Positions 1 to 64,000 of a stretch of DNA of 64,000 nucleotides are shown here, in pieces. Position 1 is the stretch's first letter; each line of letters starts with the position of its first letter. The translations under genes were made by a program, and so were the position numbers. The notes below the pieces were generated by a model, which worked only from the letters and a program-made list of their open reading frames with translations, was not told the DNA's origin and made no database searches. Source of the stretch: a virus; IMG/VR virus record IMGVR_UViG_3300035703_000047, positions 1-64,000 of that record; one strand, given 5' to 3'.

Positions 1-914
1 GCGGATCCACCTCGTATGCCATTTTGCGTGCAACATCTGACAGTTGCTTCAAACTTCTTGAGAAATGGTACAACACCCGTGTGTTGAACTTCTCCACCTC
101 TGATTTTGCTGTTGATGCCACGGATTCGACCAGCGTTGATGCCGATTCCCGCCCTCTGTGCAACGTATCTGCCAATAGCCATATCGCTACTAAAGATACT
201 ATCGAGGGTGTCATCAACGTCAACAAGCACACAGCTAGCAAATTGTCTAAGCGGAGTCCGCACTCCCGCCATGATTGGTGTTGGGATGTTGATTCTGTGT
301 TTGGAGATTGCATTATAGTACCTACGAACGTAGTCCAGTCTAGTCTCTTTTGGATATTCTGCAAAAATTGTTGCAGAAATCAACATGTACATATATTGTG
401 GTGTTTCATACAACTCACCACTACTTCTATCTTGCACGAGGTACTTATCAACGACTTGACGTAATCCCGCATAAGTGAATAAGAAGTCACGATCATGATC
501 GATCCAACTATTAATTTTGTCCCATTCTTCTTGAGAGTATCTGGAAGGAAGTTTTTTATCATATATTCCCTTTGAAGATCCCCCGACAAGGTGATTCAAA
601 ATATGAGGAAATCCTTGATTCCAAGAAGGACCAAAAACTTGTTTGTAGAGTCCAAACAAAAGAAGTCTTGCGGCAACAAATTGATAATTAGGAGATTCAA
701 GATCAATAAGATCAGAAGCAGAACGAATCAAAATCTCCTGAATTTCTGCTGTTGTAATTCCATCGTAAAATTGAATACCCGACTGCATTTCAACTTGAGA
801 TGCAGAAACTCCCGCAAGACCTTCAGTGGCACTCTCAACCATTTTATGAATTTTATCTAGGTTAAGATTTTCGGTATTTCCGTTTCTCTTTACAACTTTA
901 GTCCCGTTACTCAT
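1..914 (-). CDS. nrdA: Ribonucleotide reductase class Ia alpha subunit, N-terminal part (runs off the window)
   Basis: Manual translation from ATG at 914: MSNGTKVVKRNGNTENLNLDKIHKMV (ATP cone)...FTYAGLRQVVDKYLVQDRSSGELYETPQ; ATGA overlap with the primase stop. Confidence 0.95.
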   Translation of the reverse strand, partial: MSNGTKVVKRNGNTENLNLDKIHKMVESATEGLAGVSASQVEMQSGIQFYDGITTAEIQEILIRSASDLIDLESPNYQFVAARLLLFGLYKQVFGPSWNQGFPHILNHLVGGSSKGIYDKKLPSRYSQEEWDKINSWIDHDRDFLFTYAGLRQVVDKYLVQDRSSGELYETPQYMYMLISATIFAEYPKETRLDYVRRYYNAISKHRINIPTPIMAGVRTPLRQFASCVLVDVDDTLDSIFSSDMAIGRYVAQRAGIGINAGRIRGINSKIRGGEVQHTGVVPFLKKFEATVRCCTQNGIRGGS

Positions 915-1915
915 GTTTTCTTCCAACTAGTAAGTTTTGTTTTAGCTTGTAATCCACTATAGACATTTGATTCTATCACAGATTGAACATTAAGTCCAGA
1001 TAAAATCATATCATTGATGTCTTTTTGTTGTACTGTATCAGGCCAAATAACGATTGGAAATTTCCAATCTATCGCCTTTTCCATTCTATCAACAATTTGT
1101 TTATTACGTTTTTCGTTATCATAAATCATTACAAATTTTGTTTCAGAGTTTGAGACGAAAAACATTTTGTCTATATCTGCACCGACCATTGCAATAGAAT
1201 TGTCAATAAACATACTATCAAAAGGGCCTTCTACAATATAAACTGTTTTATTCCAGTCAACTTTATCCAAACCGTAGATCTTGGGGTGGTGGTCATCCAA
1301 AATAATTGTAATATACTTAAGTTTTGATTTTGGATTGAGCGATCTCCCCTGAAACCCAAATATTTCTCCGTTATTCTTTAAGGGAATGATGATCCTTGGT
1401 TCATCATTATCTAGATTTTCAAATGTATATTTTTGAATATTGGTCCATTTTTTGAACCTTTCGGCGAAATAAAGTTCGCCCAGATATTTACTCGGGATTC
1501 TTCGATTGTCTAAAAATTTTCTGGCTGGGTGTGTTGTATTTAGTTCTGAAATTTTTGGTAGGTCAAAATCTTTTTTTGAGAAATCTGGCTTTTCAAACTT
1601 AAATTGAACTGGTTCTGGTGTATTGGATCCCCGCCCCGTGGCACCCGTTTTATACCTCTCAAAGACGTACTGATCGTGTAGAGCAGGGTCAGTATCCTTA
1701 AGAAAGTTTGTGAAGGTTCTAGAGACGCCACAATTATGACATTTGAAATTATGGTCATTCTTCAACCGGTAAAGATATCCCCTAGCCTTATTTTTATGTC
1801 TTTCGGAATCCCCACAATATGGGCAACGAAAATTATATAAACCTTCTTTCTTTTTTGCAAACTTTTGAAGTCTTACTGAAACTAGTCCAATATACTTAGA
1901 ATCAATGAGGCTCAT
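911..1915 (-). CDS. gp61: DNA primase (T4 gp61-like)
   Basis: Zn finger CPYCGDS...CHNC, TOPRIM motif VEGPFDS and YDNE. Confidence 0.95.
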   Translation of the reverse strand: MSLIDSKYIGLVSVRLQKFAKKKEGLYNFRCPYCGDSERHKNKARGYLYRLKNDHNFKCHNCGVSRTFTNFLKDTDPALHDQYVFERYKTGATGRGSNTPEPVQFKFEKPDFSKKDFDLPKISELNTTHPARKFLDNRRIPSKYLGELYFAERFKKWTNIQKYTFENLDNDEPRIIIPLKNNGEIFGFQGRSLNPKSKLKYITIILDDHHPKIYGLDKVDWNKTVYIVEGPFDSMFIDNSIAMVGADIDKMFFVSNSETKFVMIYDNEKRNKQIVDRMEKAIDWKFPIVIWPDTVQQKDINDMILSGLNVQSVIESNVYSGLQAKTKLTSWKKT

Positions 1916-2340
1916 TTAGAAAGTGTTGTATTAGCTCCACCTACTATACCACCACCATTTCCTGTTGTCAACAGGTTTCCAAAAAATCCTGCAGAACTAA
2001 TAATAACTGCAGCAGTTGTAGCAATGCCAACAGTCATCCACCTAAAAGTCGCAAGATCATTAACTCTTGTCTCCACGGTCTCAATTCTTTTGATAACAGC
2101 TTGATGTTCTTTACTATTAGAACTTTTCATTTCTTCCATCATTTTAAGAAGTAGTTCATCAGCACGTTCAGACTGATCTAACTTTTCTTCATGTCTAGCA
2201 AGAACTTGAGCGATCTGGTTATTTCCTTCTGAAATTTTATCTACAGCTCTTTCAAGTTTGTCAAGCATCTCTTTGGAGAGATCTTCATAAATTCCAAGTT
2301 TTGATTCTAAAACTGCTAATTTTTGAAGACCGAAGGCCAT
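1912..2340 (-). CDS. Coiled-coil protein with a C-terminal transmembrane helix
   Basis: Heptad-rich N-terminus, hydrophobic WMTVGIATTAAVIISSAGFF; overlaps primase start. Confidence 0.75.
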   Translation of the reverse strand: MAFGLQKLAVLESKLGIYEDLSKEMLDKLERAVDKISEGNNQIAQVLARHEEKLDQSERADELLLKMMEEMKSSNSKEHQAVIKRIETVETRVNDLATFRWMTVGIATTAAVIISSAGFFGNLLTTGNGGGIVGGANTTLSK

Positions 2341-2341
2341 T

Positions 2342-2575
2342 TTACTTGTCCTTTTTCTTTTTCTTTTTATGCTTTCTTAGGAATTTACTATATTCTTTTG
2401 GTAGTCTTTTCATTAATCTAGATCTTCCATCCGGAGTTCCAATGATAGGATCAAATCCAGCAACAGGACCCTTTGGATCTGCAGAACCAGTAAATCCGCC
2501 GGTGCCTACAACCATACCTTCTTCCATTAAGTTACGAATAATATGAATTGCATTTTGAAGAATATGATCTTTCAT
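2342..2575 (-). CDS. Small hypothetical protein with a basic tail
   Basis: Tightly packed ORF; GFTGSADPKGPVAGFDP resembles the gp23 N-terminal segment. Confidence 0.7.
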   Translation of the reverse strand: MKDHILQNAIHIIRNLMEEGMVVGTGGFTGSADPKGPVAGFDPIIGTPDGRSRLMKRLPKEYSKFLRKHKKKKKKDK

Positions 2576-2943
2576 AGTTTACTTAAATCTTGCAAACAAT
2601 TATTATCCATAGGTATATCATGTAGAGCAGACCTTGGATATTCCGGAAGTCTACCCAAATAAACAACGAATGTTTTAACTACTGGCCACAACTCACGATC
2701 AATTTTAAAAAAAAGCAATGGTGTTGCGGCATCTCCAAATACATTATAAAGAATAATAAAATGATTTATGAGTAAATGAGATTTTAAAATTCCAGTACTT
2801 TGATACCTTTTTAAAAGTCTTTTTATCCACTTAAATCTTTTAAGATCCTCATAAAAATCCTCTTGCGTTACAGCATGAGGATTTTCGTAATGTTTGATTG
2901 CAAACATTATATAATTGTCTTCGTTCAATTCATCAAATCTCAT
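2572..2943 (-). CDS. Conserved T4-like hypothetical protein
   Basis: MRFDELNEDNYIMFAIKHYENP...LLINHFIILYNVFG pattern typical of T4-like phages. Confidence 0.8.
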   Translation of the reverse strand: MRFDELNEDNYIMFAIKHYENPHAVTQEDFYEDLKRFKWIKRLLKRYQSTGILKSHLLINHFIILYNVFGDAATPLLFFKIDRELWPVVKTFVVYLGRLPEYPRSALHDIPMDNNCLQDLSKL

Positions 2944-2955
2944 ACCGTATTAAAG

Positions 2956-3519
2956 TCAACCAGTGGTAACGCCAACAGTAGTTGTAATTCCACTACCACC
3001 AGCACCCGTTACTTCAGTAGAAACAAAGATCTTATCAGAAGCAACAGATGTTGAAGTATCAGTAATAATGCCAGCGATTGTTTGTCCAGGAATTACAAGA
3101 GTTTGTGCAGCAGCAGGAGTTGTGAATGCAAATCCAACTGTCTTATTTGCAGTAGTTGTAGTTGCATAAGCAACTAAAGTACCAGCAATAGAAGCGGTTA
3201 CATTAAGAGTAGCAGCAAGATTCTTAACATCTACTTTTTCATTATACTGAACATAAACTGTTCCAGTAGAAGATGTTGAATAACCAGTTGCACCAAAGTA
3301 TACACGAACGATAGTCGCATTACCAAGTCCAGTATCTGTAGTTGCGTATCCTGACAATCCACCAATCGAAACGAGAACCTCTTCGTTACCATCTGCATGT
3401 CTGATTACCCAACCTCTTTCATCAGCAAAACACTCATTAAGATCGTTAGCTGGTTTATCACCCTCGCGTAACCACTTAGGTCTTGATTCGTCTGAAGTAG
3501 AATTTCCCCAAAGAGGCAT
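2956..3519 (-). CDS. Probable virion structural protein
   Basis: MPLWG N-terminus, Thr/Gly-rich beta-type composition, late promoter upstream. Confidence 0.7.
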   Translation of the reverse strand: MPLWGNSTSDESRPKWLREGDKPANDLNECFADERGWVIRHADGNEEVLVSIGGLSGYATTDTGLGNATIVRVYFGATGYSTSSTGTVYVQYNEKVDVKNLAATLNVTASIAGTLVAYATTTTANKTVGFAFTTPAAAQTLVIPGQTIAGIITDTSTSVASDKIFVSTEVTGAGGSGITTTVGVTTG

Positions 3520-3553
3520 TGGTTTTCTCCAAATTATGTTCTTATCTAAATCT

Positions 3554-3590
3554 TATTTATAAAAAAATAGACCCTAGTTTTTAGGGCCTT
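3554..3590 (-). terminator. Intrinsic terminator followed directly by late promoter TAAATA (3554-3559)
   Basis: Minus strand AGGCCCTA-AAAAC-TAGGGTCT-ATTTTTTT then ATAAATA. Confidence 0.7.
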
Positions 3591-3738
3591 TGTTCAAAAC
3601 GGTCCTCAAAAACAAAGATAAAAAGTCAAGAATACCGTTCGCTTCTGTCCTTTTAGTTTTTGACAACCACTCCGATAGAGAGAGGAGTAATCCTAGAAGA
3701 ATGGTTACTCCCCAGTTGGTTACGAAACAAGTAATCAT
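3574..3738 (-). CDS. 54-aa membrane protein (below ORF-track cutoff), possibly holin-like
   Basis: MITCFVTNWGVTILLGLLLSLSEWLSKTKRTEANGILDFLSLFL...; ATGA overlap with the upstream ORF. Confidence 0.65.
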   Translation of the reverse strand: MITCFVTNWGVTILLGLLLSLSEWLSKTKRTEANGILDFLSLFLRTVLNKGPKN

Positions 3739-3917
3739 GCTTTAGGCTCTTCTGGTTTAAAGAGAAGTACTTTAACAGTTTCAAGAATTTGATCATCAAT
3801 ACTATTATCTGTGGACTTCACATACTTCTCAAGAAGAGAAATAACGAGATTCTTGACTGCTGGATGTGTAGCAATCTGAAGAAGAATTGGTTTTACTACA
3901 ACGACAACTGCTCCCAT
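3735..3917 (-). CDS. Small hypothetical protein
   Basis: GAGG SD, late promoter at 3943-3948, LLEKYVKSTDNSIDD motif. Confidence 0.7.
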   Translation of the reverse strand: MGAVVVVVKPILLQIATHPAVKNLVISLLEKYVKSTDNSIDDQILETVKVLLFKPEEPKA

Positions 3918-3945
3918 GATAACCTCTGTGTATAGGCAGCCGTAT

Positions 3946-4359
3946 TTATGATTTCCTTCTACTTAAAAGTTCATTAAAATCTTTTTTCTTCGTTCCGCCA
4001 TCATATTCCCAAGCATATCCTTCAGTAACCATTTGGTTATTAATGGATACTTCTTCGCCATTGATAAACAGATGACCGATGATACGACCATATTTTTCGG
4101 TACTATCTGGCAACTCCGTCTTGATTAAAATATCTTTAGCAAATTCTAATCTGTGCTTGAGCCAATCTTTAACTTCAATACCAAGTTTTTTTTCATAAGC
4201 ATCAGTTGTTCTGCTCTCTGGGGTATCGATACCAGCAAGACGAATTCGCTTAGTAAGGGAGATATCAAAACCCAAATCAATGTCAGCGTCAATAGTGTCG
4301 CCATCTACTACCTTGTGTACTGAACGTATTCTATAGACGTAAGGATCTTTGTCAGCCAT
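3946..4359 (-). CDS. Thermonuclease (SNase-like) family nuclease
   Basis: VVDGDT, RIRLAGIDTPE, KYGRIIG, MVTEGYA motifs. Confidence 0.9.
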   Translation of the reverse strand: MADKDPYVYRIRSVHKVVDGDTIDADIDLGFDISLTKRIRLAGIDTPESRTTDAYEKKLGIEVKDWLKHRLEFAKDILIKTELPDSTEKYGRIIGHLFINGEEVSINNQMVTEGYAWEYDGGTKKKDFNELLSRRKS

Positions 4360-4571
4360 TAGAAAGGAAACTTAATACTCCCAGTATTTAGTTTAGGAAT
4401 AGGTAGTTTTTCAAAAGCCTTATTGACTTGATTCTCAACAACCTTTCCAACAAACTCTTCTGGGTTGTCTAGAATCTTCTGTGCTTTTTGATAGGTGATA
4501 TATGCACCTACACCAATCGCAGCACTAATGCTCAGACTTGTGATTGATAGAATCAGACTCAGGTGTTTCAT
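4359..4571 (-). CDS. Small protein with an N-terminal membrane anchor
   Basis: Hydrophobic N-terminus; coupled to the nuclease start. Confidence 0.7.
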   Translation of the reverse strand: MKHLSLILSITSLSISAAIGVGAYITYQKAQKILDNPEEFVGKVVENQVNKAFEKLPIPKLNTGSIKFPF

Positions 4572-4677
4572 CTTTCATTTCCTCAAATGCTAACCTTATT
4601 ATGTAGTAGATTACATAAGCAGTAAAAGCTAAACCGCAACCAAGTATAATTGCAACTCCCCAAGGAAACTCACTCAT
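4525..4677 (-). CDS. 50-aa single-TM protein (below ORF-track cutoff)
   Basis: MSEFPWGVAIILGCGLAFTAYVIYYIIRLAFEEMKDE...; ATGA overlap with the upstream ORF stop. Confidence 0.55.
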   Translation of the reverse strand: MSEFPWGVAIILGCGLAFTAYVIYYIIRLAFEEMKDETPESDSINHKSEH

Positions 4678-5414
4678 AACTCGTTCTTAATTAACAACAT
4701 ATCAAAAGCAGCAGTGTATCTACCGTTGTTGCTTCTACTTGTAAGTCTTATATCAATATCCGAATGTTCTGGAATTTGAATTGGAAATGCAAATTTATAA
4801 AAATATTCTCCACCACCTCCACTGACTTCAAAAGTATGCCCGACTCTAAATGCAGTTCCAGTGCTGTTATATCTAACATACATATATCCAGTGGCATCTG
4901 CGGATGCTTGAGCAGTGCAAACTCCCTGATACAAATAACCAGTATAACCATTAGGAACAGTATAAACAGTCATTAGAGTTTGTCCAAGTCCTGCAAGAAT
5001 TCTAAGAACTTCTGTTCCACCTCTAGAAAAATTGAGTTGACCTATATTAGTATCACCAGTTTTTACAAATCCCCTAAAAACTCTTTTGAAAGTTTTGGTT
5101 CCAGTGACTGTTCCTGCACTTGATAATGTAAAGTCTTCTTCAATAATATCCCAATTTGAATCAAGACCAATAATAGTTACTACTTTTCCATTATCATCTG
5201 CACCAACTTGTGCCGCTACAAGAACTCCAGGAGCATTAAAAGCACTCCAAGGATATAAAGTATCTGATTTATCCCAAACAGTTGCCGTAACATTAGTTGA
5301 CTGTGTTGGAGTAGCACCAAACTTATGAAGTGTTGATGCCCCACGAACTTTTCCACGAGCAACATTCAAATCAAATTGTTCATCCCAAATATAATTTTTA
5401 AATGCCATAATCAA
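4674..5414 (-). CDS. Hypothetical beta-rich protein, probably virion-associated
   Basis: Long ORF in the late block, Gly/Thr-rich. Confidence 0.7.
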   Translation of the reverse strand: MIMAFKNYIWDEQFDLNVARGKVRGASTLHKFGATPTQSTNVTATVWDKSDTLYPWSAFNAPGVLVAAQVGADDNGKVVTIIGLDSNWDIIEEDFTLSSAGTVTGTKTFKRVFRGFVKTGDTNIGQLNFSRGGTEVLRILAGLGQTLMTVYTVPNGYTGYLYQGVCTAQASADATGYMYVRYNSTGTAFRVGHTFEVSGGGGEYFYKFAFPIQIPEHSDIDIRLTSRSNNGRYTAAFDMLLIKNEL

Positions 5415-5725
5415 TCAATCCATTCTAACTTTGATGGGTGATATCTCTGTGCGTTTTTAACTTTTACTGAACTTGTTGAGTTTGGATAAACATTATGCAC
5501 AATTGCACCTGGATATTCATCTTGCAGTTGTTCTGCAAGTTCATTTTTATCCATAATTTTACCTTCAACTTCCATACGATAAATCTTACCCTGCCAAACT
5601 ACATCAGCAAGAAAAGATTCTTTGACTGGTTCTGATTGTGTTTCTGAGCCATTGATATAGAGATTTCCGTTGAAATCTCCAGCAATGTTGATGGCTTCTG
5701 ATAAAAATTGATTAAAGGATTTCAT
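5411..5725 (-). CDS. Putative internal head protein with a CTS-like leader (MKSFNQFLSE)
   Basis: Start at ATG 5725 overlapping the upstream TAA; W-x-G...YPGA domain also found in the 547-aa protein. Confidence 0.7.
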   Translation of the reverse strand: MKSFNQFLSEAINIAGDFNGNLYINGSETQSEPVKESFLADVVWQGKIYRMEVEGKIMDKNELAEQLQDEYPGAIVHNVYPNSTSSVKVKNAQRYHPSKLEWID

Positions 5726-6144
5726 TAGCATCCGTACCTATAAAGATATTTATGCAATAAGAGTGCATATTCACTACTATCATCCATATTTCCGAGAGCA
5801 AGATTGCATTTATGACACAGTAAACTTCTAACTTTACCCGTTTTGTGATTATGATCTACAACAGGTCTTTCTTTATAGTTTCCCTTATCTTTCAATTCTT
5901 TACCACAACAATCACATTTGGAACATTGTTCATTTAACATTTTTTTATAAAAGTCAGAATTTATTCCATATTTACTTATCAAATTGTATGTTCTCGTGTG
6001 TTCTAACATACAATTTCTACAAGCATAGGATAATCCTGTTGTTTGTTTTTTATTCTTAGTAAAAGATTCTGGAGGCAACCACTCTTTACACTTAGAACAA
6101 CAATATTCACCTTTATTATTTGGTTTTTTAGAATCACGAGCCAT
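5725..6144 (-). mobile_element. Free-standing endonuclease VII-type HNH homing endonuclease gene
   Basis: N-terminal CSKC...CRNC, KYGI, CDCC, VDHNHKTGKVRSLLCHKCNLALG. Confidence 0.85.
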
Positions 6145-6186
6145 AAATTGATTAGCAGTTATTGTTATTTATTTGCTAATCAATTT
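6145..6186 (-). promoter_or_regulatory. 13-bp hairpin abutting the endonuclease ATG, with a late promoter in its loop
   Basis: AAATTGATTAGCA (6145-6157) / TGCTAATCAATTT (6174-6186); TAAATA at 6166-6171. Confidence 0.8.
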
Positions 6187-6190
6187 TAAC

Positions 6191-9100
6191 TTAACAATTC
6201 CAGGCTCTCAAACTTTTGTTAATTCTGGAATCAGGATCGTTAGCAGTTTTAGCAGAAGTAAGTTTCTCCTTCATGCCTTTCATTCTTGAACAAAATGATG
6301 CACGACGAGGATTACCAACTTTCTTTGAAGGTGCCTTCAAATCAGAACCAGGATTCTCGCGTTCGTAGGACTTACGGCCTTTTTCGTTTAATCCGCCTGA
6401 CTCAGACTTTCCCTCTTTCTTTGTCCATGCAGCAGACTCACCAAGTTTGGAAGCACGTCGTTTTGCCTTGTTTCCAGAACCTCTATCTCTGTTTTTACCC
6501 ACAACACTTGCCCAGTAATCTTTATTTTTTCTATTTGCTTCACCACCAATACTGCGTTCATCTTCTGGAGCACTTATTCCACCACGCTTTCTCACTGGTG
6601 GTTCTTCCTTTTGACGCCTTCTTTGTTTTTTGAAGTCATCCATGGTCATACCCTCTTCAATTTCAGTTTCTTCTTTAGAAACTACCATCATCATAGGATT
6701 TCTAGATCCCATTAATCTTGCCTTGGTTTTTACAAGATTAACTTTAGTTGGAAGATCTCTCATATCTTTTTTAGGGGTTTCTTCCTTCTCTTTTTCATCG
6801 CATCCACAACCCTCACTCATATTCGGATTAATCTCAATTTTATTTTTCTTTTTTGTCACATCAATAATTTTTTGTTGTGGTTCTTTGATTGATTGATCGT
6901 CAACTTCAAAAATAAATTCTTCTCTCCAATTGGAATACTCTTCCATTCTTGACTTAATAAGTGAAGATTTCAATGCTGGATTTCTTCTAGCTCTTTGACC
7001 TAGACTCATTCCAGTTTCTCTTTTGGGTTTACCAGTTTCACCTGCAGCAGGAAGTCTTTTTGTAGATGGAACTAGTTTCTTTCTCTCTGGACTTACAGGT
7101 AACTTTTTCCTTTCTGGAGTACCAGATAATTTTTTAGGAGTTGTGTCGGTCTTTTTTTCATCACTTTTTATAGAAACTCTCTCTGCAGATGTAGTTTCTG
7201 GTTTAGATTCAGATTTTACTGGTTCCTTCTTTTCGGATTTAGGAGGTTCAGATCCCTTCTCACCTTTTTTTTCTGTTGCTTTTTTATAAGCATACTTACC
7301 AAGAGCAACTCCAGTTTTAGCAACTGCTGAAACCAAATTTCCAACATTACTTACACCTGCAGATACTGCTTCAGTATCTTTTTTATCCCCAGCAACTTTT
7401 ATAGGTTTACTCCAAGCAGACTTAATATCCCCTTTCAGTTCAGATCTTCTTTTTTTCCTAGACTGTTCCCTTTCTTTTATCTGACTAATTTTTTCCTTTT
7501 CCTTTCTCTCCAATTCTTTTTGTCTTTCTTTAGATTTACTTTGTTTTGCCTTTTCTTCCTCTTTTGATTTTCTGGTTTCCTCCTTTTTTCTTTCCTGTTC
7601 GGATTTCTTTTGTTCCCTCTCTTTTTTACTCTTCTCAGTATAACTGAGTCTTTCGCGTTGTCTTTCAGTTCTAGCAGCTTCTTTTTCCTTTTCAGCCTCT
7701 CTTGCAATTCTTGCAGCCTTTACTCTACCAGCAGCAGAAGTTCTTGCAGCTCTTTCAGTTGCAGTGTTTCTGGTCTTTACTTCGTCTTTTGCTTTTTCTT
7801 TTTTTGTCTTCTCTTTATCTTCCTTTGGAGTTTCTTTTTCCTTGACTTCATCTCTCATCATCTTATTAGCTTTAGTAGCTACTTTAGCTTGATGAAGTCT
7901 ATCTTGCTGCTTTTTTGAGCGTTCTTCTCTCCTGGCTTTTGCAGCCATAAGTTGTGCATCAGAAACTTCTAGAAGAATTCTATCTACTAAACACAACTCC
8001 TCTTTAGTATCTTCTTTCTTTTCAGGAAGTCCTTCATGTTTTGTCTTTGCAAAATCTCTTGCAGCTTTCTTAGACATGCCAGATGCAGCCTTTGCAACTT
8101 CGGGAGATGCGGGAGTCCCACCTTTCTTCGCGGCATAAACCATACCCATAAATCTTTGTTGTGCTCTACTTAGAGACTTTTCTTCAAGATATCCTTCACC
8201 CATTGCTTTTTGCTTGCGGAGTTTCTTGGGATTCTTCGTCTTATCTGCTGAGTAGTTACTATCATCACCCTCAGGGTCCATAGAACTGCGATGTCTTGTT
8301 CTTCTTTCTTCATCATCCAGTTTTGCACGGTTGGACTTTGCCTCATCTGGAGAATATGTTCTACCACTGTTGTACCATTCTTTACCTACATGACCTCTCT
8401 TCTTAGCATCGGCAGAGGCTTCTCTACGCTTGAGTTTTCTGCGGTTTGCTTTGAAGTCCTTCATGGACATTCCTTCATCAAGATCGTTTTCCTCTTTCTG
8501 AACACGAAACTTTCCACCAGTTTCCTTATGAGTATCAGAAAGTTCATCAGCTCTATCATGAGCATACTTTCTACTCTTTACTGGTTTGCCAATTTTCTTT
8601 TCTTTCTTACCATCGTGAGAACCATATACCTGATATGGCATTTCCTCAATGTATTCCTCTTTAGTTACAAGTCCAATCGGATTTTTATTTTTCTTTGTAA
8701 TTTTATCATGAGCTTTAATAGAAATCTCTTGATAATCTGCATAAGTTTTACCTGCAGATGGACCTTCTCTACCAGGACTTTTTGCAGCCTTACCACCTTT
8801 TTCTTTTCTTTCCTCAGCTCTTTCTCTTGCAGCAACCTTTCTCATCTCACGACGATACTCTTTATCCTCTTCAACCATTTCACCTTCTGGTTCAAAGTGA
8901 GCAACCTGAGTGGTTTTTACACTTGGTTTAGAAGCTCCCTTAAATGCTGGAAATCCACCCGGATATGATTTGAGAACAGGACTATCAAGTTTTTTTCTAG
9001 TCTTATTCAAAACATCATCATCTCCATGGTATCCTTGTCTTTGATCCCCTACTACTCTTCTCGCTCTATCACCAATATCACTCTCGTCAATCTGTTCGAC

Positions 9101-9523
9101 ATCTTCTTTCATTTTTTCTCTTCTAGCCTTTGACTTCGCAAGAATTCTCTCACGAGCAGCTTCCTGTTCAGACTTGGGGATATTAAACATATCTCTATCA
9201 GTCTTCAGTCTTTCCTGAGGGGGAATGACTTTAGCTCTAACTTTTCTACGATTTAAAAGATACTTATCAGACTTATCGTGATCTCCGTCGTTGTCAATAT
9301 CCTTATCTTCCTGACCTACTGGGTCAAGAGCTTCTTCTACTTTCTTTTTCTTGTCAGCAGCAATCGCAGCACCAACAGTAGCTCTTCTCTTCTTCAAATA
9401 GCTATCGGAAGAATCCGAATCACCATCATTATCCACGTCGTCATCTTCTTGACCGACTGGATCTAATTTTTTAGATGCTTTAGCTTCTGCAACAATACGC
9501 GAAAATTCTTCCCAACTAGCCAT
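6191..9523 (-). CDS. 1110-aa modular Lys/Glu-rich late protein, putative protease-processed polyprotein
   Basis: Repeated modules with acidic linkers; C-terminal AWTKKEGK...RINKSLRAWNC module; late promoter at 9550-9555. Confidence 0.8.
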   Translation of the reverse strand: MASWEEFSRIVAEAKASKKLDPVGQEDDDVDNDGDSDSSDSYLKKRRATVGAAIAADKKKKVEEALDPVGQEDKDIDNDGDHDKSDKYLLNRRKVRAKVIPPQERLKTDRDMFNIPKSEQEAARERILAKSKARREKMKEDVEQIDESDIGDRARRVVGDQRQGYHGDDDVLNKTRKKLDSPVLKSYPGGFPAFKGASKPSVKTTQVAHFEPEGEMVEEDKEYRREMRKVAARERAEERKEKGGKAAKSPGREGPSAGKTYADYQEISIKAHDKITKKNKNPIGLVTKEEYIEEMPYQVYGSHDGKKEKKIGKPVKSRKYAHDRADELSDTHKETGGKFRVQKEENDLDEGMSMKDFKANRRKLKRREASADAKKRGHVGKEWYNSGRTYSPDEAKSNRAKLDDEERRTRHRSSMDPEGDDSNYSADKTKNPKKLRKQKAMGEGYLEEKSLSRAQQRFMGMVYAAKKGGTPASPEVAKAASGMSKKAARDFAKTKHEGLPEKKEDTKEELCLVDRILLEVSDAQLMAAKARREERSKKQQDRLHQAKVATKANKMMRDEVKEKETPKEDKEKTKKEKAKDEVKTRNTATERAARTSAAGRVKAARIAREAEKEKEAARTERQRERLSYTEKSKKEREQKKSEQERKKEETRKSKEEEKAKQSKSKERQKELERKEKEKISQIKEREQSRKKRRSELKGDIKSAWSKPIKVAGDKKDTEAVSAGVSNVGNLVSAVAKTGVALGKYAYKKATEKKGEKGSEPPKSEKKEPVKSESKPETTSAERVSIKSDEKKTDTTPKKLSGTPERKKLPVSPERKKLVPSTKRLPAAGETGKPKRETGMSLGQRARRNPALKSSLIKSRMEEYSNWREEFIFEVDDQSIKEPQQKIIDVTKKKNKIEINPNMSEGCGCDEKEKEETPKKDMRDLPTKVNLVKTKARLMGSRNPMMMVVSKEETEIEEGMTMDDFKKQRRRQKEEPPVRKRGGISAPEDERSIGGEANRKNKDYWASVVGKNRDRGSGNKAKRRASKLGESAAWTKKEGKSESGGLNEKGRKSYERENPGSDLKAPSKKVGNPRRASFCSRMKGMKEKLTSAKTANDPDSRINKSLRAWNC
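9260..9470 (-). repeat. Duplicated LDPVGQEDxDxDNDGDxDxSDxYLxxRR module
   Basis: Two copies near the N-terminus of the 1110-aa protein; DxDNDG resembles a Ca-binding loop. Confidence 0.85.
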
Positions 9524-9548
9524 TTATTTTGTAGAAATACTGCTAGTT

Positions 9549-10802
9549 TTATTTATTCTTTTTGCCCTTACGGAATTTATCGTAAATGGAAGCAATCTTA
9601 ACACCAGTATAACTCTTAACCTCTTGACCTGGAGTTAATGACTGAACATAGTCTCTATACTCATCTGTACCAATCTCATGGGGATTCTCAACAAGATCTT
9701 TCAACCACGACTTAAACATTATACCGTCTTCAGTAACACAAATAACATAATTTGTTCCCCTACGAATAACTTCTCCAGTCAACCCTGTATTCATATTTTC
9801 GACAAGATTACCAACCCCATAAATGTGATCTACAAGATACGCATCTCTCATACCTTCTTCATCGAGTTTAGGAGCAACCTCCCATACTTCAGTCTCCTCA
9901 CTCACATTCATAGATCTACGAAGGACATTAAAGAGTTCCATTTTTTCCATGTTAGTAAGAGTATCTGGAACACCCTTTGCAAACTTCACAAAATTACCTT
10001 CCGCTGCAGCCAAACGAAGTTTAGATGCAGACATTCCAGTTACATCATCAGAGTCTGGATCTCTATCTCCTGCAGAAACTACTTCTAGTTGATCATAGTT
10101 ATAGAGTTCACCATTATACTTGTGACTTAAACCTTGAAACTCACTAAGTCTATCAGCACCAACCATAATGATCATGTTCTTATGACCTTCTTCATTTGAA
10201 CCAGTCAGTACATTGAAAATTGTCTTAGAACCCTTGTCATCAATAATACTATCCGCATAATCAGGGAACATTTGACGCATGTAAGAAATCTTCATCTGTG
10301 GAGTTAAAGGATTCTTCTTTGCGTCTTGTGAACGAGATGGGTAGATTCTTAGTTCATAACCTCTCTTTTCCGCTTCTTTTGCAGCTCTCTTTAAAAGTTT
10401 TTCGTGTCCAACTGTCGGTGGATTAAATCTACCAAATACTACTACAACTCCAGGTGTTTCTGGAACTGGCATTTCTGCAGGAACTTGTTCTTGAGAAGAT
10501 TGTTGTTCTGGTGGAACTTGTTGTGTAGTTTGTTGAGTAGGTTCTTGTGTAACATCCTGTTGTGTTTGTTGTGCAACTTGTGGTTGTGCTGCAGGTGTTT
10601 GTGGTTGACTTGGAGAGTCCTTTTGACCTGGGGTATTATCACTACCAAAAAATTTCAGTTTACCAGCCACGGTTTTAGCAACAAATTCGCCTTGCTTATC
10701 GTACCATCCTCCATGGCCATCTCCAGTCAAACCAAGTCTTTTGGCTTCGGAAGATGCAGAGGTTTCTCTGGCTTCGATGAGGAAGTTACTAAAATTTTTC
10801 AT
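9549..10802 (-). CDS. Cytidylyltransferase-like (HIGH/HxGH-superfamily) nucleotidyltransferase with a CTS-like leader
   Basis: VVFGRFNPPTVGH, VGADR, MSASKLR; N-terminus MKNFSNFLIE; late promoter at 10836-10841. Confidence 0.85.
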   Translation of the reverse strand: MKNFSNFLIEARETSASSEAKRLGLTGDGHGGWYDKQGEFVAKTVAGKLKFFGSDNTPGQKDSPSQPQTPAAQPQVAQQTQQDVTQEPTQQTTQQVPPEQQSSQEQVPAEMPVPETPGVVVVFGRFNPPTVGHEKLLKRAAKEAEKRGYELRIYPSRSQDAKKNPLTPQMKISYMRQMFPDYADSIIDDKGSKTIFNVLTGSNEEGHKNMIIMVGADRLSEFQGLSHKYNGELYNYDQLEVVSAGDRDPDSDDVTGMSASKLRLAAAEGNFVKFAKGVPDTLTNMEKMELFNVLRRSMNVSEETEVWEVAPKLDEEGMRDAYLVDHIYGVGNLVENMNTGLTGEVIRRGTNYVICVTEDGIMFKSWLKDLVENPHEIGTDEYRDYVQSLTPGQEVKSYTGVKIASIYDKFRKGKKNK

Positions 10803-10841
10803 TATTAACTGAGTAGGATTCCTTAACCATAAAGGTATTTA

Positions 10842-11912
10842 TTATTTTTCTTTTGGTGCATAAGCTGCTGGACCAGCTTCCACATAAAATTTTAATTCTT
10901 TAATTTGGAAGTCTTCCCCACTTCCAGCAACTCTTTTTTTAAATCTTAACTGAAACAGTTCTTTATTTCCAGGAACTATTTTAAATTTTAAGTTATCTCC
11001 AGTTTTTTGTACATCTATTGATGTTGTTTTTTGTTGAAGCTCATTTATGTAATCAACAGTAATTTCTTTTATTTTTGTTTTATCAATATCAACTACATTA
11101 GCTAAATCAGATCCAAAAGTCATGGACTTAAATAATTCAAAAGCTTGATCTTTAAAAGTAGAATTTCTAGAAGCATCCTCAAGTGATTCCAAAGTTTCTT
11201 TATATAATTCTTTAATAGTATCTACCTTTAATTTTTTTTCTAATGGAGTTCTTGCTTGTGCAAGTTGTTCTCCCAATATTTTTCTATATTTTGTTTCGTT
11301 TGGAAGTGTAACTCCAAATCTTTTTACAATGTCCATCATTCCATTAAATGGACTTAAGTTAGCTAAGGTTTTACTTCCAGACTTCAAAGAAAAACTCAAT
11401 GTCCTATCAAGTTGTTTAGTTCCATTCATAGTTACACTAACTTCTAAATCACCCTTAATATCCCCACCAGAAGATTCTCCAGCAATCCCATCAGCATTAA
11501 TGAGAATATCAACTTTATCTGACTTATTGTTTTTTAAATAACTGTCTTTTGTTCTCCGAATAAGATCTTGATAATGTGTTTTAGTGAACGTAATCAGATT
11601 ATCAATCTTTCTATCAATGTTTCCTACGTCTGCACTTTTCTCATAAAGTGGTGCATAGTTTGGCCCAAATGCCATGTTTGTAGATTCATACTTTAATCTA
11701 ATAATTAATGTAACCTTAATTTGATCTTGCGGACGACCATCTTTAAATTCTCTAACTACAATTTCAGATCTACCATTTTTAAAAATACCTGGATCGATTT
11801 GTCTTCTCCACTTATTGACATTCGATTTATTAATCGTACCATTTGCAAATAACTCGGCAAGACAGATGGCAAAAACGCCCTCCATCACATCTCCCTCATT
11901 TAACTTTGCCAT
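10842..11912 (-). CDS. Late hypothetical protein, possible restriction-endonuclease-like fold
   Basis: Likely start MAKLNE; KGDL...SFSLK motif. Confidence 0.7.
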   Translation of the reverse strand: MAKLNEGDVMEGVFAICLAELFANGTINKSNVNKWRRQIDPGIFKNGRSEIVVREFKDGRPQDQIKVTLIIRLKYESTNMAFGPNYAPLYEKSADVGNIDRKIDNLITFTKTHYQDLIRRTKDSYLKNNKSDKVDILINADGIAGESSGGDIKGDLEVSVTMNGTKQLDRTLSFSLKSGSKTLANLSPFNGMMDIVKRFGVTLPNETKYRKILGEQLAQARTPLEKKLKVDTIKELYKETLESLEDASRNSTFKDQAFELFKSMTFGSDLANVVDIDKTKIKEITVDYINELQQKTTSIDVQKTGDNLKFKIVPGNKELFQLRFKKRVAGSGEDFQIKELKFYVEAGPAAYAPKEK

Positions 11913-11919
11913 AAGTACC

Positions 11920-11952
11920 AAAAAACCCTTCCAAATATTTATGGAAGGGTTT
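11920..11952 (-). terminator. Terminator of the replication operon with late promoter TAAATA in its loop
   Basis: Minus strand AAACCCTTCCA-TAAATATT-TGGAAGGGTTT-TTT. Confidence 0.8.
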
Positions 11953-11956
11953 CAAA

Positions 11957-12136
11957 TTATTTGTTAGAAATATAGTTTTCCATTGCCTCATCAAGATTCA
12001 AAAGAACTTCACGAATATTAGAGATTCGTTTTGGTTCCGTTGGACCTTCAGCATAACCCTTTTGAGCATCAATCAAAGCCATAAGAACTTCACTCGATTC
12101 TTCAAAAGTCATCTCAAGAACTACTTTCTTTTTCAC
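11957..12136 (-). CDS. 59-aa hypothetical protein (GTG start)
   Basis: MKKKVVLEMTFEESSEVLMALIDAQKGY...; GTGA overlap with the mazG stop. Confidence 0.65.
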   Translation of the reverse strand: MKKKVVLEMTFEESSEVLMALIDAQKGYAEGPTEPKRISNIREVLLNLDEAMENYISNK

Positions 12137-12543
12137 AGATCACCTTCCACCCGGTTCTCGGAATAGTACGGATCAAAAGAACCACCAGGATAGCGTTTCT
12201 CAAGTTTAGTTACATTACCTGCGATGACTTCATCAATAGTAACTCCAAGAGCCATACAAGCTTGTGCAACATACCACATAATATCACCAAGTTCAATGAT
12301 AAGATGATGTCGGTTATCTTCATTGAAGGGTTTACCTTGGAAGATCATTTTCTTAATGATCTCAAGAAACTCCCCACCCTCAGCATTGATACCAACGCCT
12401 GCAGTCAAAAGTCGTTCAATATTTGCACCTTTCTCATCCAGTTCTACAAGACGATTAGAAAGAGCAAGAAAATCAGTAGATGCTTCAGAAGTCACTGCAT
12501 CTACAAAATGAGTATATTTTGCAAAGTCAATATTTTTAGTCAT
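12133..12543 (-). CDS. mazG: MazG-like nucleotide pyrophosphohydrolase
   Basis: EGGEFLEIIKK, ELGDIMWY, KLEKRYPGG. Confidence 0.92.
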   Translation of the reverse strand: MTKNIDFAKYTHFVDAVTSEASTDFLALSNRLVELDEKGANIERLLTAGVGINAEGGEFLEIIKKMIFQGKPFNEDNRHHLIIELGDIMWYVAQACMALGVTIDEVIAGNVTKLEKRYPGGSFDPYYSENRVEGDL

Positions 12544-13925
12544 CAGAATTTAAATCCCTCGAATGATTTTTTAGGTCCTGTTTTCTTTTCCTCATAAGTA
12601 TACTCCTCTTCTTGTCCAGAGTCAAGTATATCACTTTGAGCACTCTGTTCACAATCATAGAGTCGCATCTTTGCACGATCGATTCCTACAATAAATCTTT
12701 TATTGATTGTAGGATCATTATAACGGTTCTTCAATTGTTTTACCATAATCTGTCCCAACTCTTCAAGCTCTTCTGTTCCAATAAGGGCAAACATAAGATC
12801 AGCAGTAGCAGGGAGACCAAAGGACTCACTAGTATCAGTAAGTTCAACATCGCTATTACCATAACCTGAACGAGTAGTCTGAGTAGCGGAGACAATCGGG
12901 AGGTTAAACTCAACGGCGAGTCCCCTAAGTTCTTCAGCAATAGCCTTGATATACGAATAAGAATTGACAGAAAGATTACCCTTATACCGAGAGGAAGCAC
13001 AAATATTAAGGTAATCAATGAAGATAATATCAGGCTTAAATGACTTCTTAAGTGCAAGTTCATTAAGAAGTGACTTAAAGTGTCCACTATGCGCCGATGC
13101 AGTTGGATACTCTTTAATTATAAGAGTTCCTTGAGTCTTCTTTGCAAGATTACTAACTTTTGTCTCAAACATTTGGCGAGGAAGATTAGCAATTTCTTGA
13201 ATATTAACATTTAAAAGATTTGCGTCAATCCTTTCAGCAATCCTTTCTTCAGCCATCTCCATAGTAATATAAAGTACATTCTTACCGCGAAGAAGAACAG
13301 AAGCAGCAAAATGACACATGAATAGAGACTTACCAACACCAGTGCCTGCAAGAGCAATGTTGAGAGTTTTATTAGGAATTCCACCCTTTGTAATCTTGTT
13401 GAAGAATTCCAAATCAAAAGGAATTTTTTCTTCGGTCTGATGGTAAAATTCGTATCGTTCTCCATAGTCCTGAAGGTAATCGTGACCTACATTCGTATCA
13501 AAACTAACTGCAAGTGCATCTGAAAGAATAGATGGGATTGCATCTTTAGTTTTCTTAGAGTCCTTACCATCGACAATAGAGATAGACTCCATCAATGCAA
13601 GATAGATGGCTTTATCACGACACCACTTCTCAGTAGTATCACATAGCCAAGATGTATCTAGAAGAGATTCATCAAGACCAAAAACGTATTGAGTTACTTC
13701 TGCATAAGTATTCTCATTGAGATCTGTACGGTTCTCAACTTCAACATGAAGAATTTCCTTAGTAGGCAGTTTATTATAATTAAAAATAAACTTACAAATC
13801 TCCTCAAAAACTACTTTCTCAGTGTAGTCAGTAAAGTATTCAGTTCGGATAAAAGGTAGAACCTTTCTAGAATATTCTTCATTAAATGCGAGACTCCTGA
13901 GAATAGTAGTTTCAACCCTTTCCAT
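12543..13925 (-). CDS. gp41: Replicative DNA helicase
   Basis: Walker A AGTGVGKS, IFIDYLN, SATQTTR; probable start MERVET. Confidence 0.95.
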   Translation of the reverse strand: MERVETTILRSLAFNEEYSRKVLPFIRTEYFTDYTEKVVFEEICKFIFNYNKLPTKEILHVEVENRTDLNENTYAEVTQYVFGLDESLLDTSWLCDTTEKWCRDKAIYLALMESISIVDGKDSKKTKDAIPSILSDALAVSFDTNVGHDYLQDYGERYEFYHQTEEKIPFDLEFFNKITKGGIPNKTLNIALAGTGVGKSLFMCHFAASVLLRGKNVLYITMEMAEERIAERIDANLLNVNIQEIANLPRQMFETKVSNLAKKTQGTLIIKEYPTASAHSGHFKSLLNELALKKSFKPDIIFIDYLNICASSRYKGNLSVNSYSYIKAIAEELRGLAVEFNLPIVSATQTTRSGYGNSDVELTDTSESFGLPATADLMFALIGTEELEELGQIMVKQLKNRYNDPTINKRFIVGIDRAKMRLYDCEQSAQSDILDSGQEEEYTYEEKKTGPKKSFEGFKF

Positions 13926-14464
13926 TAGTAATAGTGACAATAAGTGGACATAATATACTTAACTCCTTTGTTGACACGCAATCCTGCATGAGGATACTGC
14001 CAAGTAGGAGGAAACACCATGACTGATCCTGTTTTAGGAACAATCTTTTTGTTATGATGAGGAAATTCTGTTTCCCCACCAGTAAAGTCATCATTCAAAT
14101 AATACAAGAAAGCTAAATACCTTCTTGCGGATGCATAATTTTCTACATCAACATGAATATCAAAACGATCGTGACTACGTGAATGATATTTTTTGATGCG
14201 AAACTCCTCCAAAAAAAGTCTTGTTGGATACCATCTAGTGTAATCGGAAAACTCTTTTTTGTAAAGATCCAATACACTCTTTGTTAATAGAGATAGCTTT
14301 TGAATATTTTCCGGATGTTTTTGATTGATATTCAGTTGAGTAAAGTTGGGAGTACCCTTATTATTAATAATTTCTTTGTACCCACTAACATCAAATAGAT
14401 GGATTAAAGTATCGCATAAATCTTTATCAAGTATATTATCATATACCTTGATAAAATCATCCAT
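13925..14464 (-). CDS. 2OG-Fe(II) oxygenase
   Basis: [17 protein letters not shown]...YPH, KY motifs; probable start MDDFIK. Confidence 0.9.
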
Positions 14465-15458
14465 AACAAAACTCTTTCTGTGCGATTTCATCTAAAGCTT
14501 GCATTACTTCTGTCGTAAAATATTCTTCGGGATTTGCAAGAATTTGTTTACCATAAATTTTCTTACCATCAATTTCATAGCGACCCGCAACGTTTTTCCA
14601 AAGTCCTCCAATTTCTCCAAGTTCCAATAACCCATAATATCGGTCCAATCCTCTCTCATCGTAGTAGAGACGTACTTCCACATCTTTATTCTCCTTACTT
14701 AAACGCGATTTAGCAGTCTTAGCCTTGATAATATTGCCGACCACTTCTGTTCCATCCTTTTCTTTCTTTTTGCTGAGATAAATGATACTAGAAGCGGCAT
14801 ACTTAAGACCACTGCCGCCGCCCATTTCTTTCGTTGGTACATACGAACCAATAACATCATAAGTATGATTTGTGACAATCATTGGAATTTTTGCTTGTCC
14901 AAGTTTAAGAGTAAGCATACGGAATGCACCTTTAATAAGTTGTGATTTGGTCATGTCACGAACTTCTTTATCATTCAATGCATCCGTGATTTCTTTACTT
15001 GTAGAAAGCATTCCCAAAGAGTCCAACACAAACATACAAGGATTACGTTCAGACTCAGGTTTTTTCATGTAAAGATCTACTGCTTTGAGTGCCGTTCCGC
15101 GAAACTCTTCAACAGTAACAACATTAACAACCACCAAACGAGTAGTATCAATTCCACGAGATTCTAGTAAAGATTTAGTGATAGCAGCCTCAGTGTCAAA
15201 GTAGAGACAGTAACCATCGGGATTATTATCAAGAAAGTTCTTAACCACGGCGAGAGAGAAAAAAGTCTTTCCAGTAGAAGACTCTCCAGCAATAGCAGTA
15301 ATCTTATTCCCAGATACACCACCAAATATGCTACCTGAAACCAGTGCATTAAAAATGTATGAACCCGTGTCAACATAAGTTTCCGTCTCATCAATATCAG
15401 AAGCAAGTTGTGTATACTCACTACCAATTTCTTTTACAATATCTTTAAGAAAATCCAT
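14457..15458 (-). CDS. uvsX: RecA-like recombinase
   Basis: [25 protein letters not shown]. Confidence 0.95.
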
Positions 15459-15622
15459 CAGGCTACCATCCCATATTGTTCACGAAGAATTTTTTTGTAA
15501 GGAAGGCCTTGTTCACGCAATTCCCTTACAAGTTTAAGTTTTTGATATAGTGCCGTATTACCACCCATAGTCATGGCACTAATAATAGTATTCAGTTCAT
15601 CATCATTAATAGGTAAATCCAT
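15458..15622 (-). CDS. 54-aa hypothetical protein
   Basis: [32 protein letters not shown]...; fills the gap and is coupled to uvsX. Confidence 0.65.
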
Positions 15623-15784
15623 TCATTCCTCCAAATTTTTAGCCTCTGTACATATGACCCAATTATACCTCTTTTTAAGTTCATTTGCAAACCAATATGC
15701 AGCGGAAACTGAATCAAATAGTTTTCTATTTTTAACTGGAGATAACTCCCCAGGTTCAGTCCAAACTACTACATATTTACTCAC
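15623..15784 (-). CDS. 53-aa hypothetical protein (GTG start)
   Basis: MSKYVVVWTEPGELSPVKNRKLFDS...; GTGA overlap with the gp43 stop. Confidence 0.55.
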   Translation of the reverse strand: MSKYVVVWTEPGELSPVKNRKLFDSVSAAYWFANELKKRYNWVICTEAKNLEE

Positions 15785-18279
15785 GAAAAGAAACTCTCCA
15801 AACTAATGCTCTTTTCAACCGACCAACCAATTGAATCAAGAATAATCTTCATCGGTTCTACAAAAGACTTACTAAACTGCGTGTCATAATCTATATATTT
15901 TTCCAATTCAAGTTCTCTAGGGAAATCTTGGATAAAAGCCATTACATTTTCCTGAATAGGATTGGGAACTTTCAGATAAAGAAATTTTATCTTCTCTCCA
16001 CTTTGTATTGCGGGATACTTTTTATCCAGTCCAGCTTTCTTTGTGTAATGATTGTAAAGAATAGCGCCTCTAACATGAAAAGGAACTCCCTTATTATACA
16101 TTGTACTTTTAGAGATCCATTTATTGATCTCAGAAACACTACGAGGAAATGCAATCTGTTCTGGTGTCAATGATCTAAATTCTTTACGAGAGTTTTCAAT
16201 AAAATCGATTACATCATCTTCACCTTTAGTCATGATCAGGTCAATTGCATCTTTAATCATCTTCCGACAAGGTGCAGGAGTTGAAGTTTTGATTGCCTCG
16301 ATGCCCATCATTTTCAGTTTGGGTTTCTCATAACGAACTCCCTCAGAGTCCCACACACGAAGGATATAACGTTTTTTACCTGTCCAGATTCCACGTTCCG
16401 CAATATTCTCACGTTTCATGTACATCTTTTGATCGTATGCATTCAAGTAGTCGGCCAATTCTTGGTAAGAACCTTCAATATACTTTTCAAGTTCCAACGA
16501 ACAGACCTTATCAAGGAAAGTAACAACTTCATCAGTAGTTTTCTCTCTCCCTTTGAATACAGCGTCAACAAAAGGACCCATATTAAGATAAATGGAGTCA
16601 GTATCCATAGCAATGACATAATCAACCTCCTGAGTTTTGAGAACCTTATTCATATAAGAGTTCATTTTCTCCTCAATCCACTGAATGGCTACTTGACCAG
16701 ATAGAGTGATCGCTTCTGCATTTGCAAGTTTGTAGTAACGGAAATATTCATTACCAATAGCACCATAAGCAGAGTTAAGTGCAATCTTTTTAGCCATCTG
16801 AATGTTATCGCAACGAGAAATCTCTTTTTCCAATTCCTTGGTTTTAGTTTTCTCATAAGCTTTCTTCGCCTCAATCATCTTCTTTTTGAAGATAACTCGT
16901 TCATTGTACATCTTCTCCATAAGTTCTGGAAGGAACCCACGAATATCTTTCCTATACATTGCACCATTTGCACATACTGCATAGTCTTTGTACATCTCAA
17001 ATGTTAGTTCTTTCTTTAAGACTTTCTCCACATTCACATTGGGGTGACGAGTATCAACAAGAGTTTCTGGAGAAATGTTGTACTGCATAATCAAATGCGG
17101 GTACAGGGAGTTAAGGTCAAAGTTCACGACCCATTCATACATTCCTGGAGTCGGTTCTTTAACATAAGCGCCTGCATACTTTTCGCTCTTAGTATTGCGT
17201 TCCTTCTGAGGGATTACAATCTTTTTCTTGAGAAGATAATTGTAGATAATTGCATCCCAAGTCCTTACCTGATATGCAATGTCATTGAAGTTTACCTTTG
17301 CGTCAAACGCACGAGTGAAACATAGGTCAATGAGTTTTAGTTTATCCTCAAGTCGGTCTACAAGTTCTACGTCAACAATATTATATTCCACAAACTTTTG
17401 CCAGTTATTGGAATAGAAGTCACGAAAAGTATCGTATTCCGAGTGATCCAACTTGTTCTGACCCAACTCCATGAAAGCAATATGATCCAGTCGGTAGCTT
17501 TCCTGATTAGGAGTTGCAGGAGATTTCTTATAGAGATCCAGATAATCAATAATAGAAACACCAGCGATATCAACACTAAGTTGTTTACGACCAGAAATAG
17601 TTACCTCATTAACACGAACAATATTCCAAGGAGAAAGTTTCTTTGCAACCTTCTCACCCATCAATCTCGAAATACGACCCACAAGATATGGAAGGTCATA
17701 AAGTTCACAGTTCCAACCAGTAATTACTTCTGGAGTATTGTTCTGCCACCAATCCATAAAGGAACCAATCAGAGCATACTCATCCTTGCAATAAATATAA
17801 TTTACATTTTCTTGCGTGACTTTTGCAGGACGAGAACCAAATGTAGTAATCTGTTTAGTATTATAGTCCTGAACCGTAATCAATAAAAGTTCTTCAGCAC
17901 AATTAAATACATCAGGAAATCCACTTTCAGCAGCAACCTCGATATCAATTGTAACAAGTTTAATTTTGTTAATATCAAACTTAATTTCATCCTCGGGATA
18001 TTTTTCCGCAATATACTGATAAATGAATCTATCATTTCCGTACACACGGAATCCATCCACACCAGAGTATTTCTCAAGGAAATCTTTACAATCCCTAATT
18101 GTACCAGGGCGAATTGGTTCCACATCCTGACCATCTAGGGTTTTATATTCACTCTTCTTTTTCGAAGGAACGTAAAATGTTGGAAAAAACTCTTCTTTTA
18201 CTGTAAAATGTTTTCCGTTTTCATATCCACGAACAAGGATATTATTTCCAAGAAGAAAGACATTTGTATAAAATTTCAT
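15781..18279 (-). CDS. gp43: Family B DNA polymerase
   Basis: Exo DIE, DLNSLYP, KIALNSAYG, DTDS; C-terminal clamp-binding SLESFF. Confidence 0.97.
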   Translation of the reverse strand: MKFYTNVFLLGNNILVRGYENGKHFTVKEEFFPTFYVPSKKKSEYKTLDGQDVEPIRPGTIRDCKDFLEKYSGVDGFRVYGNDRFIYQYIAEKYPEDEIKFDINKIKLVTIDIEVAAESGFPDVFNCAEELLLITVQDYNTKQITTFGSRPAKVTQENVNYIYCKDEYALIGSFMDWWQNNTPEVITGWNCELYDLPYLVGRISRLMGEKVAKKLSPWNIVRVNEVTISGRKQLSVDIAGVSIIDYLDLYKKSPATPNQESYRLDHIAFMELGQNKLDHSEYDTFRDFYSNNWQKFVEYNIVDVELVDRLEDKLKLIDLCFTRAFDAKVNFNDIAYQVRTWDAIIYNYLLKKKIVIPQKERNTKSEKYAGAYVKEPTPGMYEWVVNFDLNSLYPHLIMQYNISPETLVDTRHPNVNVEKVLKKELTFEMYKDYAVCANGAMYRKDIRGFLPELMEKMYNERVIFKKKMIEAKKAYEKTKTKELEKEISRCDNIQMAKKIALNSAYGAIGNEYFRYYKLANAEAITLSGQVAIQWIEEKMNSYMNKVLKTQEVDYVIAMDTDSIYLNMGPFVDAVFKGREKTTDEVVTFLDKVCSLELEKYIEGSYQELADYLNAYDQKMYMKRENIAERGIWTGKKRYILRVWDSEGVRYEKPKLKMMGIEAIKTSTPAPCRKMIKDAIDLIMTKGEDDVIDFIENSRKEFRSLTPEQIAFPRSVSEINKWISKSTMYNKGVPFHVRGAILYNHYTKKAGLDKKYPAIQSGEKIKFLYLKVPNPIQENVMAFIQDFPRELELEKYIDYDTQFSKSFVEPMKIILDSIGWSVEKSISLESFFS

Positions 18280-18539
18280 TGAATAAGAGTCAAATAATCA
18301 TTAAGTAGAGTTTCTTTTGGATCAACTAAAGTCAAAATCTTGTCTGAAGAGATCATAATCGCATCCGAAGAATCGGTAAACTCAGATAACCATGGGCTCA
18401 ATTTTTCCTCCATAATTTGATATGGATTTATAAGTTTGCAATCTGGTTCTCCAAGTTCCGATACCATTGCGGCAATTCTAGAAATAATTGTTGTTCCGCC
18501 AACTAAAACAATAACTTGAACATCATCCATTTTCTCCAT
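18276..18539 (-). CDS. Conserved small hypothetical protein (Sm-like fold possible)
   Basis: GEPDCKLINPY...PWL...ISSDKILTLVDP. Confidence 0.75.
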   Translation of the reverse strand: MEKMDDVQVIVLVGGTTIISRIAAMVSELGEPDCKLINPYQIMEEKLSPWLSEFTDSSDAIMISSDKILTLVDPKETLLNDYLTLIQ

Positions 18540-18915
18540 CTCCGTTGGATTCGATTAATTGTACACTACTTTCTTCAATGATTTCCGTTTTTTGATCCTC
18601 TACACTCAAATTCATTTTTGTTTCGTAAGATGTTTTAATCCATTCGTGAGGATTTACAATAGTAATCACCCAATCGGGATTAATTGCAACAGTTTTATCT
18701 TGAGATAAAACAATCCAAGGATAAAAAGAAACTCTATGTTCTACTTCACTATTAAGTGCGATTCCGGTTTCCATCAATAATTCCGGAGTCAAAAGTTTAA
18801 CAACGTAAGGATTGGAAAAAACCAAAGAAATCACTTCCTCTTTTTCATTAACATACTCTTTAATATCTGCAATAATATTTTCTCCAGATTTTAATAGTAC
18901 CAATTTAACCGACAT
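18523..18915 (-). CDS. Conserved hypothetical protein (Sm-like fold possible)
   Basis: Probable start MSVKLVLLKSGENIIA after a GGAG SD. Confidence 0.75.
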   Translation of the reverse strand: MSVKLVLLKSGENIIADIKEYVNEKEEVISLVFSNPYVVKLLTPELLMETGIALNSEVEHRVSFYPWIVLSQDKTVAINPDWVITIVNPHEWIKTSYETKMNLSVEDQKTEIIEESSVQLIESNGDGENG

Positions 18916-18936
18916 AATTACTCCATACCTTTTATT

Positions 18937-18965
18937 ACGATACCACAAAAAAAGGGGGGTGTCAA
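18937..18965 (-). promoter_or_regulatory. Sigma70-type promoter for the gp43 operon
   Basis: TTGACA-17 nt-TATCGT with TG extension. Confidence 0.6.
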
Positions 18966-18988
18966 CTGGATTTTGCCAGTCCACCCCT
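18947..18988 (-). terminator. Long hairpin terminator downstream of hsp20 and the 60-aa gene
   Basis: GGGGTG-GACTGG-CAAAAT-CCAGTT-GA-CACCCC then CC and T7. Confidence 0.75.
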
Positions 18989-19014
18989 TAGCGCCGACGA
19001 TATTCATAGAATAT

Positions 19015-19197
19015 TTAGTCGCCGTTACCACCATCGGAATCACCACCCCCGCCTGGATTCTTAGGCATAGCTTTTCCTGCAGAGACTGTTTTTGATTTAC
19101 CAGTCAACGGATTGTAGATTTTATGTCTAACGGCAGCAGGGTAAGAAATCTGTTTAATGTTTCCGACTTGTTCTAAGAACTGCTTAAAGGATTTCAT
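19015..19197 (-). CDS. 60-aa protein with a CTS-like leader (MKSFKQFLEQ)
   Basis: Overlaps the hsp20 end; AAGG SD. Confidence 0.65.
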   Translation of the reverse strand: MKSFKQFLEQVGNIKQISYPAAVRHKIYNPLTGKSKTVSAGKAMPKNPGGGGDSDGGNGD

Positions 19198-19621
19198 ACA
19201 CCTTTCGTTTCTGATGTTCAGGAATAATCCTATTTAGTTTGATGTGGAGAAGACCATCCTCAAACTTAACATCAGATACTTTAACATCGTCGGAAAGTGT
19301 CCAAGTCCTCGTAAAGGCCCTCTTTGCAAGACCATTGTGAAGATATTCTCCTAGATCCGAAGTTTCCCCCTTCTTCGCTTCAACGAAGAGTTTATTCCAT
19401 TCAGTGAAAACTTCAATATCTTCTCTTTTATATCCCGCAAGAGCAATCTCTAAACGAAACTCAGTTTCGCTCTCCTTAATCAAATTATATGGTGGATAGT
19501 TCGTTGAAGTTTCATGAACCGTTCCCAAACGGTTGAACCATTCATCCATACCAATACTGTATTTTTCAACATCATTTAAAAATTTGTCAATGTTAGCCGT
19601 GTTGTATTTTGCGAGTAACAT
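19184..19621 (-). CDS. hsp20: Small heat shock protein
   Basis: NYPPYNL, ALAGY, FTRTWTL, DGLLHI alpha-crystallin motifs. Confidence 0.95.
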   Translation of the reverse strand: MLLAKYNTANIDKFLNDVEKYSIGMDEWFNRLGTVHETSTNYPPYNLIKESETEFRLEIALAGYKREDIEVFTEWNKLFVEAKKGETSDLGEYLHNGLAKRAFTRTWTLSDDVKVSDVKFEDGLLHIKLNRIIPEHQKRKVYEIL

Positions 19622-19710
19622 GATAGACCTCCTTAAGCGTCTGTTAGGTTGAATTACGGATCCGAAGACTCCGCTTTAGAGTATGGGCGGTAGAATTACC
19701 CGACCCATCG
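19622..19710 (-). promoter_or_regulatory. Three-hairpin 5' leader of hsp20, candidate RNA thermometer
   Basis: Stems at 19683-19708, 19656-19674 (C-UUCG-G loop) and an SD-occluding stem at 19625-19642. Confidence 0.6.
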
Positions 19711-19730
19711 TTATTATATATCCAGATATT

Positions 19731-19765
19731 AAAAAAGAGGAAGGGTGTAAAACCGATCCTCTTTT
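19731..19765 (-). terminator. Terminator after regA
   Basis: AAAAGAGGA...TCCTCTTTT-TT. Confidence 0.6.
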
Positions 19766-19784
19766 GTTGGGTATACCGAAAATA

Positions 19785-20216
19785 TCAGGGTTCTACCTTT
19801 TTTTTCTTACCGATATTGTACTTACTCTCAAGAACCCAATCTCCCTTATCCTTATAAGAAAGGACTTTGATTTGATTGAGAGGAGCTACATCAGTGATAG
19901 AATCTGGTTTTACAATAGTAACTAAACCCCAATCCGAAATTAGATTGATAATTCTATTGCGTCTCTGAACGTCATTCACAGTAAGATTTGCATGTTTGCC
20001 ATCAAGGGCAAACAATTCTTTGAAGTGAACGATATAATATCTACCTTGCTTATGCAAAATATGACAAGATTGATAAATCTTTTTTTCTTTGCGTGAGGCA
20101 ACACCAATACGGGTGAGCGTTTCACGGACTTTCAGAAAATCGTCTGGTTCATTAAGAACCACTTCAACCATTTGATCTTGTGACCAACTGACTTCAGGTT
20201 CAACAAAGGTACTCAT
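19785..20216 (-). CDS. regA: Translational repressor RegA
   Basis: DDFLKVRETLTRIG, QSCHILHKQGRYYIVHFKELF. Confidence 0.96.
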   Translation of the reverse strand: MSTFVEPEVSWSQDQMVEVVLNEPDDFLKVRETLTRIGVASRKEKKIYQSCHILHKQGRYYIVHFKELFALDGKHANLTVNDVQRRNRIINLISDWGLVTIVKPDSITDVAPLNQIKVLSYKDKGDWVLESKYNIGKKKKVEP

Positions 20217-20602
20217 CTTTTGCCTCCAACATCAAGTTTTGATTTGATATAATTAATTTGATCTTTTGTTAGAATTTTCAGTGCTTGTTGGGCCTTTTCA
20301 TTACTATAACCATAGTACGATTTGACTGCATCAAGGTCTTGAATCTTCTCTTTTTTAAGCCACGGAGAAAATCTTTTCCGTTTCCTGACACTATTTAGTA
20401 AAAAATCATATTGCAACTTTGAAGGCAACCCATGATTCATGTTCATTTCATTTGCAAACATGATCGTATCAATGTGACCCGACATACATTTATTAACAAC
20501 GAATGCAGGATATTTTTTTTCCCACTGCGGATCTTCATTCTCCATCAAATATTCTTTTGTAAAATTGATGGAATTTAGATAGTCTTTAAGTTCGTAACTC
20601 AT
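20213..20602 (-). CDS. gp62: Clamp loader small subunit
   Basis: LQYDFLLNSVRKRKRFSPW, YYGYSNEKA. Confidence 0.92.
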   Translation of the reverse strand: MSYELKDYLNSINFTKEYLMENEDPQWEKKYPAFVVNKCMSGHIDTIMFANEMNMNHGLPSKLQYDFLLNSVRKRKRFSPWLKKEKIQDLDAVKSYYGYSNEKAQQALKILTKDQINYIKSKLDVGGKR

Positions 20603-21720
20603 CGGATAATATCAATAGAATCTGGATTTTTATTCCAAGTCTCAAGTTCAGTACGAAGACGACCTTCGGACTTCAGAGTTTCATAACGATTAGAAGCTTT
20701 TTTCTTCCACCAATTTACGAGATGATCAAAATGAAACTTGTCATAATTTTGACCGGGACGCAATATTTCTTCCTGTCCAAGAATAACCTCACGAGAATTC
20801 TCAAAACCATAATCAGAAATATAAAATCTCTTTTGTTCAGTCAGATTTTTTGCATTTGCAATCGCAGTCTGGAACTCCACAACCTTTTGAGAAGGTAAGC
20901 TCTTTTTGATGATTGAGATCATTCGTTGTTGTGTTTTGAGTTTGCGACTCGATGCGTCCTCCTTTACCAAACCCTGATTGTTGTTCCTCTGAATAAACCA
21001 TTTGTTTAACTCCTGAAAGATTTCATCATGGAGCAGAGGAGTAAAATCACTTTGAGTAAGACCCTTGTACCTCATATAAGGTTTCAAACCATCATACTGA
21101 GATGAGGCTTTGGTAGAACCATAAAGAGAAGTAGTCTCAAATGAACAAATATCTGATCCATACTTCTTATTTAATGTTTCACGAGCAGTATGCGAACAAC
21201 AAAGAAGTGCAAGAAGTTTACCTCCAAGATAATTGAATCCAAAGGGTTGAGTGGGAACAATAATGAATCCCATAATTGCATGACGATTGAACCTAGACAA
21301 CTCTGGGGTTTGTCCAAGCCAATCATTACGAGGTTTAGAATTAATAGTAGGAGAACCAAAACGACAGAATCCAACGATCTTCTGTGTATTAGTTTCTTGC
21401 ACAATCCACTTTAAAGACTTGCCGGGAATACTATCCTCAATCGCGTGAGAAGTAGTGATCTGCAATCTTTCATTAAAATATTCATTTGTAAATCCACCCT
21501 TCTCTCCTGCAGGATAAACTTTGAAGTTCATATCCTGTGGGTGCATGTCAAATGCATCAAACATATCATCCTCGGGACCAATCCCAAGGATAGATGAAGG
21601 CATTTGTTCCATTCTATCCAGTTTCACATTACGCAGATATTCATCAATCCTTCCCATGTTAGAGAAATAATCAATAAATTTATCCGCTGCGTAAATCGCA
21701 TCATCAAGTTCTAGTTGCAT
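20599..21720 (-). CDS. DUF4338/DruA-like protein (GNAT-like)
   Basis: IVPTQPFGFNYLGGKLLAL, ETTSLYG, SQYDGL motifs. Confidence 0.65.
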   Translation of the reverse strand: MQLELDDAIYAADKFIDYFSNMGRIDEYLRNVKLDRMEQMPSSILGIGPEDDMFDAFDMHPQDMNFKVYPAGEKGGFTNEYFNERLQITTSHAIEDSIPGKSLKWIVQETNTQKIVGFCRFGSPTINSKPRNDWLGQTPELSRFNRHAIMGFIIVPTQPFGFNYLGGKLLALLCCSHTARETLNKKYGSDICSFETTSLYGSTKASSQYDGLKPYMRYKGLTQSDFTPLLHDEIFQELNKWFIQRNNNQGLVKEDASSRKLKTQQRMISIIKKSLPSQKVVEFQTAIANAKNLTEQKRFYISDYGFENSREVILGQEEILRPGQNYDKFHFDHLVNWWKKKASNRYETLKSEGRLRTELETWNKNPDSIDIIR

Positions 21721-21721
21721 A

Positions 21722-22018
21722 TCAGAGAATCAGTTTCTTTTCACCAGGAGTTACGAGTTTACTCCCATAGATTTCATTATACTTGTTTTTAATTTGACTA
21801 TCAACATCTGCAATATAAACCACAAAGTTTTTAGAAACCTGAACTTCGGGATTATCTTTATCAATTACAGGAGTCCACGGAGCAAATCCAACACCACCTT
21901 GAGCTGTTGGAAGAACTACAAGACCATTTTTAAGAGTGACAGAAGTATCTGTTTCGGAAACTAGTTCCGCAACGACTTCTTCACCTGTAGAAATACGAAA
22001 TAGTTTTACATTAATCAT
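21722..22018 (-). CDS. Conserved hypothetical protein (Sm-like fold possible)
   Basis: STGEEVVAE...GFAPW pattern. Confidence 0.75.
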   Translation of the reverse strand: MINVKLFRISTGEEVVAELVSETDTSVTLKNGLVVLPTAQGGVGFAPWTPVIDKDNPEVQVSKNFVVYIADVDSQIKNKYNEIYGSKLVTPGEKKLIL

Positions 22019-22590
22019 ATGAAATGTTCCTCAAGTACACCATAATTTTGCATAATTTCCGAAGAATATGAATCTGGATTTTTTCCCTTACCATCCACTT
22101 CCATATTCATGAGTGGGGATTTACCAAATTTCCTTTGGTATTGATAAATTTCGTAATGTTCCCTACTGATCATCCAGGATTTAAGACAATGATCCGGATC
22201 TTCTTTTGGTGGACAAATAAATCCAACCCACAATGGGATACCCGTAAGAGTTCCATTCAAAACATCATCACCACACCCATACCGTTCAACAAAAAGTTCA
22301 TACTTCTTTTCGTTGCAAATACCAGTTGTCAAAGGTTTGTGGTGGGAAGTCATTCTTTTATGAAGATGAGTTCTCAACTTACCTTTATGACCATTTTGTT
22401 TATCGTAATAGAATGGAGTTGTTCCACCAGATTCTCCAATGTAAACACATCCCTCAAAATCTGAAGGACATTCTGATGGTTTTGGCATAGTTTCATTCCA
22501 CACAAAACCATAAACTGCACCTCGCATTCCCACGATGTCAGCAAGTTTATGATAATCGGTAAAACGAATCCAGTGAGTATAAGGGATCAT
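22015..22590 (-). CDS. GIY-YIG-like protein
   Basis: GAVYGF...CVYIGES, RM..H, late E...PLMN. Confidence 0.6.
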   Translation of the reverse strand: MIPYTHWIRFTDYHKLADIVGMRGAVYGFVWNETMPKPSECPSDFEGCVYIGESGGTTPFYYDKQNGHKGKLRTHLHKRMTSHHKPLTTGICNEKKYELFVERYGCGDDVLNGTLTGIPLWVGFICPPKEDPDHCLKSWMISREHYEIYQYQRKFGKSPLMNMEVDGKGKNPDSYSSEIMQNYGVLEEHFI

Positions 22591-23537
22591 TTGAATTCAC
22601 ACTCCACCATGATTTCAGTCAAAGCTGCAAGAATATTCACTTCCTGGTCAGCCACGAACGCACATTGGTATTGATACTTAGCAATAATAAGAACGGCAGC
22701 AGGAATAGTTTGGGGTGAAAGATGGTCAAAAGCGGCGTCATAAACCCTGCGAAGTAGACTACTAGCATCGTTGTCCAAGTTCCCGACCACCCACTTTCGG
22801 ACTTCAGTAAAGTTTTTAGTTTTGAGATTCTTAACAAGTTCATTGATATTTACATCAGAAAATTCAGCAAGAATTGCAGAGTCAATCTTTCCACCAGCAG
22901 AGTACCGTTGACACTCGTTTAGGACTCGTCTCCAGTCTGGGAAGTGTTTGTTGATGAGTTCTGCAAGGACTTTAGGATCATATTGTACACTTTCCGCATC
23001 CAAGATGTTTTGTATACGCTTGAAGAAGGATCCTGCCAACTGGGCTTTTTCTTTTCCTTTGATACTGAACTCAACGACTGCACAACGGGAGTGGAGTGGT
23101 TCAATGATTTTGTTTTTGTAGTTGCAAGTGAAGATGAACCTACAGTTGTTATAAAACGTCTCAATATTAGCCCGTAGAAGGAGTTGTACATCGTGGGTTG
23201 TGTTATCAGCCTCATCAATGATGATGACTTTGTGTTTTGCATCACCCGCAGAAAGTGAGACGGTCGAAGCAAAGTTCTTTGCTTGGTTCCGTACCGTGTC
23301 CAGAAATCGTCCTTCGTCAGATCCATTGATGACATAGTAATCTACTCCCAGTTCTTCACACAGAGCTTTTGCAACTGTGGTTTTCCCACAACCTGCCGGA
23401 CCAGCAAGCATCAGGTTTGGAATTTCTTTGTTATTTAGAAACTCCAAAAAAGTCTTTTTGTTTGCATCTGGGAGAATGCAATCTTCAATTTTACGTGGGC
23501 GATATTTCTCAACCCACAGAAATTCATCACGACTCAT
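22587..23537 (-). CDS. gp44: Clamp loader large subunit
   Basis: LWVEKYRP, GPAGCGKT, IIDEAD, SRC. Confidence 0.96.
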   Translation of the reverse strand: MSRDEFLWVEKYRPRKIEDCILPDANKKTFLEFLNNKEIPNLMLAGPAGCGKTTVAKALCEELGVDYYVINGSDEGRFLDTVRNQAKNFASTVSLSAGDAKHKVIIIDEADNTTHDVQLLLRANIETFYNNCRFIFTCNYKNKIIEPLHSRCAVVEFSIKGKEKAQLAGSFFKRIQNILDAESVQYDPKVLAELINKHFPDWRRVLNECQRYSAGGKIDSAILAEFSDVNINELVKNLKTKNFTEVRKWVVGNLDNDASSLLRRVYDAAFDHLSPQTIPAAVLIIAKYQYQCAFVADQEVNILAALTEIMVECEFK

Positions 23538-23540
23538 AAT

Positions 23541-24053
23541 TTAGATCCAATCAGGTTTACGTTCGGGCATACGGAGGTAATTATCCTTCACCCAAGGTTT
23601 GGAAGCAATATACCTTTTATAAGCAGTAAAGGTATCAATAGTATCATCAAATTTCCACTCTTCTGGCATTGCACGAGCAAATGGAGTTACTTCTGTAATC
23701 TTTCCCTTTGGAAAAAGATAGTAAGCATCTACAAGAGTCTTGTAACAAGAGTGCGTTTTATTATAACGCAATGCATATTCATCCGCAAGATTCATTCCCC
23801 ACTTGATCAACCAATAGGCATTGTGGATACTATCCATTGCCCATTTGGTACAGGGATGATTACGAAACGCACCTTTTTCAGTTCGGTAGGGAGTACCATC
23901 AGTCTTAGGGAGAGTGCCGTAGTTATGACCCCATTTTTCAGATGCCACGATGGAGAGCATTTGGCAGCACTCCAGCGGCATCTTGACAATGTGTTTATCG
24001 GGAAGACAGACAGCACTCTCTGCAGGCCAGGGAGAAGTTACAAAGATGTTCAT
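23541..24053 (-). CDS. Pyrimidine dimer DNA glycosylase family protein
   Basis: MNIF...DKHIVKMPLE..QMLS, NHPCTKW. Confidence 0.75.
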   Translation of the reverse strand: MNIFVTSPWPAESAVCLPDKHIVKMPLECCQMLSIVASEKWGHNYGTLPKTDGTPYRTEKGAFRNHPCTKWAMDSIHNAYWLIKWGMNLADEYALRYNKTHSCYKTLVDAYYLFPKGKITEVTPFARAMPEEWKFDDTIDTFTAYKRYIASKPWVKDNYLRMPERKPDWI

Positions 24054-24070
24054 AATATAGGTGAGTTACC

Positions 24071-24760
24071 TCACTCATCATAGGTGGAGTCGGGTTCCAA
24101 AGCAATGTAATATGTAAGATTCTTATCCTCGGACTGAAAACGAGACAAAAGTTTCTTAGAGATCACAACCTCATAAGAACCAGGAAGGATCTTAATATTC
24201 TCAACCTTAAAGTTCAGAACGAAAGTACCAATAGTCTCTCCAACAATTAGTGAATATTCGTTAGAAGTATCGTTTTTCTTGTCACGAACAACGAGTTTCA
24301 CAACACCCGCTTCACCAACTACAGATAGGTCAGGAACACCATAAACTGATGCAGCCTTAAGAAGTTTATCAAGTTGTTGAGTGTTTAGCTCGAAACAAAC
24401 ATCTTCAGAAGGAAGAGAAATAGATTTATCTGGAGGAGTCACAATCACTGCTGGATCTGCAAAGAAATACTTGGATCGTGCATTACCCTCACTGACAGTC
24501 ACATAACTATCGTTAGCAAACTTAAGTTGGGGATTTTGATAGAGAGACATTGCATTCAGAAACTGATTCAGATCATAAATGCCGAAGTCGCGTTCAAATT
24601 CCTCTTCAACTTCTACTTCTGCAAGAATATTCTTCATCACAGAAATAGTGCGAAGTTTATTACCTTTCTTAAAGAGGATTGACTGGTTAATACCAGAGAA
24701 GTTCTTGAGAAGAGAGAGAGTTTTTTCAGAGAGTTTCATAGTTTTGTCTTTAAGTTTCAC
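24071..24760 (-). CDS. gp45: DNA polymerase sliding clamp
   Basis: LLKNFSGINQS, FGIYDLNQFL, YYIALE. Confidence 0.95.
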   Translation of the reverse strand: MKLKDKTMKLSEKTLSLLKNFSGINQSILFKKGNKLRTISVMKNILAEVEVEEEFERDFGIYDLNQFLNAMSLYQNPQLKFANDSYVTVSEGNARSKYFFADPAVIVTPPDKSISLPSEDVCFELNTQQLDKLLKAASVYGVPDLSVVGEAGVVKLVVRDKKNDTSNEYSLIVGETIGTFVLNFKVENIKILPGSYEVVISKKLLSRFQSEDKNLTYYIALEPDSTYDE

Positions 24761-25188
24761 TTGTTTTCAATAAGGTTAAGATGATTAATCAACAGAATTG
24801 TGTAGTGAAGAACCTTGAACAAATCTGCACGGGGAGTACCTTTAGTATCATAACGATCAATATACTTAGTCACATTACCAGCACAAAATCCCTCACGGCG
24901 ATTGTGTTTGATTTTATCAAGGGTTTGATCTTTACCACCACCAGTACGATCTACATAATGTTGTCGATAAGTACTTGCAATATACTCTTCAAGTTGCTTG
25001 AGAATTTTATCTTCGTTATATTTCCAAAAACCGTTTTTGTTTGTATCTTCAGTCATGTTCAAATTAAAAGTAATAGTATCGGGAGAAGAATAAGGATTTC
25101 CAGTCAAACTAATCCCATCATAATTCCAGAAGTCTTGAGTTGGAATAGAACTTTCATACGTGCTTTCAAAGTTTTCAGGCATTTTCAA
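24757..25188 (-). CDS. DUF3310-like hypothetical protein
   Basis: TYRQHY, FCAGNVTKY..RY..KG...DLFK..HY. Confidence 0.7.
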   Translation of the reverse strand: MKMPENFESTYESSIPTQDFWNYDGISLTGNPYSSPDTITFNLNMTEDTNKNGFWKYNEDKILKQLEEYIASTYRQHYVDRTGGGKDQTLDKIKHNRREGFCAGNVTKYIDRYDTKGTPRADLFKVLHYTILLINHLNLIENK

Positions 25189-25232
25189 TCATAGTAAAAG
25201 AACAAAGAGAGGAGGCACATTTACCTCTCCCA

Positions 25233-25261
25233 ATTATATCAGAAAGGAGCGGGTTGGTCAA
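25233..25261 (-). promoter_or_regulatory. Sigma70-type promoter at the cobS 3' end
   Basis: TTGACC-17 nt-TATAAT. Confidence 0.7.
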
Positions 25262-26369
25262 CGTATTCTACGGTCAGTTCAGGACCAGTAGAAGGCATTT
25301 GGAAATCAGCATCCACTTTATCATACAGTTCCAGGAAGGACTGTTTGGTCTCATCGTCGAAACGATTCACACACACTTGGATTGCCTTTGCCTTGTCTTG
25401 GAAGATGCTGTAAGCACGGATGATATGAACCAGACGGCGAGTGCTGATGATTTCCTCAATACCACCATCATAGAAGGTCTTGCGGATGATGTCTGCCCAA
25501 TCAGCAAGACGTTTGCAGAAATCAGTCTCACTAATGTTCAAAGATTCAGTAACCTTTTCAAGAATCTTAACTTCATTGGAAACTGAAGGATATTCCTGTT
25601 CAAGAGTCACCGGAAAACGTTCTAGGAACGCCTCGTTGAGCACGTTGGTGCCGATGAACCTACCGTCATCAGAACCCTTGCCTTTAGTGTTTGCGGTGGC
25701 AATCACGTTGAATCCCGCAGCAGGTTTTACGAACTTACCGATCTTTTTCAGGAAGACACCTTTACCTTCTAACACGGATTGTAGGCAAAGGATTTTGTTG
25801 GAGGCAAGGTCAATCTCGTCAAGGAGCAGGATCGCTCCACGCTGGAGTGCTTCAATCACAGGACCATTATGCCAAACAGTAGCACCATCCACAAGACGGA
25901 AACCACCGATAAGATCGTCTTCATCAGTTTCAATAGTAATGTTTACGCGGATTAGTTCACGCTTAAGTTGAGCACACGCTTGCTCCACAGAGAACGTTTT
26001 ACCATTACCCGAAAGACCCGTAATGAACGTAGGATAAAAGAGACGGGACTGAATAATGCGTTTAATGTCTTTAAAATTACCAAACTGGACGAAGGTATCA
26101 TCTTTATCGGGAATAAGATTTTGTTCAGCAGCAGGAAGAACGGCAGGAGCACTAAAAGAACGTTCAATCTCCTCAACACGTTCTTGAGTCACTTCTAGAT
26201 TCCAACGACCACGAGCAGTCTTGAAGTTTTCCAAACGACGAGTAACAGTAGGATATGAAAGATTATTCATTGCACAATAGGCTTTGATATCACCGGAAGT
26301 GATTTCAATTCCATAAGCAGATTTAAGGCCTTCAAGAACTTGATCGTCAGTCATTTTGGTACGAGACAT
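25239..26369 (-). CDS. cobS: CobS-like MoxR-family AAA+ ATPase
   Basis: GLSGNGKT, LLDEID, TANTKGKG, NEAFLERF. Confidence 0.9.
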   Translation of the reverse strand: MSRTKMTDDQVLEGLKSAYGIEITSGDIKAYCAMNNLSYPTVTRRLENFKTARGRWNLEVTQERVEEIERSFSAPAVLPAAEQNLIPDKDDTFVQFGNFKDIKRIIQSRLFYPTFITGLSGNGKTFSVEQACAQLKRELIRVNITIETDEDDLIGGFRLVDGATVWHNGPVIEALQRGAILLLDEIDLASNKILCLQSVLEGKGVFLKKIGKFVKPAAGFNVIATANTKGKGSDDGRFIGTNVLNEAFLERFPVTLEQEYPSVSNEVKILEKVTESLNISETDFCKRLADWADIIRKTFYDGGIEEIISTRRLVHIIRAYSIFQDKAKAIQVCVNRFDDETKQSFLELYDKVDADFQMPSTGPELTVEYVDQPAPF

Positions 26370-26396
26370 TTGGTGGTGTGTTTCTCAACTGAAGCT

Positions 26397-26455
26397 ATAA
26401 TACCACCATACAAGGGGGGTGGACGGAGGGGTGTGCCACTTTTCAAACTGGACAC
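26397..26455 (-). promoter_or_regulatory. Upstream box plus -10 promoter of cobS
   Basis: GTGTCCAGTTTGAAAAGTGGCACA-29 nt-TATTAT. Confidence 0.6.
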
Positions 26456-28476
26456 TAGAGTATTTCTTTTACTTTACCAATTAAAGTTCTGCCCCAAAAG
26501 TCAAAAATAGAAATTTCTATTTCAGGATCTACAACATATAAAGACGCTAAACATCTCTGTTGTGAAGTTTGAACTTCAATATGTCCATATAAAAATGTTG
26601 TGGCATCAGTGGAAAAAATATTTGATAGATTAACAAATTTTTTCCCAGTTCCAACAAAAATATTAGCAAACTTTTCCGCATCTTTATATAGATCAGCCAT
26701 AACAAATTTAACCTGAGTTCTTTTAAAAAGTTTCCAATATCTAATAAAATTACCAACCCCACCAAAATGATCCATCAGTTCTTTATATAGATTTGAAAAA
26801 GATTCGTCTTCAGAATACTCGCAATCAATTTTCCCTATCCAAGTAAAATAATCTCTTTCGGAGAAACTTCTAATACAATCAATTAGATCGTCATTCTTCC
26901 AACTGTGTAAATGTTTATACCATCGTAAACTTTTTACATTAAAATCATAGACTATAACTTTTCCATCTTTATTTAATTTTTTATTTTTAAAAATATCAAA
27001 TAATTTAAATCCACTTGCAGTATTAACAACCAAGTCAAAGTTACCCTTATTGGATATATGCATTGTTTCACTATTAAATAACCAAATTTGGTCCTTTATC
27101 AATTTTACATCAGATATAATTTTAGATTGATTCCAATTCTGACCTTCATATGGAGTTAAGGCTTTAATACTATCCTCAAACTTATCTGTTTCATGTTCAG
27201 GATAATAATAAAATTTATTAAACCTCAATTTTTCACTCAAAGTTATTACTGGCCAATTATTCAAAAACATAGCCTTTAAAAGATTCCAACCTCTTCCAGC
27301 CTCAGACTGCATGGCTTGTTTATTTGAGTACTTAACCCACAAAGGAGTATAATCATCATGAAAGTTTTCCACACTTCTTTCCACAACAGGTAAAAGTTGT
27401 TTTCCAGAGTACCACTCTCCAAACTTTGGACAACCCACTTTCTTCCATGCTAAAACATTAACTATAAAAAATTGTGGGTGCAATTCCAACCACTTTCCAG
27501 GCCAAGCCAAAATATGTCCAGCTACTCCAAAATTATTATTCTCTTTTATAAACTCTCTTATTTCTCTATCATACTCAAAACTTTTTAAAGTACAACCTGC
27601 AGATTGAATAACACAATACTGATATCCCTTAGTTAATGATTCATTTAATATTTCATGCACTTCATCTCCACATATTATCTCAGCCCCATTCCTAGGCCTA
27701 TTGAGATAAAATAAAGTTGCACCTTTGGCTCTAAGATACATTGGGAAACTACTAATAGAGTTTCTCTGATTATAAACTCCATAACAAATTTTACTTTCTT
27801 TCATATCAAGTTGTTTGAATGCGGTTTGAATTAAATTATCATTAATATGTCCATGGACAATAAAGTGATATCTTGGTTCATTACTATCGTTATAAACTGC
27901 ATGAATATTACCTATATCTAAAAAGAATCCTGTCCCCTGTTTAAATGGAACTCTACCCCAATCTTTAAAATAAAAATTACATCCTTCAGGATTATTAATT
28001 GCTATATTTAAAGGTCCAAAAATTCTACCTTCTCCGTCAGAATGAGGCATGATATATCCACCAGGAGAGAGTCTCATAATCCGGACTCTATCATAATTTT
28101 TGTACCCCAATCTTCTTAAGAACTTAGTACAAGTAGGAAAATATTTACATACTTCAGTCCATTTGTAATTTGCTTCAGATAATCCATACTGATCAAAATG
28201 TTCAGTGACATCCGGTCTAATTCCGTGAAGAGTTAAAGCTGCCCATCCCTCATGAGAATAACTCAAGTGTTTGTCTTTCTGTCTGTGACCAACAAAAAGA
28301 TGATCATTCTCAATACATTCCTGATGCATTTTTTCAAAATCATCTTTGAAGTCTATTTGTAAAAAAGGCCAGTCAGACTCAAATACATCAAAATGTTTTG
28401 AAACCTCAGTTGGATGCCATTGATTATCTAATGAAGATTTTATAAATTCATCAAGTATTTCAACCATAAACTTCAA
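26455..28476 (-). CDS. Multidomain protein with an N-terminal Asp/Asn beta-hydroxylase-type 2OG-Fe(II) domain
   Basis: RVRIMRLSPGGYIMPHSD...IHAVYNDSNEPRYHFIVH, followed by about 450 aa of further domains. Confidence 0.75.
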   Translation of the reverse strand: MKFMVEILDEFIKSSLDNQWHPTEVSKHFDVFESDWPFLQIDFKDDFEKMHQECIENDHLFVGHRQKDKHLSYSHEGWAALTLHGIRPDVTEHFDQYGLSEANYKWTEVCKYFPTCTKFLRRLGYKNYDRVRIMRLSPGGYIMPHSDGEGRIFGPLNIAINNPEGCNFYFKDWGRVPFKQGTGFFLDIGNIHAVYNDSNEPRYHFIVHGHINDNLIQTAFKQLDMKESKICYGVYNQRNSISSFPMYLRAKGATLFYLNRPRNGAEIICGDEVHEILNESLTKGYQYCVIQSAGCTLKSFEYDREIREFIKENNNFGVAGHILAWPGKWLELHPQFFIVNVLAWKKVGCPKFGEWYSGKQLLPVVERSVENFHDDYTPLWVKYSNKQAMQSEAGRGWNLLKAMFLNNWPVITLSEKLRFNKFYYYPEHETDKFEDSIKALTPYEGQNWNQSKIISDVKLIKDQIWLFNSETMHISNKGNFDLVVNTASGFKLFDIFKNKKLNKDGKVIVYDFNVKSLRWYKHLHSWKNDDLIDCIRSFSERDYFTWIGKIDCEYSEDESFSNLYKELMDHFGGVGNFIRYWKLFKRTQVKFVMADLYKDAEKFANIFVGTGKKFVNLSNIFSTDATTFLYGHIEVQTSQQRCLASLYVVDPEIEISIFDFWGRTLIGKVKEIL

Positions 28477-29422
28477 TTTTTTTTACATCTTTTACTTTTG
28501 AAAAAACTTCATTATTCCATCTTTTTTGCAAATCTGCATCATTATACCAATCTTTTTCAATTCGATGAAATTTCAAAAGATCATTATTGACAACAATTGA
28601 GCCAAGATAATATCTACCTAATGCTAATTTACTTAAATCATCTAAAGGAATTTTATCTTTCGTATCTTGATTTAAATTTTTATACCAAGTATGGAATTGA
28701 GATTCAAGTTCCTTCAAAAAATGCGGTCTTTGATGAAAACAAAGCCATGCTTCCGAACTATACATGCTTTGTATTTTTACTTGTTCGTTATCAACAACCC
28801 TAACATCATTATCATATGCGGCACTCATAAAATCTTTACCCAAGGTATTATATCCAAGATAAAGATGACCCCAAGAAAACTCTGTGGTTAAAAATATTTT
28901 ATCCTCTTCTTCTAATTTTTTACCTGGATATGGAGGAAAAACCGTGACTAAACAACTATAGTTTGGAAATTCCCCTTTTCTCGTCTGCAATGCATTCTCG
29001 GTTATATGAATATAATCATTAAGATTCAACCAAGCAGTATGAATTTTTTGACCACGAGCCCATGGGCCGTTACCAAAATCAGACTTCTCACCATATTCTT
29101 CAAATTTTTCATGTAGATTATTCAGATTAACTCTAGTCAAATCCCCAAGTCCCTTTAAAGGAATTAGAGGTTTATGTTCATATGCAAAATTAATAATATC
29201 AATTAAAGAATTAAGTTTTTCATACAATTCACGCAGATTTGTATAGTTTTTATTTGATATATCAAGATTAGGATAGGAGTTTTTAGTCTTTGAATAACTC
29301 TTAACTTCTTGTATCCATCTATCAGTTAAACTACTATTTTGAAGATTATAAAGTAATTGAAGTAATTTTCCATTTTCCAATTCAAAGGTATACCTTACAC
29401 TTTTTCTTCCTGATAAAAACAT
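28460..29422 (-). CDS. Hypothetical island protein
   Basis: AT-rich ORF, LNNLHEKFE / LNDYIHITE / LYLGYNTLGK; late promoter at 29455-29460. Confidence 0.75.
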   Translation of the reverse strand: MFLSGRKSVRYTFELENGKLLQLLYNLQNSSLTDRWIQEVKSYSKTKNSYPNLDISNKNYTNLRELYEKLNSLIDIINFAYEHKPLIPLKGLGDLTRVNLNNLHEKFEEYGEKSDFGNGPWARGQKIHTAWLNLNDYIHITENALQTRKGEFPNYSCLVTVFPPYPGKKLEEEDKIFLTTEFSWGHLYLGYNTLGKDFMSAAYDNDVRVVDNEQVKIQSMYSSEAWLCFHQRPHFLKELESQFHTWYKNLNQDTKDKIPLDDLSKLALGRYYLGSIVVNNDLLKFHRIEKDWYNDADLQKRWNNEVFSKVKDVKKIEVYG

Positions 29423-29463
29423 TTTAATAAAAAATCAAAATAATAACGATAATTTATTTAGTT

Positions 29464-29760
29464 TCAATCGAATCGGGAACTCTGCATCTCATCACTACGT
29501 TTTTTGTCCGCACGACGCTTTGCAACCTTCTGTGCTGGAGATGCAGGTGCGCCATATTGACCAGCAGTAGGTGGTTTTTTACCAGGAACTTTTTTACGTT
29601 GTCCAGCAGGAGTTCCCTCCATACCACGAATCATTTTTTTAACATGGGTGTATGCCTTATCAGTCGATCCACCGGACTTGACTTCTTTACCAGTCTTATA
29701 ATCCTTACCAGTTTCTTTTTCGTAGCGATTGAGTTCGCCAATCAGGACTTTCCCAGGCAA
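29464..29760 (-). CDS. Basic module, probably translated as a -1 frameshift extension of the upstream ORF
   Basis: Only a TTG start; lies in the -1 frame of the GGGAAAG site. Confidence 0.65.
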   Translation of the reverse strand: MPGKVLIGELNRYEKETGKDYKTGKEVKSGGSTDKAYTHVKKMIRGMEGTPAGQRKKVPGKKPPTAGQYGAPASPAQKVAKRRADKKRSDEMQSSRFD

Positions 29761-30347
29761 ACATCCTCCATGATTGATTCAAACCAGGACTCACTCATGT
29801 TGAGAATAATTTTATCTGCAGCATCTTCGGTTGACGCAAATCCTTCGTCAAGAAGATAGGATAAAACTAATTCATATGTATTGATACTTTCACCAATCTC
29901 ACCCATTGCCTTTTGCTTACGCAGTTTCTTGGGATTCTTGGTTACTGTGCCAGAACCATGTTTGTGTCCGCCAGAAGTATACTCAACGGCACTATCTCTT
30001 GCATAATCTCTAGTATCTTGATCTAGTTTTCCTCTACCAGATTTACCCGCAAAACCAGAGTATCTAGGTTTAGTGGATTTCTTACCACGATCCCCAGCAT
30101 CAGGTCCATTATCAATTCTACGAGTGTGTTTTTCAATTTCTCTTACTTTCTTGGTCTTTTCACCTTTCTGCGAATACTCACTTGCTGGTTTCTCACGTCT
30201 AGCAATAGCAACTTTTCCCATTGCCGCTCTTGCCTTTGGAGTTTTGCCATAAGAACCTTCTGCCTCAAGAATTTCTTCAACTTCTTCTTGAAAGACATTA
30301 ACTTGTCGATAGGCTTCCATTAGGCTTTGCAGATCTTTAATGTCCAT
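29742..30347 (-). CDS. Modular late protein, putative internal head polyprotein
   Basis: MDIKDLQSLMEAY leader, TKNPKKLRKQKAMGE module, YLLDEGFA module; late promoter at 30370-30375. Confidence 0.8.
   Translation of the reverse strand: MDIKDLQSLMEAYRQVNVFQEEVEEILEAEGSYGKTPKARAAMGKVAIARREKPASEYSQKGEKTKKVREIEKHTRRIDNGPDAGDRGKKSTKPRYSGFAGKSGRGKLDQDTRDYARDSAVEYTSGGHKHGSGTVTKNPKKLRKQKAMGEIGESINTYELVLSYLLDEGFASTEDAADKIILNMSESWFESIMEDVCLGKS
29748..29769 (-). other. Candidate -1 programmed ribosomal frameshift signal
   Basis: GGAGG-10 nt-G GGA AAG, stop two codons later. Confidence 0.55.
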
Positions 30348-30369
30348 GTTTTTACAAATACTTTTTAGT

Positions 30370-30400
30370 TATTTATAAAAAAAGAAGGGTTTTCCCTTCT
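30370..30400 (-). terminator. Terminator after the cobT-like gene, followed by a late promoter
   Basis: AGAAGGG-AAAA-CCCTTCT-TTTTTT then ATAAATA. Confidence 0.8.
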
Positions 30401-32607
30401 CATGCAACAAAGTCAATAAACTCACCAAGAACTTTCTTATTCATTTTTTTACTCTTCAGGGACTTGACAAACGCAGATCGAATCTGAGTTTTACTTGCAT
30501 CATCAGAAACTTCAAACTCTGCATCATTAGAAAGAGCAGAGCCAGAAAGACCAAAGTATACATGATATCCAGATTTTTTAATTGAAAAGGATTTATGTTT
30601 CTTCCAATCATTCATGATCTCATTGTATTCCTTATTCTCCGAATAATACCCAGAAGAATAATCAGAAGTTTCATAATAACGACGAACAAAACTTCCTGCA
30701 TCACGACCTTCCAGGACCCGAATACCAATAAAATTTACATCTGTAAAACGATCACGAAGATTGCGAAGAAGAACATCAGTAAAACTAGTAAAATCTCCTT
30801 CCAAGTTGTAGGAGAACCCGATTTTACGATCTCGTAGAATAGTATTCACTCCAATAGAATTCAAACCAATATACACTTCTTCGGAGTCATAATTAAAACG
30901 ACCTTTAAATTCTTTGTGAAATTTAAGAGGTGCAGCTTCACCATCAGTCAAAACCACACACTGAACTTTCTGAAGTTTATTTTCCTGTTGAAACTGAGGA
31001 AGAATTTGATGAAGTGCAACCAAGCTTTCATTCAAAGGAGTTCCAGAAAGAGAAAGACGATATGGATGAGTATACTCTGGTGCATCATTATAGGAGTACT
31101 TGAACTCTTTTGCCAACCTAAAGATGTTAATCATTTGTTCTTCAAGAACACGATTATTCACTTTACTGGTAAACAAGTTCATAAGTGAGAAAGATTCATC
31201 AACATGAATCAACCCATGTTTTTTCTCATAATGAGGTTTAATAGGTTGTGGATAATTATTTTCATCCCGATCTGGGCGGCGCCACTCATTAGTAAATGCA
31301 TAAACCTCAAATGGAATAGATACTTTCTTACAGAACCAAATCAAATTATAAAGTTGTTTGATAGTATCCATCATAACATTAGACATTGAGCCGGACCAAT
31401 CAAGAATAAAGACCAAACCATGATTCTTACCATTAGCAAGAGTAGTGACTTTCTTGAACAGGTCTTCGTTGTATTTGTAAGTATGAAGTTTAGAACAGTC
31501 CAGAACACCAGTACGGGCAGTAGTAGCACGAGCGTAAGAATCTGCTGCCTTACGACACTCAAACTCTTTGACCAGATAATTGACTTCCTTCTGTGCAGAA
31601 CGTTTAAATTCAATATATTCTCTATCTACTTTTCCAAAAAGATGATTTTTAGCGAAATTATAATGTTGTTCCTCAAACTTTTGAATTGTTTTTGACCACC
31701 AATCATTAATTTCTCCATGAACATCAGAATTAGATGCAATGACTGTATCAAGATTCAATTTGGGAATCTGCAAGTAAATATTTTCTGAAGAATTTGTATT
31801 CACAAGATCCCGAATTGCTTCTTCAAGATTATCTACAGTTTTAACTTCAGGTTCAGAAGTATCACCCCCAATATTCGAAGTTTTATCTGAAGGAATATCG
31901 GTTTTTTCGTCGGACTGACCATCAGAAGGGGACTGGTTACCTTGACCGGAAGTTTCTAGATCATCCTTATCCGAAGACTCCTGAGACATGTCCTCGGACT
32001 GATTACTGGGAGTAGATTGAAGATTATCAAAAGAATCAATCTTAGTTTTTTCTAGATCTTTTCTCTTACAATACTCATAAAGTTTTACAGCAGCTGCAAT
32101 CGCATCATCAAAAGTTTCTGCATCTGCAACCATATTCAGGATCTCAGTTTCTTCACCCCGTTCAATAGGAACCTGAGTAAATCCACCGATCTTAAACCAC
32201 AGATTTACACGATCAGCTAAATTGTAAGTAGAAATATCATCATCCTTAATCTGGAAAAAATCATCCTCATGCAGTTCCTTATATCCCGCAAAGAAAGATT
32301 TATTGAGACCGGCATAACGACGCTTCATCATCTTTTCGATGCGAGCGTCCTCAGTTACATTCACGAATTGTTGGGGAATGGTAAACTTCTTACTCCAATC
32401 CTCATTAGGAGTATAAAGTGCGTGACCCACTTCATGTCCAACAAGCATATCGTATATAGAGTTAGAAGCCTTCTCCCACATGGGGAGAGTCAACACACGA
32501 GTATCCACATTGAAACATGCAGTAGGAACATGTTTGTGTTCCACCACAAGGTCTTCCGTTGCGAGAAGACGAGCGAGTTGACCTTTGACTTCGTGATTAA
32601 CAGGCAT
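30400..32607 (-). CDS. CobT-like protein: HExxH domain, acidic linker, VWA domain
   Basis: GHEVGH, EDARIE, MIDAS DWSGS, GTPL, LTDG; probable start MPVNHE. Confidence 0.85.
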   Translation of the reverse strand: MPVNHEVKGQLARLLATEDLVVEHKHVPTACFNVDTRVLTLPMWEKASNSIYDMLVGHEVGHALYTPNEDWSKKFTIPQQFVNVTEDARIEKMMKRRYAGLNKSFFAGYKELHEDDFFQIKDDDISTYNLADRVNLWFKIGGFTQVPIERGEETEILNMVADAETFDDAIAAAVKLYEYCKRKDLEKTKIDSFDNLQSTPSNQSEDMSQESSDKDDLETSGQGNQSPSDGQSDEKTDIPSDKTSNIGGDTSEPEVKTVDNLEEAIRDLVNTNSSENIYLQIPKLNLDTVIASNSDVHGEINDWWSKTIQKFEEQHYNFAKNHLFGKVDREYIEFKRSAQKEVNYLVKEFECRKAADSYARATTARTGVLDCSKLHTYKYNEDLFKKVTTLANGKNHGLVFILDWSGSMSNVMMDTIKQLYNLIWFCKKVSIPFEVYAFTNEWRRPDRDENNYPQPIKPHYEKKHGLIHVDESFSLMNLFTSKVNNRVLEEQMINIFRLAKEFKYSYNDAPEYTHPYRLSLSGTPLNESLVALHQILPQFQQENKLQKVQCVVLTDGEAAPLKFHKEFKGRFNYDSEEVYIGLNSIGVNTILRDRKIGFSYNLEGDFTSFTDVLLRNLRDRFTDVNFIGIRVLEGRDAGSFVRRYYETSDYSSGYYSENKEYNEIMNDWKKHKSFSIKKSGYHVYFGLSGSALSNDAEFEVSDDASKTQIRSAFVKSLKSKKMNKKVLGEFIDFVA

Positions 32608-32776
32608 GAACTTTGTTTCGTATGCAGCCATAATACGACGAAACCGCCCCATTGGAGCGGTTCATGTGACGCTTTTTGAACTGGGCCAGTCGTGCTTTCG
32701 CCTGGCGCAGTGCTTGTGGTTTAAGTTTTCGTTTCTGGGGTTTTCCAGAGTTGTGTTGCCAGTTTGGTGTGGTCAT
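32597..32776 (-). CDS. 59-aa basic protein (below ORF-track cutoff)
   Basis: MTTPNWQHNSGKPQKRKLKPQALRQAKARL...; ATGA overlap with the gp46 stop. Confidence 0.6.
   Translation of the reverse strand: MTTPNWQHNSGKPQKRKLKPQALRQAKARLAQFKKRHMNRSNGAVSSYYGCIRNKVHAC
32630..32688 (-). promoter_or_regulatory. Upstream box plus -10 promoter of the cobT-like gene
   Basis: TGGCCCAGTTCAAAAAGCGTCACA-29 nt-TATTAT. Confidence 0.55.
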
Positions 32777-34491
32777 GACACTAGTTTACTGAATCCCTTT
32801 ACTTTATCAAATTTCATCACCCTGTCAAATTTGTCCATGAGATCGTCGGTCTTGTGTGAGATAACGAACACATGAGCGTCCTGGATGACGTAACGAATAA
32901 TATTTGTGAAGAAATCTGTACCTGCACCATCCAAAGAACTATCAAAGATTTCGTCTAGGATAAGAAGATTTGTACTGGCCGAGTTTCTAAGTTTGGCAAT
33001 GTCCCGCCAAGTAAACAAGAGAGAAAGGTCAATACGCATCTTCTCACCTTCACTAAACGACTCATAACTAAAATCTTCATGAACCGGTGACTTTATAACC
33101 TCCTTAAACTCTTCATCCAGTGTGAAATTGATGTAGAAGTCCATCATCTGCAAATATTTGTTTATCTGCTGATTCATAAGAGGCAGATACTTTTTGATGA
33201 TCTTGGACTTTACTCCACCATCTTTCATCAATGAATGAGCGAACTCGTAATAATGAACTTGTTCCTTTTCCTTGGATCTTTCTTTTTCTAATGTTTCGAG
33301 ATCCGATATTAAGTTTTCAAGGGCTTTGCGTTCAGAATTTCTATTTTGAACTTGTTCGGCAATTTCTTGAATTTCGTTTCGTAAATTTTTGATTTGTCGG
33401 TTAAGCCCAGTAATTTTAACATTGTTGTGTGAAATGTCATTGTTGAGTTTGTTGATCTCCGTAGAATAAGATAAAAATTGTTGATCTTTTTCTAGTTCTA
33501 CATTGATTGCATCCTCCAACTCTTGGTATCCTTCATTGAGTTCTTTAGATTTCTCCTCAATATCTACAATCTTATCTAGGCGAAATCTTTCCTCAATGCT
33601 TTGGGTACATGTAGGGCATACCGAATTTTCCTGAAAGAACTTATGTTCCGATACTAGTGTTTGAATTTTTTGTTCTAGTTTTGCCTTAATTTGATTGAGT
33701 TTTTTTAGAGTTGAATTTGTACTAGTTAATTCTTCCAACTTTGGTTGAAGATCTCTTTCAATCATTATCAAAGTAGATTCATTATCAGTAGTCAATTCAT
33801 CAATTTCATTCTCAATTATTTGAATATTTTCTTCCTTCCTCTTGATACGATCTTTTCCACTTTTATCAAGATCTTTGATGAAATTTTCTTGCATCTCAAT
33901 CTTATCTTCAATCATCTCCTTTTTTAGTGAATACTCACGAATGAGTTCATTAGTACGTCTCATTCTTTCTTTAAGAAGATTATTCATTGTAGAGAAAATC
34001 TTAATATCAAGAAGGTCTTCAACAATTTCTCTACGATTTGCAGAGGTTAATTGCATGAATGGGACAAAAGTTGCAGATCCAAGAATAACAGTTTGAGTAA
34101 AAGATTTGTAATTAAGTTTTAAAATACCTTCTTCAAGTTTTTTCTGTTGATCTTGTGCCGCAGAGTCTTGATCTTGGACTTTTCCATCTATCCAAATTTC
34201 AAAAATATTTGGTTTTATTCCTCTAACAACTTTATATTCTTTATTTCCAATTGCAAATTCTATTTCTACAACACAATCTTTTTCATTTACCGAATTGATG
34301 AGTTGTGGTTTATTAATTTTTCTGAATGGTTTGTTATACAAAACAAAAGTAAGAGCATCTAAAATAGTACTCTTTCCGGATCCATTAGTTCCTACAATTA
34401 AGTTTGTTTTGAAGTCTTGAAAATTTACTTCAGTAAATTGATTTCCAGTGGAAAGGAAGTTGCGCCATTTAATCGTTTTGAATAAAATCAT
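32773..34491 (-). CDS. gp46: Recombination nuclease ATPase subunit (SbcC/Rad50-like)
   Basis: GTNGSGKS, CPTC hook, FSEGE, LDEIFD. Confidence 0.95.
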   Translation of the reverse strand: MILFKTIKWRNFLSTGNQFTEVNFQDFKTNLIVGTNGSGKSTILDALTFVLYNKPFRKINKPQLINSVNEKDCVVEIEFAIGNKEYKVVRGIKPNIFEIWIDGKVQDQDSAAQDQQKKLEEGILKLNYKSFTQTVILGSATFVPFMQLTSANRREIVEDLLDIKIFSTMNNLLKERMRRTNELIREYSLKKEMIEDKIEMQENFIKDLDKSGKDRIKRKEENIQIIENEIDELTTDNESTLIMIERDLQPKLEELTSTNSTLKKLNQIKAKLEQKIQTLVSEHKFFQENSVCPTCTQSIEERFRLDKIVDIEEKSKELNEGYQELEDAINVELEKDQQFLSYSTEINKLNNDISHNNVKITGLNRQIKNLRNEIQEIAEQVQNRNSERKALENLISDLETLEKERSKEKEQVHYYEFAHSLMKDGGVKSKIIKKYLPLMNQQINKYLQMMDFYINFTLDEEFKEVIKSPVHEDFSYESFSEGEKMRIDLSLLFTWRDIAKLRNSASTNLLILDEIFDSSLDGAGTDFFTNIIRYVIQDAHVFVISHKTDDLMDKFDRVMKFDKVKGFSKLVS

Positions 34492-34744
34492 ATTTTCTTG
34501 GGGGAATCACAAAATCATCAGGAGATATAATTGCATATCTATAATTATACTCGTGGCAAGTCTTTATTGCAAGTTGTGGATCAACTTCTACAACTTCCAT
34601 TTCAGGATAATCATCAGCCTCTAAAAGACCAGCAAATCTCTCTGCATCATCTTCATCTTGAAAAAAGTATAGTGTCTTTTCACCATTAGAATCAGATACA
34701 GCGTATGCGCCGTCTTCGTCTCCATATGGTGTGATCATGTACAT
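34469..34744 (-). CDS. Conserved acidic hypothetical protein
   Basis: ORF between gp47 and gp46. Confidence 0.75.
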   Translation of the reverse strand: MYMITPYGDEDGAYAVSDSNGEKTLYFFQDEDDAERFAGLLEADDYPEMEVVEVDPQLAIKTCHEYNYRYAIISPDDFVIPPRKYDFIQND

Positions 34745-34745
34745 A

Positions 34746-35792
34746 TTATTCTATTTCGCAGGCTTCTTGATAGACCTCTCTCAATAGTGTTTTGACCTTT
34801 TCTTTGTCTAGGTCAAAATCAGAGTCCTCTACATATTTATTTAAAATAGTAATAGTGTCCTCTATTTTTTCCTGGTCAAAATCTACATTATCATCATTAA
34901 CTTCAAAATTTTCAACAATTTTAATGTCAACAACTCCGGTCTTGTATATCTTATCTACAAACTTTTCAAAAAGAAGTTGATCTGATTTTTTGCGAACAAT
35001 AATCTTAACAATCTTATCTTTACAAGAAGTTGTATTAAATAATTTTGAATTTTGATCCTCGTAATAAATTCTCTCAAACATATTATAAGGATTTTGAACG
35101 AACTCCAATTCAAAAGTTTCGGTATCAAAAAAGTTAAATCCTCTTTTATCATCCACATCATTCCAATAAAGTTGATAAGGATTTCCGAGGTAAAAAATCT
35201 TTCCATTATTAGAACGAGTATGATAGTGTCCAGAACACACAATTCTGAAGTTATCAAAAACATTCACTTCCATTCCATGTTGTTGAACATTTCCTGGATA
35301 CACGCTGAATCCATTTAGTTCAAGATGTCCAAATGCAGCTTTTGATTTAGTTTTAGAAAGCTTTTCCAAGGTTTCTTCACGATTCTCCGGAGAAATCCAA
35401 GGAATCATAAATGTTTTTAATCCAGCAACTTCGTATTCGTCCGGACTAGAAATAGGAACAATGTTGTCATACTCCCTTAACAGAGACTCAATAGAGTTGA
35501 CTTCATTTGTATTTTTATAGTAAGCATCATGATTTCCTACAATTTGATATACTTTGATACCAAGATCTCGAAAACGATCATAAACATTTTCCTTCGCCCA
35601 ATTTAGAGCCCAAAAATCAACACTTTTACGATTATCAAAAGCATCTCCAAGGTGAATACAATGTTTTATTTTTCTTTTTTCTAGTTCTGGAAAAAAGACA
35701 TCATCATAAAACTTTTTAAAATAATCATGAAAGGTTTTACTACCTTTTCTGGCCCCATAATGGGTATCAGTCACACAAGCAATTAATGTCAT
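34746..35792 (-). CDS. gp47: Recombination nuclease subunit (SbcD/Mre11-like)
   Basis: TDTHYG, HLGD, GNHD, SGHYH. Confidence 0.95.
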   Translation of the reverse strand: MTLIACVTDTHYGARKGSKTFHDYFKKFYDDVFFPELEKRKIKHCIHLGDAFDNRKSVDFWALNWAKENVYDRFRDLGIKVYQIVGNHDAYYKNTNEVNSIESLLREYDNIVPISSPDEYEVAGLKTFMIPWISPENREETLEKLSKTKSKAAFGHLELNGFSVYPGNVQQHGMEVNVFDNFRIVCSGHYHTRSNNGKIFYLGNPYQLYWNDVDDKRGFNFFDTETFELEFVQNPYNMFERIYYEDQNSKLFNTTSCKDKIVKIIVRKKSDQLLFEKFVDKIYKTGVVDIKIVENFEVNDDNVDFDQEKIEDTITILNKYVEDSDFDLDKEKVKTLLREVYQEACEIE

Positions 35793-36268
35793 TGATACAT
35801 TTTTGTTTGAATTGAATCTTTAATACTATTATAGTCAGAAGAATTGCCGTAATCATTATCTACTGTAAATACTTCGTCATATCCAGATCTTTCAATAATT
35901 TTCGATCTAATCTCCATTTGTTTCTTTTCTTTTTGAATTCTCCTCAGAAAAGCATAGTGAATAATCTGAGTAAAATAAGCAAATGGATTGGAAGACTTTT
36001 CTGGATTGAAATTATGAATGTATTGAACACAGTTTTCAATTCCATCGCAGATCATGTCTTCTCGGAACATATAGTTAACAAAGTTTGGTTTGTAAGATAA
36101 ATGAGTAGCTATCTTAAGAAAACACTCTCCCAAGTAATTGGTGATACGAGGTTTTGGTTGGTCATTTTCTGCAGCTACCTTAACTTTTCTTTTATACTCA
36201 ACTATAGCTTCTAAAAATTCTTTATTGTTTACATAATGTTCGGATCTTTTTCTTTTTGGTGCCTGCAT
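35789..36268 (-). CDS. gp55: Late transcription sigma factor
   Basis: HYVNNKEF, NPFAYFTQI. Confidence 0.95.
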   Translation of the reverse strand: MQAPKRKRSEHYVNNKEFLEAIVEYKRKVKVAAENDQPKPRITNYLGECFLKIATHLSYKPNFVNYMFREDMICDGIENCVQYIHNFNPEKSSNPFAYFTQIIHYAFLRRIQKEKKQMEIRSKIIERSGYDEVFTVDNDYGNSSDYNSIKDSIQTKMYQ

Positions 36269-36300
36269 TTCATGAGTCCCTGTTTATATTAAGTGTTCTT

Positions 36301-36352
36301 ATTATAACAGAATATTTGGCTATTGACAATGGCTTGGAAAAGTTGGTACAAT
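36301..36352. promoter_or_regulatory. Back-to-back sigma70-type promoters sharing a palindromic -35
   Basis: Minus: TTGTCA-17-TATAAT (TG-extended) toward gp55; plus: TTGACA-18-TACAAT (TG-extended). Confidence 0.65.
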
Positions 36353-36373
36353 TACTCTGTGGAGTTTCAAAGA

Positions 36374-36781
36374 TTAGTTATCTTTAATATCTTGATTTCT
36401 ATAGAGCTTTTCAAGCTTTTTTCTTGCTTCATGAACTGATGAAAGATATCCCATTTCTGGAGTAAGAGGGTTTTTTATATTTTTATCTTCTTTTTGTATT
36501 AAAAACTTATGGTACATTTCAATAATTTCTGTATCACGAACTTCACTAATTGTGAGGACTTTTTCCATATCAAGTAAAAATGTATCATCATCAGCAAATT
36601 TAAGCCATGGATCTATTTTATATCCTTGCATTCCAATTTGTTTCATTACAATAATCTCAATAGTAACCGGATTATGTAATATTAACATGGTTCTACCGTC
36701 TTCTTCAGAAGGGCAAACAATAGAAAATATTTCTTCTCCAGAAATTAATTTAATAACCGCATAGAAATCTTCTTCCATCAT
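36374..36781 (-). CDS. Conserved hypothetical protein downstream of uvsW
   Basis: FYAVIKLISGEEIF pattern. Confidence 0.8.
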   Translation of the reverse strand: MMEEDFYAVIKLISGEEIFSIVCPSEEDGRTMLILHNPVTIEIIVMKQIGMQGYKIDPWLKFADDDTFLLDMEKVLTISEVRDTEIIEMYHKFLIQKEDKNIKNPLTPEMGYLSSVHEARKKLEKLYRNQDIKDN

Positions 36782-38241
36782 TCTTTTAAATTTACTTGTA
36801 TAAACTCGTAATTAAAATGTTCTTCATTATAGATTTTAACTCTTTCTATTAAATGATTTAAAGTATAATTTTTTCTAGACTTATAAGTACAATCATCTGC
36901 AATATCATAAAGAACTGCTTGAGTTTTATTATCTCCCTTTCTTAATACTCTCCCAATTGATTGTAAATTACGGATTCTAGATTTCGAAGGTGAAGCAAAA
37001 ATAACATTATGTAAATTTTTAATGTTAATTCCTGTAGAAAACGTTCCATACGAAGCAACAATAATTGCATTTTGTTCTCTCTCAGTAATTTCTCTAACTA
37101 ATTCTCTTTCTTCCGCATCTACACCACCATGAACATAAAAAACTTTACGTCCTTCTTTGACTGAATTATTTATTAATTCGTAAAGAGGTTGTCCATGACT
37201 TTCAACCCTAGAAAAAAGAATAAGAGTATTTCCTTTTAAATCTAAAGCTAAATTTTTAATAAAGTTATTTCTCTTTTGATGTCCAATAATAAACTGAACT
37301 TCATCTTCGAAGGTTTCAAATTGTTGTGGATTATGTTTAAGAATAATAATTTTAATTTGAAGTTTGGAAAGATGTCCTTTATCAATTAACTCTTTAGTTT
37401 GTGTTACTTTATATGATGGACCAAATAGACCTTCTAATACCCATTTGTGTGTTTGAGTTCCATCAAGAGTACCAGTAAAACCAAACCTATATTTGGTATT
37501 ATCCATTTTGGTCATAATATTGACCAATGATTTCGATTTAAATTGATGAGCCTCATCACCAATCACTACGTCAAATGAATCATAAAACGTTCTAGGTAGT
37601 TTATAAATGGACTGCCAAGTAGTAATGACTACAGGAAATTCATTTGTCTTTTCACGACCACTGTAAATGCGATGGCAAAAATCTTCGGCATTCCATCCAT
37701 AATCTTGAAAGTCTTTAAACATTTGTTCAACCAAAGACGTTGTAGGAACAACCAAAAGAATCTTTTGATTTTTCTCTGCAAAATATCTAACAATAGAGTA
37801 AATCATTAATGACTTACCAGATGCAGTTGGAGAAATTAAAAGCTTACGATTATATCTAAGAGCATCATAAACTGCATCTATTTGATAATCTCTTGGTTTA
37901 TGTTTAGAAATACGAGTCATGTAATCTTTGACTCCTTCATGAGAGATCATTTCATTCTCTTCTAAAGGAGTTCCGTAGAATTTATTATTTTTAAATTCTA
38001 CTCTATAGTCCCATTTCTTTGCCCAAGATACTACTTTATCAAGTAGACCGACATAAATTTCGCCAGTATGTGTTGAAAAAAGACGAATTTTTCCGTCCCA
38101 GTATTTACTTCTATATTGAGGCATAAATTTAGCACCAGGAACGTCAAAGGTAAAGTGTTCTGATAGTTCTTGGTAAATATGTGGTTCTGCTTCAATTTTT
38201 AAGAAAACTTCGTTCTTCTTTGCAATTATAATATCAGTCAT
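36778..38241 (-). CDS. uvsW: SF2 DNA helicase
   Basis: SPTASGKS, DEAH, QSIGRVLR; probable start MTDIII. Confidence 0.95.
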   Translation of the reverse strand: MTDIIIAKKNEVFLKIEAEPHIYQELSEHFTFDVPGAKFMPQYRSKYWDGKIRLFSTHTGEIYVGLLDKVVSWAKKWDYRVEFKNNKFYGTPLEENEMISHEGVKDYMTRISKHKPRDYQIDAVYDALRYNRKLLISPTASGKSLMIYSIVRYFAEKNQKILLVVPTTSLVEQMFKDFQDYGWNAEDFCHRIYSGREKTNEFPVVITTWQSIYKLPRTFYDSFDVVIGDEAHQFKSKSLVNIMTKMDNTKYRFGFTGTLDGTQTHKWVLEGLFGPSYKVTQTKELIDKGHLSKLQIKIIILKHNPQQFETFEDEVQFIIGHQKRNNFIKNLALDLKGNTLILFSRVESHGQPLYELINNSVKEGRKVFYVHGGVDAEERELVREITEREQNAIIVASYGTFSTGINIKNLHNVIFASPSKSRIRNLQSIGRVLRKGDNKTQAVLYDIADDCTYKSRKNYTLNHLIERVKIYNEEHFNYEFIQVNLKE

Positions 38242-38662
38242 ATCCTCTAATAAATTTTTGCCATTCAATGGCGTTTTTCAACTGGTATGTTCTATTTAAT
38301 ATAGTTTTAATAATACTTTCTAGATAATTTAACATCATCTGATAGTATTCTATTTTAGTTTGGCATTTAATTATATCTTCATCTGCATCAAGATATTTGT
38401 CCAAATCATTTTTTAAAACTCGGTGATCAAATGGTTTTTCCACATATACGTCTGGCTCTGCTTTACCAGTATAATATTGCCACTTTTCTTTTTTTAAAAT
38501 TTTGTATTTATTTTCTTGAGCTTTTTTTAGAGTTAATACATTGTTAAAAATTTTATAATATTTTGCATGAAGACTGGCAATCTTTACAGATTCTGTATGC
38601 AAGTTATCCTCATCAATTTTTGAGTCTTCTTCCCAAAGTTTTTGAATTTCATCCAGGTTCAT
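38234..38662 (-). CDS. uvsY: Recombination mediator
   Basis: LHAKY, YYTGKA, KNAIEWQKF. Confidence 0.92.
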   Translation of the reverse strand: MNLDEIQKLWEEDSKIDEDNLHTESVKIASLHAKYYKIFNNVLTLKKAQENKYKILKKEKWQYYTGKAEPDVYVEKPFDHRVLKNDLDKYLDADEDIIKCQTKIEYYQMMLNYLESIIKTILNRTYQLKNAIEWQKFIRGYD

Positions 38663-39188
38663 ATTTAAAGATTTTATAAAGAGTATACTTAAAGGTTACC
38701 GTAGCCACTGCATACTGAATATCTTGACTAGTGGCGTCAAAATCAATTTCAGAAAGAGATGTTGGAAACATTCCTTGAAATTTTACAAAAGTTGATGGTT
38801 GAAAATTACTGTTATAGACTAATAGGGTTCCATCAGATACATTCGGATCTTGATTGGGATTGTATGGGTCACTTTGTTTCCATTCAGTATATTCGTAAAT
38901 ACTTTCTGGATATCCTAGTCCCCGCATCCAATTTTGAATAATGTTATAGTTTTCTAAATTTTCGTCAATATTAAAAGTTAATTTAAAATCATCAAAAATT
39001 AATTTGTCACCAGGAATTGGGATATCTTTCAAATAAGTTGGTTGGATTGCTACTCCAAGATTAATTCCTGGAATATTTGCCGATTTTGAAAAAAAATCTA
39101 CTTTTGGTGATCTTGTAAGATTAAATTTAAATCCTAGAGAACTTAAAAAATTTCTATTTGAAATTTGATTATCAAAAGCACTTGACAT
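38649..39188 (-). CDS. gp3: Tail completion / tube terminator protein
   Basis: NRNFLS..GF, ANIPGI.LG, FPTSLS; position after gp23. Confidence 0.85.
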   Translation of the reverse strand: MSSAFDNQISNRNFLSSLGFKFNLTRSPKVDFFSKSANIPGINLGVAIQPTYLKDIPIPGDKLIFDDFKLTFNIDENLENYNIIQNWMRGLGYPESIYEYTEWKQSDPYNPNQDPNVSDGTLLVYNSNFQPSTFVKFQGMFPTSLSEIDFDATSQDIQYAVATVTFKYTLYKIFKYEPG

Positions 39189-39200
39189 CGTTTTTACTTT

Positions 39201-39236
39201 TATTTATTTGCAATAAAAAAGGGTCCTTTCGGACCC
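39201..39236 (-). terminator. gp23 terminator followed by a late promoter (39201-39206)
   Basis: GGGTCC-GAAA-GGACCC-TTTTTT. Confidence 0.9.
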
Positions 39237-39261
39237 TGAATCTGAAGAGTTGTGAAATGAA

Positions 39262-40671
39262 TCACATAAGGTTGGCAACCTTGACTCTTCTATAGTAACG
39301 GTTTGCATTGAGGCGGAGTCTTCCGAGTCCCTGATCGGTTCCTTCTGCAAATGGGTTGGCAACAATACCATAACGGGTCTTGAAGCCAATTTTTGGTTGG
39401 AAGGTATCCTGACCGACGGCACGAACCATCTGGAGAGGAACATATGGGCAGTAGAAGATACCAGCGTCATATGCGCTAGAACCCTTGTAACCTACAACGT
39501 AGTACTGGTCAGCACCAGTTCCACCGCCATTGTAACCAGCAGCATATGGGTCAATGTAGACTCTATACTTGCCTTGGAGAACACCAGCGAAGGTGTTACC
39601 AGTGTCATCAACGTTAAGATTAGCGTTGAGTGCAGGAGTGTAGTCAAGTACACCAGCCATAGTTAGAGCAGAAGCAACGTCTGCAGAACAGATGATGGTG
39701 TTGCCCTTTCCTCTACGAGTTCTTTGTGCGATTGCGTTAGCATCACGCTCGATTTGGAAGAGTAGACCCTTGAACTTCTCAACGGACCAACGACCGTTTG
39801 AATCAACGTCAAGGTCAAATACACCCTGAGTTGCGGTATTTGCAGTAGCACCTTGCTCGGCAACCTTGTAGATAGTTCTGATGACTTCTCTGTTGATCTC
39901 AGCGAGGATCTCAGTAGAAAGAAGGTTAGCAAGTTCTGCTTCTGCATTTAGACCGTGGATCGCCTTGAGGTCTTGAGCAAGCTCTAGGGAATACTCAGCC
40001 TTGAGGGCGCGTGACTTAGCAGTTACGGTGACTTTCTCGATTGAGAATGCCATCTCGTTGAAGAAGTTACCAGCAGAATCTCCGAGAGCCTCGGAATCGC
40101 CAGTGGTCATACCCTGACCAACGTTATATGGTGATGGGTTGGTGGTAGCGGTTCCAACTGGGTTGAGAAGACCTGGATTGCTTCCATCCTGATTAGTTGT
40201 ACCGAAACCAACTAGACCATCGGAGAAACCGTTGGAAAGGTTACGGCTGTTGTTCTGACCAGAGAAAGTGGTATCTACTTCATTGAAGAAGGTCTCATCT
40301 CCACTCTGACCGTTGTAACGGGAACGCATTGCGAAGATGAGTCCAGTAGGGCCAGACATTGGTTGAACGCCACAGATGTCATAAGCAATGAGGTTAGGCA
40401 TTGCACGACGAATGAGGCTGATTAGAACTGGGTCGAAACCAGCAACTGGACCACCAGCAGCAGCGGAACCAGAGAATCCACCAGTACCAGCAGAGTTGGT
40501 TGGGGAAGCTTCGCCAAGGAACTCAGCAGACTCGCGGAGTTCTCTCTCTTGGTTCTCTAGAAGTTGTGCAGTAACTGCACGTCTGTGGGAATCTTTGATA
40601 TTGCCTAGACCATCAAAGTCTAGAACTGGAGCCCACTTCTCCATTAAATGTTGTGAATTAATTCCGTCCAT
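39262..40671 (-). CDS. gp23: Major capsid protein
   Basis: GVQPMSGPTGLIFAMR, KSRALKAEY, FQPKIGFKTRYG. Confidence 0.98.
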   Translation of the reverse strand: MDGINSQHLMEKWAPVLDFDGLGNIKDSHRRAVTAQLLENQERELRESAEFLGEASPTNSAGTGGFSGSAAAGGPVAGFDPVLISLIRRAMPNLIAYDICGVQPMSGPTGLIFAMRSRYNGQSGDETFFNEVDTTFSGQNNSRNLSNGFSDGLVGFGTTNQDGSNPGLLNPVGTATTNPSPYNVGQGMTTGDSEALGDSAGNFFNEMAFSIEKVTVTAKSRALKAEYSLELAQDLKAIHGLNAEAELANLLSTEILAEINREVIRTIYKVAEQGATANTATQGVFDLDVDSNGRWSVEKFKGLLFQIERDANAIAQRTRRGKGNTIICSADVASALTMAGVLDYTPALNANLNVDDTGNTFAGVLQGKYRVYIDPYAAGYNGGGTGADQYYVVGYKGSSAYDAGIFYCPYVPLQMVRAVGQDTFQPKIGFKTRYGIVANPFAEGTDQGLGRLRLNANRYYRRVKVANLM

Positions 40672-40730
40672 TTTAGTTTGATACCTCGTTTTAAGTGTTG
40701 TTAAACTGCGGTTTGAGTATTATCTAGAAA

Positions 40731-41939
40731 TCACTTTTTAGCAACGTTGGAAAGTGCTCTTAAATAAGCATCCATAGAAGGTGAATGAATCACTTCTTGG
40801 AAATTAGCTTCTTCCTTTAGGTTTTCCGTTTCGTCAGCTGGAGCACTAGCGTGTTCTGGGAAGTAAGACTTCCTTAGAGTTACTAGTTTCTCACGATAGT
40901 TCGCTTCACTCTCAAACTCAACACTTTCTGCAAGGCTTGCAAACTTATCCTTTTGGGATAGTGCGAGACCTTCTGCAACTTCGCCAAAAATTCTGTCAGC
41001 AGAACTTTCGGAGAGCTTTTGATTAAGAGCAATATTGCGCTCAATCTGCTCGTTGAGTTTTGTCTCCATATCATCAAGTTTTTGTACCATGCTCTCTAGT
41101 ACATCATATTTCTCTTCAGGCATTGATACATAATGTTCTTCAAAAAGACCCTTCATTCCAACAATGAAGGATTCCGTGATCTCAGTCTTAAGACCACTTT
41201 CAATGGCAAGAGCATTCTCTTCTAACCACTCGGAAGCAACATACTCTAGGTATGAGTCAACACGTTCGGTTAGTTCTAGTTTGATTTCTTCAACCTCTTC
41301 TGCAAGAGCTTCAGCATAATTTTCTTCCAAAATAGATTGAATTTCCTTTGTTTTCGAGTGTAAAGCAGCTTCGAATACAAGCTTCGCTTTCTCTTTGAAT
41401 TCCTCGGAGAGATCATCTTCACCAGAGAGAAGAGCATTAACGTCTTCATCAATAATAGAATCTACGTCTTCTTCAACGACTTCTTCCTCTTCAGACTCTT
41501 CTACTTCAATTTCCTCGCCTTCAGACTCCTCACCTTCTTCTGCAACGATTTCTTCATACTCTTCTTCTTCAACTTCCTCTTTCATACCACCACCTTGACC
41601 TGGGGTAGAAACAGAAGTTGCTGAAGTCTCAGCACCTTGAGCTGCAGCAGCTTTAGCATTTACAACATCCTTAACTTGCTTAAGAGTTGCACCAGGAGTC
41701 TTTAGCGTATTGCTATTATCATCTGGTCTGCTATTTTCTGGTGTAGGGCCTCCAAGATCTTCCCAACCACCAGTTTGACCTGGAGTTGCAACAGGGGTTG
41801 CACTTTTTTCTGGGGAAGCCGGTGCAGATGCGTTAGCATTTACAGCGGTTTTGGATTGTGAAGTGCCGCTTCCTGCGCCACCGCCCTGGCCGGGGGTAGC
41901 AACAGATTCCATTTCTTGTAAATTGTTACCACGGGACAT
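40731..41939 (-). CDS. gp22: Prohead core scaffold protein
   Basis: LSEEFKEKAKLVFEAA, very acidic, upstream of gp23. Confidence 0.93.
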   Translation of the reverse strand: MSRGNNLQEMESVATPGQGGGAGSGTSQSKTAVNANASAPASPEKSATPVATPGQTGGWEDLGGPTPENSRPDDNSNTLKTPGATLKQVKDVVNAKAAAAQGAETSATSVSTPGQGGGMKEEVEEEEYEEIVAEEGEESEGEEIEVEESEEEEVVEEDVDSIIDEDVNALLSGEDDLSEEFKEKAKLVFEAALHSKTKEIQSILEENYAEALAEEVEEIKLELTERVDSYLEYVASEWLEENALAIESGLKTEITESFIVGMKGLFEEHYVSMPEEKYDVLESMVQKLDDMETKLNEQIERNIALNQKLSESSADRIFGEVAEGLALSQKDKFASLAESVEFESEANYREKLVTLRKSYFPEHASAPADETENLKEEANFQEVIHSPSMDAYLRALSNVAKK

Positions 41940-41984
41940 TTTTACTCTCCGATTACCTTAGTATAATCTGTATTTATTTATAAA

Positions 41985-42635
41985 TTATAGATTTGACAGA
42001 AACTCTTGGAACAGATTTAACTTCTGTTCATCAAGTCTTCTCTGGTCTATAAGTGTATTTATTCTTTTTTGGGTTCTTTCTGCAAGTTGTTCACGAAGGA
42101 TTCCTCCATCCCAAACCCACTCTTTGCCTTCCATAATTCCAGAAACAAAAGCATCTGGAGCGGAAGGATCAGCAACGATATCAGCTGCAGTAGCAAGCAT
42201 GAAATCTTCACCGACAATTTTGTGTCCTTCACTAGTTGTTTGTAGAGAACCTACACCACGAGAAGAAACACCAAGCATTACGCCCTCATCCAAAAGGGAG
42301 GATGCAATCTTACCCATAGGAGTATTAAGAATTTGTGCTTTACCTTTGAAGTTATTACCTTCCTGAACTAGTGAAGTAATCTTATGCGAAACGCGATCAA
42401 GATTTACTGTTGGGCCATCTGGATGGCCAAGTTCTCCAAGAGCACGACCTTTTTGAACAAACTGCTCATTGTAACGATCTACTTCACGGGAAAGAACATT
42501 AATTGGATACATTCTTCCATTGCGATTTTTAATTTCTCCTTGGAGAAATACGCCTTCAATATAGAGTTTTTTATTAACACCTTTTCCTTCGGTGATAATC
42601 TTTACATTCGTTACTTCTTCGGTAATTAGTTTCAT
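41985..42635 (-). CDS. gp21: Prohead protease
   Basis: NRNGRMY, GELGHP, GVSSRG, DIVADPSAPDA. Confidence 0.96.
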   Translation of the reverse strand: MKLITEEVTNVKIITEGKGVNKKLYIEGVFLQGEIKNRNGRMYPINVLSREVDRYNEQFVQKGRALGELGHPDGPTVNLDRVSHKITSLVQEGNNFKGKAQILNTPMGKIASSLLDEGVMLGVSSRGVGSLQTTSEGHKIVGEDFMLATAADIVADPSAPDAFVSGIMEGKEWVWDGGILREQLAERTQKRINTLIDQRRLDEQKLNLFQEFLSNL

Positions 42636-42640
42636 AGTTC

Positions 42641-42910
42641 TTAGTTGGTGAGTCCTACTTTAGCTGCTTTAACTGATGCAGAAGATGCAAAGATTACATC
42701 AGTTGAATATTTTTCAAGAAATTCAACTGATCCAGTAGCCATTGTAAATGTACTAGTAGTTGCGGATCCAACAGAAGGTGAAATACTTACTGTAGCCGCA
42801 GCACCAGATCCATTATACAATCTTACACAGGTAGCTTCACTAATGCTGGAAGCTGTACCTGATGTAGTTGGCATCGCAACTTCTGTTGCAATTATTTTTG
42901 TTCTTTGCAT
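42641..42910 (-). CDS. Small hypothetical protein, probably virion-associated
   Basis: Late promoter at 42936-42941; head gene cluster. Confidence 0.7.
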   Translation of the reverse strand: MQRTKIIATEVAMPTTSGTASSISEATCVRLYNGSGAAATVSISPSVGSATTSTFTMATGSVEFLEKYSTDVIFASSASVKAAKVGLTN

Positions 42911-42941
42911 TGTTATAATAAAGTTCTATAATAACTATTTA

Positions 42942-43157
42942 TTATTCTGCGTCTTCTTCGTAGTCTTCAGACTCTTCTGGCGCATCTTCATGTTCGATTT
43001 CACCAGATTCTTCCTCGTCACCAAACATTGAAGCAGCTACAACAGGTCTAATAATTTCAATATTTTCTGCAGATTTTTGCATTAAAATTTCTTTAATTCG
43101 GTCACTAATGTCTGCGGGAGATTCATTAGAAACCATCATATTAATAAGGTCATCCAT
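42942..43157 (-). CDS. Small acidic prohead core-like protein
   Basis: Position after the portal gene, acidic tail, late promoter at 43185-43190. Confidence 0.65.
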   Translation of the reverse strand: MDDLINMMVSNESPADISDRIKEILMQKSAENIEIIRPVVAASMFGDEEESGEIEHEDAPEESEDYEEDAE

Positions 43158-43190
43158 TTTAAAAATTCAGTGTTTACTTAAGGGTATTTA

Positions 43191-44906
43191 TTAAATTCTG
43201 CCACCTTTTGGCATTGTAACTTTTGGAGATTCTGGAGATGGAGGCATTTCTGCAACCGAAGCATTAGTTTCAGGATTCATCGGAACTTCTCCCATCGCAG
43301 GTTGTTCAGTTGATGGTTGTTCTTGTCCAAAAGGCAACCCTGTTGTAGGATCAACATCTGGAGGAATTATACCAGCCTCTTTTTCTACGATAATTTGTTG
43401 ATCGATCTCTACAATTTCCGAATCCGTTTGTTTTAGAACATTTCTTCTGATGTAGTCCACAGAGAAATACTTACCAACATAAGGTTCTGCAACTGCAAGA
43501 ACATTCAATCTATTTTGAATTAGTTCTGCTTCTTTGAGTTCTGCAAAATGATTGTCATAAACATAATCAAACTGAATATGGTCCGAAAGAACCTTCCAAT
43601 CTTCTGGAGTAACGATATTTTTTAAGATAAGTTGAGTCCTCAACATATCCATGAATAAATGAGAAAATCTTTTTCTCATTCTTCCCACGAATTTGGTAAA
43701 CTTAATTTCATCTCTAAGAATTTCGGAAGAACGACCTAGATTGAAACCACCTTCTCCGCCTAAACGAGATTCTGGAACACCAAGAGCTCGGAAAAGTTTC
43801 TTTTGGAAATAATTAACATCTGTAAGTTCACCAAGATTTTGTCCACCAGGAAGAGTTGTGATTTCTGTACCACGACCCCCTTCCCTTCTTGGAAGCCAAA
43901 AATCTTCTAACATTGACATCATTCTCTTATCGTCACGAATCTCACCAGTATTCGCATCATAAACTAACTTATTACGATAACGAGTCATGACATCGCGGAG
44001 ATATTGTTCCGCTTTAATTTTTGGAAGATTGCCTACATCAATGTAGAAAATTCTACGCTCTGGAGCACGGGATAATCTATAGATAACAAGAGAATCCTCA
44101 ATCATACGAAGTTGATTGAGTGCTTTGATTGCTTTATGTAAATAAGAAAGAATTACCTGTTTATTTCTATCTACTAAACCGGAATGTACAAAAGTTATTG
44201 CATCTTTAGAAATTCTTGCTGACCCACCAATAGCGGTTTTAAAGTTACTAGTTGATTGTCCAGCCCCTGTTCCTCTAATATTTGGGTCATATTCATAAAA
44301 CTCCTCTACTTCAGGAGTTGACATATTTCCATTCGGAGATTTTCCAGATGTAACAGAGAATGATGGATTTAAAACATGTTTTCCATCTTTTTTGATCTTT
44401 CTAACAAGTTTGATTTTCATCGGATCAATATATCTGACCTCTTTGATTCCTTCTTGTGGTTTTTCTAAATCAATAACTTTATGGTAGTAAATTCTTCCAT
44501 CTACATACCAATTTCTCATGATCTCATGACATCTTTTATCAAAATCTAAAATTTCTTTGATATATTTAAATTCTTGTCTAATAATATCTTTTAATTTGTC
44601 CGAGGCAGGAACGTTTTGCAAATCAATCTGAACTGGAGAATCATTTTGATCAGAAACAATTGCTTCATTAATAATATCTTCAATGGCTCCATCAACTTCT
44701 GGATGAATTGCCATTTCACGATATCTTTTAATTAAATCATACTCTGATTTATAAACTCCTTCAATATCAACATATTGTCCGTAAAAACCACTAGACACAT
44801 AAAAGTCCGAAGAATCTTCTTGATTCTCCGGAATAGGAGAGACGATAGATTTTTTTGATCTATCGTCTTCCGAGTCTTGGATTTTAAAACCAAATAATTT
44901 AGGCAT
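43191..44906 (-). CDS. gp20: Portal vertex protein
   Basis: YRLSRAPERRIFYIDVGNLP, EDFWLPRREGGRGTEI. Confidence 0.97.
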   Translation of the reverse strand: MPKLFGFKIQDSEDDRSKKSIVSPIPENQEDSSDFYVSSGFYGQYVDIEGVYKSEYDLIKRYREMAIHPEVDGAIEDIINEAIVSDQNDSPVQIDLQNVPASDKLKDIIRQEFKYIKEILDFDKRCHEIMRNWYVDGRIYYHKVIDLEKPQEGIKEVRYIDPMKIKLVRKIKKDGKHVLNPSFSVTSGKSPNGNMSTPEVEEFYEYDPNIRGTGAGQSTSNFKTAIGGSARISKDAITFVHSGLVDRNKQVILSYLHKAIKALNQLRMIEDSLVIYRLSRAPERRIFYIDVGNLPKIKAEQYLRDVMTRYRNKLVYDANTGEIRDDKRMMSMLEDFWLPRREGGRGTEITTLPGGQNLGELTDVNYFQKKLFRALGVPESRLGGEGGFNLGRSSEILRDEIKFTKFVGRMRKRFSHLFMDMLRTQLILKNIVTPEDWKVLSDHIQFDYVYDNHFAELKEAELIQNRLNVLAVAEPYVGKYFSVDYIRRNVLKQTDSEIVEIDQQIIVEKEAGIIPPDVDPTTGLPFGQEQPSTEQPAMGEVPMNPETNASVAEMPPSPESPKVTMPKGGRI

Positions 44907-44935
44907 TACTCAAATATAAACTCTATTTCTATTAT

Positions 44936-45628
44936 TTATAGGGGGTTTAAAATCTGAGGATCAGTACCTAATTGAGTAGAACCATTTGAGTCAAGAGCAT
45001 CCCACCACTGCACTTGAAGATCTACGGTAAATTCTTCAATAGTATCTGAAGAATCATATGATAAATCGATAGAACTAACGGCAGTTGGAAATATCCCATA
45101 AAACTTATATGCTTTTAAAACTGGAATGGAATCTCCAGCTTTAGTAGTAACAGGAGAAATAATATTAGATTGTGCAGATGCAACCGATGTTCTACCAAAC
45201 TGTTTTACAACAGCGTCTCTTTGATATTGAGCTGGATTGATCAATCCAGTATTATCGTCATGTTTATTGATGGCGTTCATCCATTTTTCAAAAGCGGTTC
45301 TAATTGTAAAATCAATATCATTGATAATTGTAATTGTCCAAACATCAAAAGTTCTATCTCCTGCAATTTTTAGAGTTCTTCCTCTAAAAGGAACTTCAAT
45401 AACACCAACATTTGATGCAGGTAAATTTGCAGCTTTAATCATAAATCTAGAAAGTTCACTTACAGATCTGGCTTGATTATTGGATGAATTTGCAGTTGAA
45501 TCGGTTGCAAATGATGGAAAATTTAATTCAACTTCAAAAAGATTTGGGCGAGCTGCTCCACCTATCAATCTTGATTTAAAATCTTCTAAAGTTCTAGATC
45601 CAAAATTTGGAGTATTTGAAAATGACAT
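44936..45628 (-). CDS. gp19: Tail tube protein
   Basis: ARPNLFEV, FRGR.LKIAGDRTF. Confidence 0.95.
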   Translation of the reverse strand: MSFSNTPNFGSRTLEDFKSRLIGGAARPNLFEVELNFPSFATDSTANSSNNQARSVSELSRFMIKAANLPASNVGVIEVPFRGRTLKIAGDRTFDVWTITIINDIDFTIRTAFEKWMNAINKHDDNTGLINPAQYQRDAVVKQFGRTSVASAQSNIISPVTTKAGDSIPVLKAYKFYGIFPTAVSSIDLSYDSSDTIEEFTVDLQVQWWDALDSNGSTQLGTDPQILNPL

Positions 45629-45665
45629 TTTTTTACCTCTGTAGGGATTGGTGTTTTAAAAAGAA

Positions 45666-48074
45666 TTAAACGGTTCCAACAACCTCTTCAAAACTAATAC
45701 CAGTTCTGTTAGCAACAAAAGTTAGACCAATGAAATTGATTGATCTTGCAGGTTTTATAAAAATATCAGCCCTAAATTGATTTGAGTCAATTACATCTGG
45801 TGTATTATTTGATTCGTCACAAACAACTAGGAAATCTGTAATTCCTCTCTTTGACTTAACATCACGAAGATATGGTTCAACGATATTATTGAAGTTGGAT
45901 CTTGTAATAACATCATTGAATTCGAAGAGTTGAGCCTTTGCCGCTCTTTGAATTGTATCCTCAATAGTTAAGAATAAACGACGAACATTGATTCTATCAA
46001 ATGCGCTTGCATAAGATAATGCAGTTTTATCACCGAAAAGAAGTATTCCAGATCCTGGTGAGAATATCACAGGATTGATTCTCTTAGGATAAAGTAAATC
46101 TCTTTGAGCTTGAGATGGATTATATGCAAGTTTAACAGCATTATTAATTGTACCTCTCGAAGATCCAGCAGGAGAGAACCACGGATAGTTATTGATAGAT
46201 GTTCTTGCCATCAATCCAGCAATATCTGCATTTAGTGGAATATATCTAAACTGATTATTAAATCTATCATACATGTACTTATATCCAGAATCAAATACTG
46301 CATATGATGAAGAATTTATAGAATCAAAGAACTTAATGACATTATCTGTCTGAACATCACTATTTGCAATATTGACAATTCCAGATTTTGCTGGTGAAAT
46401 ACACGCAATACAATCTTTTCTATTCTCTACAATATCAATCAATCTATTTGCTTTTGCTTGTGATTCGATTAAACTAATACCACCATCAGGACCTGCGATT
46501 AAGAAATTAATTTCATATTCTGTAGGATTTCTAAAAATTTCATAAGAACTAATAATATCACCTAATGTGGCTGCCATTCCTCCATTCGCAGAAGAATAAT
46601 CATAACCATTAGATAGTCTATAAGACTTATTTCCAAAACATCCAAAATTAACTCCAGAAGATTCTTGTGAAGGAGCTATAGTTCCACCACTAGCCTGAAC
46701 ATAACCATTGATATTAGTGAACTTGACTCCAGTAACTGCATCACTACTGCCAGCAAAAATATAAGAAGATGCATTTGACAGATAAGTTTTAACGTAAATA
46801 TTTTCTGATGGAGAAATTCTACCGTCTGTTGCTTTAGATAAGTTTGTAAATTTCTCTAAAATATTACCAGATGTCCCACTTATTGAACCATTTTCATCTA
46901 CAACAACAACATGAACCTCGTCATTTTTTCCACCCCTTTCCGATGCATACTGAGATGTCCCTGGTTTTGGTGCAATCGACTTCCAATAAACAGTTGAATT
47001 TGATAATCCTAAAGTTTGTTGGTCATACCAATCAACTGAAGTGTTTGAAGATTGTGTAAGTAACCCTTCACCAAATCCAGTTGTTCCATCAGTAACATTT
47101 CTACTATAGGTTACAATTAAACTAGTCGATGCATATGATACTGGAGATGCAGAATCTATTACGATTGCACCAGTACTAATAGCAACAATTCTTGCAGATA
47201 AAGCTCCATTTTCACTTCTAATCAAATCACCGACACTAAGAATTGATGTAGTGTCAATTGGAGTTTGGTCTGATGGATATGTAATTGTTGTAGATCCTAT
47301 GCCAATAGTCGCTGTATTTCTAAATCTATACTTTTCTAGTGATGTCGCAGTACCAACACTATTGAAAACTTGATAATAGTTTCCTGCACCATCTGGAATT
47401 TTATTTAATCCAGAAGATGTGTATGATACTTCAGTTGCAACTCCCGTTACTTCATTGTGCAAACTTACAATTTTGACATCAATATTATCCCTGTTTACTT
47501 TAGTAACAATTCCCTTCACATATCCAGAAAATAACTCAACTGTTCCTGAAGGAGTAGCATAAGTAGTTGAAAATCCACAAGTAATAGCAAATCCGGCAGA
47601 AATACCAAAAGTTCCAATCGCTATTCTTTGATCTGCAAGAGCATCGATAACGCAAACTTTTAACCCATTGCCCCATGATCCAGGATTTTTAGCTGCAAAA
47701 ATCCAATCGTTATCAGTGAAGTGATTATTAGAAAAATCTTCTTGACCAGTGATTTTGAGGTCAATAGGCGCGGATACAGGATAATTTGCATTTTTTAAAT
47801 TATCAGAATCCGTTCTAACTACTCTTAAAGTTCCTCCATAGGAAAGATATGAAGAAGCGGATAACCAGTATTCATATTGACTATCTGAATTTGATGGTTT
47901 ACCGAAAGTGTTCAATAAATCCTGTTCAGTTTCTATAAGTACTGGTTCACCTACCGGACCTTTTACAAATGGACCAGCAAAAGCCCCTACTTGATCATTT
48001 ACTGCATCAATTCTACCTACAGTAAGATCAACCTCTCGAACTTTTATTCCAGGTGATACTAAGTTTAGCGACAT
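45666..48074 (-). CDS. gp18: Tail sheath protein
   Basis: SPGIKVREVDLT, PWFSPAG, FDRINVRRLF. Confidence 0.96.
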   Translation of the reverse strand: MSLNLVSPGIKVREVDLTVGRIDAVNDQVGAFAGPFVKGPVGEPVLIETEQDLLNTFGKPSNSDSQYEYWLSASSYLSYGGTLRVVRTDSDNLKNANYPVSAPIDLKITGQEDFSNNHFTDNDWIFAAKNPGSWGNGLKVCVIDALADQRIAIGTFGISAGFAITCGFSTTYATPSGTVELFSGYVKGIVTKVNRDNIDVKIVSLHNEVTGVATEVSYTSSGLNKIPDGAGNYYQVFNSVGTATSLEKYRFRNTATIGIGSTTITYPSDQTPIDTTSILSVGDLIRSENGALSARIVAISTGAIVIDSASPVSYASTSLIVTYSRNVTDGTTGFGEGLLTQSSNTSVDWYDQQTLGLSNSTVYWKSIAPKPGTSQYASERGGKNDEVHVVVVDENGSISGTSGNILEKFTNLSKATDGRISPSENIYVKTYLSNASSYIFAGSSDAVTGVKFTNINGYVQASGGTIAPSQESSGVNFGCFGNKSYRLSNGYDYSSANGGMAATLGDIISSYEIFRNPTEYEINFLIAGPDGGISLIESQAKANRLIDIVENRKDCIACISPAKSGIVNIANSDVQTDNVIKFFDSINSSSYAVFDSGYKYMYDRFNNQFRYIPLNADIAGLMARTSINNYPWFSPAGSSRGTINNAVKLAYNPSQAQRDLLYPKRINPVIFSPGSGILLFGDKTALSYASAFDRINVRRLFLTIEDTIQRAAKAQLFEFNDVITRSNFNNIVEPYLRDVKSKRGITDFLVVCDESNNTPDVIDSNQFRADIFIKPARSINFIGLTFVANRTGISFEEVVGTV

Positions 48075-48157
48075 GTCTTTCCCCTCTGAAGAAGTTCAAC
48101 TTAACTACAAATATTTATTATTTGATAACTTTATATTGGGGAAATCGCTAATGAACA

Positions 48158-48388
48158 TTACCAATCTGGATATTGCCAGTACAAATTTGTAGATTTTTGT
48201 TTTCTATTACTAATAATTCTTCTTTTTGTACACTCTTTACATTCGTATGAATATGCTGAAGGTATGTCACCCCTACCTTTGCGTGTCAAATAAAATCCAT
48301 CTATAAGATCTTTAATTTCTGCACAAACTCTACATTTTCGTTCAGTGAGAAATAGATGTTCTAATTCAAACTGATCTTCTATATTCAT
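48158..48388 (-). CDS. Small Zn-finger-like protein
   Basis: CRVC...CKEC. Confidence 0.7.
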   Translation of the reverse strand: MNIEDQFELEHLFLTERKCRVCAEIKDLIDGFYLTRKGRGDIPSAYSYECKECTKRRIISNRKQKSTNLYWQYPDW

Positions 48389-50037
48389 TATCTATAGTCC
48401 CACATATATTGACTATCTCCATATTCATCAACATGCCATCTATTACCATCTTCATCCACAAAACTCTCACCACCTTCCAGTCCATCAGTAATAAATCCGA
48501 ATGGTGCCATATCTTGTTCAATTTGATTCTTTTGTTCTTCATATAATCTTTTACGAACATCATTATCGGTCATCTCTTTGAAATATGGTTGCATAATCAA
48601 CCATGAAAAAATAACTAAACACATTGCGAGATCATCATTACAACCATCTTCTGCTTCAAAGGAGTTTGACTTTTGAATAAAAGTTGTCAATTCACTTATA
48701 GTGTCATAGTCCTTTATAAGAAGTTTATCGGATTCAATTAATGCCTTAAGATTCATACATCCAATCTTTTTAACATTCTTTGACATTTTAACTCCCATTT
48801 GAGATTTCTTTCCAGAAAATCCCTGCCCAACTAATTGTCCGGCTCGACCTCTCATCGTACACATTAAGACATTATCGTACTCCAAGTCCATGTGGAGGAT
48901 TTGTCCTACTTGTTCTCCAACATCATTTACTTCTACAAGAATATATGCTTTATTATAAGCAACAGCAAGATCTTTTATGATACTTGGAAACAACATCGGT
49001 TTAATTTGATTGTTTCTATATTTTGCTACAAGTCTATATGGAAATGTCGTTGTATCACAAACAGTGAATGCGGAGTAATCTTTTTCTACACCACGAGCTA
49101 CATCTACAGTTAAAACATAATTGTGATCTTTTTGTGGTTCCTCATAAATGTCCAATCCTGCATTAGATTTAATTGGATCTTCATACACTAAAGATCTGAG
49201 TTTTGCTGCAGATACAAGTGTATCCGAAGATCCCAAGAAATCACATTCAAACTCTTGTTGGAATTGTTCTTTTGAAGTGTTGGCTATCGTCTGGGCTTTC
49301 CACTTATCGTCTCTGCCTGGAACTTCAGACCAATGTACATCCGTGGGTATATATTCATTTCTACCCCTTTCGGCGTCATGCCACATGCGGTAAAAGTGAT
49401 TCATACCCTTGGGGGTAGAAACTATGATAACTTTTGTGCTTTGTCCAGACGATATAGTAGGATAAACAGAGGCAAAGAATTCATCAGCAATGTGATTCGG
49501 TATGAAAGCGAACTCGTCCAAAAAGATGATATTATATGATCCGCCTCGGACAGCAGATGCAGAAGTAGATGCGGCGATAATTTTGGAACCATTTTCCAGT
49601 TCTAAAGATCGTTTATTCCATGATACAATACCTTGTTGCATCCACTTCGGCAGTTTCTCGTATGCAAATTGTAACCTACTAAGTAAATCCTGTGCAGTAG
49701 ACGCTTTGTTGGCTAGAATAGCTATATTAACATTATCATTAAATACAGCATAATGTAACAAATATGAAACACAAGTAGTAGATTTACCCGTCTGACGAGG
49801 CATTCTACAAATATTAAATCTATTTTCATGGAAGTTGGTGATCAACTTTTCCTGAAAAGGATACATCTTAAACGGTATTTCACCATAATCAAGGGAAACA
49901 ATTTTAATATAATTTTTAGCAAAATACACAGGATCATTCTTGCACTTGATAAACTCAAGAATTTGTTCCTGTGTAAATTCTACGGCTACATTAGCCTTTT
50001 TGAGATTGGGATTACCAAGATATACCTGATCACTCAT
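48388..50037 (-). CDS. gp17: Terminase large subunit
   Basis: PRQTGKS, FLDEFAF, DVARG, NDDLAM. Confidence 0.97.
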   Translation of the reverse strand: MSDQVYLGNPNLKKANVAVEFTQEQILEFIKCKNDPVYFAKNYIKIVSLDYGEIPFKMYPFQEKLITNFHENRFNICRMPRQTGKSTTCVSYLLHYAVFNDNVNIAILANKASTAQDLLSRLQFAYEKLPKWMQQGIVSWNKRSLELENGSKIIAASTSASAVRGGSYNIIFLDEFAFIPNHIADEFFASVYPTISSGQSTKVIIVSTPKGMNHFYRMWHDAERGRNEYIPTDVHWSEVPGRDDKWKAQTIANTSKEQFQQEFECDFLGSSDTLVSAAKLRSLVYEDPIKSNAGLDIYEEPQKDHNYVLTVDVARGVEKDYSAFTVCDTTTFPYRLVAKYRNNQIKPMLFPSIIKDLAVAYNKAYILVEVNDVGEQVGQILHMDLEYDNVLMCTMRGRAGQLVGQGFSGKKSQMGVKMSKNVKKIGCMNLKALIESDKLLIKDYDTISELTTFIQKSNSFEAEDGCNDDLAMCLVIFSWLIMQPYFKEMTDNDVRKRLYEEQKNQIEQDMAPFGFITDGLEGGESFVDEDGNRWHVDEYGDSQYMWDYR

Positions 50038-50040
50038 AAA

Positions 50041-50217
50041 TTACGACTTCGCTAAATTCGCTACTACTTCCTGTTGTTTGAGATAAAGTTTAAAATAAGC
50101 CTTTGCAAACTCTATTGCTTCTTCTTTATCTAATTTATCTATAACCCTTGATTGTTGTTCATAAATCAACATTTTATTAATATCTTCAAGCACAATTTTA
50201 GAAGGGTCTATATTCAT
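50041..50217 (-). CDS. 58-aa NblA-like helical protein (below ORF-track cutoff)
   Basis: MNIDPSKIVLEDINKMLIYEQQSRVIDKLDKEEAIEFAKAYFKLYLKQQEVVANLAKS; fills the gap exactly. Confidence 0.6.
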   Translation of the reverse strand: MNIDPSKIVLEDINKMLIYEQQSRVIDKLDKEEAIEFAKAYFKLYLKQQEVVANLAKS

Positions 50218-50218
50218 T

Positions 50219-51862
50219 TTATTTACCTTGAATAACTACGATTGGTTTGGATGGATCAGTAGGACTTGGATACCACTGCAGTATAACTGCACCCGGATAG
50301 AACTTCTCAATTTCCGTTTTTACTTCATCTTTAGAAGGTCTCTTCATATTTGGGAAGAAGAGTTGAAGATTCATCATTGGTCTACCTCTCCAAGAGAAGA
50401 GTATAGTATAAACATTACCAGTAGATTGTATCCGTTGATAGTCCTCGTTTGTTAATTGTCCAGGTTGAATTACAGAATCTGCAAGAGGTAAAGAGGGGCC
50501 AGAAAGTTTTTTAAGTGCGGCGTTCTTTTCATTTGGATTAGTATTACCAGTTGCAAGATTTCTGATTTTTGCTTGCCTTTGTGCCTGTCTATGTCCAGAA
50601 CCAATTTCAAAACTCACATTCTCATTTGCTGGATGAATATCATTTGGATCATATGGATCTGGAGCTAGAGAAGCTGGAAGTGAAAACATTCTCCAATAAC
50701 CTTCACCATATCTACACTCTTTCATTGTTTCGTTCTTTTTACACTTAGGGCAATATCTCTGAACTTCCCCCATTTCCTGAAGTTCAAAAGATTCCTTCTT
50801 GGTCTTATTGCCCCAATTCTTTGCGCCCACTTTACGACACTTAACGAGAGCACCAGATGCATATGCAGATGGCCAAACCTTATAACGAGACTTTACCTTT
50901 GAATAACATGCATCTTTTTCTTCAGTCGCAACCATCTTTGCCTTACCCTTTCTATCGGGATTGGGGTCTTCTTGATTCTTACGACGGAATGCACTCTCCT
51001 CTTCCTTATCGGAAAGATCTGCTTTCATTTTACTTGAACCGCACTTTGGTTTGGTTGTTTGTCCTGGTTGTTTTGCACAGGGTTTTCCCGAGTATTTACC
51101 ACCCAATTGAACCCAACCAGGGGTGCCATCAGAAGCGCGACTCTTAGTAAACCAGTCACGCAAAGAATAATCACCACTCTTGTTTTCATTAATAAAATCC
51201 TCCTTCACACAATTAGGAACTACTTTCTTCCCCTTCTTCTTCATTCCAAGTTGTTTATATCCATCCCAACATTTCTCAAATACTGGTTCACTAAAGCTCT
51301 TAAATTTATAATCACTACCCTTAATAATATCAACAACGTGTGCAAAAGTATTGCCATTTGCATCGTGAAGTTCTGTCCACTCTTCCTTTACTTTTTCCAT
51401 CTTTTTGAGTTTGGAGTAGTAATTAGGAATTTCATCTAGATGTTGCAATGCAATATCCATTGCTTCATTATTATCTGTAGTATGTTCATGTTCAACTTTT
51501 ATCCCCATCTCAAGTTGTTTTTGGATGGTTGATGGGGATACTTTATGCTTTTTTGCGATTTCTTCTACTGACTTATGACCTTTGAATCCTTCTTTGACTT
51601 CTTTCTTTCTTTCAGTATCATCTTCTCCGTGAGAAAGATGATCAGCTACCGTATCAAGATACTCTGCAGCCTTTGTAATTTTTGATTGAACCCAAGCTTC
51701 TAAATCGCCTTCACCTTTAAGTTTAGTCATTAATCTGGTGATAGCAGCCTGTGCAGTTTTAAGTTCTCCACGAGCCATGGAAAACTCAAAGTCTTCCCCA
51801 AGAGGTGTAATAACTTCTAGATCTGCAAGAATAGACCACTCTTTAAATGTGAGTTTATCCAT
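50219..51862 (-). CDS. 547-aa modular late protein between gp16 and gp17, putative polyprotein
   Basis: About 9 unrelated short modules bounded by x-x-E sites. Confidence 0.8.
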   Translation of the reverse strand: MDKLTFKEWSILADLEVITPLGEDFEFSMARGELKTAQAAITRLMTKLKGEGDLEAWVQSKITKAAEYLDTVADHLSHGEDDTERKKEVKEGFKGHKSVEEIAKKHKVSPSTIQKQLEMGIKVEHEHTTDNNEAMDIALQHLDEIPNYYSKLKKMEKVKEEWTELHDANGNTFAHVVDIIKGSDYKFKSFSEPVFEKCWDGYKQLGMKKKGKKVVPNCVKEDFINENKSGDYSLRDWFTKSRASDGTPGWVQLGGKYSGKPCAKQPGQTTKPKCGSSKMKADLSDKEEESAFRRKNQEDPNPDRKGKAKMVATEEKDACYSKVKSRYKVWPSAYASGALVKCRKVGAKNWGNKTKKESFELQEMGEVQRYCPKCKKNETMKECRYGEGYWRMFSLPASLAPDPYDPNDIHPANENVSFEIGSGHRQAQRQAKIRNLATGNTNPNEKNAALKKLSGPSLPLADSVIQPGQLTNEDYQRIQSTGNVYTILFSWRGRPMMNLQLFFPNMKRPSKDEVKTEIEKFYPGAVILQWYPSPTDPSKPIVVIQGK

Positions 51863-51885
51863 TTATTTTTATAAGTTTCCTATTT

Positions 51886-52317
51886 TTATTTAGATTGATT
51901 CTGATTCACTGAACTCTTTAAAAACTTTTGAAGTTCTGCAGTAGATCCTAAGAATACCGCATTATTTGTAACGTTTGTTGGTATGGATCCTTTTTGTTCC
52001 TGATTAATATCTTTCATCTTCTTTTGAAGATCTATGAGTTTATCAGTAACATCTCCAACGTTTTTAATTAATTGTCCAGCAACTTCATATGCTCTTGGAG
52101 AATCAGATTCTTGTGCGAGTTCTAGAATACCATTAATCGCTTCTTGACCTTTTTCAATAATTGAATAGAGTTGACCTCTAGAATACTCATAATCTTTTTG
52201 AAGTTGATCTGAAGAGTCTGTAGGGTTCTTTATTGCAGTGGGTTCAGCCTTAACAATCTCCGATTGAATCAGAGTTGTTTCAATATCTAAAGCCTTATCG
52301 ATATCTTCAAAACTCAT
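51886..52317 (-). CDS. gp16: Terminase small subunit
   Basis: DYEYSR, PRAYEVA, FLGSTAEL. Confidence 0.93.
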   Translation of the reverse strand: MSFEDIDKALDIETTLIQSEIVKAEPTAIKNPTDSSDQLQKDYEYSRGQLYSIIEKGQEAINGILELAQESDSPRAYEVAGQLIKNVGDVTDKLIDLQKKMKDINQEQKGSIPTNVTNNAVFLGSTAELQKFLKSSVNQNQSK

Positions 52318-53363
52318 ACATCAATTCCTTTGGTGGTACTATAAATTTTTCCATCTGCAAAATCATAACGGGACTCACTAAATCCAAAATCATCATCGAG
52401 ATTGATTAATTCATCATCCGAATCATCAATTACATTGAGTCCTGTTCCAGCAACATGCGTAACAATACTAGTATTATCTTGACCTCTATTTACTAGTAGA
52501 GTATTACCACTAATTTTTCGAATGTACATAGACTCAGAATCAATCATAATATATGATTTTTCTACTAAAACTGATCCATCAACAACATCAAATTCTGTCA
52601 CTTCTGCAGAAATATCCTCTGCAATTTGTGTAATTTCATCATTATTATAATCTTGTAATGCTCTAACTTTTGCCATATACCTTAACTGTCTAGAAGCATT
52701 GACTCTATTTGTATTGGTATAATAATCAACTTGAACTTGTTTGATTAGAGCCTCATTTGGAGTTCCAACTGGACCAAAGAGATAAGTCTTAGCGACAAAA
52801 TCTAAAGTATAAACCAAAACTCTTCTTGTAGTATAATCACCTTCATATTGATCGTCCATCGAAATTCTTTCAAGAATCATTGGAATATCTCTTTTCTCTC
52901 CAATGTCTGATACTAAATCTACAGTCAGATTAAAATGTGGTTGAAAGTAAGGCAATATCTGTTCCACTACTTGCAAAGCATCTTCATTCAATTTAGACAT
53001 TATCGAAAGTCTGAAATTCACATTATATGGGACAGGCATATAAACTTTTGTCAATTCGTTATTTGACTTATCTAACGCTTTAAAAGTTTGCATGGTAGAA
53101 GATTTTCTAGCAGCATCATAAGAAATTCCGGTCATCTCAAAGGACATTCTGGGAAGAGTAATTGCCACTCTCTTTTTTAAGTCTGGAACTTGTTCAATTC
53201 TAGCTAAAAACTTTTGAACAGGACCATATGCAATAGGTACTGTAATAATACTAAAATCATCACCTGCATTATCTTTATGTTTAATTTGAATATTATTAAA
53301 AAGTGTCCCGAAAGCAACTATAGTCTTTCTCAATATTTCATGGTAAAAATAATTTGAGATCAT
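52314..53363 (-). CDS. gp15: Tail sheath stabiliser / completion protein
   Basis: YFYHEI, FGTLFNNI, LPRMSFE, EQILPYFQP. Confidence 0.92.
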   Translation of the reverse strand: MISNYFYHEILRKTIVAFGTLFNNIQIKHKDNAGDDFSIITVPIAYGPVQKFLARIEQVPDLKKRVAITLPRMSFEMTGISYDAARKSSTMQTFKALDKSNNELTKVYMPVPYNVNFRLSIMSKLNEDALQVVEQILPYFQPHFNLTVDLVSDIGEKRDIPMILERISMDDQYEGDYTTRRVLVYTLDFVAKTYLFGPVGTPNEALIKQVQVDYYTNTNRVNASRQLRYMAKVRALQDYNNDEITQIAEDISAEVTEFDVVDGSVLVEKSYIMIDSESMYIRKISGNTLLVNRGQDNTSIVTHVAGTGLNVIDDSDDELINLDDDFGFSESRYDFADGKIYSTTKGIDV

Positions 53364-53390
53364 TATAACTAACTGTAGAGTAATAATTAT

Positions 53391-54821
53391 TTAGTATTCA
53401 CCAAATGGATTCTTTTGACTAAAATCTAGAATATTGTCGGCAGCAATTTCAATTTCTATATTTTCAGCATACGCATCTAGAAAATCATTTGTTTGGACAG
53501 TTGATATTTTATAACTTGCACCAACACCTATTATAGCTTCACCTTTAGCAAAATTGCCATCAACAATAGAAACTTTAAGAATCCTATTTAAGGAATCCCA
53601 ACTTCTAACATATCCCGTAGTACCGGTTTTGGATCCGGTGACAACTTCATTGTAGTCATAATCTCCAAATGTAATTGCAGTAGGATCCGTAAAAGATATT
53701 GATGGTATAGTTGTATATCCAGCTCCAGCATTAGAGTATCGAACTGAAACCACTTCTCCACGAGAATTAAGAAGTGCCTCAGCTTGTGCATTTCTGATGT
53801 TAGAAGAAATGCCTGTACTTGTAGGAATAAAGGTTCTATCAATTATGACTTGTGGAGTTGTAGTATATCCAACTCCACCAGAAGAAATTCCAATTATTCC
53901 AAGAACTCTCGTGTTTATGACTGCAGTAGCAATTCCACCACTTCCACCACCTCCAGAAATACTTATAATTGGTGGTTCAGTATACCCAAATCCTGGATTT
54001 GTAATGAGAATTCTATCAATTGCAAGTTTTTGATTTGGAGATCTACTTGTCATAATTGCAACTGCGGTTGCAGTCTGTCCACCAGTTGGTGCGGTAGATA
54101 TAGAAACTGTAGGAGCAAAAGTATATCCAAATCCATCATTAATTAGATCAATATACTGAACAGATTTAGAGTTAGGATTAGTTGTTGCAAATCCAACTGT
54201 TGCTACAGCCGTAGTTGCACTGGTTCCCACCATTTGAATGGTGTATATATTTCCAAGATCTTTAATAGACTCATTTATCTCTATTCCTGCAGAATCAATT
54301 TCTGGAACATCGATAATTTCATCCTCATACTCAAATCTTTCACATCTTAATTCATAGACATATAAGTTATTAAGTTGATAAAAAGGTTTTTTGCCTTCAA
54401 CATATTTAATTTCAAATAAAGATTCATCCAATGGAAACCATATCAAATCACCCTCTTGTGGCCTATATGCAATCTTTCTTTCATCTTTTGGCCATAGTTT
54501 TAATAGTGGAGAAATAAAATCATCATATCTTTCTTTTGAAATTATAAGATTTATTTCATCATTACTTCTTACTCCAAATTTACTCAATAAATCTCCATTC
54601 CCACCAAACCCATCAAAATTCATTAGATAAGCCTCAATGCGAAAACTATCATCAAATTTTGATGCTACTACTTCTTTAATAACCGTATTTTCACCAATAA
54701 TTCTTCTGGGCATGTATAGAATATCTTGTCCATACATTTTAAGTTGTTCATTAATTAAATCTTGAATGAGTCTTTGCTCACTCGGAGATCCTTGTAAAAA
54801 GTAAGAATTGAGTGGTGACAT
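53391..54821 (-). CDS. gp14: Neck protein with an inserted repeat region
   Basis: RPQEGDLIWFP, PFYQL..YVYELRCE, C-terminal NPFGEY. Confidence 0.9.
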   Translation of the reverse strand: MSPLNSYFLQGSPSEQRLIQDLINEQLKMYGQDILYMPRRIIGENTVIKEVVASKFDDSFRIEAYLMNFDGFGGNGDLLSKFGVRSNDEINLIISKERYDDFISPLLKLWPKDERKIAYRPQEGDLIWFPLDESLFEIKYVEGKKPFYQLNNLYVYELRCERFEYEDEIIDVPEIDSAGIEINESIKDLGNIYTIQMVGTSATTAVATVGFATTNPNSKSVQYIDLINDGFGYTFAPTVSISTAPTGGQTATAVAIMTSRSPNQKLAIDRILITNPGFGYTEPPIISISGGGGSGGIATAVINTRVLGIIGISSGGVGYTTTPQVIIDRTFIPTSTGISSNIRNAQAEALLNSRGEVVSVRYSNAGAGYTTIPSISFTDPTAITFGDYDYNEVVTGSKTGTTGYVRSWDSLNRILKVSIVDGNFAKGEAIIGVGASYKISTVQTNDFLDAYAENIEIEIAADNILDFSQKNPFGEY

Positions 54822-54822
54822 A

Positions 54823-55653
54823 TCAACCTATAAGATCGAGTGGTGGTAATTCATATTCATCCTTCAACTGTTGTTCCAATTTTTCTATTTCTGCAACTCC
54901 ATCATCATATATTTGTCTACCATTAAGTTGAACTCCACCTGGGAGAAGAACCCCATTAAATTTAATCATATTTTGACCCCACTGTTTTTTAATTAAAGCT
55001 GTCAAATATTTTTTCAACCACCAATCATTATAAAGTTTTGGTGCGTCTGAAGGATCGACAATTCTATAACAGTCAATGATTACATACTCATTTTCACCAA
55101 CTTCCGACCAATCAATATCAAGATATAGTTTATGATTTTTCTTATTAAAACGGATCTGTGCATGGGGATTTAAAAGAAAATCCAAATCTTCAAGATACCT
55201 TTTAACCATTGCATAATTTAAAAGATCTAATGCACCATAATAATAAACATCGTTCAAAAATAATTGATATTTAATGTTAAAAAGTCCATCAGAGACCGTA
55301 CTTGAGTTTATTTTAAGAATATTATTAACGCCAATAATTGAATCTGGAAGTGGAAGGTAATTCACCCCTTCGACGTAAGTAAGAGAGGTTAATCCGGCTC
55401 CAACAACAGCTCCAGAAGTTGTGGAAGTACCTATAGGACCAGATTGCGAAAGAGTTCCTTTAGTTGCTGGAGTAAGTTTGTGCTTTAAAAACACACGATC
55501 AATACCATCATAGTGACGTTCATGATAGTATTGAATTGCATCATCAATTAAATTATCAATTTGATCATCATCTACATTTATTTCTAAAACCGGTTTTCCT
55601 AATTGTTTGAGACAGTATTCTTTCAACTCCGCTCTACTAGATGGCTGCGCCAT
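54823..55653 (-). CDS. gp13: Neck protein
   Basis: LGKPVLEINVDDDQ, KKQWGQN, LPGGVQLNG. Confidence 0.93.
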   Translation of the reverse strand: MAQPSSRAELKEYCLKQLGKPVLEINVDDDQIDNLIDDAIQYYHERHYDGIDRVFLKHKLTPATKGTLSQSGPIGTSTTSGAVVGAGLTSLTYVEGVNYLPLPDSIIGVNNILKINSSTVSDGLFNIKYQLFLNDVYYYGALDLLNYAMVKRYLEDLDFLLNPHAQIRFNKKNHKLYLDIDWSEVGENEYVIIDCYRIVDPSDAPKLYNDWWLKKYLTALIKKQWGQNMIKFNGVLLPGGVQLNGRQIYDDGVAEIEKLEQQLKDEYELPPLDLIG

Positions 55654-55690
55654 AAAAAAATACCCCTAGTCTTCTAGAGATATTTATTAA

Positions 55691-57388
55691 TTAAATAATA
55701 GAAACATACGTTCTTGGAATTTGATATGGATTATTAATAGTTGGAGAACTTATTTCCTGAACATAAATTGATCCAATTCCAACATAAGAAGATTTTGAAA
55801 ACGATTCCAAACCAAAACAAATACTAAACAACGTACCAAAAGTTTCTGTATATACTCTAGTAATGGACTCTTCAGAATGTCCAGAAATATTAATAAATCC
55901 TCCTGTAATAGTAGACGGTAAGAATCTGACATTAGGATGATTTAATTCTCCATATAAATTAAAATCTACAAAACCAACATTGGAGTAAACTGATAATTTT
56001 CTAGTGTTTCCATGACCTTCTATATTAATTAATCCATTTTGATTAAACGAATACTCAAATTCAATTTTTGATGGACTATAACCGGATATAGTATATAAAA
56101 TACCAGAAGAAGGTGGTAATTTTGTAATTGATGACTGTGATGAACCTAAAATGTTTAATGTAGCAACCTTTCCAACATAATCTTTGGTATTAACTCCATT
56201 ATAAGATGTTAGAGAAGATAGTGTTCCATTTCCAACACTTGAATAACCGAATTTTAATCCACTATAAGATCCCGATAATTGGTGATTGCCAAATGCATCA
56301 TAAGAATATGTGGAATTAATTTGAGTATTAGATGTACCATCAAACGCAAATAGTGCAACTCTCTGTGAAGGATTAAAACTAACTTTAGATATAGCTGAGT
56401 ATTGATCATCACATTTAATTTCTTCGTTATCGCAAGTGTCATATGTATTATCTACATCATGTCTTGTAAACTTAAATAGAACCGTGGAAACATTGTTACG
56501 TGCATAAGTACTTGTAGACGATCCATTTATTAAAATTTGAGCAAGACTTACATTAACATAACCAACTTCAACTGAAGAATATCCAGAAATACTATAAATT
56601 GATGTATTCGTTACAGTCTGCCTACTAAAATTATTCAGACTGGAATTTGAGAAAGTAAATAACTGTGTATTACTTCTGGAATCTACTGAAGTGGATTCTG
56701 AAGATGTTCCGGATATAGAAATATTTCCATCACCATTATATGCATAAGATTTTTTCGAAACACTAGTTACTACAGAGAATAATATACCCGAACCGGAATA
56801 AGACTTACTTTGACTTTCTTTAGTTGTAAGTGTTTGTTGAGAAATTTCAATTGATCCAGAAGTTGAAAATTCTCCAGAATCACCATAGTAACCATAAACA
56901 GAAATTTTTCTATTTAAAGAATCTCCATAAACATTCAATGATCCAGTGGCAATATATGGAGTAGGTACAAAAGCCGGTCCACCGATTCCTGAAACAACAA
57001 ATGCACCCGATGCGTTATATGGGGATCTAAATCCTTGGGTGTTTGTTAATTTTTTATCATCATTAAGACTAATTAACCCTTTGCCTTTATATTTAAAATC
57101 GTAATTCCTTGAAAAAATATCTATAAATATAGTTCCAATTCCAGGATAACTTCTTGGAACTTCTACATTACTTTGACCAGAAAAACTAAAAAGAGTTGGT
57201 TTGCCAGGATAAGAAGGTGTGTAGTCAGTTAGAGCTTTTGACCTATCTACTAATATCTGTCTACCAAAAGTTATTATATCTTCATCAATATTAAAGGTTA
57301 TAGTTTTTGACGCAAAGGTGTTAGTATTTGGCCCAACAATAACACCAAGTCTTAACTTACCTTTAATACTGTCAAATGTATAGTTCAT
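55691..57388 (-). CDS. Ser/Gly-rich putative virion structural protein
   Basis: Repetitive Y-x-G-x-G beta-type motifs. Confidence 0.65.
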   Translation of the reverse strand: MNYTFDSIKGKLRLGVIVGPNTNTFASKTITFNIDEDIITFGRQILVDRSKALTDYTPSYPGKPTLFSFSGQSNVEVPRSYPGIGTIFIDIFSRNYDFKYKGKGLISLNDDKKLTNTQGFRSPYNASGAFVVSGIGGPAFVPTPYIATGSLNVYGDSLNRKISVYGYYGDSGEFSTSGSIEISQQTLTTKESQSKSYSGSGILFSVVTSVSKKSYAYNGDGNISISGTSSESTSVDSRSNTQLFTFSNSSLNNFSRQTVTNTSIYSISGYSSVEVGYVNVSLAQILINGSSTSTYARNNVSTVLFKFTRHDVDNTYDTCDNEEIKCDDQYSAISKVSFNPSQRVALFAFDGTSNTQINSTYSYDAFGNHQLSGSYSGLKFGYSSVGNGTLSSLTSYNGVNTKDYVGKVATLNILGSSQSSITKLPPSSGILYTISGYSPSKIEFEYSFNQNGLINIEGHGNTRKLSVYSNVGFVDFNLYGELNHPNVRFLPSTITGGFINISGHSEESITRVYTETFGTLFSICFGLESFSKSSYVGIGSIYVQEISSPTINNPYQIPRTYVSII

Positions 57389-57416
57389 TGATACTAATTT
57401 GTAACAACTATTTTAG

Positions 57417-57473
57417 AAAAAAATAGGAGGATGCCATAAAAAAGCGATCCTCCACCGAAATTATTAATATTTA
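57417..57473 (-). terminator. Late promoter followed closely by a hairpin terminator
   Basis: TAAATA (57468-57473)...GGAGGAT-14 nt-ATCCTCC-TATTTTTTT. Confidence 0.6.
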
Positions 57474-57490
57474 AATTGTATTTTAATTTA

Positions 57491-58498
57491 TTACTCAAGA
57501 GCAACATTAAGAGTAATTTTAATTTGGTCACCCGGATTACTTACAGTGTATGGTCCATTTGTAAATCTTTCTGCATACATAATGGAACTATAAAGAGTTG
57601 CACTACCCAATCCAACAGGATTATTAAGAGTTGGGTTCAAAGCAGGGGTAGTATAAAATTCATCACCATTAGGAACAGCAAACACCGTATATGTTCCAGA
57701 GGATAAAGTAGTATTACCAGTTCCAGCGGCAACATAAAGAATATCACCAGGTATTAATTGATGATTAACTGCTCGAATTTTTCCAAAATTAAACTCTACA
57801 CTAGGATCAGTAGCAACTTGAATATTTTCTATTAATGCTTTATCTAAATAAACAACTTTTAACGCCCTATCAATACCTATGACTTTAGTTCCCGTTTGAA
57901 TTCCTGCGTTTCCACCAACAACCATTCCTAGAGTCAAATCATCTACAGTTAAATCAGAATCAATTGTAATGTAAAAATTACCGACGATTCCAATCACTGG
58001 ATCGCTATTACTTCCTTTAGTAACTGTAGTACCAATACCAACAGAAGCATAATGATTCACGCCTTGAACTGTAACAGGCATGTTATTTGCCCTGGTTACA
58101 TAATATCCAAAAATATCTCCAGCTTCTGACGAAAAGGTAAAAGTTTGTTCGGGATATGTAGCAGTTGTGCCTGAACCTACTTGATTTATTCTCCAACGAG
58201 ATCCATTTAATAAAATACCGGTCTGTGAAGTATAATTTTGATCTGATCTATTGTTTACGCAAAAAGGATATCCAGTAGAAGGAGTTGATCCATATCCAAC
58301 AGACCCAGAAGCATCATACGGTTCATAGTATGCTAATTGTGAAGGAACATCAGTTTCTGAAGGAGCCGTGTTACTTGAAAAAAGTTTTAAAACTAAATTT
58401 CTTGGAGACTGATCGGCTAAACTTGCAGTAAAATTATTTTGAGCAATCAAATATCGAAGGGACTCAAGTTCTCCAATGTTTGGAACTAATAGTGCCAT
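57491..58498 (-). CDS. Virion structural protein
   Basis: MALLVPNIGE...YAERFTNGPY...GDQIKITLN; late promoter at 58540-58545. Confidence 0.75.
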   Translation of the reverse strand: MALLVPNIGELESLRYLIAQNNFTASLADQSPRNLVLKLFSSNTAPSETDVPSQLAYYEPYDASGSVGYGSTPSTGYPFCVNNRSDQNYTSQTGILLNGSRWRINQVGSGTTATYPEQTFTFSSEAGDIFGYYVTRANNMPVTVQGVNHYASVGIGTTVTKGSNSDPVIGIVGNFYITIDSDLTVDDLTLGMVVGGNAGIQTGTKVIGIDRALKVVYLDKALIENIQVATDPSVEFNFGKIRAVNHQLIPGDILYVAAGTGNTTLSSGTYTVFAVPNGDEFYTTPALNPTLNNPVGLGSATLYSSIMYAERFTNGPYTVSNPGDQIKITLNVALE

Positions 58499-58542
58499 TT
58501 AAACAACTCCGTACAAACTATAATGTTTCTTGATATCTCTAT

Positions 58543-59220
58543 TTATAATTTTAATTTTAAAGAGATCAAAAATCTATTGATATTATTCACTGCGATAACA
58601 TCAAACGATAAAATATCGCCGGCTACTATATTTTTTGTCCAATTGGTCAAGTCATCATCACGGACTTTCCTATCATTAGACATTTGTGGATAAACTCCAC
58701 CAACTATTGAAGTAAAAGTTGGAAATGTTGAATAATTTGATTTTTTTATATCTATTGTTAAATCACCTTGTTGATCTGATAAAATTACCAAAGAATCCAA
58801 TATACCACTTACATCTAAAGTTATGGAGCCTTTATTTCCAGGTAACATGTTGATAGAACCACTATCAACAATATAATTAATTGTCCTAGTTAAATCTGCC
58901 GTTGTCGCAAGAGCAATAATAAAAACTTCATCTCCAGGATTAGGAGCTACTGTGAAAATAATATTACTTGTTGATGTGGTATAATCTTCAACTGGAGACA
59001 TTACCAAATGATTTTTAACAACAATTAATTGTTGATCATTAATAGGAACGTATGCAGTTGCGGATGAAGTTAATCCAAAAGTATGTGCTGTTCCTGTAAA
59101 TTGTGAATTTATGTTATCAAGAATAATATTTCCATATTGAATTGATTTGGTTGGGATTTCATAATCAACTCCAATTCTATATGGACCCGGTTCATCCAGT
59201 GTTACTAAGTACTCGGACAT
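58543..59220 (-). CDS. Virion structural protein
   Basis: LDNINSQFTG, F..AP..GD motifs typical of cyanophage baseplate/fibre proteins. Confidence 0.7.
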   Translation of the reverse strand: MSEYLVTLDEPGPYRIGVDYEIPTKSIQYGNIILDNINSQFTGTAHTFGLTSSATAYVPINDQQLIVVKNHLVMSPVEDYTTSTSNIIFTVAPNPGDEVFIIALATTADLTRTINYIVDSGSINMLPGNKGSITLDVSGILDSLVILSDQQGDLTIDIKKSNYSTFPTFTSIVGGVYPQMSNDRKVRDDDLTNWTKNIVAGDILSFDVIAVNNINRFLISLKLKL

Positions 59221-59552
59221 TATGATACTCCTGGAGTTACCAAAACATTTCCTTGAACAGCTCGGGTTCTGTAAGAATTAGGAGAAATAAGAATAACATC
59301 GTAAACATAACGACCACTTTCAATTGAGTCAGTTGCAGTATAACCCATAGAGACCGTAATTTTTCCATTAATTCTATCCGGAAAACTTAAAGTTAGTGGA
59401 TAAGAAACTGAAGACGTTGGGTGTTTTCTAATACAAGAAATACCCGTATATCCAGTTAAATTTAATGGTGAGTTAGTAGTATTCCTGATCGTAAAGGTGG
59501 CTTGAAAGTCAACCCCTTGTTCAAGAACTAAGTTTACGTTCCTTGCCGCCAT
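59220..59552 (-). CDS. Virion structural protein
   Basis: NLVLEQG.DF, LTGYT, GRYVYDV, VTPGV; late promoter at 59572-59577. Confidence 0.75.
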   Translation of the reverse strand: MAARNVNLVLEQGVDFQATFTIRNTTNSPLNLTGYTGISCIRKHPTSSVSYPLTLSFPDRINGKITVSMGYTATDSIESGRYVYDVILISPNSYRTRAVQGNVLVTPGVS

Positions 59553-59574
59553 TATTAGAATCCGTTTTAAGTAT

Positions 59575-59817
59575 TTATGATAAAGAGTCTAATTTAGACA
59601 TAATTAATTTCATCATATCTTTTATTTCATTCACATCGGACTTTAATTGATCTATCTCATCAATTTTTGAATCTATTTTGTTTAGTTTATTAACTTCTTG
59701 TATTTTTGAATTTTTTAATTCCAAATATTTTATATAATCAGAATCGGAACAATTTAAAATTGCTCCAGACTGTTCATCTCTAAACAAACTACGATTTCCT
59801 TCTACTGGTATTAACAT
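59575..59817 (-). CDS. Small coiled-coil protein
   Basis: Probable start MLIPVEG..LFRD..SGAILN. Confidence 0.7.
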   Translation of the reverse strand: MLIPVEGNRSLFRDEQSGAILNCSDSDYIKYLELKNSKIQEVNKLNKIDSKIDEIDQLKSDVNEIKDMMKLIMSKLDSLS

Positions 59818-59821
59818 ACTT

Positions 59822-62800
59822 TTAGATGCTTGCAATTGCTCTAAAATCCTTAATCTTTGGTACAAATGATGAATTAGTACCTGACATAATGATTTTTATT
59901 TGGAATCCATTAAATTGGGGCAAATTCGAAGCAGTAAACTCATACTGATTGAAATTATTTTCAGAAGTTGAATTTGCAACCATTTTATCGGGTCTTCCAT
60001 TATTATTGGAAGGATTAATAACTTGTCCATTTGAGTCCAAATTATCATATCCAGGGAATAATTGCCAAAGTTGAGATGATGTTGGGGAATCTGATCTAAA
60101 AATTCGATAACATACTCTAATATCATTTGTCGAATGTTTGAAAGCATCAAAGAATACTTTTAAGTTATCTGAAGGTTTATCCAAAATAACTATATTACTC
60201 AAATAAGTCGCTGCTGAAGGATCATCCGATAAAGAATTAACTCTGAAATCTGTAGCATAATTTGTAATTTTGGAATTAATTCTGTTAGCAATAGTAATTA
60301 CATTTATCCTATCCAAATCAATCATTGGAGAAACATTTTCATCTTTAGTACTTAAAGTTAGTTCCATAGTAAATGATTTTTTACCGGGGAAATTTGATAA
60401 AAATGTCTCTTCATTTATTCCAGAACAAATAATCCTTGGAGTATTGAATTGATTATTTGAATTTAAAGATATCTCAGAAAATCCTTGATCCAAGAATGGT
60501 ATCAAATCACTATCTGGTGTAGATCCACTAAATGTTCTTACTTTTGCCGATATAGATGTTCTTTGTGGCAATAATGTTTCAATATTTGGTCTGATAAAAT
60601 TAAAAGGAATGTTTTGTGATGCTTTTGGTCCTTTTGGAGATGACATCAATGGAACTGTATCATAGGATCCACATGATTTATTATCATTAAAATATAAAGC
60701 AGGAAGTCCTAAAACATTTCCAGGAGTCCTATCAATACCTCTACTACTCATTCCAACTTTAATATAATAATGGTCTAAATCTGTGGGATAATTTTGCAGA
60801 TCAGTATCTGATAAATTGTGAGTTTTATTTATTCTTCTCAGTGAGACTCCATTTAACTCATATTTAAATACAGAAGAGTCAATATTATATGATGATGAAA
60901 CTGTATCATCGATATTTCTAGTTATCCCAGTCAAACTACTAGTTGATGTGACAACTCCAGTATATCTTATGACTTCACTATTGATTAAAATATACCCCGG
61001 ATTTACTGAAGAAACGGGAACATTTTCAAAACTTGTAAATACTCCAACAGAACTTACAACAATATTATCAGTGGAAGTTGAATTGTATGAATTTTTTAAA
61101 CTTTCTGGTTTTTGATCGGATTCTAAACCAGATAACGTTACTTTATCAACTGCAGAATACATTCCATGATTGTTATGACTAACTTTAAAATGTAAGCCAT
61201 CCGATAAATCATTTATAGTGTTTACAAATGCCCCAGAGAGAGGAGAAGTTCCTGCAGAACCAACATAATATAAAGTATCAGTAACGTTTTTGTTGATGGT
61301 TCCTTGTACTTTATTTACAATTAATGAATTGAAAGCAGAGATTATTCCTACGTTGTTTGGAATCGTAAGAATTAAATTATCACCGAGACCATCAGTTTGA
61401 GAATAATTAACTTCTAAAGAGTCCCCATAAGCATATCCTGTTCCACCTACAGAAACTGTAGCCGCAATAGCAACTCCATTTTGTACACTTAAATTAACTT
61501 TTGCACCAAAACCAAAACCAGTTAAAGAAATTAAATCTACATTGGAGTAAGTTTTAAACGAAGATGTAAATCCAATTCCTGTTGAAGTTACTATTAATGT
61601 ACTTCCTATTCCAACTGAACCCACTATTCTATCTAAATTTGATCTAAATGTTATATTATTATTTTGTAGTATTGGTGTTCCTGATGTTAAATTTGTAACT
61701 TCAGTTGAAGTTAAACTTTTTCCTAATCCAATTAAAGTTGATTTAGAGATGCAGTCTAATGGATTTGGTCTCAAAGTTACAATTTGATTATTTCCAATAT
61801 CTAATTTTGGATTGTAGAATCTTACAGTGGATGGAGTAGTAACAAACTTTGCATTATAAAGAACTAACTTTAAATCTTCTAATTGACTTGGATCCCAAGT
61901 TGCTCCATTTTGGGATTTAAATAATGACCCCAATAAAGGTTGTTGTGATACAACAATTTTTTGAGATTCTGGCAACTGTAATGTAGTTATATCTTCCTCA
62001 CCCATTCTTGAAATCCACACCGTATATTCATTTGATGCTGAAAGTAGTACCACGCAATAATCTCTACCACTTTCTAGATAAACTGGAGAGGAAAATGTAA
62101 ACGTTGTTGCACTTTTGGCATCTTCAGATATAGTTACCTGACTTGGATCCAAAACAACTTCACCAAAAGGAACAATAGTTGTTGTTGGAAGACCAGTTTG
62201 CATAGTTCTTATTTGTAAAGTAACTGGCAAATTGTTGGTATCTTTTGTTCTGAAAAATATATCACATTTTGTGATGAAAACACCATTTTCCTCAGGAACT
62301 TCAAAAGACTGTGCAAGAGGATCTGACCATCTTACCTGTGTTACTGTACGAACACTCCTGTCTATGAAAGAAGTTCCTCCTATTAATGTAGTATCTCTAG
62401 TGGTTGAACTTCTAGTTTCCGTTCTACTAACTCTCTCAATAGTAGAATTTCTTGTTCTTAGAGTAACATCTTCAGTATTATTAAGAGTTCCAGAAGATGC
62501 AAATCGTGCATCAGCACTACTGTCACTAGATCCAGCGATTGTTGTATTAGTTTGACTGGTTGTAAGAGTAAAAGTCTTTGTCCCAGTTTCGAATGATGGG
62601 GTTGATTTTAACCTAGAGTCGGGAATAAATAACGATCCAATCAAAGTTCCACTAATATCCGTAATCAATCTCACATTTGTTATATTTGCTATAGCTTTAG
62701 AAGTTTGGCCAACCAATTTCATATCTTTAACAATATGTCCATAAAATCCTGATTCAGATTGCAGTTCTAAAGAAGCTGTATCAACATTTAATATAGTAGA

Positions 62801-64000
62801 AGTTGTTGAATATGAAGAAGGTATAAATTGAGAAGGTATGTATGGATTTTCAACAAACACTTGTTCCGGATTATTGTATGGCCCATACTTATGATTTGGA
62901 GTTGCTAATCTAAATTTAATAGAAGTTGTTCCCAATGTACCAATAACAGTTTCTCCAATAGTAAAACTACCACTTTCTACTTGTACTTCAATAAGTTTTG
63001 GTACAACGTACTTATTCATGTCAACATTATCAAAAAATGCATACATTAATGTTTGTGGTTTCAATCTTCTTGCTACAAATTCAATATTTCTAGATCTCAT
63101 TGTATGAATAATATCTGTAGATATTACAGATGTTCCTAAATTGACAGTATCAAATTTTTCACCAATTTTATACTGAATCCCTTGTCTAGATTCATTTGTA
63201 GTAGTTAAAGTGGTAACGTTTTGGAAAGTTACCGTTGTGTCTCTAAAGCTGGTATCTGTTATTATTGCATTTCCACTCCAGAAACTATTAGATCCGGTTT
63301 GAACAGTTTGTGTATTACTGAATAAATTTTGTCTACCAATTTCTTGTACTCCTGTCCAAGTAGTTTCCCAACCACCCCAATCTATAGGAGTTAATCCAGT
63401 ATTGGTGTCAGCGCCAAATTGTTGTATTGCAGCCGAATAATTTCCCTCTTGTTCTATTGTTCTCGTAGTTCCTCTTGTTTCAACCCATGTATCTGTTGCA
63501 GGGTTCATTTCAATAGTTCCAATCCAATTAACAACATTAAAGGGATTGACATTTTCAGATCTAGTTGCAAAATTGTTTTTGAGGTATACTTGTTCGTCAT
63601 ATTTCAAACAAACAATGTCTCCAACTTTAACAATATTTGGATTGCCCAAATCTTTTACAAATCTTAAATCCGCATCAGGATTTGAAATATTAGATGTTCC
63701 TATTACTGATTCTGAACCTAAAAGAAGATCGAAAGATGTTGTATAATGTTGAGGTCTAAGTAATCCTTCAGTGGTGTCTATACTACATTTATGTTGGGGA
63801 TTACCCAAAGATCCCGAATTTACAGATTTGAAATTATCTACAAGGAAACCACACTTAAATCTATCCAATTGTGTTTGAGAATCTCTAAGGGTTAAATTTT
63901 TAGTATCAGTTTCTAAAAGAGATAAAGATGTATAATACTCAATATTTCGTATTCTATCTTCGAGTTTGGAAATATCTTGCATTCTATAACGTTTATGTGA
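59822..64000 (-). CDS. Very large virion structural protein (VrlC/DUF4815-like), 5' part outside the window
   Basis: Open frame to the window edge; LEDRIRNIEYYTSLSLLE, DPLAQSF, LFKSQNGATW, KDFRAIA. Confidence 0.85.
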   Translation of the reverse strand, partial: SHKRYRMQDISKLEDRIRNIEYYTSLSLLETDTKNLTLRDSQTQLDRFKCGFLVDNFKSVNSGSLGNPQHKCSIDTTEGLLRPQHYTTSFDLLLGSESVIGTSNISNPDADLRFVKDLGNPNIVKVGDIVCLKYDEQVYLKNNFATRSENVNPFNVVNWIGTIEMNPATDTWVETRGTTRTIEQEGNYSAAIQQFGADTNTGLTPIDWGGWETTWTGVQEIGRQNLFSNTQTVQTGSNSFWSGNAIITDTSFRDTTVTFQNVTTLTTTNESRQGIQYKIGEKFDTVNLGTSVISTDIIHTMRSRNIEFVARRLKPQTLMYAFFDNVDMNKYVVPKLIEVQVESGSFTIGETVIGTLGTTSIKFRLATPNHKYGPYNNPEQVFVENPYIPSQFIPSSYSTTSTILNVDTASLELQSESGFYGHIVKDMKLVGQTSKAIANITNVRLITDISGTLIGSLFIPDSRLKSTPSFETGTKTFTLTTSQTNTTIAGSSDSSADARFASSGTLNNTEDVTLRTRNSTIERVSRTETRSSTTRDTTLIGGTSFIDRSVRTVTQVRWSDPLAQSFEVPEENGVFITKCDIFFRTKDTNNLPVTLQIRTMQTGLPTTTIVPFGEVVLDPSQVTISEDAKSATTFTFSSPVYLESGRDYCVVLLSASNEYTVWISRMGEEDITTLQLPESQKIVVSQQPLLGSLFKSQNGATWDPSQLEDLKLVLYNAKFVTTPSTVRFYNPKLDIGNNQIVTLRPNPLDCISKSTLIGLGKSLTSTEVTNLTSGTPILQNNNITFRSNLDRIVGSVGIGSTLIVTSTGIGFTSSFKTYSNVDLISLTGFGFGAKVNLSVQNGVAIAATVSVGGTGYAYGDSLEVNYSQTDGLGDNLILTIPNNVGIISAFNSLIVNKVQGTINKNVTDTLYYVGSAGTSPLSGAFVNTINDLSDGLHFKVSHNNHGMYSAVDKVTLSGLESDQKPESLKNSYNSTSTDNIVVSSVGVFTSFENVPVSSVNPGYILINSEVIRYTGVVTSTSSLTGITRNIDDTVSSSYNIDSSVFKYELNGVSLRRINKTHNLSDTDLQNYPTDLDHYYIKVGMSSRGIDRTPGNVLGLPALYFNDNKSCGSYDTVPLMSSPKGPKASQNIPFNFIRPNIETLLPQRTSISAKVRTFSGSTPDSDLIPFLDQGFSEISLNSNNQFNTPRIICSGINEETFLSNFPGKKSFTMELTLSTKDENVSPMIDLDRINVITIANRINSKITNYATDFRVNSLSDDPSAATYLSNIVILDKPSDNLKVFFDAFKHSTNDIRVCYRIFRSDSPTSSQLWQLFPGYDNLDSNGQVINPSNNNGRPDKMVANSTSENNFNQYEFTASNLPQFNGFQIKIIMSGTNSSFVPKIKDFRAIASI

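Follow-up and report, generated by a model that had tools for sequence, protein, structure and literature searches.

A modular 1110-residue protein of a T4-like cyanophage as a probable precursor of head-internal proteins

Introduction

The gene at positions 6191-9523 of a 64,000-nt stretch of viral DNA raises the question of why a T4-like phage would string about a dozen small modules into a single ORF and separate them by acidic linkers that carry a recurrent hydrophobic-x-Glu motif. The textbook case is that of the internal proteins (IPs) of phage T4, which a short tag directs into the capsid, the prohead protease trims, and the phage injects to act against host defences. No cyanophage counterpart of these proteins was found in the searchable literature. 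In the reading that we consider likely, the 1110-aa product, designated P0001, is the precursor from which a T4-like cyanophage makes head-internal proteins; it is targeted to the prohead and cut by the gp21 protease at its module junctions.

Gene and genomic context

Translation confirmed a 1110-aa ORF on the minus strand (6191-9523, stop codon included), as proposed in an earlier note on this DNA; all features described below lie on the same strand. The protein has more than 1200 long relatives, and 5873 cluster representatives were retrieved at E<=1e-3. Its net charge is +77. The earlier description of the modules as basic holds for about half of them: approximately 6 of the 13 pieces have a pI >9, among them M12 and M13 with a pI >10, and the M8 piece carries a net charge of +44, whereas acidic to neutral sequence makes up the N-terminal third.

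The locus lies amid replication genes, flanked by a cytidylyltransferase/MazG/gp41 block and an endonuclease gene, unlike in most relatives, where the gene occupies the terS-terL interval. A late-promoter-like motif, AATAAATA (NATAAATA; 9550-9557), ends 27 nt upstream of the ATG and overlaps the stop codon of the upstream gene. Of the 23 minus-strand ATAAATA motifs, 15 sit 19-48 nt upstream of gene starts, those of gp20 and gp22 among them. The motif would be consistent with late transcription of P0001. Two genes near P0001 bear near-perfect T4-type leaders: the upstream neighbour, a cytidylyltransferase (9549-10802), begins with MKNFSNFLIE|A, its S-SM1 orthologue T4-GC190 beginning with MKKFSAFLNE|A, and a 104-aa protein (phrog_1742; 5411-5725) begins with MKSFNQFLSE|A. 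In S-SCSM1 and S-SZBM1, the DUF6321 gene has a homologue of the latter gene as its immediate downstream neighbour.

A capsid-targeting-like leader

Residues 1-13 (9485-9523) form a capsid-targeting-like leader, MASWEEFSRIVAE|A (W4, F7, I10-V11-A12-E13); among 258 family proteins examined, 130 begin with a leader of this type. It follows the capsid-targeting pattern, in which position 4 is aromatic and position 7 is Phe, for targeting, and an L/I-x-E motif, for processing, comes within 10-20 residues. In T4, residues 4 and 7 are the main determinants of capsid targeting, and residues 8 and 10 those of processing (PMC9026906). T4 IPII and IPIII start with MKTYQEFIAE|A and IPI with MKTFKEF…ITE|A; compared with these, the P0001 leader is three residues longer between its targeting and processing parts (13 vs 10 residues). 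Relatives come closer, with up to 8 of 10 leader residues identical to T4; near-identical leaders include MRTYQEFITE (P0190), MKTFQEFMMVTE|GMTMKDFK (P0144) and MKTFKEFQE|GAAWTK (L035). In minimal relatives of 87-92 aa, a T4-type leader is joined straight to one module, for instance MKTFKEFQE|GAAWTK… followed by DUF6321. BLASTP against T4 IPIII detected no similarity between P0001 and the mature T4 IPs (best E 0.71); the IPs of the T4 family are themselves mutually unrelated outside the leader (PMC9026906).

Module organization

The chain opens with two modules built on the same repeat. M1 (residues 14-64; 9332-9484) contains the first copy of LDPVGxEDxDxDNDGDxDxSDxYL and ends at VEE64|A, and M2 (residues 65-147; 9083-9331) contains the second copy together with an ERLKTDRxMFNIP segment and ends at EQIDE147|S, where the alignments of many relatives stop. 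M3 (residues 148-219; 8867-9082), which is rare (4 relatives) and modelled at low pLDDT, ends at PEGEMVEE219|D. The basic module M4 (residues 220-294; 8642-8866) begins DKEYRREM… and ends at TKEEYIEE294|M; among its 31 distinct junctions, P1 is Glu in 94% and P3 is hydrophobic in 94%. M5 (residues 295-350; 8474-8641) runs from MPYQVYG… to ENDLDE350|G, and all 15 of its junctions fit the motif. In the AF2 model it is the best-folded island of the protein, a beta-beta-alpha-beta arrangement with a pLDDT of 72-91.

M6 (residues 351-448; 8180-8473), with GMSMKDFKANRR…HVGKEWYNSGR… and the ending MGEGYLEE448|K, is one of the two most widespread modules, the other being DUF6321. It follows a T4-type leader directly in P0144, P0159, P0183, P0199, P0205, P0218 and P0227, and one such gene lies in a T4-like phage context. 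The DUF3008-like M7 (residues 449-519; 7967-8179) begins KSLSRAQQRFMGMVYAAKKG… and ends at DRILLE519|V, with 70 of 70 junctions fitting the motif; a phrog_30268 match spans residues 417-507 in this region, and PF11450 was found in relatives. The M8 piece (residues 520-862; 6938-7966), at 343 aa the largest of the protein, is K/E/R-rich with a Pro/Lys-rich tail. A single long helix is predicted at residues 588-704 (117 residues) and a second at 734-755, the latter overlapping a Gly/Ala/Val-rich hydrophobic stretch located by eye at approximately 725-755.

Residues 863-873 (6905-6937) constitute an internal leader-like element, YSNWREEFIFE873|V. The corresponding [FY]SNWREEF..E|V element occurs in 150 of 258 family proteins, and alignment A3 shows no variation at E868, F870 or E873. 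M10 (residues 874-904; 6812-6904) reads VDDQS…KIEINPNMSE904|G, and its E904 is likewise invariant. M11 (residues 905-957; 6653-6811) comprises GCGCDEKE…TKVNLVKTKARLMG… and ends at ETEIEE957|G, and M12 (residues 958-1029; 6437-6652) begins GMTMDDFKKQRR… and ends at SKLGE1029|S. The chain closes with M13 (residues 1030-1110; 6194-6436), which is DUF6321 (PF19846). The profile match scores 77.1 bits (cut-off 28.5) over residues 1038-1108 and covers profile positions 1-72 of 72, in agreement with the whole-genome scan. This domain is approximately 90% identical across very different proteins; its AF2 model has four helices at pLDDT 73, and a PDB fold search with that model returned no match. The named modules of the family are DUF6321, DUF3008-like and DUF5661. 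The modules had been described as unrelated to one another, which needs amending for two pairs: M1 is paralogous to M2 (52% over 44 aa), and the first ~29 aa of M6 recur in M12.

Cut-site motifs at the junctions

All 13 Glu sites proposed earlier are present in the translation (IVAE13|A, VEE64|A, MKE140/IDE147|S, MVEE219|D, YIEE294|M, LDE350|G, MGE443/LEE448|K, LLE519|V, MEE862|Y, IFE873|V, MSE904|G, IEE957|G and LGE1029|S). Not every one has the same standing: TKE, QKE and SKE, which had also been listed, do not match the motif, and MEE862|Y is not conserved, MEE preceding the motif in only 9 of ~155 relatives. At the sequence level, sites 13, 147, 219, 294, 350, 448, 519, 873, 904, 957 and 1029 are well conserved, and site 64 is less certain.

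The total of [LIVM]-x-E motifs in P0001 is at chance (22 vs 18.5±3.7 in shuffles, P=0.21). Although this total is at the level expected from composition, the distribution is non-random, since the motifs are placed in the linkers and depleted in the module bodies: the 13 linker octamers (104 aa) contain 15 motifs, whereas the module bodies (998 aa) hold 6 against 11.9±3.1 expected (P=0.03). Their location is the notable feature. Across the family, 175 distinct junction 10-mers upstream of modules have Glu at P1 in 168 cases (96%) and I/L/V/M at P3 in 164 (94%), against a background motif frequency of 2.1% per position; P2 and P5-P7 are acidic. In 77 of 77 complete IMG/VR ORFs, the DUF6321 domain start is immediately preceded by Glu, whatever lies upstream, and some of these junctions place the hydrophobic residue at P4 instead of P3 (e.g., LLHTE|G and EVTNE|G). 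Identical linker 6-mers can precede different modules. The P1' residue at the junctions is K, G, V, D or M, whereas it is only Ala in the T4 sequences compared (IPs and gp23); the earliest T4 site to be described lies between Glu and Ala (PMC9026906). In the AF2 model, linkers 139-147, 213-219, 278-292, 347-352 and 441-448 have a pLDDT <50, as would suit accessible sites, and sites 519 and 873 fall within predicted helices.

Module shuffling among relatives

Homology blocks in more than 250 relatives start and stop at the junction sites, with BLAST block boundaries at 147/148, 294/295, ~345-350, 443-448, ~860, 904/905, ~950-957 and 1029/1030. Homologue alignments are thus broken at the linkers, and modules are inserted, deleted and reordered exactly there. 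M12 is cleanly missing in P0004, P0010, P0015 and P0030, and M7 precedes M6, in reversed order, in S-SZBM1_194 and P0168. Modules also exist as separate genes and, where joined, are joined by a conserved motif that matches the specificity presumed for the cognate protease; mini-proteins of a leader plus one module (M6 or DUF6321) occur in other T4-like phages with the same junction. The podoviruses P-GSP1 and HTVC035P, which are not T4-like, additionally carry DUF6321 as a stand-alone ORF without a leader, indicating that this module does not depend on the leader and junction system.

Prohead protease and virion evidence

A homologue of the prohead protease gp21, presumed to carry out the processing, is encoded at 41985-42635 (phrog_207, E=6.7e-82; 39% identity to T4 gp21), and its cut specificity is presumably like that of T4 gp21. 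The major capsid protein gp23 (39262-40671) contains EFLGE54|A, which we read as the counterpart of T4 SFLTE65|A66, a correspondence of FLGE|A and FLTE65|A66 assigned by eye at a position where MAFFT placed a gap. The same site type had been noted earlier in gp23 (FLGE|A) and gp22 (LQE|M and MKE|E), and each of these motifs was recovered.

Homologues of P0001 have been detected in mature CsCl-purified virions, as protein-level calls in published proteomes. The record of S-SCSM1_29 (517 aa), which has DUF6321 at its end, labels it as a virion protein; the virion proteins of S-SCSM1 were identified by mass spectrometry according to its paper, in whose supplement no peptide-level table was found. 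In S-SM1, virion mass spectrometry yielded 10 peptides of T4-GC1454, a syntenic gene with the LDPVG module in common, and 7 peptides of T4-GC1455. The leader-bearing cytidylyltransferase T4-GC190 is also among the S-SM1 virion proteins.

Proposed processing and alternative explanations

Because P0001 combines a T4-style leader with a conserved T4-style protease site at nearly every junction, its encapsidation and its cleavage into about a dozen pieces are both probable. In the proposed sequence of events, the gene would be transcribed late, and the N-terminal 13 residues would act like a T4 capsid-targeting sequence, bringing the whole chain into the prohead scaffolding core. The gp21-type protease would then cut after the Glu of hydrophobic-x-Glu in the short, acidic, disordered linkers, giving roughly 11-13 pieces in equimolar amounts, which may remain in the head alongside the packaged DNA and, by analogy with the T4 internal proteins, may be carried with it into the cell. 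The gene family evolves by module insertion, deletion and reordering at the junctions, with the same modules also occurring singly behind a T4-type leader. The earlier proposal that one late gene yields about a dozen head-packaged peptides is partly supported, by the leader, the junctions, the shuffling, gp21 with its matching gp23 site, the late-promoter-like motif and, from the literature, the homologues in virions; from these we infer the packaging of P0001 itself, its cleavage, and the retention and injection of the pieces, whose proposed DNA-condensing or anti-defence roles would be putative. Three findings had been named that would speak against that proposal, namely a protein absent from virions or present only at full length, homologue alignments continuous across the linkers, and sites no more enriched at boundaries than composition predicts. 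Examination of the sequence data brought up none of them.

Several other explanations were weighed. The protein could be head-internal or virion-associated and kept mostly at full length, losing at most its 13-residue leader, with the linkers serving as flexible spacers of a beads-on-a-string DNA condenser. Mass spectrometry showing only the presence of homologues in virions, the chance-level motif total, the varied P1' residues, and a 117-residue predicted helix alongside much disorder, which suit an extended protein, are all compatible with this explanation. We nevertheless consider it unlikely, as a spacer needs charge and flexibility and not a fixed hydrophobic P3 and Glu P1 (94-96% of 175 junctions), the mini-proteins of leader and single module use the same junction, and Glu precedes DUF6321 in all 77 ORFs regardless of the upstream sequence. 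Somewhat less likely still is an accessory scaffold or core protein resembling T4 gp22, gp67 and gp68, whose gp21-cut peptides would mostly exit the head before DNA packaging and would not be cargo. Cleavage of the T4 core proteins does occur at numerous L/I-x-E sites, and the head is mostly cleared of them (PMC9026906); the acidic to neutral N-terminal third of P0001 would suit such a role. However, homologues are detected in mature CsCl-purified virions, several pieces are strongly basic (M8, M12 and M13), and the ~90% conservation of DUF6321 is unlike that of scaffold peptides. P0001 also lacks similarity to the gp22 of this phage (no phrog_237 match; BLASTP E=7.4).

The linkers might instead be mainly recombination joints, short shared DNA for module exchange, with hydrophobic-x-Glu as a by-product. 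Identical 6-mers ahead of different modules and the highly variable module order and content agree with this idea, but P1 and P3 are held while P2 and P4-P10 vary freely, which argues for selection at the protein level, and the pattern corresponds to the known gp21 specificity and to the gp23 site of this phage. Such joints would, moreover, be compatible with cleavage and no substitute for it, and as a sufficient account we regard them as highly improbable. Least credible of all is a non-virion protein of the replication cluster, such as an intracellular nucleic-acid binder, whose likeness to the T4 leader would be coincidental: the locus between the cytidylyltransferase/MazG/gp41 block and the endonuclease gene fits it, but the late-promoter-like motif, the homologues located between terS and terL elsewhere and reported in virions, and the relatives matching the T4 leader at up to 8 of 10 residues do not.

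Broader implications

The evidence for P0001 as a gp21-cut precursor points to the T4 tag and protease logic being at work in cyanophages and in other T4-like phages of the sea, with many cargo modules per gene. More tentatively, marine T4-like phages might run a combinatorial cargo system, in which thousands of genes (the 5873 cluster representatives) share one stock of small modules that all have a universal acidic hydrophobic-x-Glu cut site at their borders, with a T4-type or related tag in front. One late ORF could then load a dozen proteins in a fixed ratio for co-injection, some of them possibly host-takeover or anti-defence effectors, with the ultra-conserved DUF6321 as a core payload.

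If true, such a system would give tailed phages their first described polyprotein strategy for capsid cargo, and the T4 CTS/IP paradigm would reach some of the most abundant viruses in the ocean. The more general reading, of T4 tag and protease logic with many modules per gene, would, if right, assign a role to a very large unannotated family (DUF6321, DUF3008, DUF5661 and many unnamed modules), provide a simple sequence rule for predicting capsid cargo, and open the function of the injected proteins during infection of Prochlorococcus and Synechococcus to direct tests. It would also provide targeting tags and cleavable linkers of natural origin with which foreign proteins could be loaded into the heads of cyanophages.

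Comparison with known systems

To our knowledge, no module-shuffling family has been described among the inner-body proteins of giant phages. Nonetheless, phiKZ, 201phi2-1 and SPN3US have large inner-body or ejection proteins that a T4 gp21 homologue cuts after Glu, often at several sites each (PMC9026906, PMC5694885). These resemble P0001 as proposed here in being big head-internal proteins with a short motif cut C-terminal to Glu, but their motif is S/A/G-x-E or A-x-E instead of hydrophobic-x-Glu, and their multiple cuts mostly remove long propeptides and do not separate independently occurring modules. No homology between P0001 and these proteins was found.

The T4 core proteins gp22, gp67 and gp68 likewise have many L/I-x-E sites per protein and are cut into small peptides in the prohead core, the location and cutting that we infer for P0001. 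They are, however, acidic scaffolds whose peptides mostly leave the head, whereas P0001 is highly positive (+77) and has a highly conserved C-terminal domain and homologues in mature virions. Polyproteins of the picornavirus and potyvirus type also combine a single ORF, a virus-encoded protease, a short conserved junction motif and equimolar products, the last being proposed here. They belong to eukaryotic RNA viruses and release replication and structural products, whereas the present case would involve accessory capsid cargo of a dsDNA phage, cut in the prohead; this likeness is functional only.

The closest parallel is the T4 IP system. IPI, IPII, IPIII and Alt share with P0001 a leader whose position 4 is aromatic and whose position 7 is Phe, with hydrophobic-x-Glu|Ala after it. 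In both cases, a gp21-type protease and a matching gp23 site are encoded in the same genome, and the cargo, putative in P0001, is small, often basic and fast-diversifying. The 87-92-aa relatives consisting of a leader and DUF6321 have the exact T4 IP architecture. P0001 departs from it in its 13-residue instead of 10-residue leader, in its varied P1' residues and, above all, in chaining about a dozen modules with a site at every junction, where T4 has one leader per small gene. T4 IPI* inhibits GmrSD, whereas a function of that kind would be conjectural for the modules described here.

Gene setting and composition of P0001

The 1110-codon open reading frame at 6191–9523 on the minus strand, a real ORF, encodes the modular protein P0001. 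The source virus record (89 kb, approximately 46% complete) is that of a T4-like cyanophage, and the window carries gp43, UvsX, gp41, MazG and a 2OG-Fe oxygenase together with the head genes gp20, gp21, gp22 and gp23. P0001 contains 184 K, 131 E, 98 R and 74 D residues, giving a net charge of +77. A Pfam search of the whole protein at E ≤ 1 detected a single domain, the C-terminal DUF6321, which scored 77 bits (cut-off 28.5). Separate parts of the protein were matched by 12 PHROG families, which points to a mosaic.

A late-promoter-like motif, AATAAATA, lies at 9550–9557 on the minus strand and ends 27 nt upstream of the P0001 ATG. Among 23 minus-strand ATAAATA motifs, 15 are located 19–48 nt upstream of gene starts, including those of gp20 and gp22. 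Judged by sequence, the promoter-like motif fits a late gene, despite the place of the P0001 gene in the replication cluster. Most cyanophages carry their DUF6321 gene between terS and terL. An endonuclease VII-like gene (phrog_2633; 5725–6144, minus strand), with the AATAAATA motif 28 nt upstream, separates the P0001 gene from a phrog_1742 gene. Since the DUF6321 and phrog_1742 genes are adjacent in S-SCSM1 and S-SZBM1, the intervening gene looks like a mobile-endonuclease insertion.

Conserved junctions between modules

All 13 sites listed in the earlier note are present in the P0001 translation. Motif totals are not significant, either for [LIVM]xE (22 versus 18.5 ± 3.7 in shuffles) or for [LI]xE (12 versus 9.0 ± 2.7); the cut-site claim therefore cannot rest on counts, and the signal lies in motif placement. 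The 13 linker octamers contain 15 motifs, and the module bodies contain six, against 11.9 ± 3.1 expected (P = 0.03).

For a junction survey, each module was searched separately and the sequence just upstream of every start-anchored match was collected, yielding 175 distinct 10-mers from modules M3–M7 and M10–M12. Counting upstream from the putative cut, P1 is Glu in 168 of the 175 and P3 is I, L, V or M in 164, with a motif background of 2.1% per position; acidic residues predominate at P2 and P5–P7, and aromatic ones are frequent at P4. The DUF6321 junction was scored apart because its alignment register is variable: Glu directly precedes the domain start in 77/77 complete ORFs from IMG/VR loci, regardless of the upstream sequence. 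Some listed sites were rejected, namely MEE862/Y (a slash marks a putative cut after Glu), whose residues are not conserved among relatives, and TKE, QKE and SKE, which lack a hydrophobic residue at P3 and are thus off-motif.

Module boundaries and shuffling

A search of 5.8 billion clustered proteins produced more than 1200 long relatives, and a search of 1.84 billion cluster representatives gave 5873 matches at E ≤ 1e-3. BLAST block edges against 120 long relatives fall at 147/148, 294/295, ~345–350, 443–448, ~860, 904/905, ~950–957 and 1029/1030, coinciding with the listed sites. The modules are also shuffled, being gained, lost and reordered exactly at junctions. M12 (958–1029) is cleanly absent from the relatives P0004, P0010, P0015 and P0030, and its slot is filled by M6-like modules in P0003, P0019 and P0024; in S-SZBM1_194 and P0168, M7 precedes M6, the opposite of the P0001 order. 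On the three points by which the earlier note proposed to judge the polyprotein idea (state of the protein in virions, continuity of homologue alignments across linkers, and site enrichment at boundaries), all outcomes favoured it, as far as sequence can address them.

The description of the modules as unrelated, basic and mostly 30–90 aa long requires revision. M1 and M2 are paralogous repeats, M6 and M12 are alike at their starts, only about half of the pieces are basic, and one piece is 343 aa long. By eye, M1 and M2 seem to have loops of the DxDxDG type, and M8 a long charged helix as well as a hydrophobic stretch rich in Gly and Ala.

Leader sequences and the maturation protease

In the T4 genes retrieved, IPII and IPIII start with MKTYQEFIAE/A and IPI with MKTFKEF…ITE/A. 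According to a review of the T4 head, the first 10 residues of IPIII are sufficient for packaging; residues 4 and 7 are the main determinants of targeting, and residues 8 and 10 those of processing (PMC9026906). P0001 starts with MASWEEFSRIVAE/A, in which W4 and F7 are followed by a hydrophobic-x-Glu/Ala site three residues further along than that of T4. This type of leader opens 130 of 258 family proteins examined, and an internal leader-like element, [FY]SNWREEF..E/V (863–873 in P0001), occurs in 150 of them. In other relatives, a near-T4 leader is joined directly to a single module: MRTYQEFITE… in P0190, MKTFQEFMMVTE/GMTMKDFK… (with M6) in P0144 and six others, and MKTFKEFQE/GAAWTK… (with DUF6321) in an 87-aa protein (L035). 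Such leader-plus-single-module relatives are built exactly like the internal proteins of T4. One leader-M6 gene adjoins UvsW, gp46/47 and gp45 homologues and hence resides in a T4-like phage. A second conserved leader type, MSxNPLNDISKVYLEQVA…, was observed in P0148, P0169, P0172, P0198 and others; proteins led by it carry the same junctions (e.g., …EVEIEE/GMTIKDFK), and it may represent an alternative targeting tag.

The gp21 of this phage shares 39% identity with T4 gp21. Its gp23 sequence EFLGE/A is taken as the counterpart of T4 SFLTE65/A66, the known maturation cut; the two were matched by eye, as the MAFFT gap was misplaced there.

Other leader-bearing and head-region genes

The upstream neighbour of the P0001 gene, a cytidylyltransferase (phrog_395; 9549–10802, minus strand), has a near-perfect T4-type leader, MKNFSNFLIE/A, followed by a Q/P-rich low-complexity stretch and a catalytic domain at residues 119–411. 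Its S-SM1 orthologue, T4-GC190, starts with MKKFSAFLNE/A and has been detected in virions; the window enzyme is probably packaged. Two genes downstream of P0001, a 104-aa phrog_1742 protein (5411–5725, minus strand) bears the leader MKSFNQFLSE/A and is a candidate small internal protein; its orthologues in S-SCSM1 (MKTFKQFMSE/S) and S-SZBM1 (MKSFKSFLSE/S) each immediately follow the DUF6321 gene. A 60-aa ORF at 19015–19197 (minus strand) has a leader-like start, MKSFKQFLEQ…, lacking a clear hydrophobic-x-Glu/small-residue site. Two small ORFs of 89 and 71 aa (42641–43157, minus strand) lie between gp20 and gp21, an interval occupied in T4 by gp67 and gp68; the C-terminal half of the 71-aa product is very acidic.

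Predicted structure and the DUF6321 domain

The AF2 model of whole P0001 (mean pLDDT 57) is good only for distinguishing ordered from disordered parts. Ordered islands comprise a beta-beta-alpha-beta unit (295–345), helices at 512–557 and 841–874, and an uninterrupted, E/K/R-rich helix of 117 residues (588–704, pLDDT 88–97). In the model, residues 588–721 (window 7360–7762, minus strand) resemble a stable single alpha-helix spacer. The acidic linkers 139–147, 213–219, 278–292, 347–352 and 441–448 are low-confidence segments and presumably exposed, and the sites at 519 and 873 are less certain because they fall inside predicted helices.

DUF6321 was modeled as four helices with moderate confidence (pLDDT 73), and a fold search of this model against the PDB gave no match better than E = 5. 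The domain is present in 523 phage records and is ~90% identical among proteins otherwise sharing nothing. Leaderless stand-alone ORFs of 78–84 aa occur at the end of the block of structural genes in the podoviruses P-GSP1 (4968–5204 of locus L007) and HTVC035P (4983–5237 of L008), suggesting that the domain has its own function, independent of the leader and cut-site system. In S-WAM1 (5678–6086 of L002), the DUF6321 gene is apparently split into a 47-aa ORF ending in a stop and an 85-aa ORF starting MQSE/GAAWT, which together match the single gene S-SZBM1_192; a nonsense mutation or a sequencing error could account for the split, or the leaderless form may be genuine.

Virion evidence and alternative readings

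The S-SCSM1 record lists ORF29 (517 aa, with DUF6321 at its end) as a virion protein, and the S-SCSM1 paper reports 45 virion proteins by mass spectrometry. In S-SM1, SSM1_191 (T4-GC1454) is the gene at the syntenic position and has an LDPVG module in common with P0001. S-SM1 virions yielded 10 peptides of T4-GC1454 and seven of its neighbour T4-GC1455, and also contained T4-GC190, the cytidylyltransferase with a leader (PMC3037559). RefSeq names SSM1_191 (5927–7348 of L005) 'cytidyltransferase'. Its translation resembles a modular, charged protein that includes the LDPVG module, and it was listed as a virion structural protein; the product name may stem from the neighbouring gene.

From its sequence, P0001 is probably a capsid-targeted precursor that gp21 would cut at roughly eleven conserved junctions to release head-internal pieces. 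The S-SCSM1 and S-SM1 data show the presence of homologues, not cleavage, and peptide-level tables sought in the S-SCSM1 supplement were not found. An internal protein that stays essentially uncut would be consistent with these data; set beside the near-constant Glu at P1, it is an unlikely reading. Slightly less likely still is a scaffold-like protein whose peptides are expelled from the head, virion detection of the homologues speaking against it. Different modules are preceded by identical linker 6-mers, as might be expected if the linkers were mainly recombination joints; the constancy of P1 and P3 makes this quite improbable as the main explanation. Lowest of all stands a non-virion protein, for which the replication-cluster location could be cited, against the recorded virion homologues. 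We favour the capsid-targeted precursor, probably cleaved by gp21.

Comparison with known systems

In the literature consulted, mostly outside subscription journals, no earlier account of this architecture emerged, whether for DUF6321 or for a cyanophage CTS (capsid-targeting sequence), internal head protein or prohead protease. The components themselves, CTS, gp21 and the L/I-x-E site, are textbook T4 biology, and multi-site processing of head proteins is already known in phiKZ-like phages. Relative to these systems, three features appear to be new: the proposed use of the T4 tag and protease logic by cyanophages, the joining into a single ORF of numerous modules that also occur on their own, and the size of the shuffled family.

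Follow-up and report, generated by a model that had tools for sequence, protein, structure and literature searches.

A candidate lambda-type -1 frameshift site in a putative head-cargo polyprotein gene of T4-like cyanophages

Two neighbouring ORFs on the minus strand of the viral DNA analysed here, a stretch of 64,000 nt from IMG/VR record IMGVR_UViG_3300035703_000047 (hereafter the window), overlap in different reading frames. The question raised by this locus is how the module encoded by the second of them, ORF B, comes to be made. From the letters of the DNA, an initial annotation had proposed that the two ORFs are one gene, joined by -1 frameshifting at a lambda-type slippery heptamer with a Shine-Dalgarno-like sequence upstream, and had named as alternatives an insertion disrupting a single gene or an assembly error.

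The locus and its junction

Across the junction, the minus strand reads ATC ATG GAG GAT GTT TGC CTG GGA AAG TCC TGA, and this reading bears out the position and phase of the heptamer and the 10-nt spacing of GGAGG as first described. The elements of the site are as follows.

30347-29742, minus strand: ORF A, 201 aa, the 0-frame product, ending ...IME-DVCLGKS and a stop
29769-29765, minus strand: internal Shine-Dalgarno-like GGAGG, upstream of both the heptamer (by exactly 10 nt, 29764-29755) and the TTG (by 4 nt)
29760-29758, minus strand: TTG, the sole start-type codon of the -1 frame before the heptamer; JGI records print L here
29754-29748, minus strand: slippery heptamer G_GGA_AAG, in 0-frame phase X_XXY_YYZ, within the ORF A/ORF B overlap
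29751-29464, minus strand: coding sequence of the -1 frame as read after slippage, K-VLIGE/ plus module B (LNRYEKETG...SSRFD and a stop); mature module of 89 aa, pI 10.2 (here and below, a slash marks a predicted cleavage point)
29744-29742, minus strand: 0-frame stop TGA, one codon past the heptamer
29740-29723, minus strand: weak 6-bp hairpin UGGCGA/UCGCUA, starting 7 nt 3' of the heptamer, present in both the MFE and the centroid structure (ViennaRNA)

The -1 frame is open from 29778, overlaps ORF A over 29778-29745 and translates as (I N H G G C) L P G K V L I G E L N R Y E K E T G ... up to its stop at 29464; the earlier description of a 98-aa ORF with a TTG start only proved correct. The GGAGG is also part of the M-E-D codons and, by DNA alignment, is already found in an in-frame allele of the gene, which makes it older than the insert described below. 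GGGAAAG occurs 5 times on the two strands of the 64-kb window against 8.4 copies expected. The chance of one in-phase heptamer within the 11-codon overlap is about 10^-3 a priori, and a fairer figure is 1/64 to 1/16, because AAAG pre-existed in the in-frame allele and only the preceding three bases needed to become a homotriplet. A weak stem had also been pointed out downstream of the site (UGAUUGG/UCAAUCG). That a weak stem exists there holds, only in another pairing, since ViennaRNA prefers the UGGCGA/UCGCUA hairpin listed above, and the region folds no better than shuffled sequences (z = +0.38; z = -0.55 for a second fold). A role of the 29740-29723 hairpin as a frameshift stimulator is possible but unsupported.

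The two ORFs lie between the VWA/CobT-like gene and an unknown late gene. ORF A opens with an acidic leader, MDIKDLQSLME/A, and an acidic spacer. A basic module follows (residues 30-152, pI 10.2), which ends KNPKKLRKQKAMGEIGE/; next come a helical module of acidic character, SINTYELVLSYLLDEGF...NMSESWFESIME/, and finally DVCLGKS as the tail. Neither ORF A nor ORF B has a match in Pfam. The control region upstream of ORF A contains three features.

30377..30399, minus strand: terminator-like hairpin GAAGGG-AAAA-CCCTTC and T-run, immediately following the stop codon of the 750-aa VWA/CobT-like gene upstream
30377-30370, minus strand: TATAAATA, a late promoter box of the T4 type, 23 nt ahead of the ORF A start codon
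30349..30377, minus strand: 29-nt block made of TATAAATA and a 21-nt leader, ending 1 nt short of the ORF A ATG

The exact 29-mer recurs upstream of family genes at three other loci (L109, where it is found twice, L135 and L136), and positions 30352-30385 have a very high k-mer depth in all four metagenomes. The box itself is not enriched across the window (6 found vs 6 expected). Judging by this control region, the ORF A/ORF B gene is probably transcribed late.

The split form and its relatives

The window is a metagenome-assembled contig, and the loss of one A from GGGAAAA would mimic the site, so that a sequencing or assembly error in a genome that is truly in frame has to be weighed. Against such an error, a 4367-nt contig from an independent Logan assembly of the source run agrees with the window at every position of the site, with 0 gaps, no indel variant and a depth of 21.6, and an 822-nt contig from a different study (X3) spans it with 24 mismatches and 0 gaps. 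Moreover, the difference from the in-frame alleles amounts to 8 or 11 nt and is not a homopolymer slip, and the same split is seen in dozens of contigs of other origin. We therefore reject the assembly error that had been put forward as an alternative, and consider its probability negligible.

Sixteen ORF-A sequences of the split form, with pairwise identities of 38-100%, end in LGK and a stop, the stop coming no later than one codon after LGK in all 16. On the side of ORF B there are 20 distinct sequences, found on at least 74 contig records and all starting (M/L)PGKV. The in-frame EKVLIGE allele is carried by about 7 contig records, and in JGI, ENA and Logan data the ratio of split to linker-bearing in-frame alleles is about 10:1. 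The heptamer is invariant in six further contigs (seven with the window), which read TGC CTG GGA AAG T[C/T]C TGA; for these other carriers it was deduced from both protein frames of ORF-A/ORF-B pairs on equal-sized contigs. The sole change at the site among the six pairs is S to F in frame 0, which is synonymous in the -1 frame (GTC/GTT, Val). Carrier variants include the P0175 type, ending ...ILEEVSLGK and a stop, and the P0149 type (PGKVVLGERNRY). In all carriers the roughly 150 nt that surround the cassette are close to identical; this conservation may be the mark of a young insertion that recombination has spread, and not of long selection. No further carrier came out of pattern scans of IMG/VR for the cassette, one of which gave 19 matches, all unrelated. 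A metagenome scan returned the in-frame EKVLIGE allele (L149, L151), three chance matches and no other carrier.

Comparing the window with its relatives at the DNA level, it can be seen that the origin by insertion into one gene, suggested earlier for a stretch of 29-32 nt, is correct, and two stretches need to be distinguished.

29737..29768, minus strand: insert of 32 nt that most relatives lack, their DNA reading ATG-GAA-CTC (IME-LNRY) in the alignment
29753..29763, minus strand: 11 nt, TGTTTGCCTGG, separating the window from the in-frame allele in the alignment with L149 and L151 (proteins P0065, P0254, P0259)

The 32-nt insert is self-complementary, folding as GUUUGCC...GGCGAAC with an inner CUGGGA/UCCUG stem, and the joint that skips it (29734 to 29767) is present in a co-occurring relative. 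The in-frame allele reads ...ATGGAGGA-GAAAGTCCTG... (IME-EKVLIGE-LNRY), and the 11 nt of TGTTTGCCTGG contribute the GGG of the heptamer, the displacement of frame and the TTG. Two further contigs (X2 and X5) have the window sequence minus 8 nt, which puts them in frame as well; alleles lacking 8 or 11 nt of the insert are rarer than the split allele. A templated, quasi-palindromic origin of the 11-nt insert was considered (8/11 match to the downstream reverse complement, with a 3-nt gap) and is left as speculation.

In relatives the two ORFs are one gene, in agreement with the initial annotation: more than 100 of them carry module B fused in frame at the C-terminus of a longer protein built of modules. 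The closest of these read ...NMSE[AS]WFE[DN]IME-LNRYEKETG, and in-frame fusions are found in DSL-LC02, S-CRM01, the loci L087, L102 and L107 and more than 45 database proteins. At 91 IMG/VR loci module B stands in frame behind other modules, the exception being L050-L053, where it directly follows a T4-CTS-like leader, MK[YD]FQEFLSE/LNRY. Among these relatives, module B never stands alone unless a leader precedes it. Some family members consist of A only, ending naturally after the helical module (L109, L113), and loss of module B is therefore tolerable in some phages. ORF B of the split form is under purifying selection, with a dN/dS against in-frame relatives of 0.125-0.15 at a dS of 0.6-1.1. 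Its 20 distinct variants, 59-99% identical, are all full-length and none carries a nonsense or frameshift mutation, in a search that copies truncated to under 53 aa would have escaped.

Routes to the last module

Because the split form is genuine, frequent in nature and preserved with both ORFs intact, slippage is the most likely route to the last module. Taking the sequence evidence together, we lean towards lambda-type -1 frameshifting that would set a low dose of module B. The proposed pathway is as follows. ORF A and ORF B would form a single late gene for a modular head-cargo polyprotein resembling the T4 internal proteins, built alternately of acidic pieces (leader and linkers) and basic modules, with L/I-x-E sites for the prohead protease gp21 at the joints. 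The insert follows the helical module (...WFESIME) and precedes the last basic one (LNRYEKETG...SSRFD); it puts B in the -1 frame and at the same stroke creates G_GGA_AAG, 10 nt past GGAGG and one codon ahead of the UGA. The majority of ribosomes would stop and yield A alone, while a minority would slip from GGA-AAG to GGG-AAA and yield A-DVCLGKVLIGE-B. The N-terminal leader may then take both products into the prohead, where gp21 would cleave at IME/ and IGE/. The 11-residue cassette peptide would be discarded, the mature pieces would be those of the insert-free relatives, and only the dose of B would be lowered.

The high shift-proneness of the heptamer G_GGA_AAG in E. coli speaks for such a pathway (PMC5009743). 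A point against it is that A_AAG makes a poor slippage site in cells with a tRNA-Lys(CUU) (PMC5009743); the window has no tRNA genes, and related cyanophages carry tRNA-Lys(TTT) only (PMC9964418, supplement).

The context of the gene fits a head-cargo polyprotein in several respects: the late promoter, a gp21 homologue, CTS-like leaders and the L/I-x-E sites flanking the cassette. The protease is encoded in the window.

42132..42587, minus strand: gp21-type prohead protease (Peptidase_S77, PF03420; E = 1.7e-39, above the Pfam cut-off), the proposed cutter at IME/ and IGE/

The placing of the cassette between these two sites, as first annotated, is consistent with the gp21 motif L/I-x-E (PMC9026906), and the basic modules of ORF A and ORF B, of pI about 10, are flanked by this motif. 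T4-CTS-like leaders are found on other window genes (at 5725, 10802 and 19197; e.g. MKSFNQFLSE/A); the leader of ORF A, MDIKDLQSLME/A, has L-M-E at residues 9-11, lacks the MK-F--F pattern and is loosely CTS-like. In phage S-SZBM1 the homologue, gene 194, is absent from the 30 detected virion proteins (PMC9146016, Table 1), a result to be read with the homologue's distance and with the poor tryptic coverage of a K/R-rich protein in mind. AlphaFold2 applied to the in-frame protein P0065 (26 homologues) gave a mean pLDDT of 52.9, with only the helical module reaching about 75. At least one family member carries a SAM-lyase-like module, a hint of cargo with an anti-defence role. The identity of a tail assembly chaperone was considered and rejected: ORF B matches PHROG 2624 only weakly, over 42 residues (E = 0.002) in a K-rich stretch, probably for compositional reasons, and the neighbours of the ORF A/B locus are the VWA/CobT-like gene and an unknown late gene, not tail tube and tape-measure genes.

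Other routes to the same arrangement can be envisioned. The two ORFs could be separate genes, with ORF B initiating at the TTG at 29760, GGAGG serving as its ribosome-binding site, possibly coupled to ORF A, and the 9-residue N-terminus of the resulting MPGKVLIGE-LNRY... being removed at IGE/. Such initiation would explain the intact ORF B and its purifying selection equally well; no start-type codon of the -1 ORF precedes the TTG, a 5-mer Shine-Dalgarno sequence lies just upstream, and gene callers from three sources all start ORF B there. S-SZBM1_195, an abundant virion protein of a related phage, is likewise annotated with a TTG start (PMC9146016, Table 1). Nevertheless, we regard independent initiation as unlikely. 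The spacing from Shine-Dalgarno to TTG is just 4 nt, ATG starts 56 of the 60 ORFs in the window, where TTG is almost unused and a 5-mer Shine-Dalgarno sequence precedes only 4 of 60, and in the JGI records the start is still TTG or CTG (five of them print L), though a change of GTT to GTA, silent in ORF A, would provide an ATG. MPGKVLIGE also has no aromatic residues at positions 4 and 7, by which T4 internal proteins are targeted (PMC9026906); the leaders of the window phage itself retain these residues, and so does the leader on free-standing module B. Elsewhere module B is always fused or has a proper leader. Finally, the P0175 type keeps LGK in a context where, inferred from the protein, no start-type codon is possible.

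It is less probable still that the insert simply cut off module B, leaving A as the only product and a silent ORF B kept intact through recency and recombination with in-frame alleles. The existence of A-only family members ending right after the helical module, the near-identity of the 150-nt cassette block, compatible with a young event, and the two different deletions (8 and 11 nt) that restore the frame in some lineages, as if the split were a defect, would all agree with a tolerated truncation. It is difficult to reconcile with the diversity of full-length ORF-B sequences, down to 59% identity (copies below 53 aa again escaping the search), with their low dN/dS and with the preponderance of the split allele over the linker-bearing in-frame ones. 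Translational bypassing of the T4 gene 60 type, in which peptidyl-tRNA-Glu would leave GAG at 29768-29766 and land on GAA at 29736-29734, has in its favour a hairpin formed by the insert, a hop product that would match the ancestral ...IME-LNRY, and two codons that are both read by tRNA-Glu(UUC). We find it very improbable all the same. Set against the features of gene 60 (PMC5009743), the take-off and landing codons differ, the next codon is GAT and not a stop, and no nascent-peptide signal is evident; tandem slippage on a perfect heptamer is also far simpler. Hopping over 11 nt from CTG to CTG was likewise ranked low, and transcriptional slippage was rejected, there being no run of 9 or more A or T.

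Comparison with known systems, and implications

Frameshifting at the window heptamer would have its nearest counterpart in lambda G/GT. Lambda's own G-T heptamer is G_GGA_AAG as well; heptamer and phase are identical in the two phages, and the site lies in both at the very end of the upstream ORF and without strong downstream structure. In lambda, low-level -1 frameshifting yields two products at about 30:1 (PMC5009743), and here too low-level slippage would add a C-terminal domain and fix the ratio of short to long product of a virion-assembly gene (PMC5009743). The lambda proteins are tail chaperones, whereas the gene described here belongs to a different family, of putative head-internal cargo, in a T4-like myovirus of cyanobacteria; in addition, in-frame alleles co-circulate here, and protease sites flank the cassette peptide, which would be excised.

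With E. coli dnaX (A_AAA_AAG) the site has in common a ..A_AAG heptamer that is preceded, at about 10 nt, by a Shine-Dalgarno-like sequence, and a stop near the shift site. The 10-nt spacing rule for dnaX was reportedly established by Larsen et al. in 1994. However, dnaX needs a strong 3' stem-loop and shifts at about 50% (PMC5009743), while the 3' hairpin here is weak and not significant, and the shifted product would here be the longer one. In the case of T4 IPI, IPII, IPIII and Alt, the likeness lies in late expression, small basic mature pieces, leaders ending in L/I-x-E and the presence of a gp21 homologue (PMC9026906). The window protein differs in being a multi-module polyprotein whose modules are shuffled between phages. 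We know of no recoding in the T4 internal-protein genes. T4 gene 60 presents a similar situation, in that a short insert in a T4-like phage gene folds into a hairpin, is not a multiple of three nt long and, once removed, leaves the ancestral protein. In compensated or 'savior' indels, such as the G-run mutants of herpesvirus thymidine kinase, an indel at a shift-prone run is likewise offset by low slippage that gives some full-length product (PMC5009743), but here the short product has a normal architecture for the family, and the allele is that of the lineage majority and not a rare escape mutant.

More tentatively, the locus may be a frameshift site seen just as it arises and maintained as a polymorphism of dosage. 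One insertion of 11 nt, which makes a hairpin, could have turned a constitutive A-B fusion into a slippage-controlled one, and the three states (no linker, an in-frame linker of 24 or 21 nt, a frameshift linker of 32 nt) might tune the amount of a basic, capsid-delivered protein per virion. Prohead protease cuts on both sides would make the cassette 'scarless', and recoding would act as a population-level rheostat for injected cargo. This idea is possible, and we do not hold it to be probable.

In tailed phages, -1 programmed frameshifting is known from tail assembly chaperones and a few capsid proteins. Our literature searches found no report of -1 frameshifting in T4-like internal or cargo head proteins or in cyanophages. 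About 70 public contigs have this gene called as two, and the pieces merit annotation as one recoded gene, or at least a flag. If slippage does take place, it would add a new gene class to phage recoding, and the alleles without insert, with an in-frame insert and with a frameshift would offer a natural series for studying the origin and selection of a frameshift signal. It would also open a way into a large family of cyanophage polyproteins, so far unannotated, with shuffled modules and processing by protease.

Anatomy and candidate cargo modules of the split gene

The phage is a T4-like cyanophage, the window being part of an 88,985-bp IMG/VR contig (~46% of the genome) from a subsurface metagenome, and its nearest isolates are the Synechococcus phages S-SZBM1, S-CREM1, DSL-LC02 and S-CRM01. 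The initial annotation had read the site correctly from the sequence, including the heptamer, its phase, the 10-nt spacing of GGAGG, the -1 continuation and the TTG-only start. The features are listed below, with a slash for candidate cleavage joints of gp21, the T4-type prohead protease.

Features of the split gene and related window genes
Upstream of ORF A, minus strand: terminator-like hairpin (from sequence)
30377-30370, minus strand: T4 late-promoter box TATAAATA, 5' of ORF A
30347-29742, minus strand: ORF A (0-frame product), 201 aa, C-terminus ...NMSESWFESIME-DVCLGKS-stop
ORF A leader: MDIKDLQSLME/A, acidic
ORF A spacer: acidic, ends ILE/A
ORF A residues 30-152: basic module, pI 10.2, ends ...KNPKKLRKQKAMGEIGE/
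ORF A helical module: acidic, ends IME/
ORF A end and junction, minus strand: ATG GAG GAT GTT TGC CTG GGA AAG TCC TGA
29769-29765, minus strand: GGAGG, exactly 10 nt 5' of the heptamer
29760, minus strand: TTG, sole start-type codon of the -1 frame
29754-29748, minus strand: heptamer G_GGA_AAG, in phase
One codon past the heptamer, minus strand: 0-frame stop
29778 to 29464, minus strand: open -1 frame containing ORF B, ...LPGKVLIGELNRYEKETG...SSRFD-stop
Module B (LNRYEKETG...): basic C-terminal module, pI 10.2
42132-42587: gp21-type protease gene
5725-5411, minus strand: leader MKSFNQFLSE/A, like a capsid-targeting sequence (CTS)
10802-9549, minus strand: CTS-like leader MKNFSNFLIE/A
19197-19015, minus strand: CTS-like leader MKSFKQFLEQ

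Neither ORF matched a family in a Pfam search. Every module joint of A-B is compatible with the gp21 cleavage motif, L/I-x-E (PMC9026906); the two sites proposed initially, IME/ and IGE/, both match it and a gp21-type gene lies in the window, while cutting itself is a prediction. Three other window proteins bear leaders like the T4 CTS. Comparison of loci and metagenome contigs showed modules exchanged freely between phages at candidate gp21 joints, and the breakpoints at L/I/M-x-E joints suggest that shuffling happens at protease sites. Many recombinant architectures in the metagenomes fuse module B straight to other modules (around 29736-29899, minus strand), for example at ...KAMGE-DFVT-ELNRY, also seen in locus L007. 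The AlphaFold2 model of an in-frame relative is mostly of low confidence, only the acidic helical module being moderately confident, which would fit disordered basic cargo. Altogether, A-B fits a polyprotein of T4-internal-protein-like cargo, putatively packaged; the S-SZBM1 homologue is not among the 30 virion proteins detected in that phage (PMC9146016, Table 1).

The ORF A relative in S-SZBM1, gene 194 (L001:2440-4563), encodes a 707-aa polyprotein. Its N-terminus matches DUF3008, and the module at its C-terminus has a hit to the S-adenosylmethionine lyases (PF23780, E = 6.8e-8); anti-restriction enzymes may thus be among the cargo modules of this family. The KNPKKLRKQKAMGE-coding motif occurs a second time in the window (8196-8239, minus strand; 91% identity over 44 nt), within a large late polyprotein gene (~6191-9523), so the window has at least two family members. 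A 29-nt block of late box and leader ends 1 nt 5' of the ORF A ATG (30349-30377, minus strand) and recurs exactly upstream of modular-family genes in L109 (1473-1501 and 2089-2117), L135 and L136 (both 417-445). In each of the four metagenomes the k-mers of this block have depths far exceeding those of the flanks (230-4200), and the block resembles a cassette of late promoter plus 5' UTR shared by, and moving with, these genes.

A single gene in relatives and the 32-nt insert

DSL-LC02 (WJZ48229, ...ESWAQEIIT-ELNRLEREQGK...) and S-CRM01 (g291, ...EEWENFILD-EMRKVDK...) carry the gene in a single frame. Across the 91 IMG/VR loci that have module B, it forms the C-terminal end of a longer protein built of modules, except in L050-L053, where it stands alone behind the leader MK[YD]FQEFLSE/LNRYEKETG, which closely resembles the T4 CTS in sequence. 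The closest architectures (L087, L102, L107, L071 and >45 database proteins) read ...NMSE[AS]WFE[DN]IME-LNRYEKETG, and DNA comparison gives the window 32 additional nt (29768-29737). This bears out an alternative raised initially, a 29-32 nt insertion whose removal restores IME-LNRY. Alignment of homologs returns an in-frame fusion, in some cases with an in-frame linker cassette: the rarer allele ...IME-EKVLIGE-LNRY (L149, L151; P0065, P0254, P0259), from which the window differs by 11 additional nt (TGTTTGCCTGG, 29763-29753). The 32-nt insert (29737-29768, minus strand) is self-complementary, with outer stem GUUUGCC/GGCGAAC and inner stem CUGGGA/UCCUG; it may have had a templated or snap-back origin, but it matches the reverse complement of downstream sequence only in part.

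Reality and spread of the split form

Contigs of four public runs were aligned to the stretch. An independent Logan assembly of the source run agrees base for base across the site (4367 nt, depth 21.6, no indel), and a freshwater run from a different study (X3) gave an 822-nt contig without a gap, 23 of its 24 mismatches lying far upstream. The extra bases are thereby upheld and, with the many carriers, assembly error is ruled out. Two marine runs from a third study (X2, X5) carry the same sequence minus 8 nt at 29752, leaving a 24-nt in-frame linker, and variants without the entire 32 nt occur in the same samples as the split form. None of the public runs carrying the stretch is an RNA run.

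Split-form sequences are present in at least 74 contig records (JGI, ENA, Logan) and the EKVLIGE form in about 7. Sixteen ORF-A sequences (38-100% pairwise identity, differing N-terminal modules) end in ...DVCLGK plus Ser or Phe, or in one case in ...EVSLGK, and 20 distinct ORF-B sequences (59-99% identity) all start (M/L)PGKV and reach the normal C-terminus. Six ORF-A/ORF-B pairs were matched on records of equal nucleotide size (e.g., 93,143 and 10,474 nt); there the two protein frames (...CLGK[S/F]-stop and PGKV) fix the DNA as TGC CTG GGA AAG T[C/T]C TGA, so that the heptamer is unchanged; the sole variation, a Ser/Phe exchange in frame 0, leaves Val (GTC/GTT) in place in the -1 frame. Window ORF B has a dN/dS of 0.125-0.15 against in-frame relatives (dS 0.6-1.1), and simple decay appears unlikely. 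The split of one late cargo-like gene is genuine, widespread and intact, and it falls on a classic slippery sequence. It coexists with in-frame alleles, and the block around the cassette, near-identical in all carriers, may be young.

Routes to module B

The window cassette shares its heptamer with the lambda G-T frameshift signal. G_GGA_AAG is highly shift-prone in E. coli, and the lambda G-T products stand at a ratio of ~30:1 (PMC5009743). The insert both shifts the frame and brings the GGG that completes the heptamer, at a chance of 1/64 to 1/16 given that AAAG was already there in the right phase. Tandem -1 slippage would be the simplest route to an intact, selected, leaderless module B, and programmed or at least exploited frameshifting is, by a modest preference, the best explanation of the split. 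Ribosomes slipping on G_GGA_AAG would make the long product A-DVCLGKVLIGE-B; gp21 would then cut at IME/ and IGE/ and remove the cassette peptide, so that the mature pieces would be the same as in insert-free relatives and only the dose of B would be altered. Several observations tell against this reading: GGAGG has the 10-nt spacing, but it also simply encodes M-E-D and is older than the insert in the DNA alignment with the in-frame allele; a 3' hairpin (29740-29723, 7-nt spacer) exists but is weak and not significant; and the near-identical block around the cassette may, as said, be young.

Independent translation of ORF B from TTG 29760 is the strongest competitor, though a clearly less probable one. 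A Shine-Dalgarno sequence lies 4 nt upstream, and a TTG start is annotated for S-SZBM1 gene 195 (L001:2175-2438), an 87-aa hypothetical protein directly upstream of the polyprotein gene and third in virion abundance by emPAI (PMC9146016, Table 1). However, such a start would be atypical of this phage, in which ATG starts 56 of the 60 window ORFs and a 5-mer Shine-Dalgarno precedes 4 of the 60, and the resulting 9-residue N-terminus lacks the CTS targeting positions. Natural A-only proteins would fit a further reading, in which the truncation is tolerated and ORF B stays silent, but 20 intact ORF-B variants and the low dN/dS do not fit it, and we consider it rather less probable still. Least plausible by far is bypassing of the gene 60 type, with a hop from GAG to GAA: it would restore IME-LNRY, but unlike T4 gene 60 the site has neither matched codons nor a stop after the take-off site. 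If -1 frameshifting does operate here, it would extend a known mechanism to a new class of genes.

What the first reader, a model, noticed from the sequence alone, without database searches (positions are those of the whole stretch)
50219..51862. Second polyprotein-like gene inserted between the terminase subunits
About 9 distinct mini-domains in series, each starting after a Glu site: LGE|DFEFSMARGEL..., VKE|GFKGHKSVEEIAKKH...MGIKVEHEH, VKE|EWTELHD, VFE|KCWDGY...PNC, INE|NKSGDYSLRDWF...KPC...PKC, ATE|EKDACYSKVK...PSAYASG..VKCR, LQE|MGEVQRYCPKC, ANE|NVSFEIG, LTNE|DYQRIQ. Several carry paired Cys or His clusters (metal or disulfide mini-folds). The N-terminus MDKLTFKEW resembles the TFKEF leader of T4 IPI. 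Its location in the packaging operon would co-express cargo with the head and packaging machinery.
Basis: partly seen in the sequence, partly recalled or inferred. Interest (0 to 1): 0.8.

Follow-up and report, generated by a model that had tools for sequence, protein, structure and literature searches.

The report
Cyanophage head-cargo polyprotein of shuffled mini-proteins
This gene of a T4-like ocean cyanophage encodes a chain of about nine small, independently shuffled mini-proteins, most of them joined by the short motif that the phage's head-maturation protease should cut, so it is probably loaded into the capsid and chopped into peptides, although no cut has been measured.

Summary
ORF 50219-51862 (minus strand, 547 aa) lies between gp16 and gp17 of a T4-like cyanomyovirus. 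It belongs to the cyanophage family T4-GC119/phrog_727, which has more than 8000 relatives.

- **Structure:** AlphaFold gives beads on a string (pTM 0.23). Eight of the nine proposed joints fall in low-confidence linkers; TNE|D at 473 does not.
- **Shuffling:** 267 relatives show 125 different module orders.
- **Junction motif:** At 417 independent junctions, hydrophobic-x-Glu precedes the module in 54% (7.7% expected). The enrichment holds for Glu (7x) but not Asp (1.0x), and for I/V/L at P3.
- **Leader:** The N-terminus matches the T4 IPI leader read from the T4 record. Relatives carry IPIII-type 10-residue leaders directly before a module.
- **Free-standing modules:** Module I is homologous to a free-standing 104-aa protein in this window with its own such leader. 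Module F exists as a free-standing 44-86 aa gene in 1469 clusters.
- **Virion evidence:** The S-SM1 family member was detected in purified virions (Sullivan 2010).

Cleavage, packaging of this particular protein and module function remain inferred. Three of the nine proposed sites (ATE, ANE, TNE) do not fit the enriched motif. The scan reached the same reading earlier on other genomes. I class it as a new variant of a known kind, T4 CTS/gp21-processed internal proteins.

The parts
50219..51862 (-). Whole ORF, 547 aa, member of T4-GC119 / phrog_727
   Evidence: (phrog_727 E 1e-77)
51794..51862 (-). Residues 1-23: IPI-type capsid-targeting-like leader (MDKLTFKEW...LGE|D), acidic, pI 4.4
   Evidence: 29 unique family N-termini are of this type, and all have hydrophobic-x-E|D at residues 21-24. 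The homolog P0099 starts MKTFKEW. Low pLDDT at 18-28.
51593..51793 (-). Module A, residues 24-90: two long helices, acidic; AW.QSK.T.A invariant
51383..51592 (-). Module B, residues 91-160: DUF5661, helical, HTH-like, invariant H127 and H141
   Evidence: PF18905, E 1.7e-14, 54.3 bits against a cut-off of 27; pLDDT about 80
51275..51382 (-). Module C, residues 161-196: short, acidic, poorly modelled
51185..51274 (-). Module D, residues 197-226: 30-aa basic beta-hairpin bracketed by invariant C198/C218 (KCW.GY...PNC)
   Evidence: (49/78 foreign junctions with the motif)
50921..51184 (-). Module E, residues 227-314: basic, invariant C262/C274; the most widespread module
   Evidence: (55/84)
50774..50920 (-). 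Module F, residues 315-363: basic three-helix mini-protein, invariant C319/C342; also a free-standing gene elsewhere
   Evidence: CRP-7 gp64; 1469 clusters of 26-86 aa; weak DUF5872 match, E 0.018; pLDDT 77
50621..50773 (-). Module G, residues 364-414: C-x2-C...C zinc-ribbon-like unit, ends in the conserved HPANE
50444..50620 (-). Module H, residues 415-473: basic, helical, low confidence; absent from some relatives
   Evidence: (architectures such as ABCDEFGI)
50222..50443 (-). Module I, residues 474-547: beta-beta-alpha-beta domain with W.G...YPGA
   Evidence: pLDDT about 80; hhalign against the P0268 family: probability 95.7%, E 9.4e-9, 48 columns
51886..52317 (-). gp16, terminase small subunit, directly upstream
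48388..50037 (-). gp17, terminase large subunit, downstream
41985..42635 (-). gp21-type prohead protease, the presumed processing enzyme
   Evidence: phrog_207, E 6.7e-82; 76 of 212 T4 gp21 residues identical, about 36%; GELGHP and GVSSRG conserved
5411..5725 (-). Free-standing 104-aa homolog of module I, with its own IPIII-type leader MKSFNQFLSE|A
   Evidence: The leader pattern M-K-S-F-x-x-F-[LI]-S-E is conserved at 119-121 of the 121 family sequences.
6191..9523 (-). Second mosaic protein, 1110 aa, drawing on the same module pool (DUF6321 tail); no direct similarity to this one

Best explanation
The gene encodes a capsid-targeted cargo polyprotein.

Shown:
- It is a chain of about nine autonomous mini-modules joined by disordered linkers.
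- The modules are shuffled, duplicated, lost and found as single genes in relatives.
- Most junctions carry a Glu-specific (I/V/L)-x-E motif.
- The N-terminus resembles the T4 IPI targeting propeptide.
- The phage encodes a gp21-family (Peptidase_S77) prohead protease.

Inferred:
- The protein is made late with the head genes.
- The 23-residue leader docks it to the scaffolding core of the prohead.
- gp21 then removes the leader at LGE|D and cuts the linkers. This releases about 8-10 peptides of 3.5-10 kDa.
- The acidic pieces (leader, A, C) probably leave with the scaffold debris.
- The basic pieces (D, E, F, H, I; pI 9.3-10) probably stay with the packaged DNA and enter the host with it. Several of them are stapled by an invariant Cys pair.

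What the released mini-proteins do is unknown. Candidates are DNA charge neutralisation or condensation, or early action on the host. The very high conservation of module F (about 75-90% identity among the free-standing copies aligned) fits binding to a conserved partner such as nucleic acid better than a fast arms-race role.
For: - **Fold:** pTM is 0.23 with confident islands. Segments below pLDDT 50 cover 8 of the 9 proposed joints.
- **Shuffling:** 125 architectures occur in 267 relatives. Cultured phages differ at the same locus: A..H..D..EFI, E..FD, EFDIG, GE..FD plus DUF6321.
- **Junction motif:** 55% of 807 junctions carry it, against a background of 1.9% per position. Among junctions with an unrelated upstream context, 225 of 417 carry it against 7.7% expected.
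- **Specificity control:** the P1 enrichment is 7.0x for E but 1.03x for D, 0.45x for K and 0.18x for Q. At P3 it is 10.2x for I, 7.8x for V and 5.6x for L, against 1.9x for K and 1.0x for E. In T4, Asp at the cleavage position blocks processing (PMC9026906).
- **Leaders:** the T4 IPI, IPII and IPIII leaders were read from NC_000866. The family has 29 IPI-type, 9 IPIII-type and 4 short EF[LIV]xE leaders among 162 unique N-termini. The leader's terminal Glu sits exactly where the internal junction Glu sits, for example FINE|SKSGD in a leader against FINE|NKSGD here.
- **Module I:** it is homologous to a free-standing protein with its own leader.
- **Module F:** it is free-standing in 1469 clusters and in phage CRP-7.
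- **Protease:**. gp23 of this phage has LGE54|A near the aligned T4 cut LTE65|A.
- **Protease co-occurrence:** Peptidase_S77 is present in the two most complete non-cyanophage records that carry F polyproteins. It is absent from the complete CRP-7 genome, where F is leaderless and alone.
- **Virion evidence:** T4-GC119 was detected in purified S-SM1 virions with 13 peptide counts. T4-GC190 cytidylyltransferase, which here carries the leader MKNFSNFLIE|A, was detected with 25 counts.
Against: - No cleavage product has been measured for any family member.
- The motif is short. T4-type proteases leave many such sites uncut, and 46% of independent junctions lack it in the -2..+1 window, although many have it a few residues further upstream.
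- ATE|E, ANE|N and TNE|D in this protein do not fit.
- The virion-detected S-SM1 member has no CTS-like leader.
- The Syn9 member was present in the genome but not detected in virions.
- The S-SCSM2R virion proteome lists only one protein of unknown function, and I could not see which.
- 120 of 162 unique family N-termini show no recognisable leader. Some of these are fragments or miscalled starts.
- The specificity of the cyanophage protease is inferred from T4, not measured.
Confidence: 0.6

Rival explanations
1. It is a virion-associated beads-on-a-string protein that stays in one piece, or loses only its leader. The linkers are flexible tethers, and the modules act together, for example as a multivalent DNA- or capsid-binding protein.
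For: Virion detection in S-SM1 says nothing about cleavage. The same beads-on-a-string fold is expected. T4 IPIII and Alt are cut only at their ends (PMC9026906). Three joints here lack the motif.
Against: A flexible tether has no reason to distinguish Glu from Asp, or to demand I/V/L two residues before it. The junction Glu coincides with the processing Glu of CTS-type leaders in relatives. Modules occur as single genes, so they function alone.
Confidence: 0.2
2. It is a cytoplasmic, non-packaged multidomain protein for host takeover or regulation, for example through the HTH-like DUF5661 module. It merely happens to lie in the hyperplastic g15-g18 region among auxiliary genes.
For: The region is a known dumping ground for host-like and accessory genes (PMC2984593). 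DUF5661 gives weak HTH-type matches. Syn9 gp114 was not found in virions. Sullivan et al. listed T4-GC119 as part of a possible mobile cassette.
Against: The S-SM1 member is in purified virions. The leaders resemble T4 IPI and IPIII. The junction motif is Glu-specific. F polyproteins co-occur with Peptidase_S77. There is no separate promoter or terminator on the coding strand.
Confidence: 0.1
3. It is an accessory scaffold or core component that is cut up like gp22 and expelled. It would then be assembly material rather than cargo.
For: T4 gp22, gp67 and gp68 are cut at many L/I-x-E sites (annotation; sites). Module A and the leader are acidic and helical like scaffold proteins.
Against: Most modules are basic with strictly conserved Cys pairs and sequences. 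That level of conservation is unnecessary for disposable scaffold. Peptides were still present in mature S-SM1 virions. Copy content varies wildly between phages that have the same capsid genes.
Confidence: 0.07

Closest known systems
Phage T4 internal proteins IPI, IPII, IPIII (and Alt): capsid-targeting sequence plus gp21 processing
   Same: The N-terminal leader has the same determinants: TFKE[FW], aromatic residues in the targeting positions, and hydrophobic-x-Glu at its end. A homologous S77 prohead protease is present. The content is basic. A family member is in virions.
   Different: There is no sequence similarity to the mature T4 IPs (best E 0.8). T4 IPs are single proteins cut once at the leader. 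Here about nine unrelated mini-modules lie in series with putative internal cuts, are combinatorially shuffled, and also occur as single genes.
phiKZ / 201phi2-1 / SPN3US inner-body and head proteins processed by a gp21-like protease
   Same: Many head-internal proteins are cut after Glu at several sites by a diverged gp21 homolog (PMC9026906). One 524-kb and one 260-kb phage record with F-containing polyproteins encode Peptidase_S77.
   Different: Those substrates are large proteins that lose propeptides. According to my own recollection, not checked here, the reported motif there has a small residue at P3. No chain of tiny shuffled modules has been described for them in the papers I searched.
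Polyvalent proteins of phages and conjugative elements (Iyer et al. 2017, PMC5512222)
   Same: Highly variable multidomain architectures, delivered with the DNA, sometimes proteolytically processed.
   Different: None of their signature domains was found by Pfam. The modules here are far smaller (30-90 aa). No built-in peptidase is present. Processing would be by the head protease.
T4-GC119 'cyanophage-only structural protein' (Sullivan et al. 2010) / phrog_727
   Same: This is the family the gene belongs to. S-SM2_109 and S-SM1_115 are annotated T4-GC 119 and the S-B43 protein GC0119, and all match it.
   Different: The literature treats it as a hypothetical or structural protein and part of a mobile cassette. 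Neither modular nor polyprotein nature, nor protease-site junctions, are described in the papers I could search.

Membership tests
T4-GC119 / phrog_727 | Sequence homology to annotated members | tested here: met
   phrog_727 E 1e-77. tblastn matches to S-SM2_109, S-SM1_115, the S-B43 GC0119 protein and Syn9 gp114.
T4-GC119 / phrog_727 | Location in the g15-g18 hyperplastic region of a T4-like cyanophage | tested here: met
   The order gp15-gp16-ORF-58aa-gp17-endoVII-gp18 in the window, with the same placement in S-SCSM2R, Syn9, S-SM2, S-B43 and S-SM1.
T4-GC119 / phrog_727 | Presence in purified virions | not testable with these tools
   Literature only: the S-SM1 member gave 13 peptide counts, the Syn9 member was not detected (PMC3037559, Table S8).
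T4 CTS-bearing internal head proteins | N-terminal capsid-targeting sequence with aromatic residues at the targeting positions | tested here: inconclusive
   MDKLTFKEW compares with T4 IPI MKTFKEF. The register is shifted by two residues here and is exact in homolog P0099. No functional test is possible.
T4 CTS-bearing internal head proteins | Hydrophobic-x-Glu processing site at the end of the leader | tested here: met
   LGE23|D here. All 29 unique IPI-type leaders in the family have h-x-E|D at residues 21-24. Residues 18-28 have low pLDDT.
T4 CTS-bearing internal head proteins | Co-encoded gp21-family prohead protease | tested here: met
   ORF 41985-42635: phrog_207 E 6.7e-82. 76 of 212 T4 gp21 residues are identical (about 36%), with the His and Ser motifs conserved.
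T4 CTS-bearing internal head proteins | Demonstrated packaging and cleavage | not testable with these tools
   No peptide-level data could be retrieved.
T4 CTS-bearing internal head proteins | Homology of the mature part to IPI, IPII or IPIII | tested here: not met
   BLASTP best E 0.8. It works like them but is not a member by descent.
Polyvalent proteins (Iyer et al. 2017) | Signature conflict domains (MuF, ArdA/ArdC, methylases, zincin peptidase, LPD domains) | tested here: not met
   Pfam finds only DUF5661 over threshold. PADLOC was not run.
Polyvalent proteins (Iyer et al. 2017) | Many domains in highly variable order | tested here: met
   125 architectures in 267 relatives.
Pfam DUF5661 (PF18905) | Score over the gathering threshold | tested here: met
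   Residues 100-157, 54.3 bits against 27, E 1.7e-14.
Pfam DUF5872 (PF19197), module F | Score over the gathering threshold | tested here: not met
   16 bits against 27.5, E 0.018, for free-standing F proteins. Atlas clusters carry it in 10-18% of members.

The most novel reading that the evidence does not exclude
T4-like cyanophages, and some other large phages with an S77 head protease, use a true polyprotein strategy. One late gene carries a combinatorial set of tiny, Cys-stapled, mostly basic mini-proteins. These are targeted to the prohead by an IP-type leader, released by the head protease and injected with the DNA. This would be a previously undescribed class of packaged peptide cargo in some of the most abundant viruses in the ocean, evolving by in-frame module shuffling at protease-site junctions.
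Probability: 0.5. Interest if true: 0.8.

Novelty: new variant of a known kind. Interest (0 to 1): 0.66.

Why it matters
T4-like cyanophages are among the most abundant viruses in the sea. Relatives of this gene were found in 387 of the phage records searched and in more than 8000 protein clusters.

If the reading holds, their capsids carry a variable set of small peptides that nobody has catalogued, made by a polyprotein mechanism that is rare in phages. That would:
- explain a large block of 'hypothetical' sequence;
- give a rule (leader plus I/V/L-x-E junctions) for predicting packaged cargo from sequence;
- offer natural leaders for loading foreign proteins into cyanophage heads, as the T4 CTS does;
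- open the question of what strictly conserved 30-50 aa Cys-pair mini-proteins do on entering a cyanobacterium.

Tried and rejected
- **Fold searches:** Foldseek against PDB gave nothing at E <= 0.001, either with the full model (best E 0.39) or with the module F model (no rows). The pdb_via and pdb_via_wide libraries were not on the machine.
- I used the search for related loci and the genome search instead.
- **Sequence comparisons that found nothing:** direct BLASTP against the window's other mosaic protein found no similarity, although both hit phrogs 727/3477/4359/38880. BLASTP against mature T4 IPs, gp22, gp67 and gp68 found nothing.
- **Family libraries and Atlas:** Pfam, PHROGs and the ESM Atlas gave only DUFs and unnamed viral clusters for the modules.
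- **Late promoter:** TATAAATA is not enriched in the window (6 found, 6.0 expected), and no copy lies before this gene.
- **Peptide-level proteomics:** I looked for virion data on S-SCSM2R (the nearest cultured relative), S-SCSM1 and S-CREM2. The protein lists or supplements were not held or do not identify the homolog.
- **Linker-composition explanation:** I considered that the junction motif is mere acidic-linker composition. I rejected this because Asp, Lys and Gln at P1 and charged residues at P3 are not enriched.
- **Extended-leader explanation:** I considered that module A is only an extended leader. I rejected this because it also occurs internally in many architectures.
Full report
**What is there.** The window is part of an 88,985-bp viral record from a T4-like cyanomyovirus. 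The nearest cultured relatives are S-SCSM2R (244 kb) and S-SRM01. On the minus strand the gene order is:

- gp13, gp14 and gp15 (52314-53363)
- gp16 (51886-52317)
- the 547-aa ORF (50219-51862)
- a 58-aa ORF (50041-50217)
- gp17 (48388-50037)
- an endonuclease VII-like 76-aa ORF
- gp18

The ORF starts 23 nt after the gp16 stop codon. No terminator-like site lies on the coding strand between gp15 and gp18, so co-transcription with the late structural genes is plausible but not shown. This position is the known hypervariable g15-g18 region of cyanomyoviruses (PMC2984593; PMC3037559).

**Family.**
- Pfam recognises only DUF5661, at residues 100-157.
- PHROGs gives phrog_727, function unknown, at E 1e-77.
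- tblastn finds the gene in 382-387 phage records, nearly all cyanophages, but never over more than about 75% of its length.
- The matches include genes annotated T4-GC 119 in S-SM2 and S-SM1 and 'structural protein, cyanophage only, GC0119' in S-B43.
- The large protein libraries each return the maximum of 8000 relatives. Lengths among those listed range from 140 to 851 aa.

**Is it modular?** Yes, by four independent lines.

2. I mapped nine query modules (A 24-90, B 91-160, C 161-196, D 197-226, E 227-314, F 315-363, G 364-414, H 415-473, I 474-547) on 267 relatives. This gave 125 architectures with changed order, duplication and loss, such as BGADEFI, EFD, EDF and EAFDI. At the same locus, cultured phages carry different chains:
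   - S-SCSM2R: A..H..D..E-F-I
   - Syn9: E..F-D
   - S-SM2: ..A..E..F-D..I
   - S-B43: E-F-D-I-G
   - S-SM1: G-E..F-D plus a DUF6321 tail. That tail is the C-terminus of the window's other mosaic protein.
3. AlphaFold2 with 92 relatives gives pTM 0.23. Confident islands are the helical DUF5661 at 100-155, a hairpin at 200-220, a C-x2-C unit at 370-395, and a beta-beta-alpha-beta domain at 480-535. Segments below pLDDT 50 cover every proposed joint except 473.
4. Modules exist as genes of their own.
   - Module I is homologous to the 104-aa protein at 5411-5725 (hhalign probability 95.7%, E 9.4e-9).
   - Module F is a 47-aa gene in Roseobacter phage CRP-7.
   - Module F is also a 26-86 aa protein in 1469 clusters. 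Alone it folds into three short helices with pLDDT 77.
   - The Cys pairs of D, E and F and the three Cys of G are conserved in at least 98% of instances.

**Are the joints protease sites?** T4 gp21 cuts after Glu in L/I-x-E. In the T4 targeting sequence, the residues at positions 8 and 10 govern processing, and Asp at position 10 blocks it (PMC9026906).

- Over 807 unique junctions, [LIVMF]-x-E with the Glu at -2 to 0 of the module start occurs in 55%. The background is 1.9% per position.
- I then restricted to 417 junctions whose upstream context is unrelated to the query's and mutually distinct. Of these, 225 (54%) have the motif, against 7.7% expected.
- The control is the key result.

| Position tested | Residue | Enrichment |
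|---|---|---|
| P1 (hydrophobic at P3) | Glu | 7.0x |
| P1 | Asp | 1.03x |
| P1 | Lys | 0.45x |
| P1 | Gln | 0.18x |
| P3 (Glu at P1) | Ile | 10.2x |
| P3 | Val | 7.8x |
| P3 | Leu | 5.6x |
| P3 | Phe | 4.7x |
| P3 | Met | 4.5x |
| P3 | Lys | 1.9x |
| P3 | Glu | 1.0x |
| P3 | Asp | 0.5x |

- A flexible acidic linker would not tell Glu from Asp. A Glu-specific endopeptidase would.
- In this protein, 9 of 13 such sites lie in the 28.5% of residues with low confidence (p = 0.003).
- The phage has the enzyme. ORF 41985-42635 matches phrog_207, and 76 of the 212 residues of T4 gp21 (about 36%) are identical in the alignment, with the GELGHP and GVSSRG motifs conserved. Its gp23 has LGE54|A near the aligned T4 maturation cut LTE65|A.
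- In 80 IMG/VR loci carrying module F, 44 are in T4-like context. Most of the others are polyproteins with ..LAE|K or ..MNE|K before F.
- The two most complete of those other records (524 kb and 260 kb) encode Peptidase_S77. The complete CRP-7 genome, where F is alone and leaderless, does not. That last comparison rests on very few complete genomes.

**Is it targeted to the head?**
- Read from the T4 record, IPI begins MKTFKEF and is cut after ITE at residue 19. IPII and IPIII begin MKTYQEFIAE|A.
- This protein begins MDKLTFKEW and reaches LGE|D at residue 23. Homolog P0099 begins MKTFKEW.
- Among 162 unique family N-termini, 29 are of this IPI type, all with h-x-E|D at residues 21-24. Nine are IPIII-type 10-mers placed directly before a module, and four are a shorter EF[LIV]xE form.
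- In those proteins the leader's terminal Glu falls exactly where the internal junction Glu falls. An example is ..FINE|SKSGD against ..FINE|NKSGD here.
- Four ORFs in this window carry such leaders:
  - this ORF itself;
  - the 104-aa module-I homolog;
  - a 60-aa ORF at 19197;
  - the cytidylyltransferase at 9549-10802.
- Published proteomics of purified S-SM1 virions detected T4-GC119 with 13 peptide counts and T4-GC190 cytidylyltransferase with 25. For comparison, gp21 gave 8 and gp14 gave 5. The Syn9 member was not detected, and S-PM2 lacks the gene (PMC3037559, Table S8).

**What is not shown.**
- No cut has been measured.
- ATE|E, ANE|N and TNE|D do not fit the enriched motif.
- The S-SM1 member that was found in virions has no CTS-like leader.
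- Many family N-termini show none either.
- The specificity of the cyanophage protease is assumed from T4.
- Module functions are unknown. There are no PDB fold matches, only DUFs, and no similarity to mature T4 IPs.

**Most likely mechanism (confidence 0.6).** The protein is synthesised late, and the leader docks it to the prohead core. gp21 then removes the leader and cuts the linkers. The acidic pieces (leader, A, C; pI 4.4-5.3) are lost. The basic, Cys-stapled pieces (D, E, F, H, I; pI 9.3-10) are kept with the DNA and injected. The rivals are an uncut multivalent virion protein (0.2), a cytoplasmic accessory protein (0.1) and a disposable scaffold accessory (0.07).

**Comparison and novelty.** It works like the T4 internal proteins but is not their homolog. 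It also resembles the multiply processed head proteins of phiKZ-like phages and, loosely, polyvalent proteins, whose signature domains it lacks. The gene family has been known since 2010 as a hypothetical or structural protein. The polyprotein reading was not found in the literature I searched. Other agents of this scan reached the same reading on other genomes. My tests were run independently on this window and agree. I add three things here: the Glu-versus-Asp control, the free-standing forms of modules F and I, and the protease co-occurrence check.

Noticed in passing
window 9549-10802 (-): The 417-aa cytidylyltransferase (phrog_395; T4-GC190, a cyanophage core gene) starts with an IPIII-type leader, MKNFSNFLIE|A. 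Its S-SM1 ortholog was detected in purified virions with 25 peptide counts. NMNAT-like proteins recur in cyanophage virion proteomes. The leader may explain how they get in.
   Followed up: partly
window 5411-5725 (-): A 104-aa protein (phrog_1742) has a leader, MKSF..F[LI]SE|S, that is conserved at 119-121 of 121 relatives. Its body is homologous to module I of the polyprotein.
   Followed up: yes
window about 19015-19197 (-): A 60-aa ORF starts MKSFKQFLEQ, just downstream of hsp20 (19184-19621). It has the same leader pattern but Gln instead of Glu at position 10.
   Followed up: no
window 6191-9523 (-): A 1110-aa, very Lys/Glu-rich mosaic protein has a repeated DPVGQED.D.DNDGD motif and a DUF6321 C-terminus. 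It shares PHROG families with the 547-aa protein but has no direct similarity. The S-SM1 T4-GC119 protein combines modules of both.
   Followed up: partly
window 50041-50217 (-): A 58-aa ORF lies between the polyprotein and gp17 (phrog_27081). The gene at the same position in S-SCSM2R is annotated NblA (phycobilisome degradation).
   Followed up: no
L008 3199-3342 (Roseobacter phage CRP-7 gp64) and P0391-P0510: Module F is a widespread free-standing mini-protein of 44-86 aa with 24 invariant positions. It is mostly leaderless, and sometimes has an MRA.EF[IL].E leader. No fold match was found in PDB.
   Followed up: partly
L007 2499-3035 (S-SM1 gene 114, T4-GC403): The gene directly after gp16 in S-SM1 and Syn9 (gp113) is an abundant virion protein in S-SM1 (60 peptide counts). 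It has no module in common with this ORF and is absent from this window's locus.
   Followed up: no
window 40731-41939 (-): The gp22 scaffold protein is 402 aa, against 269 aa in T4. It has a long low-complexity, Glu-rich N-terminal extension and 30 [LIVMF]xE sites.
   Followed up: no
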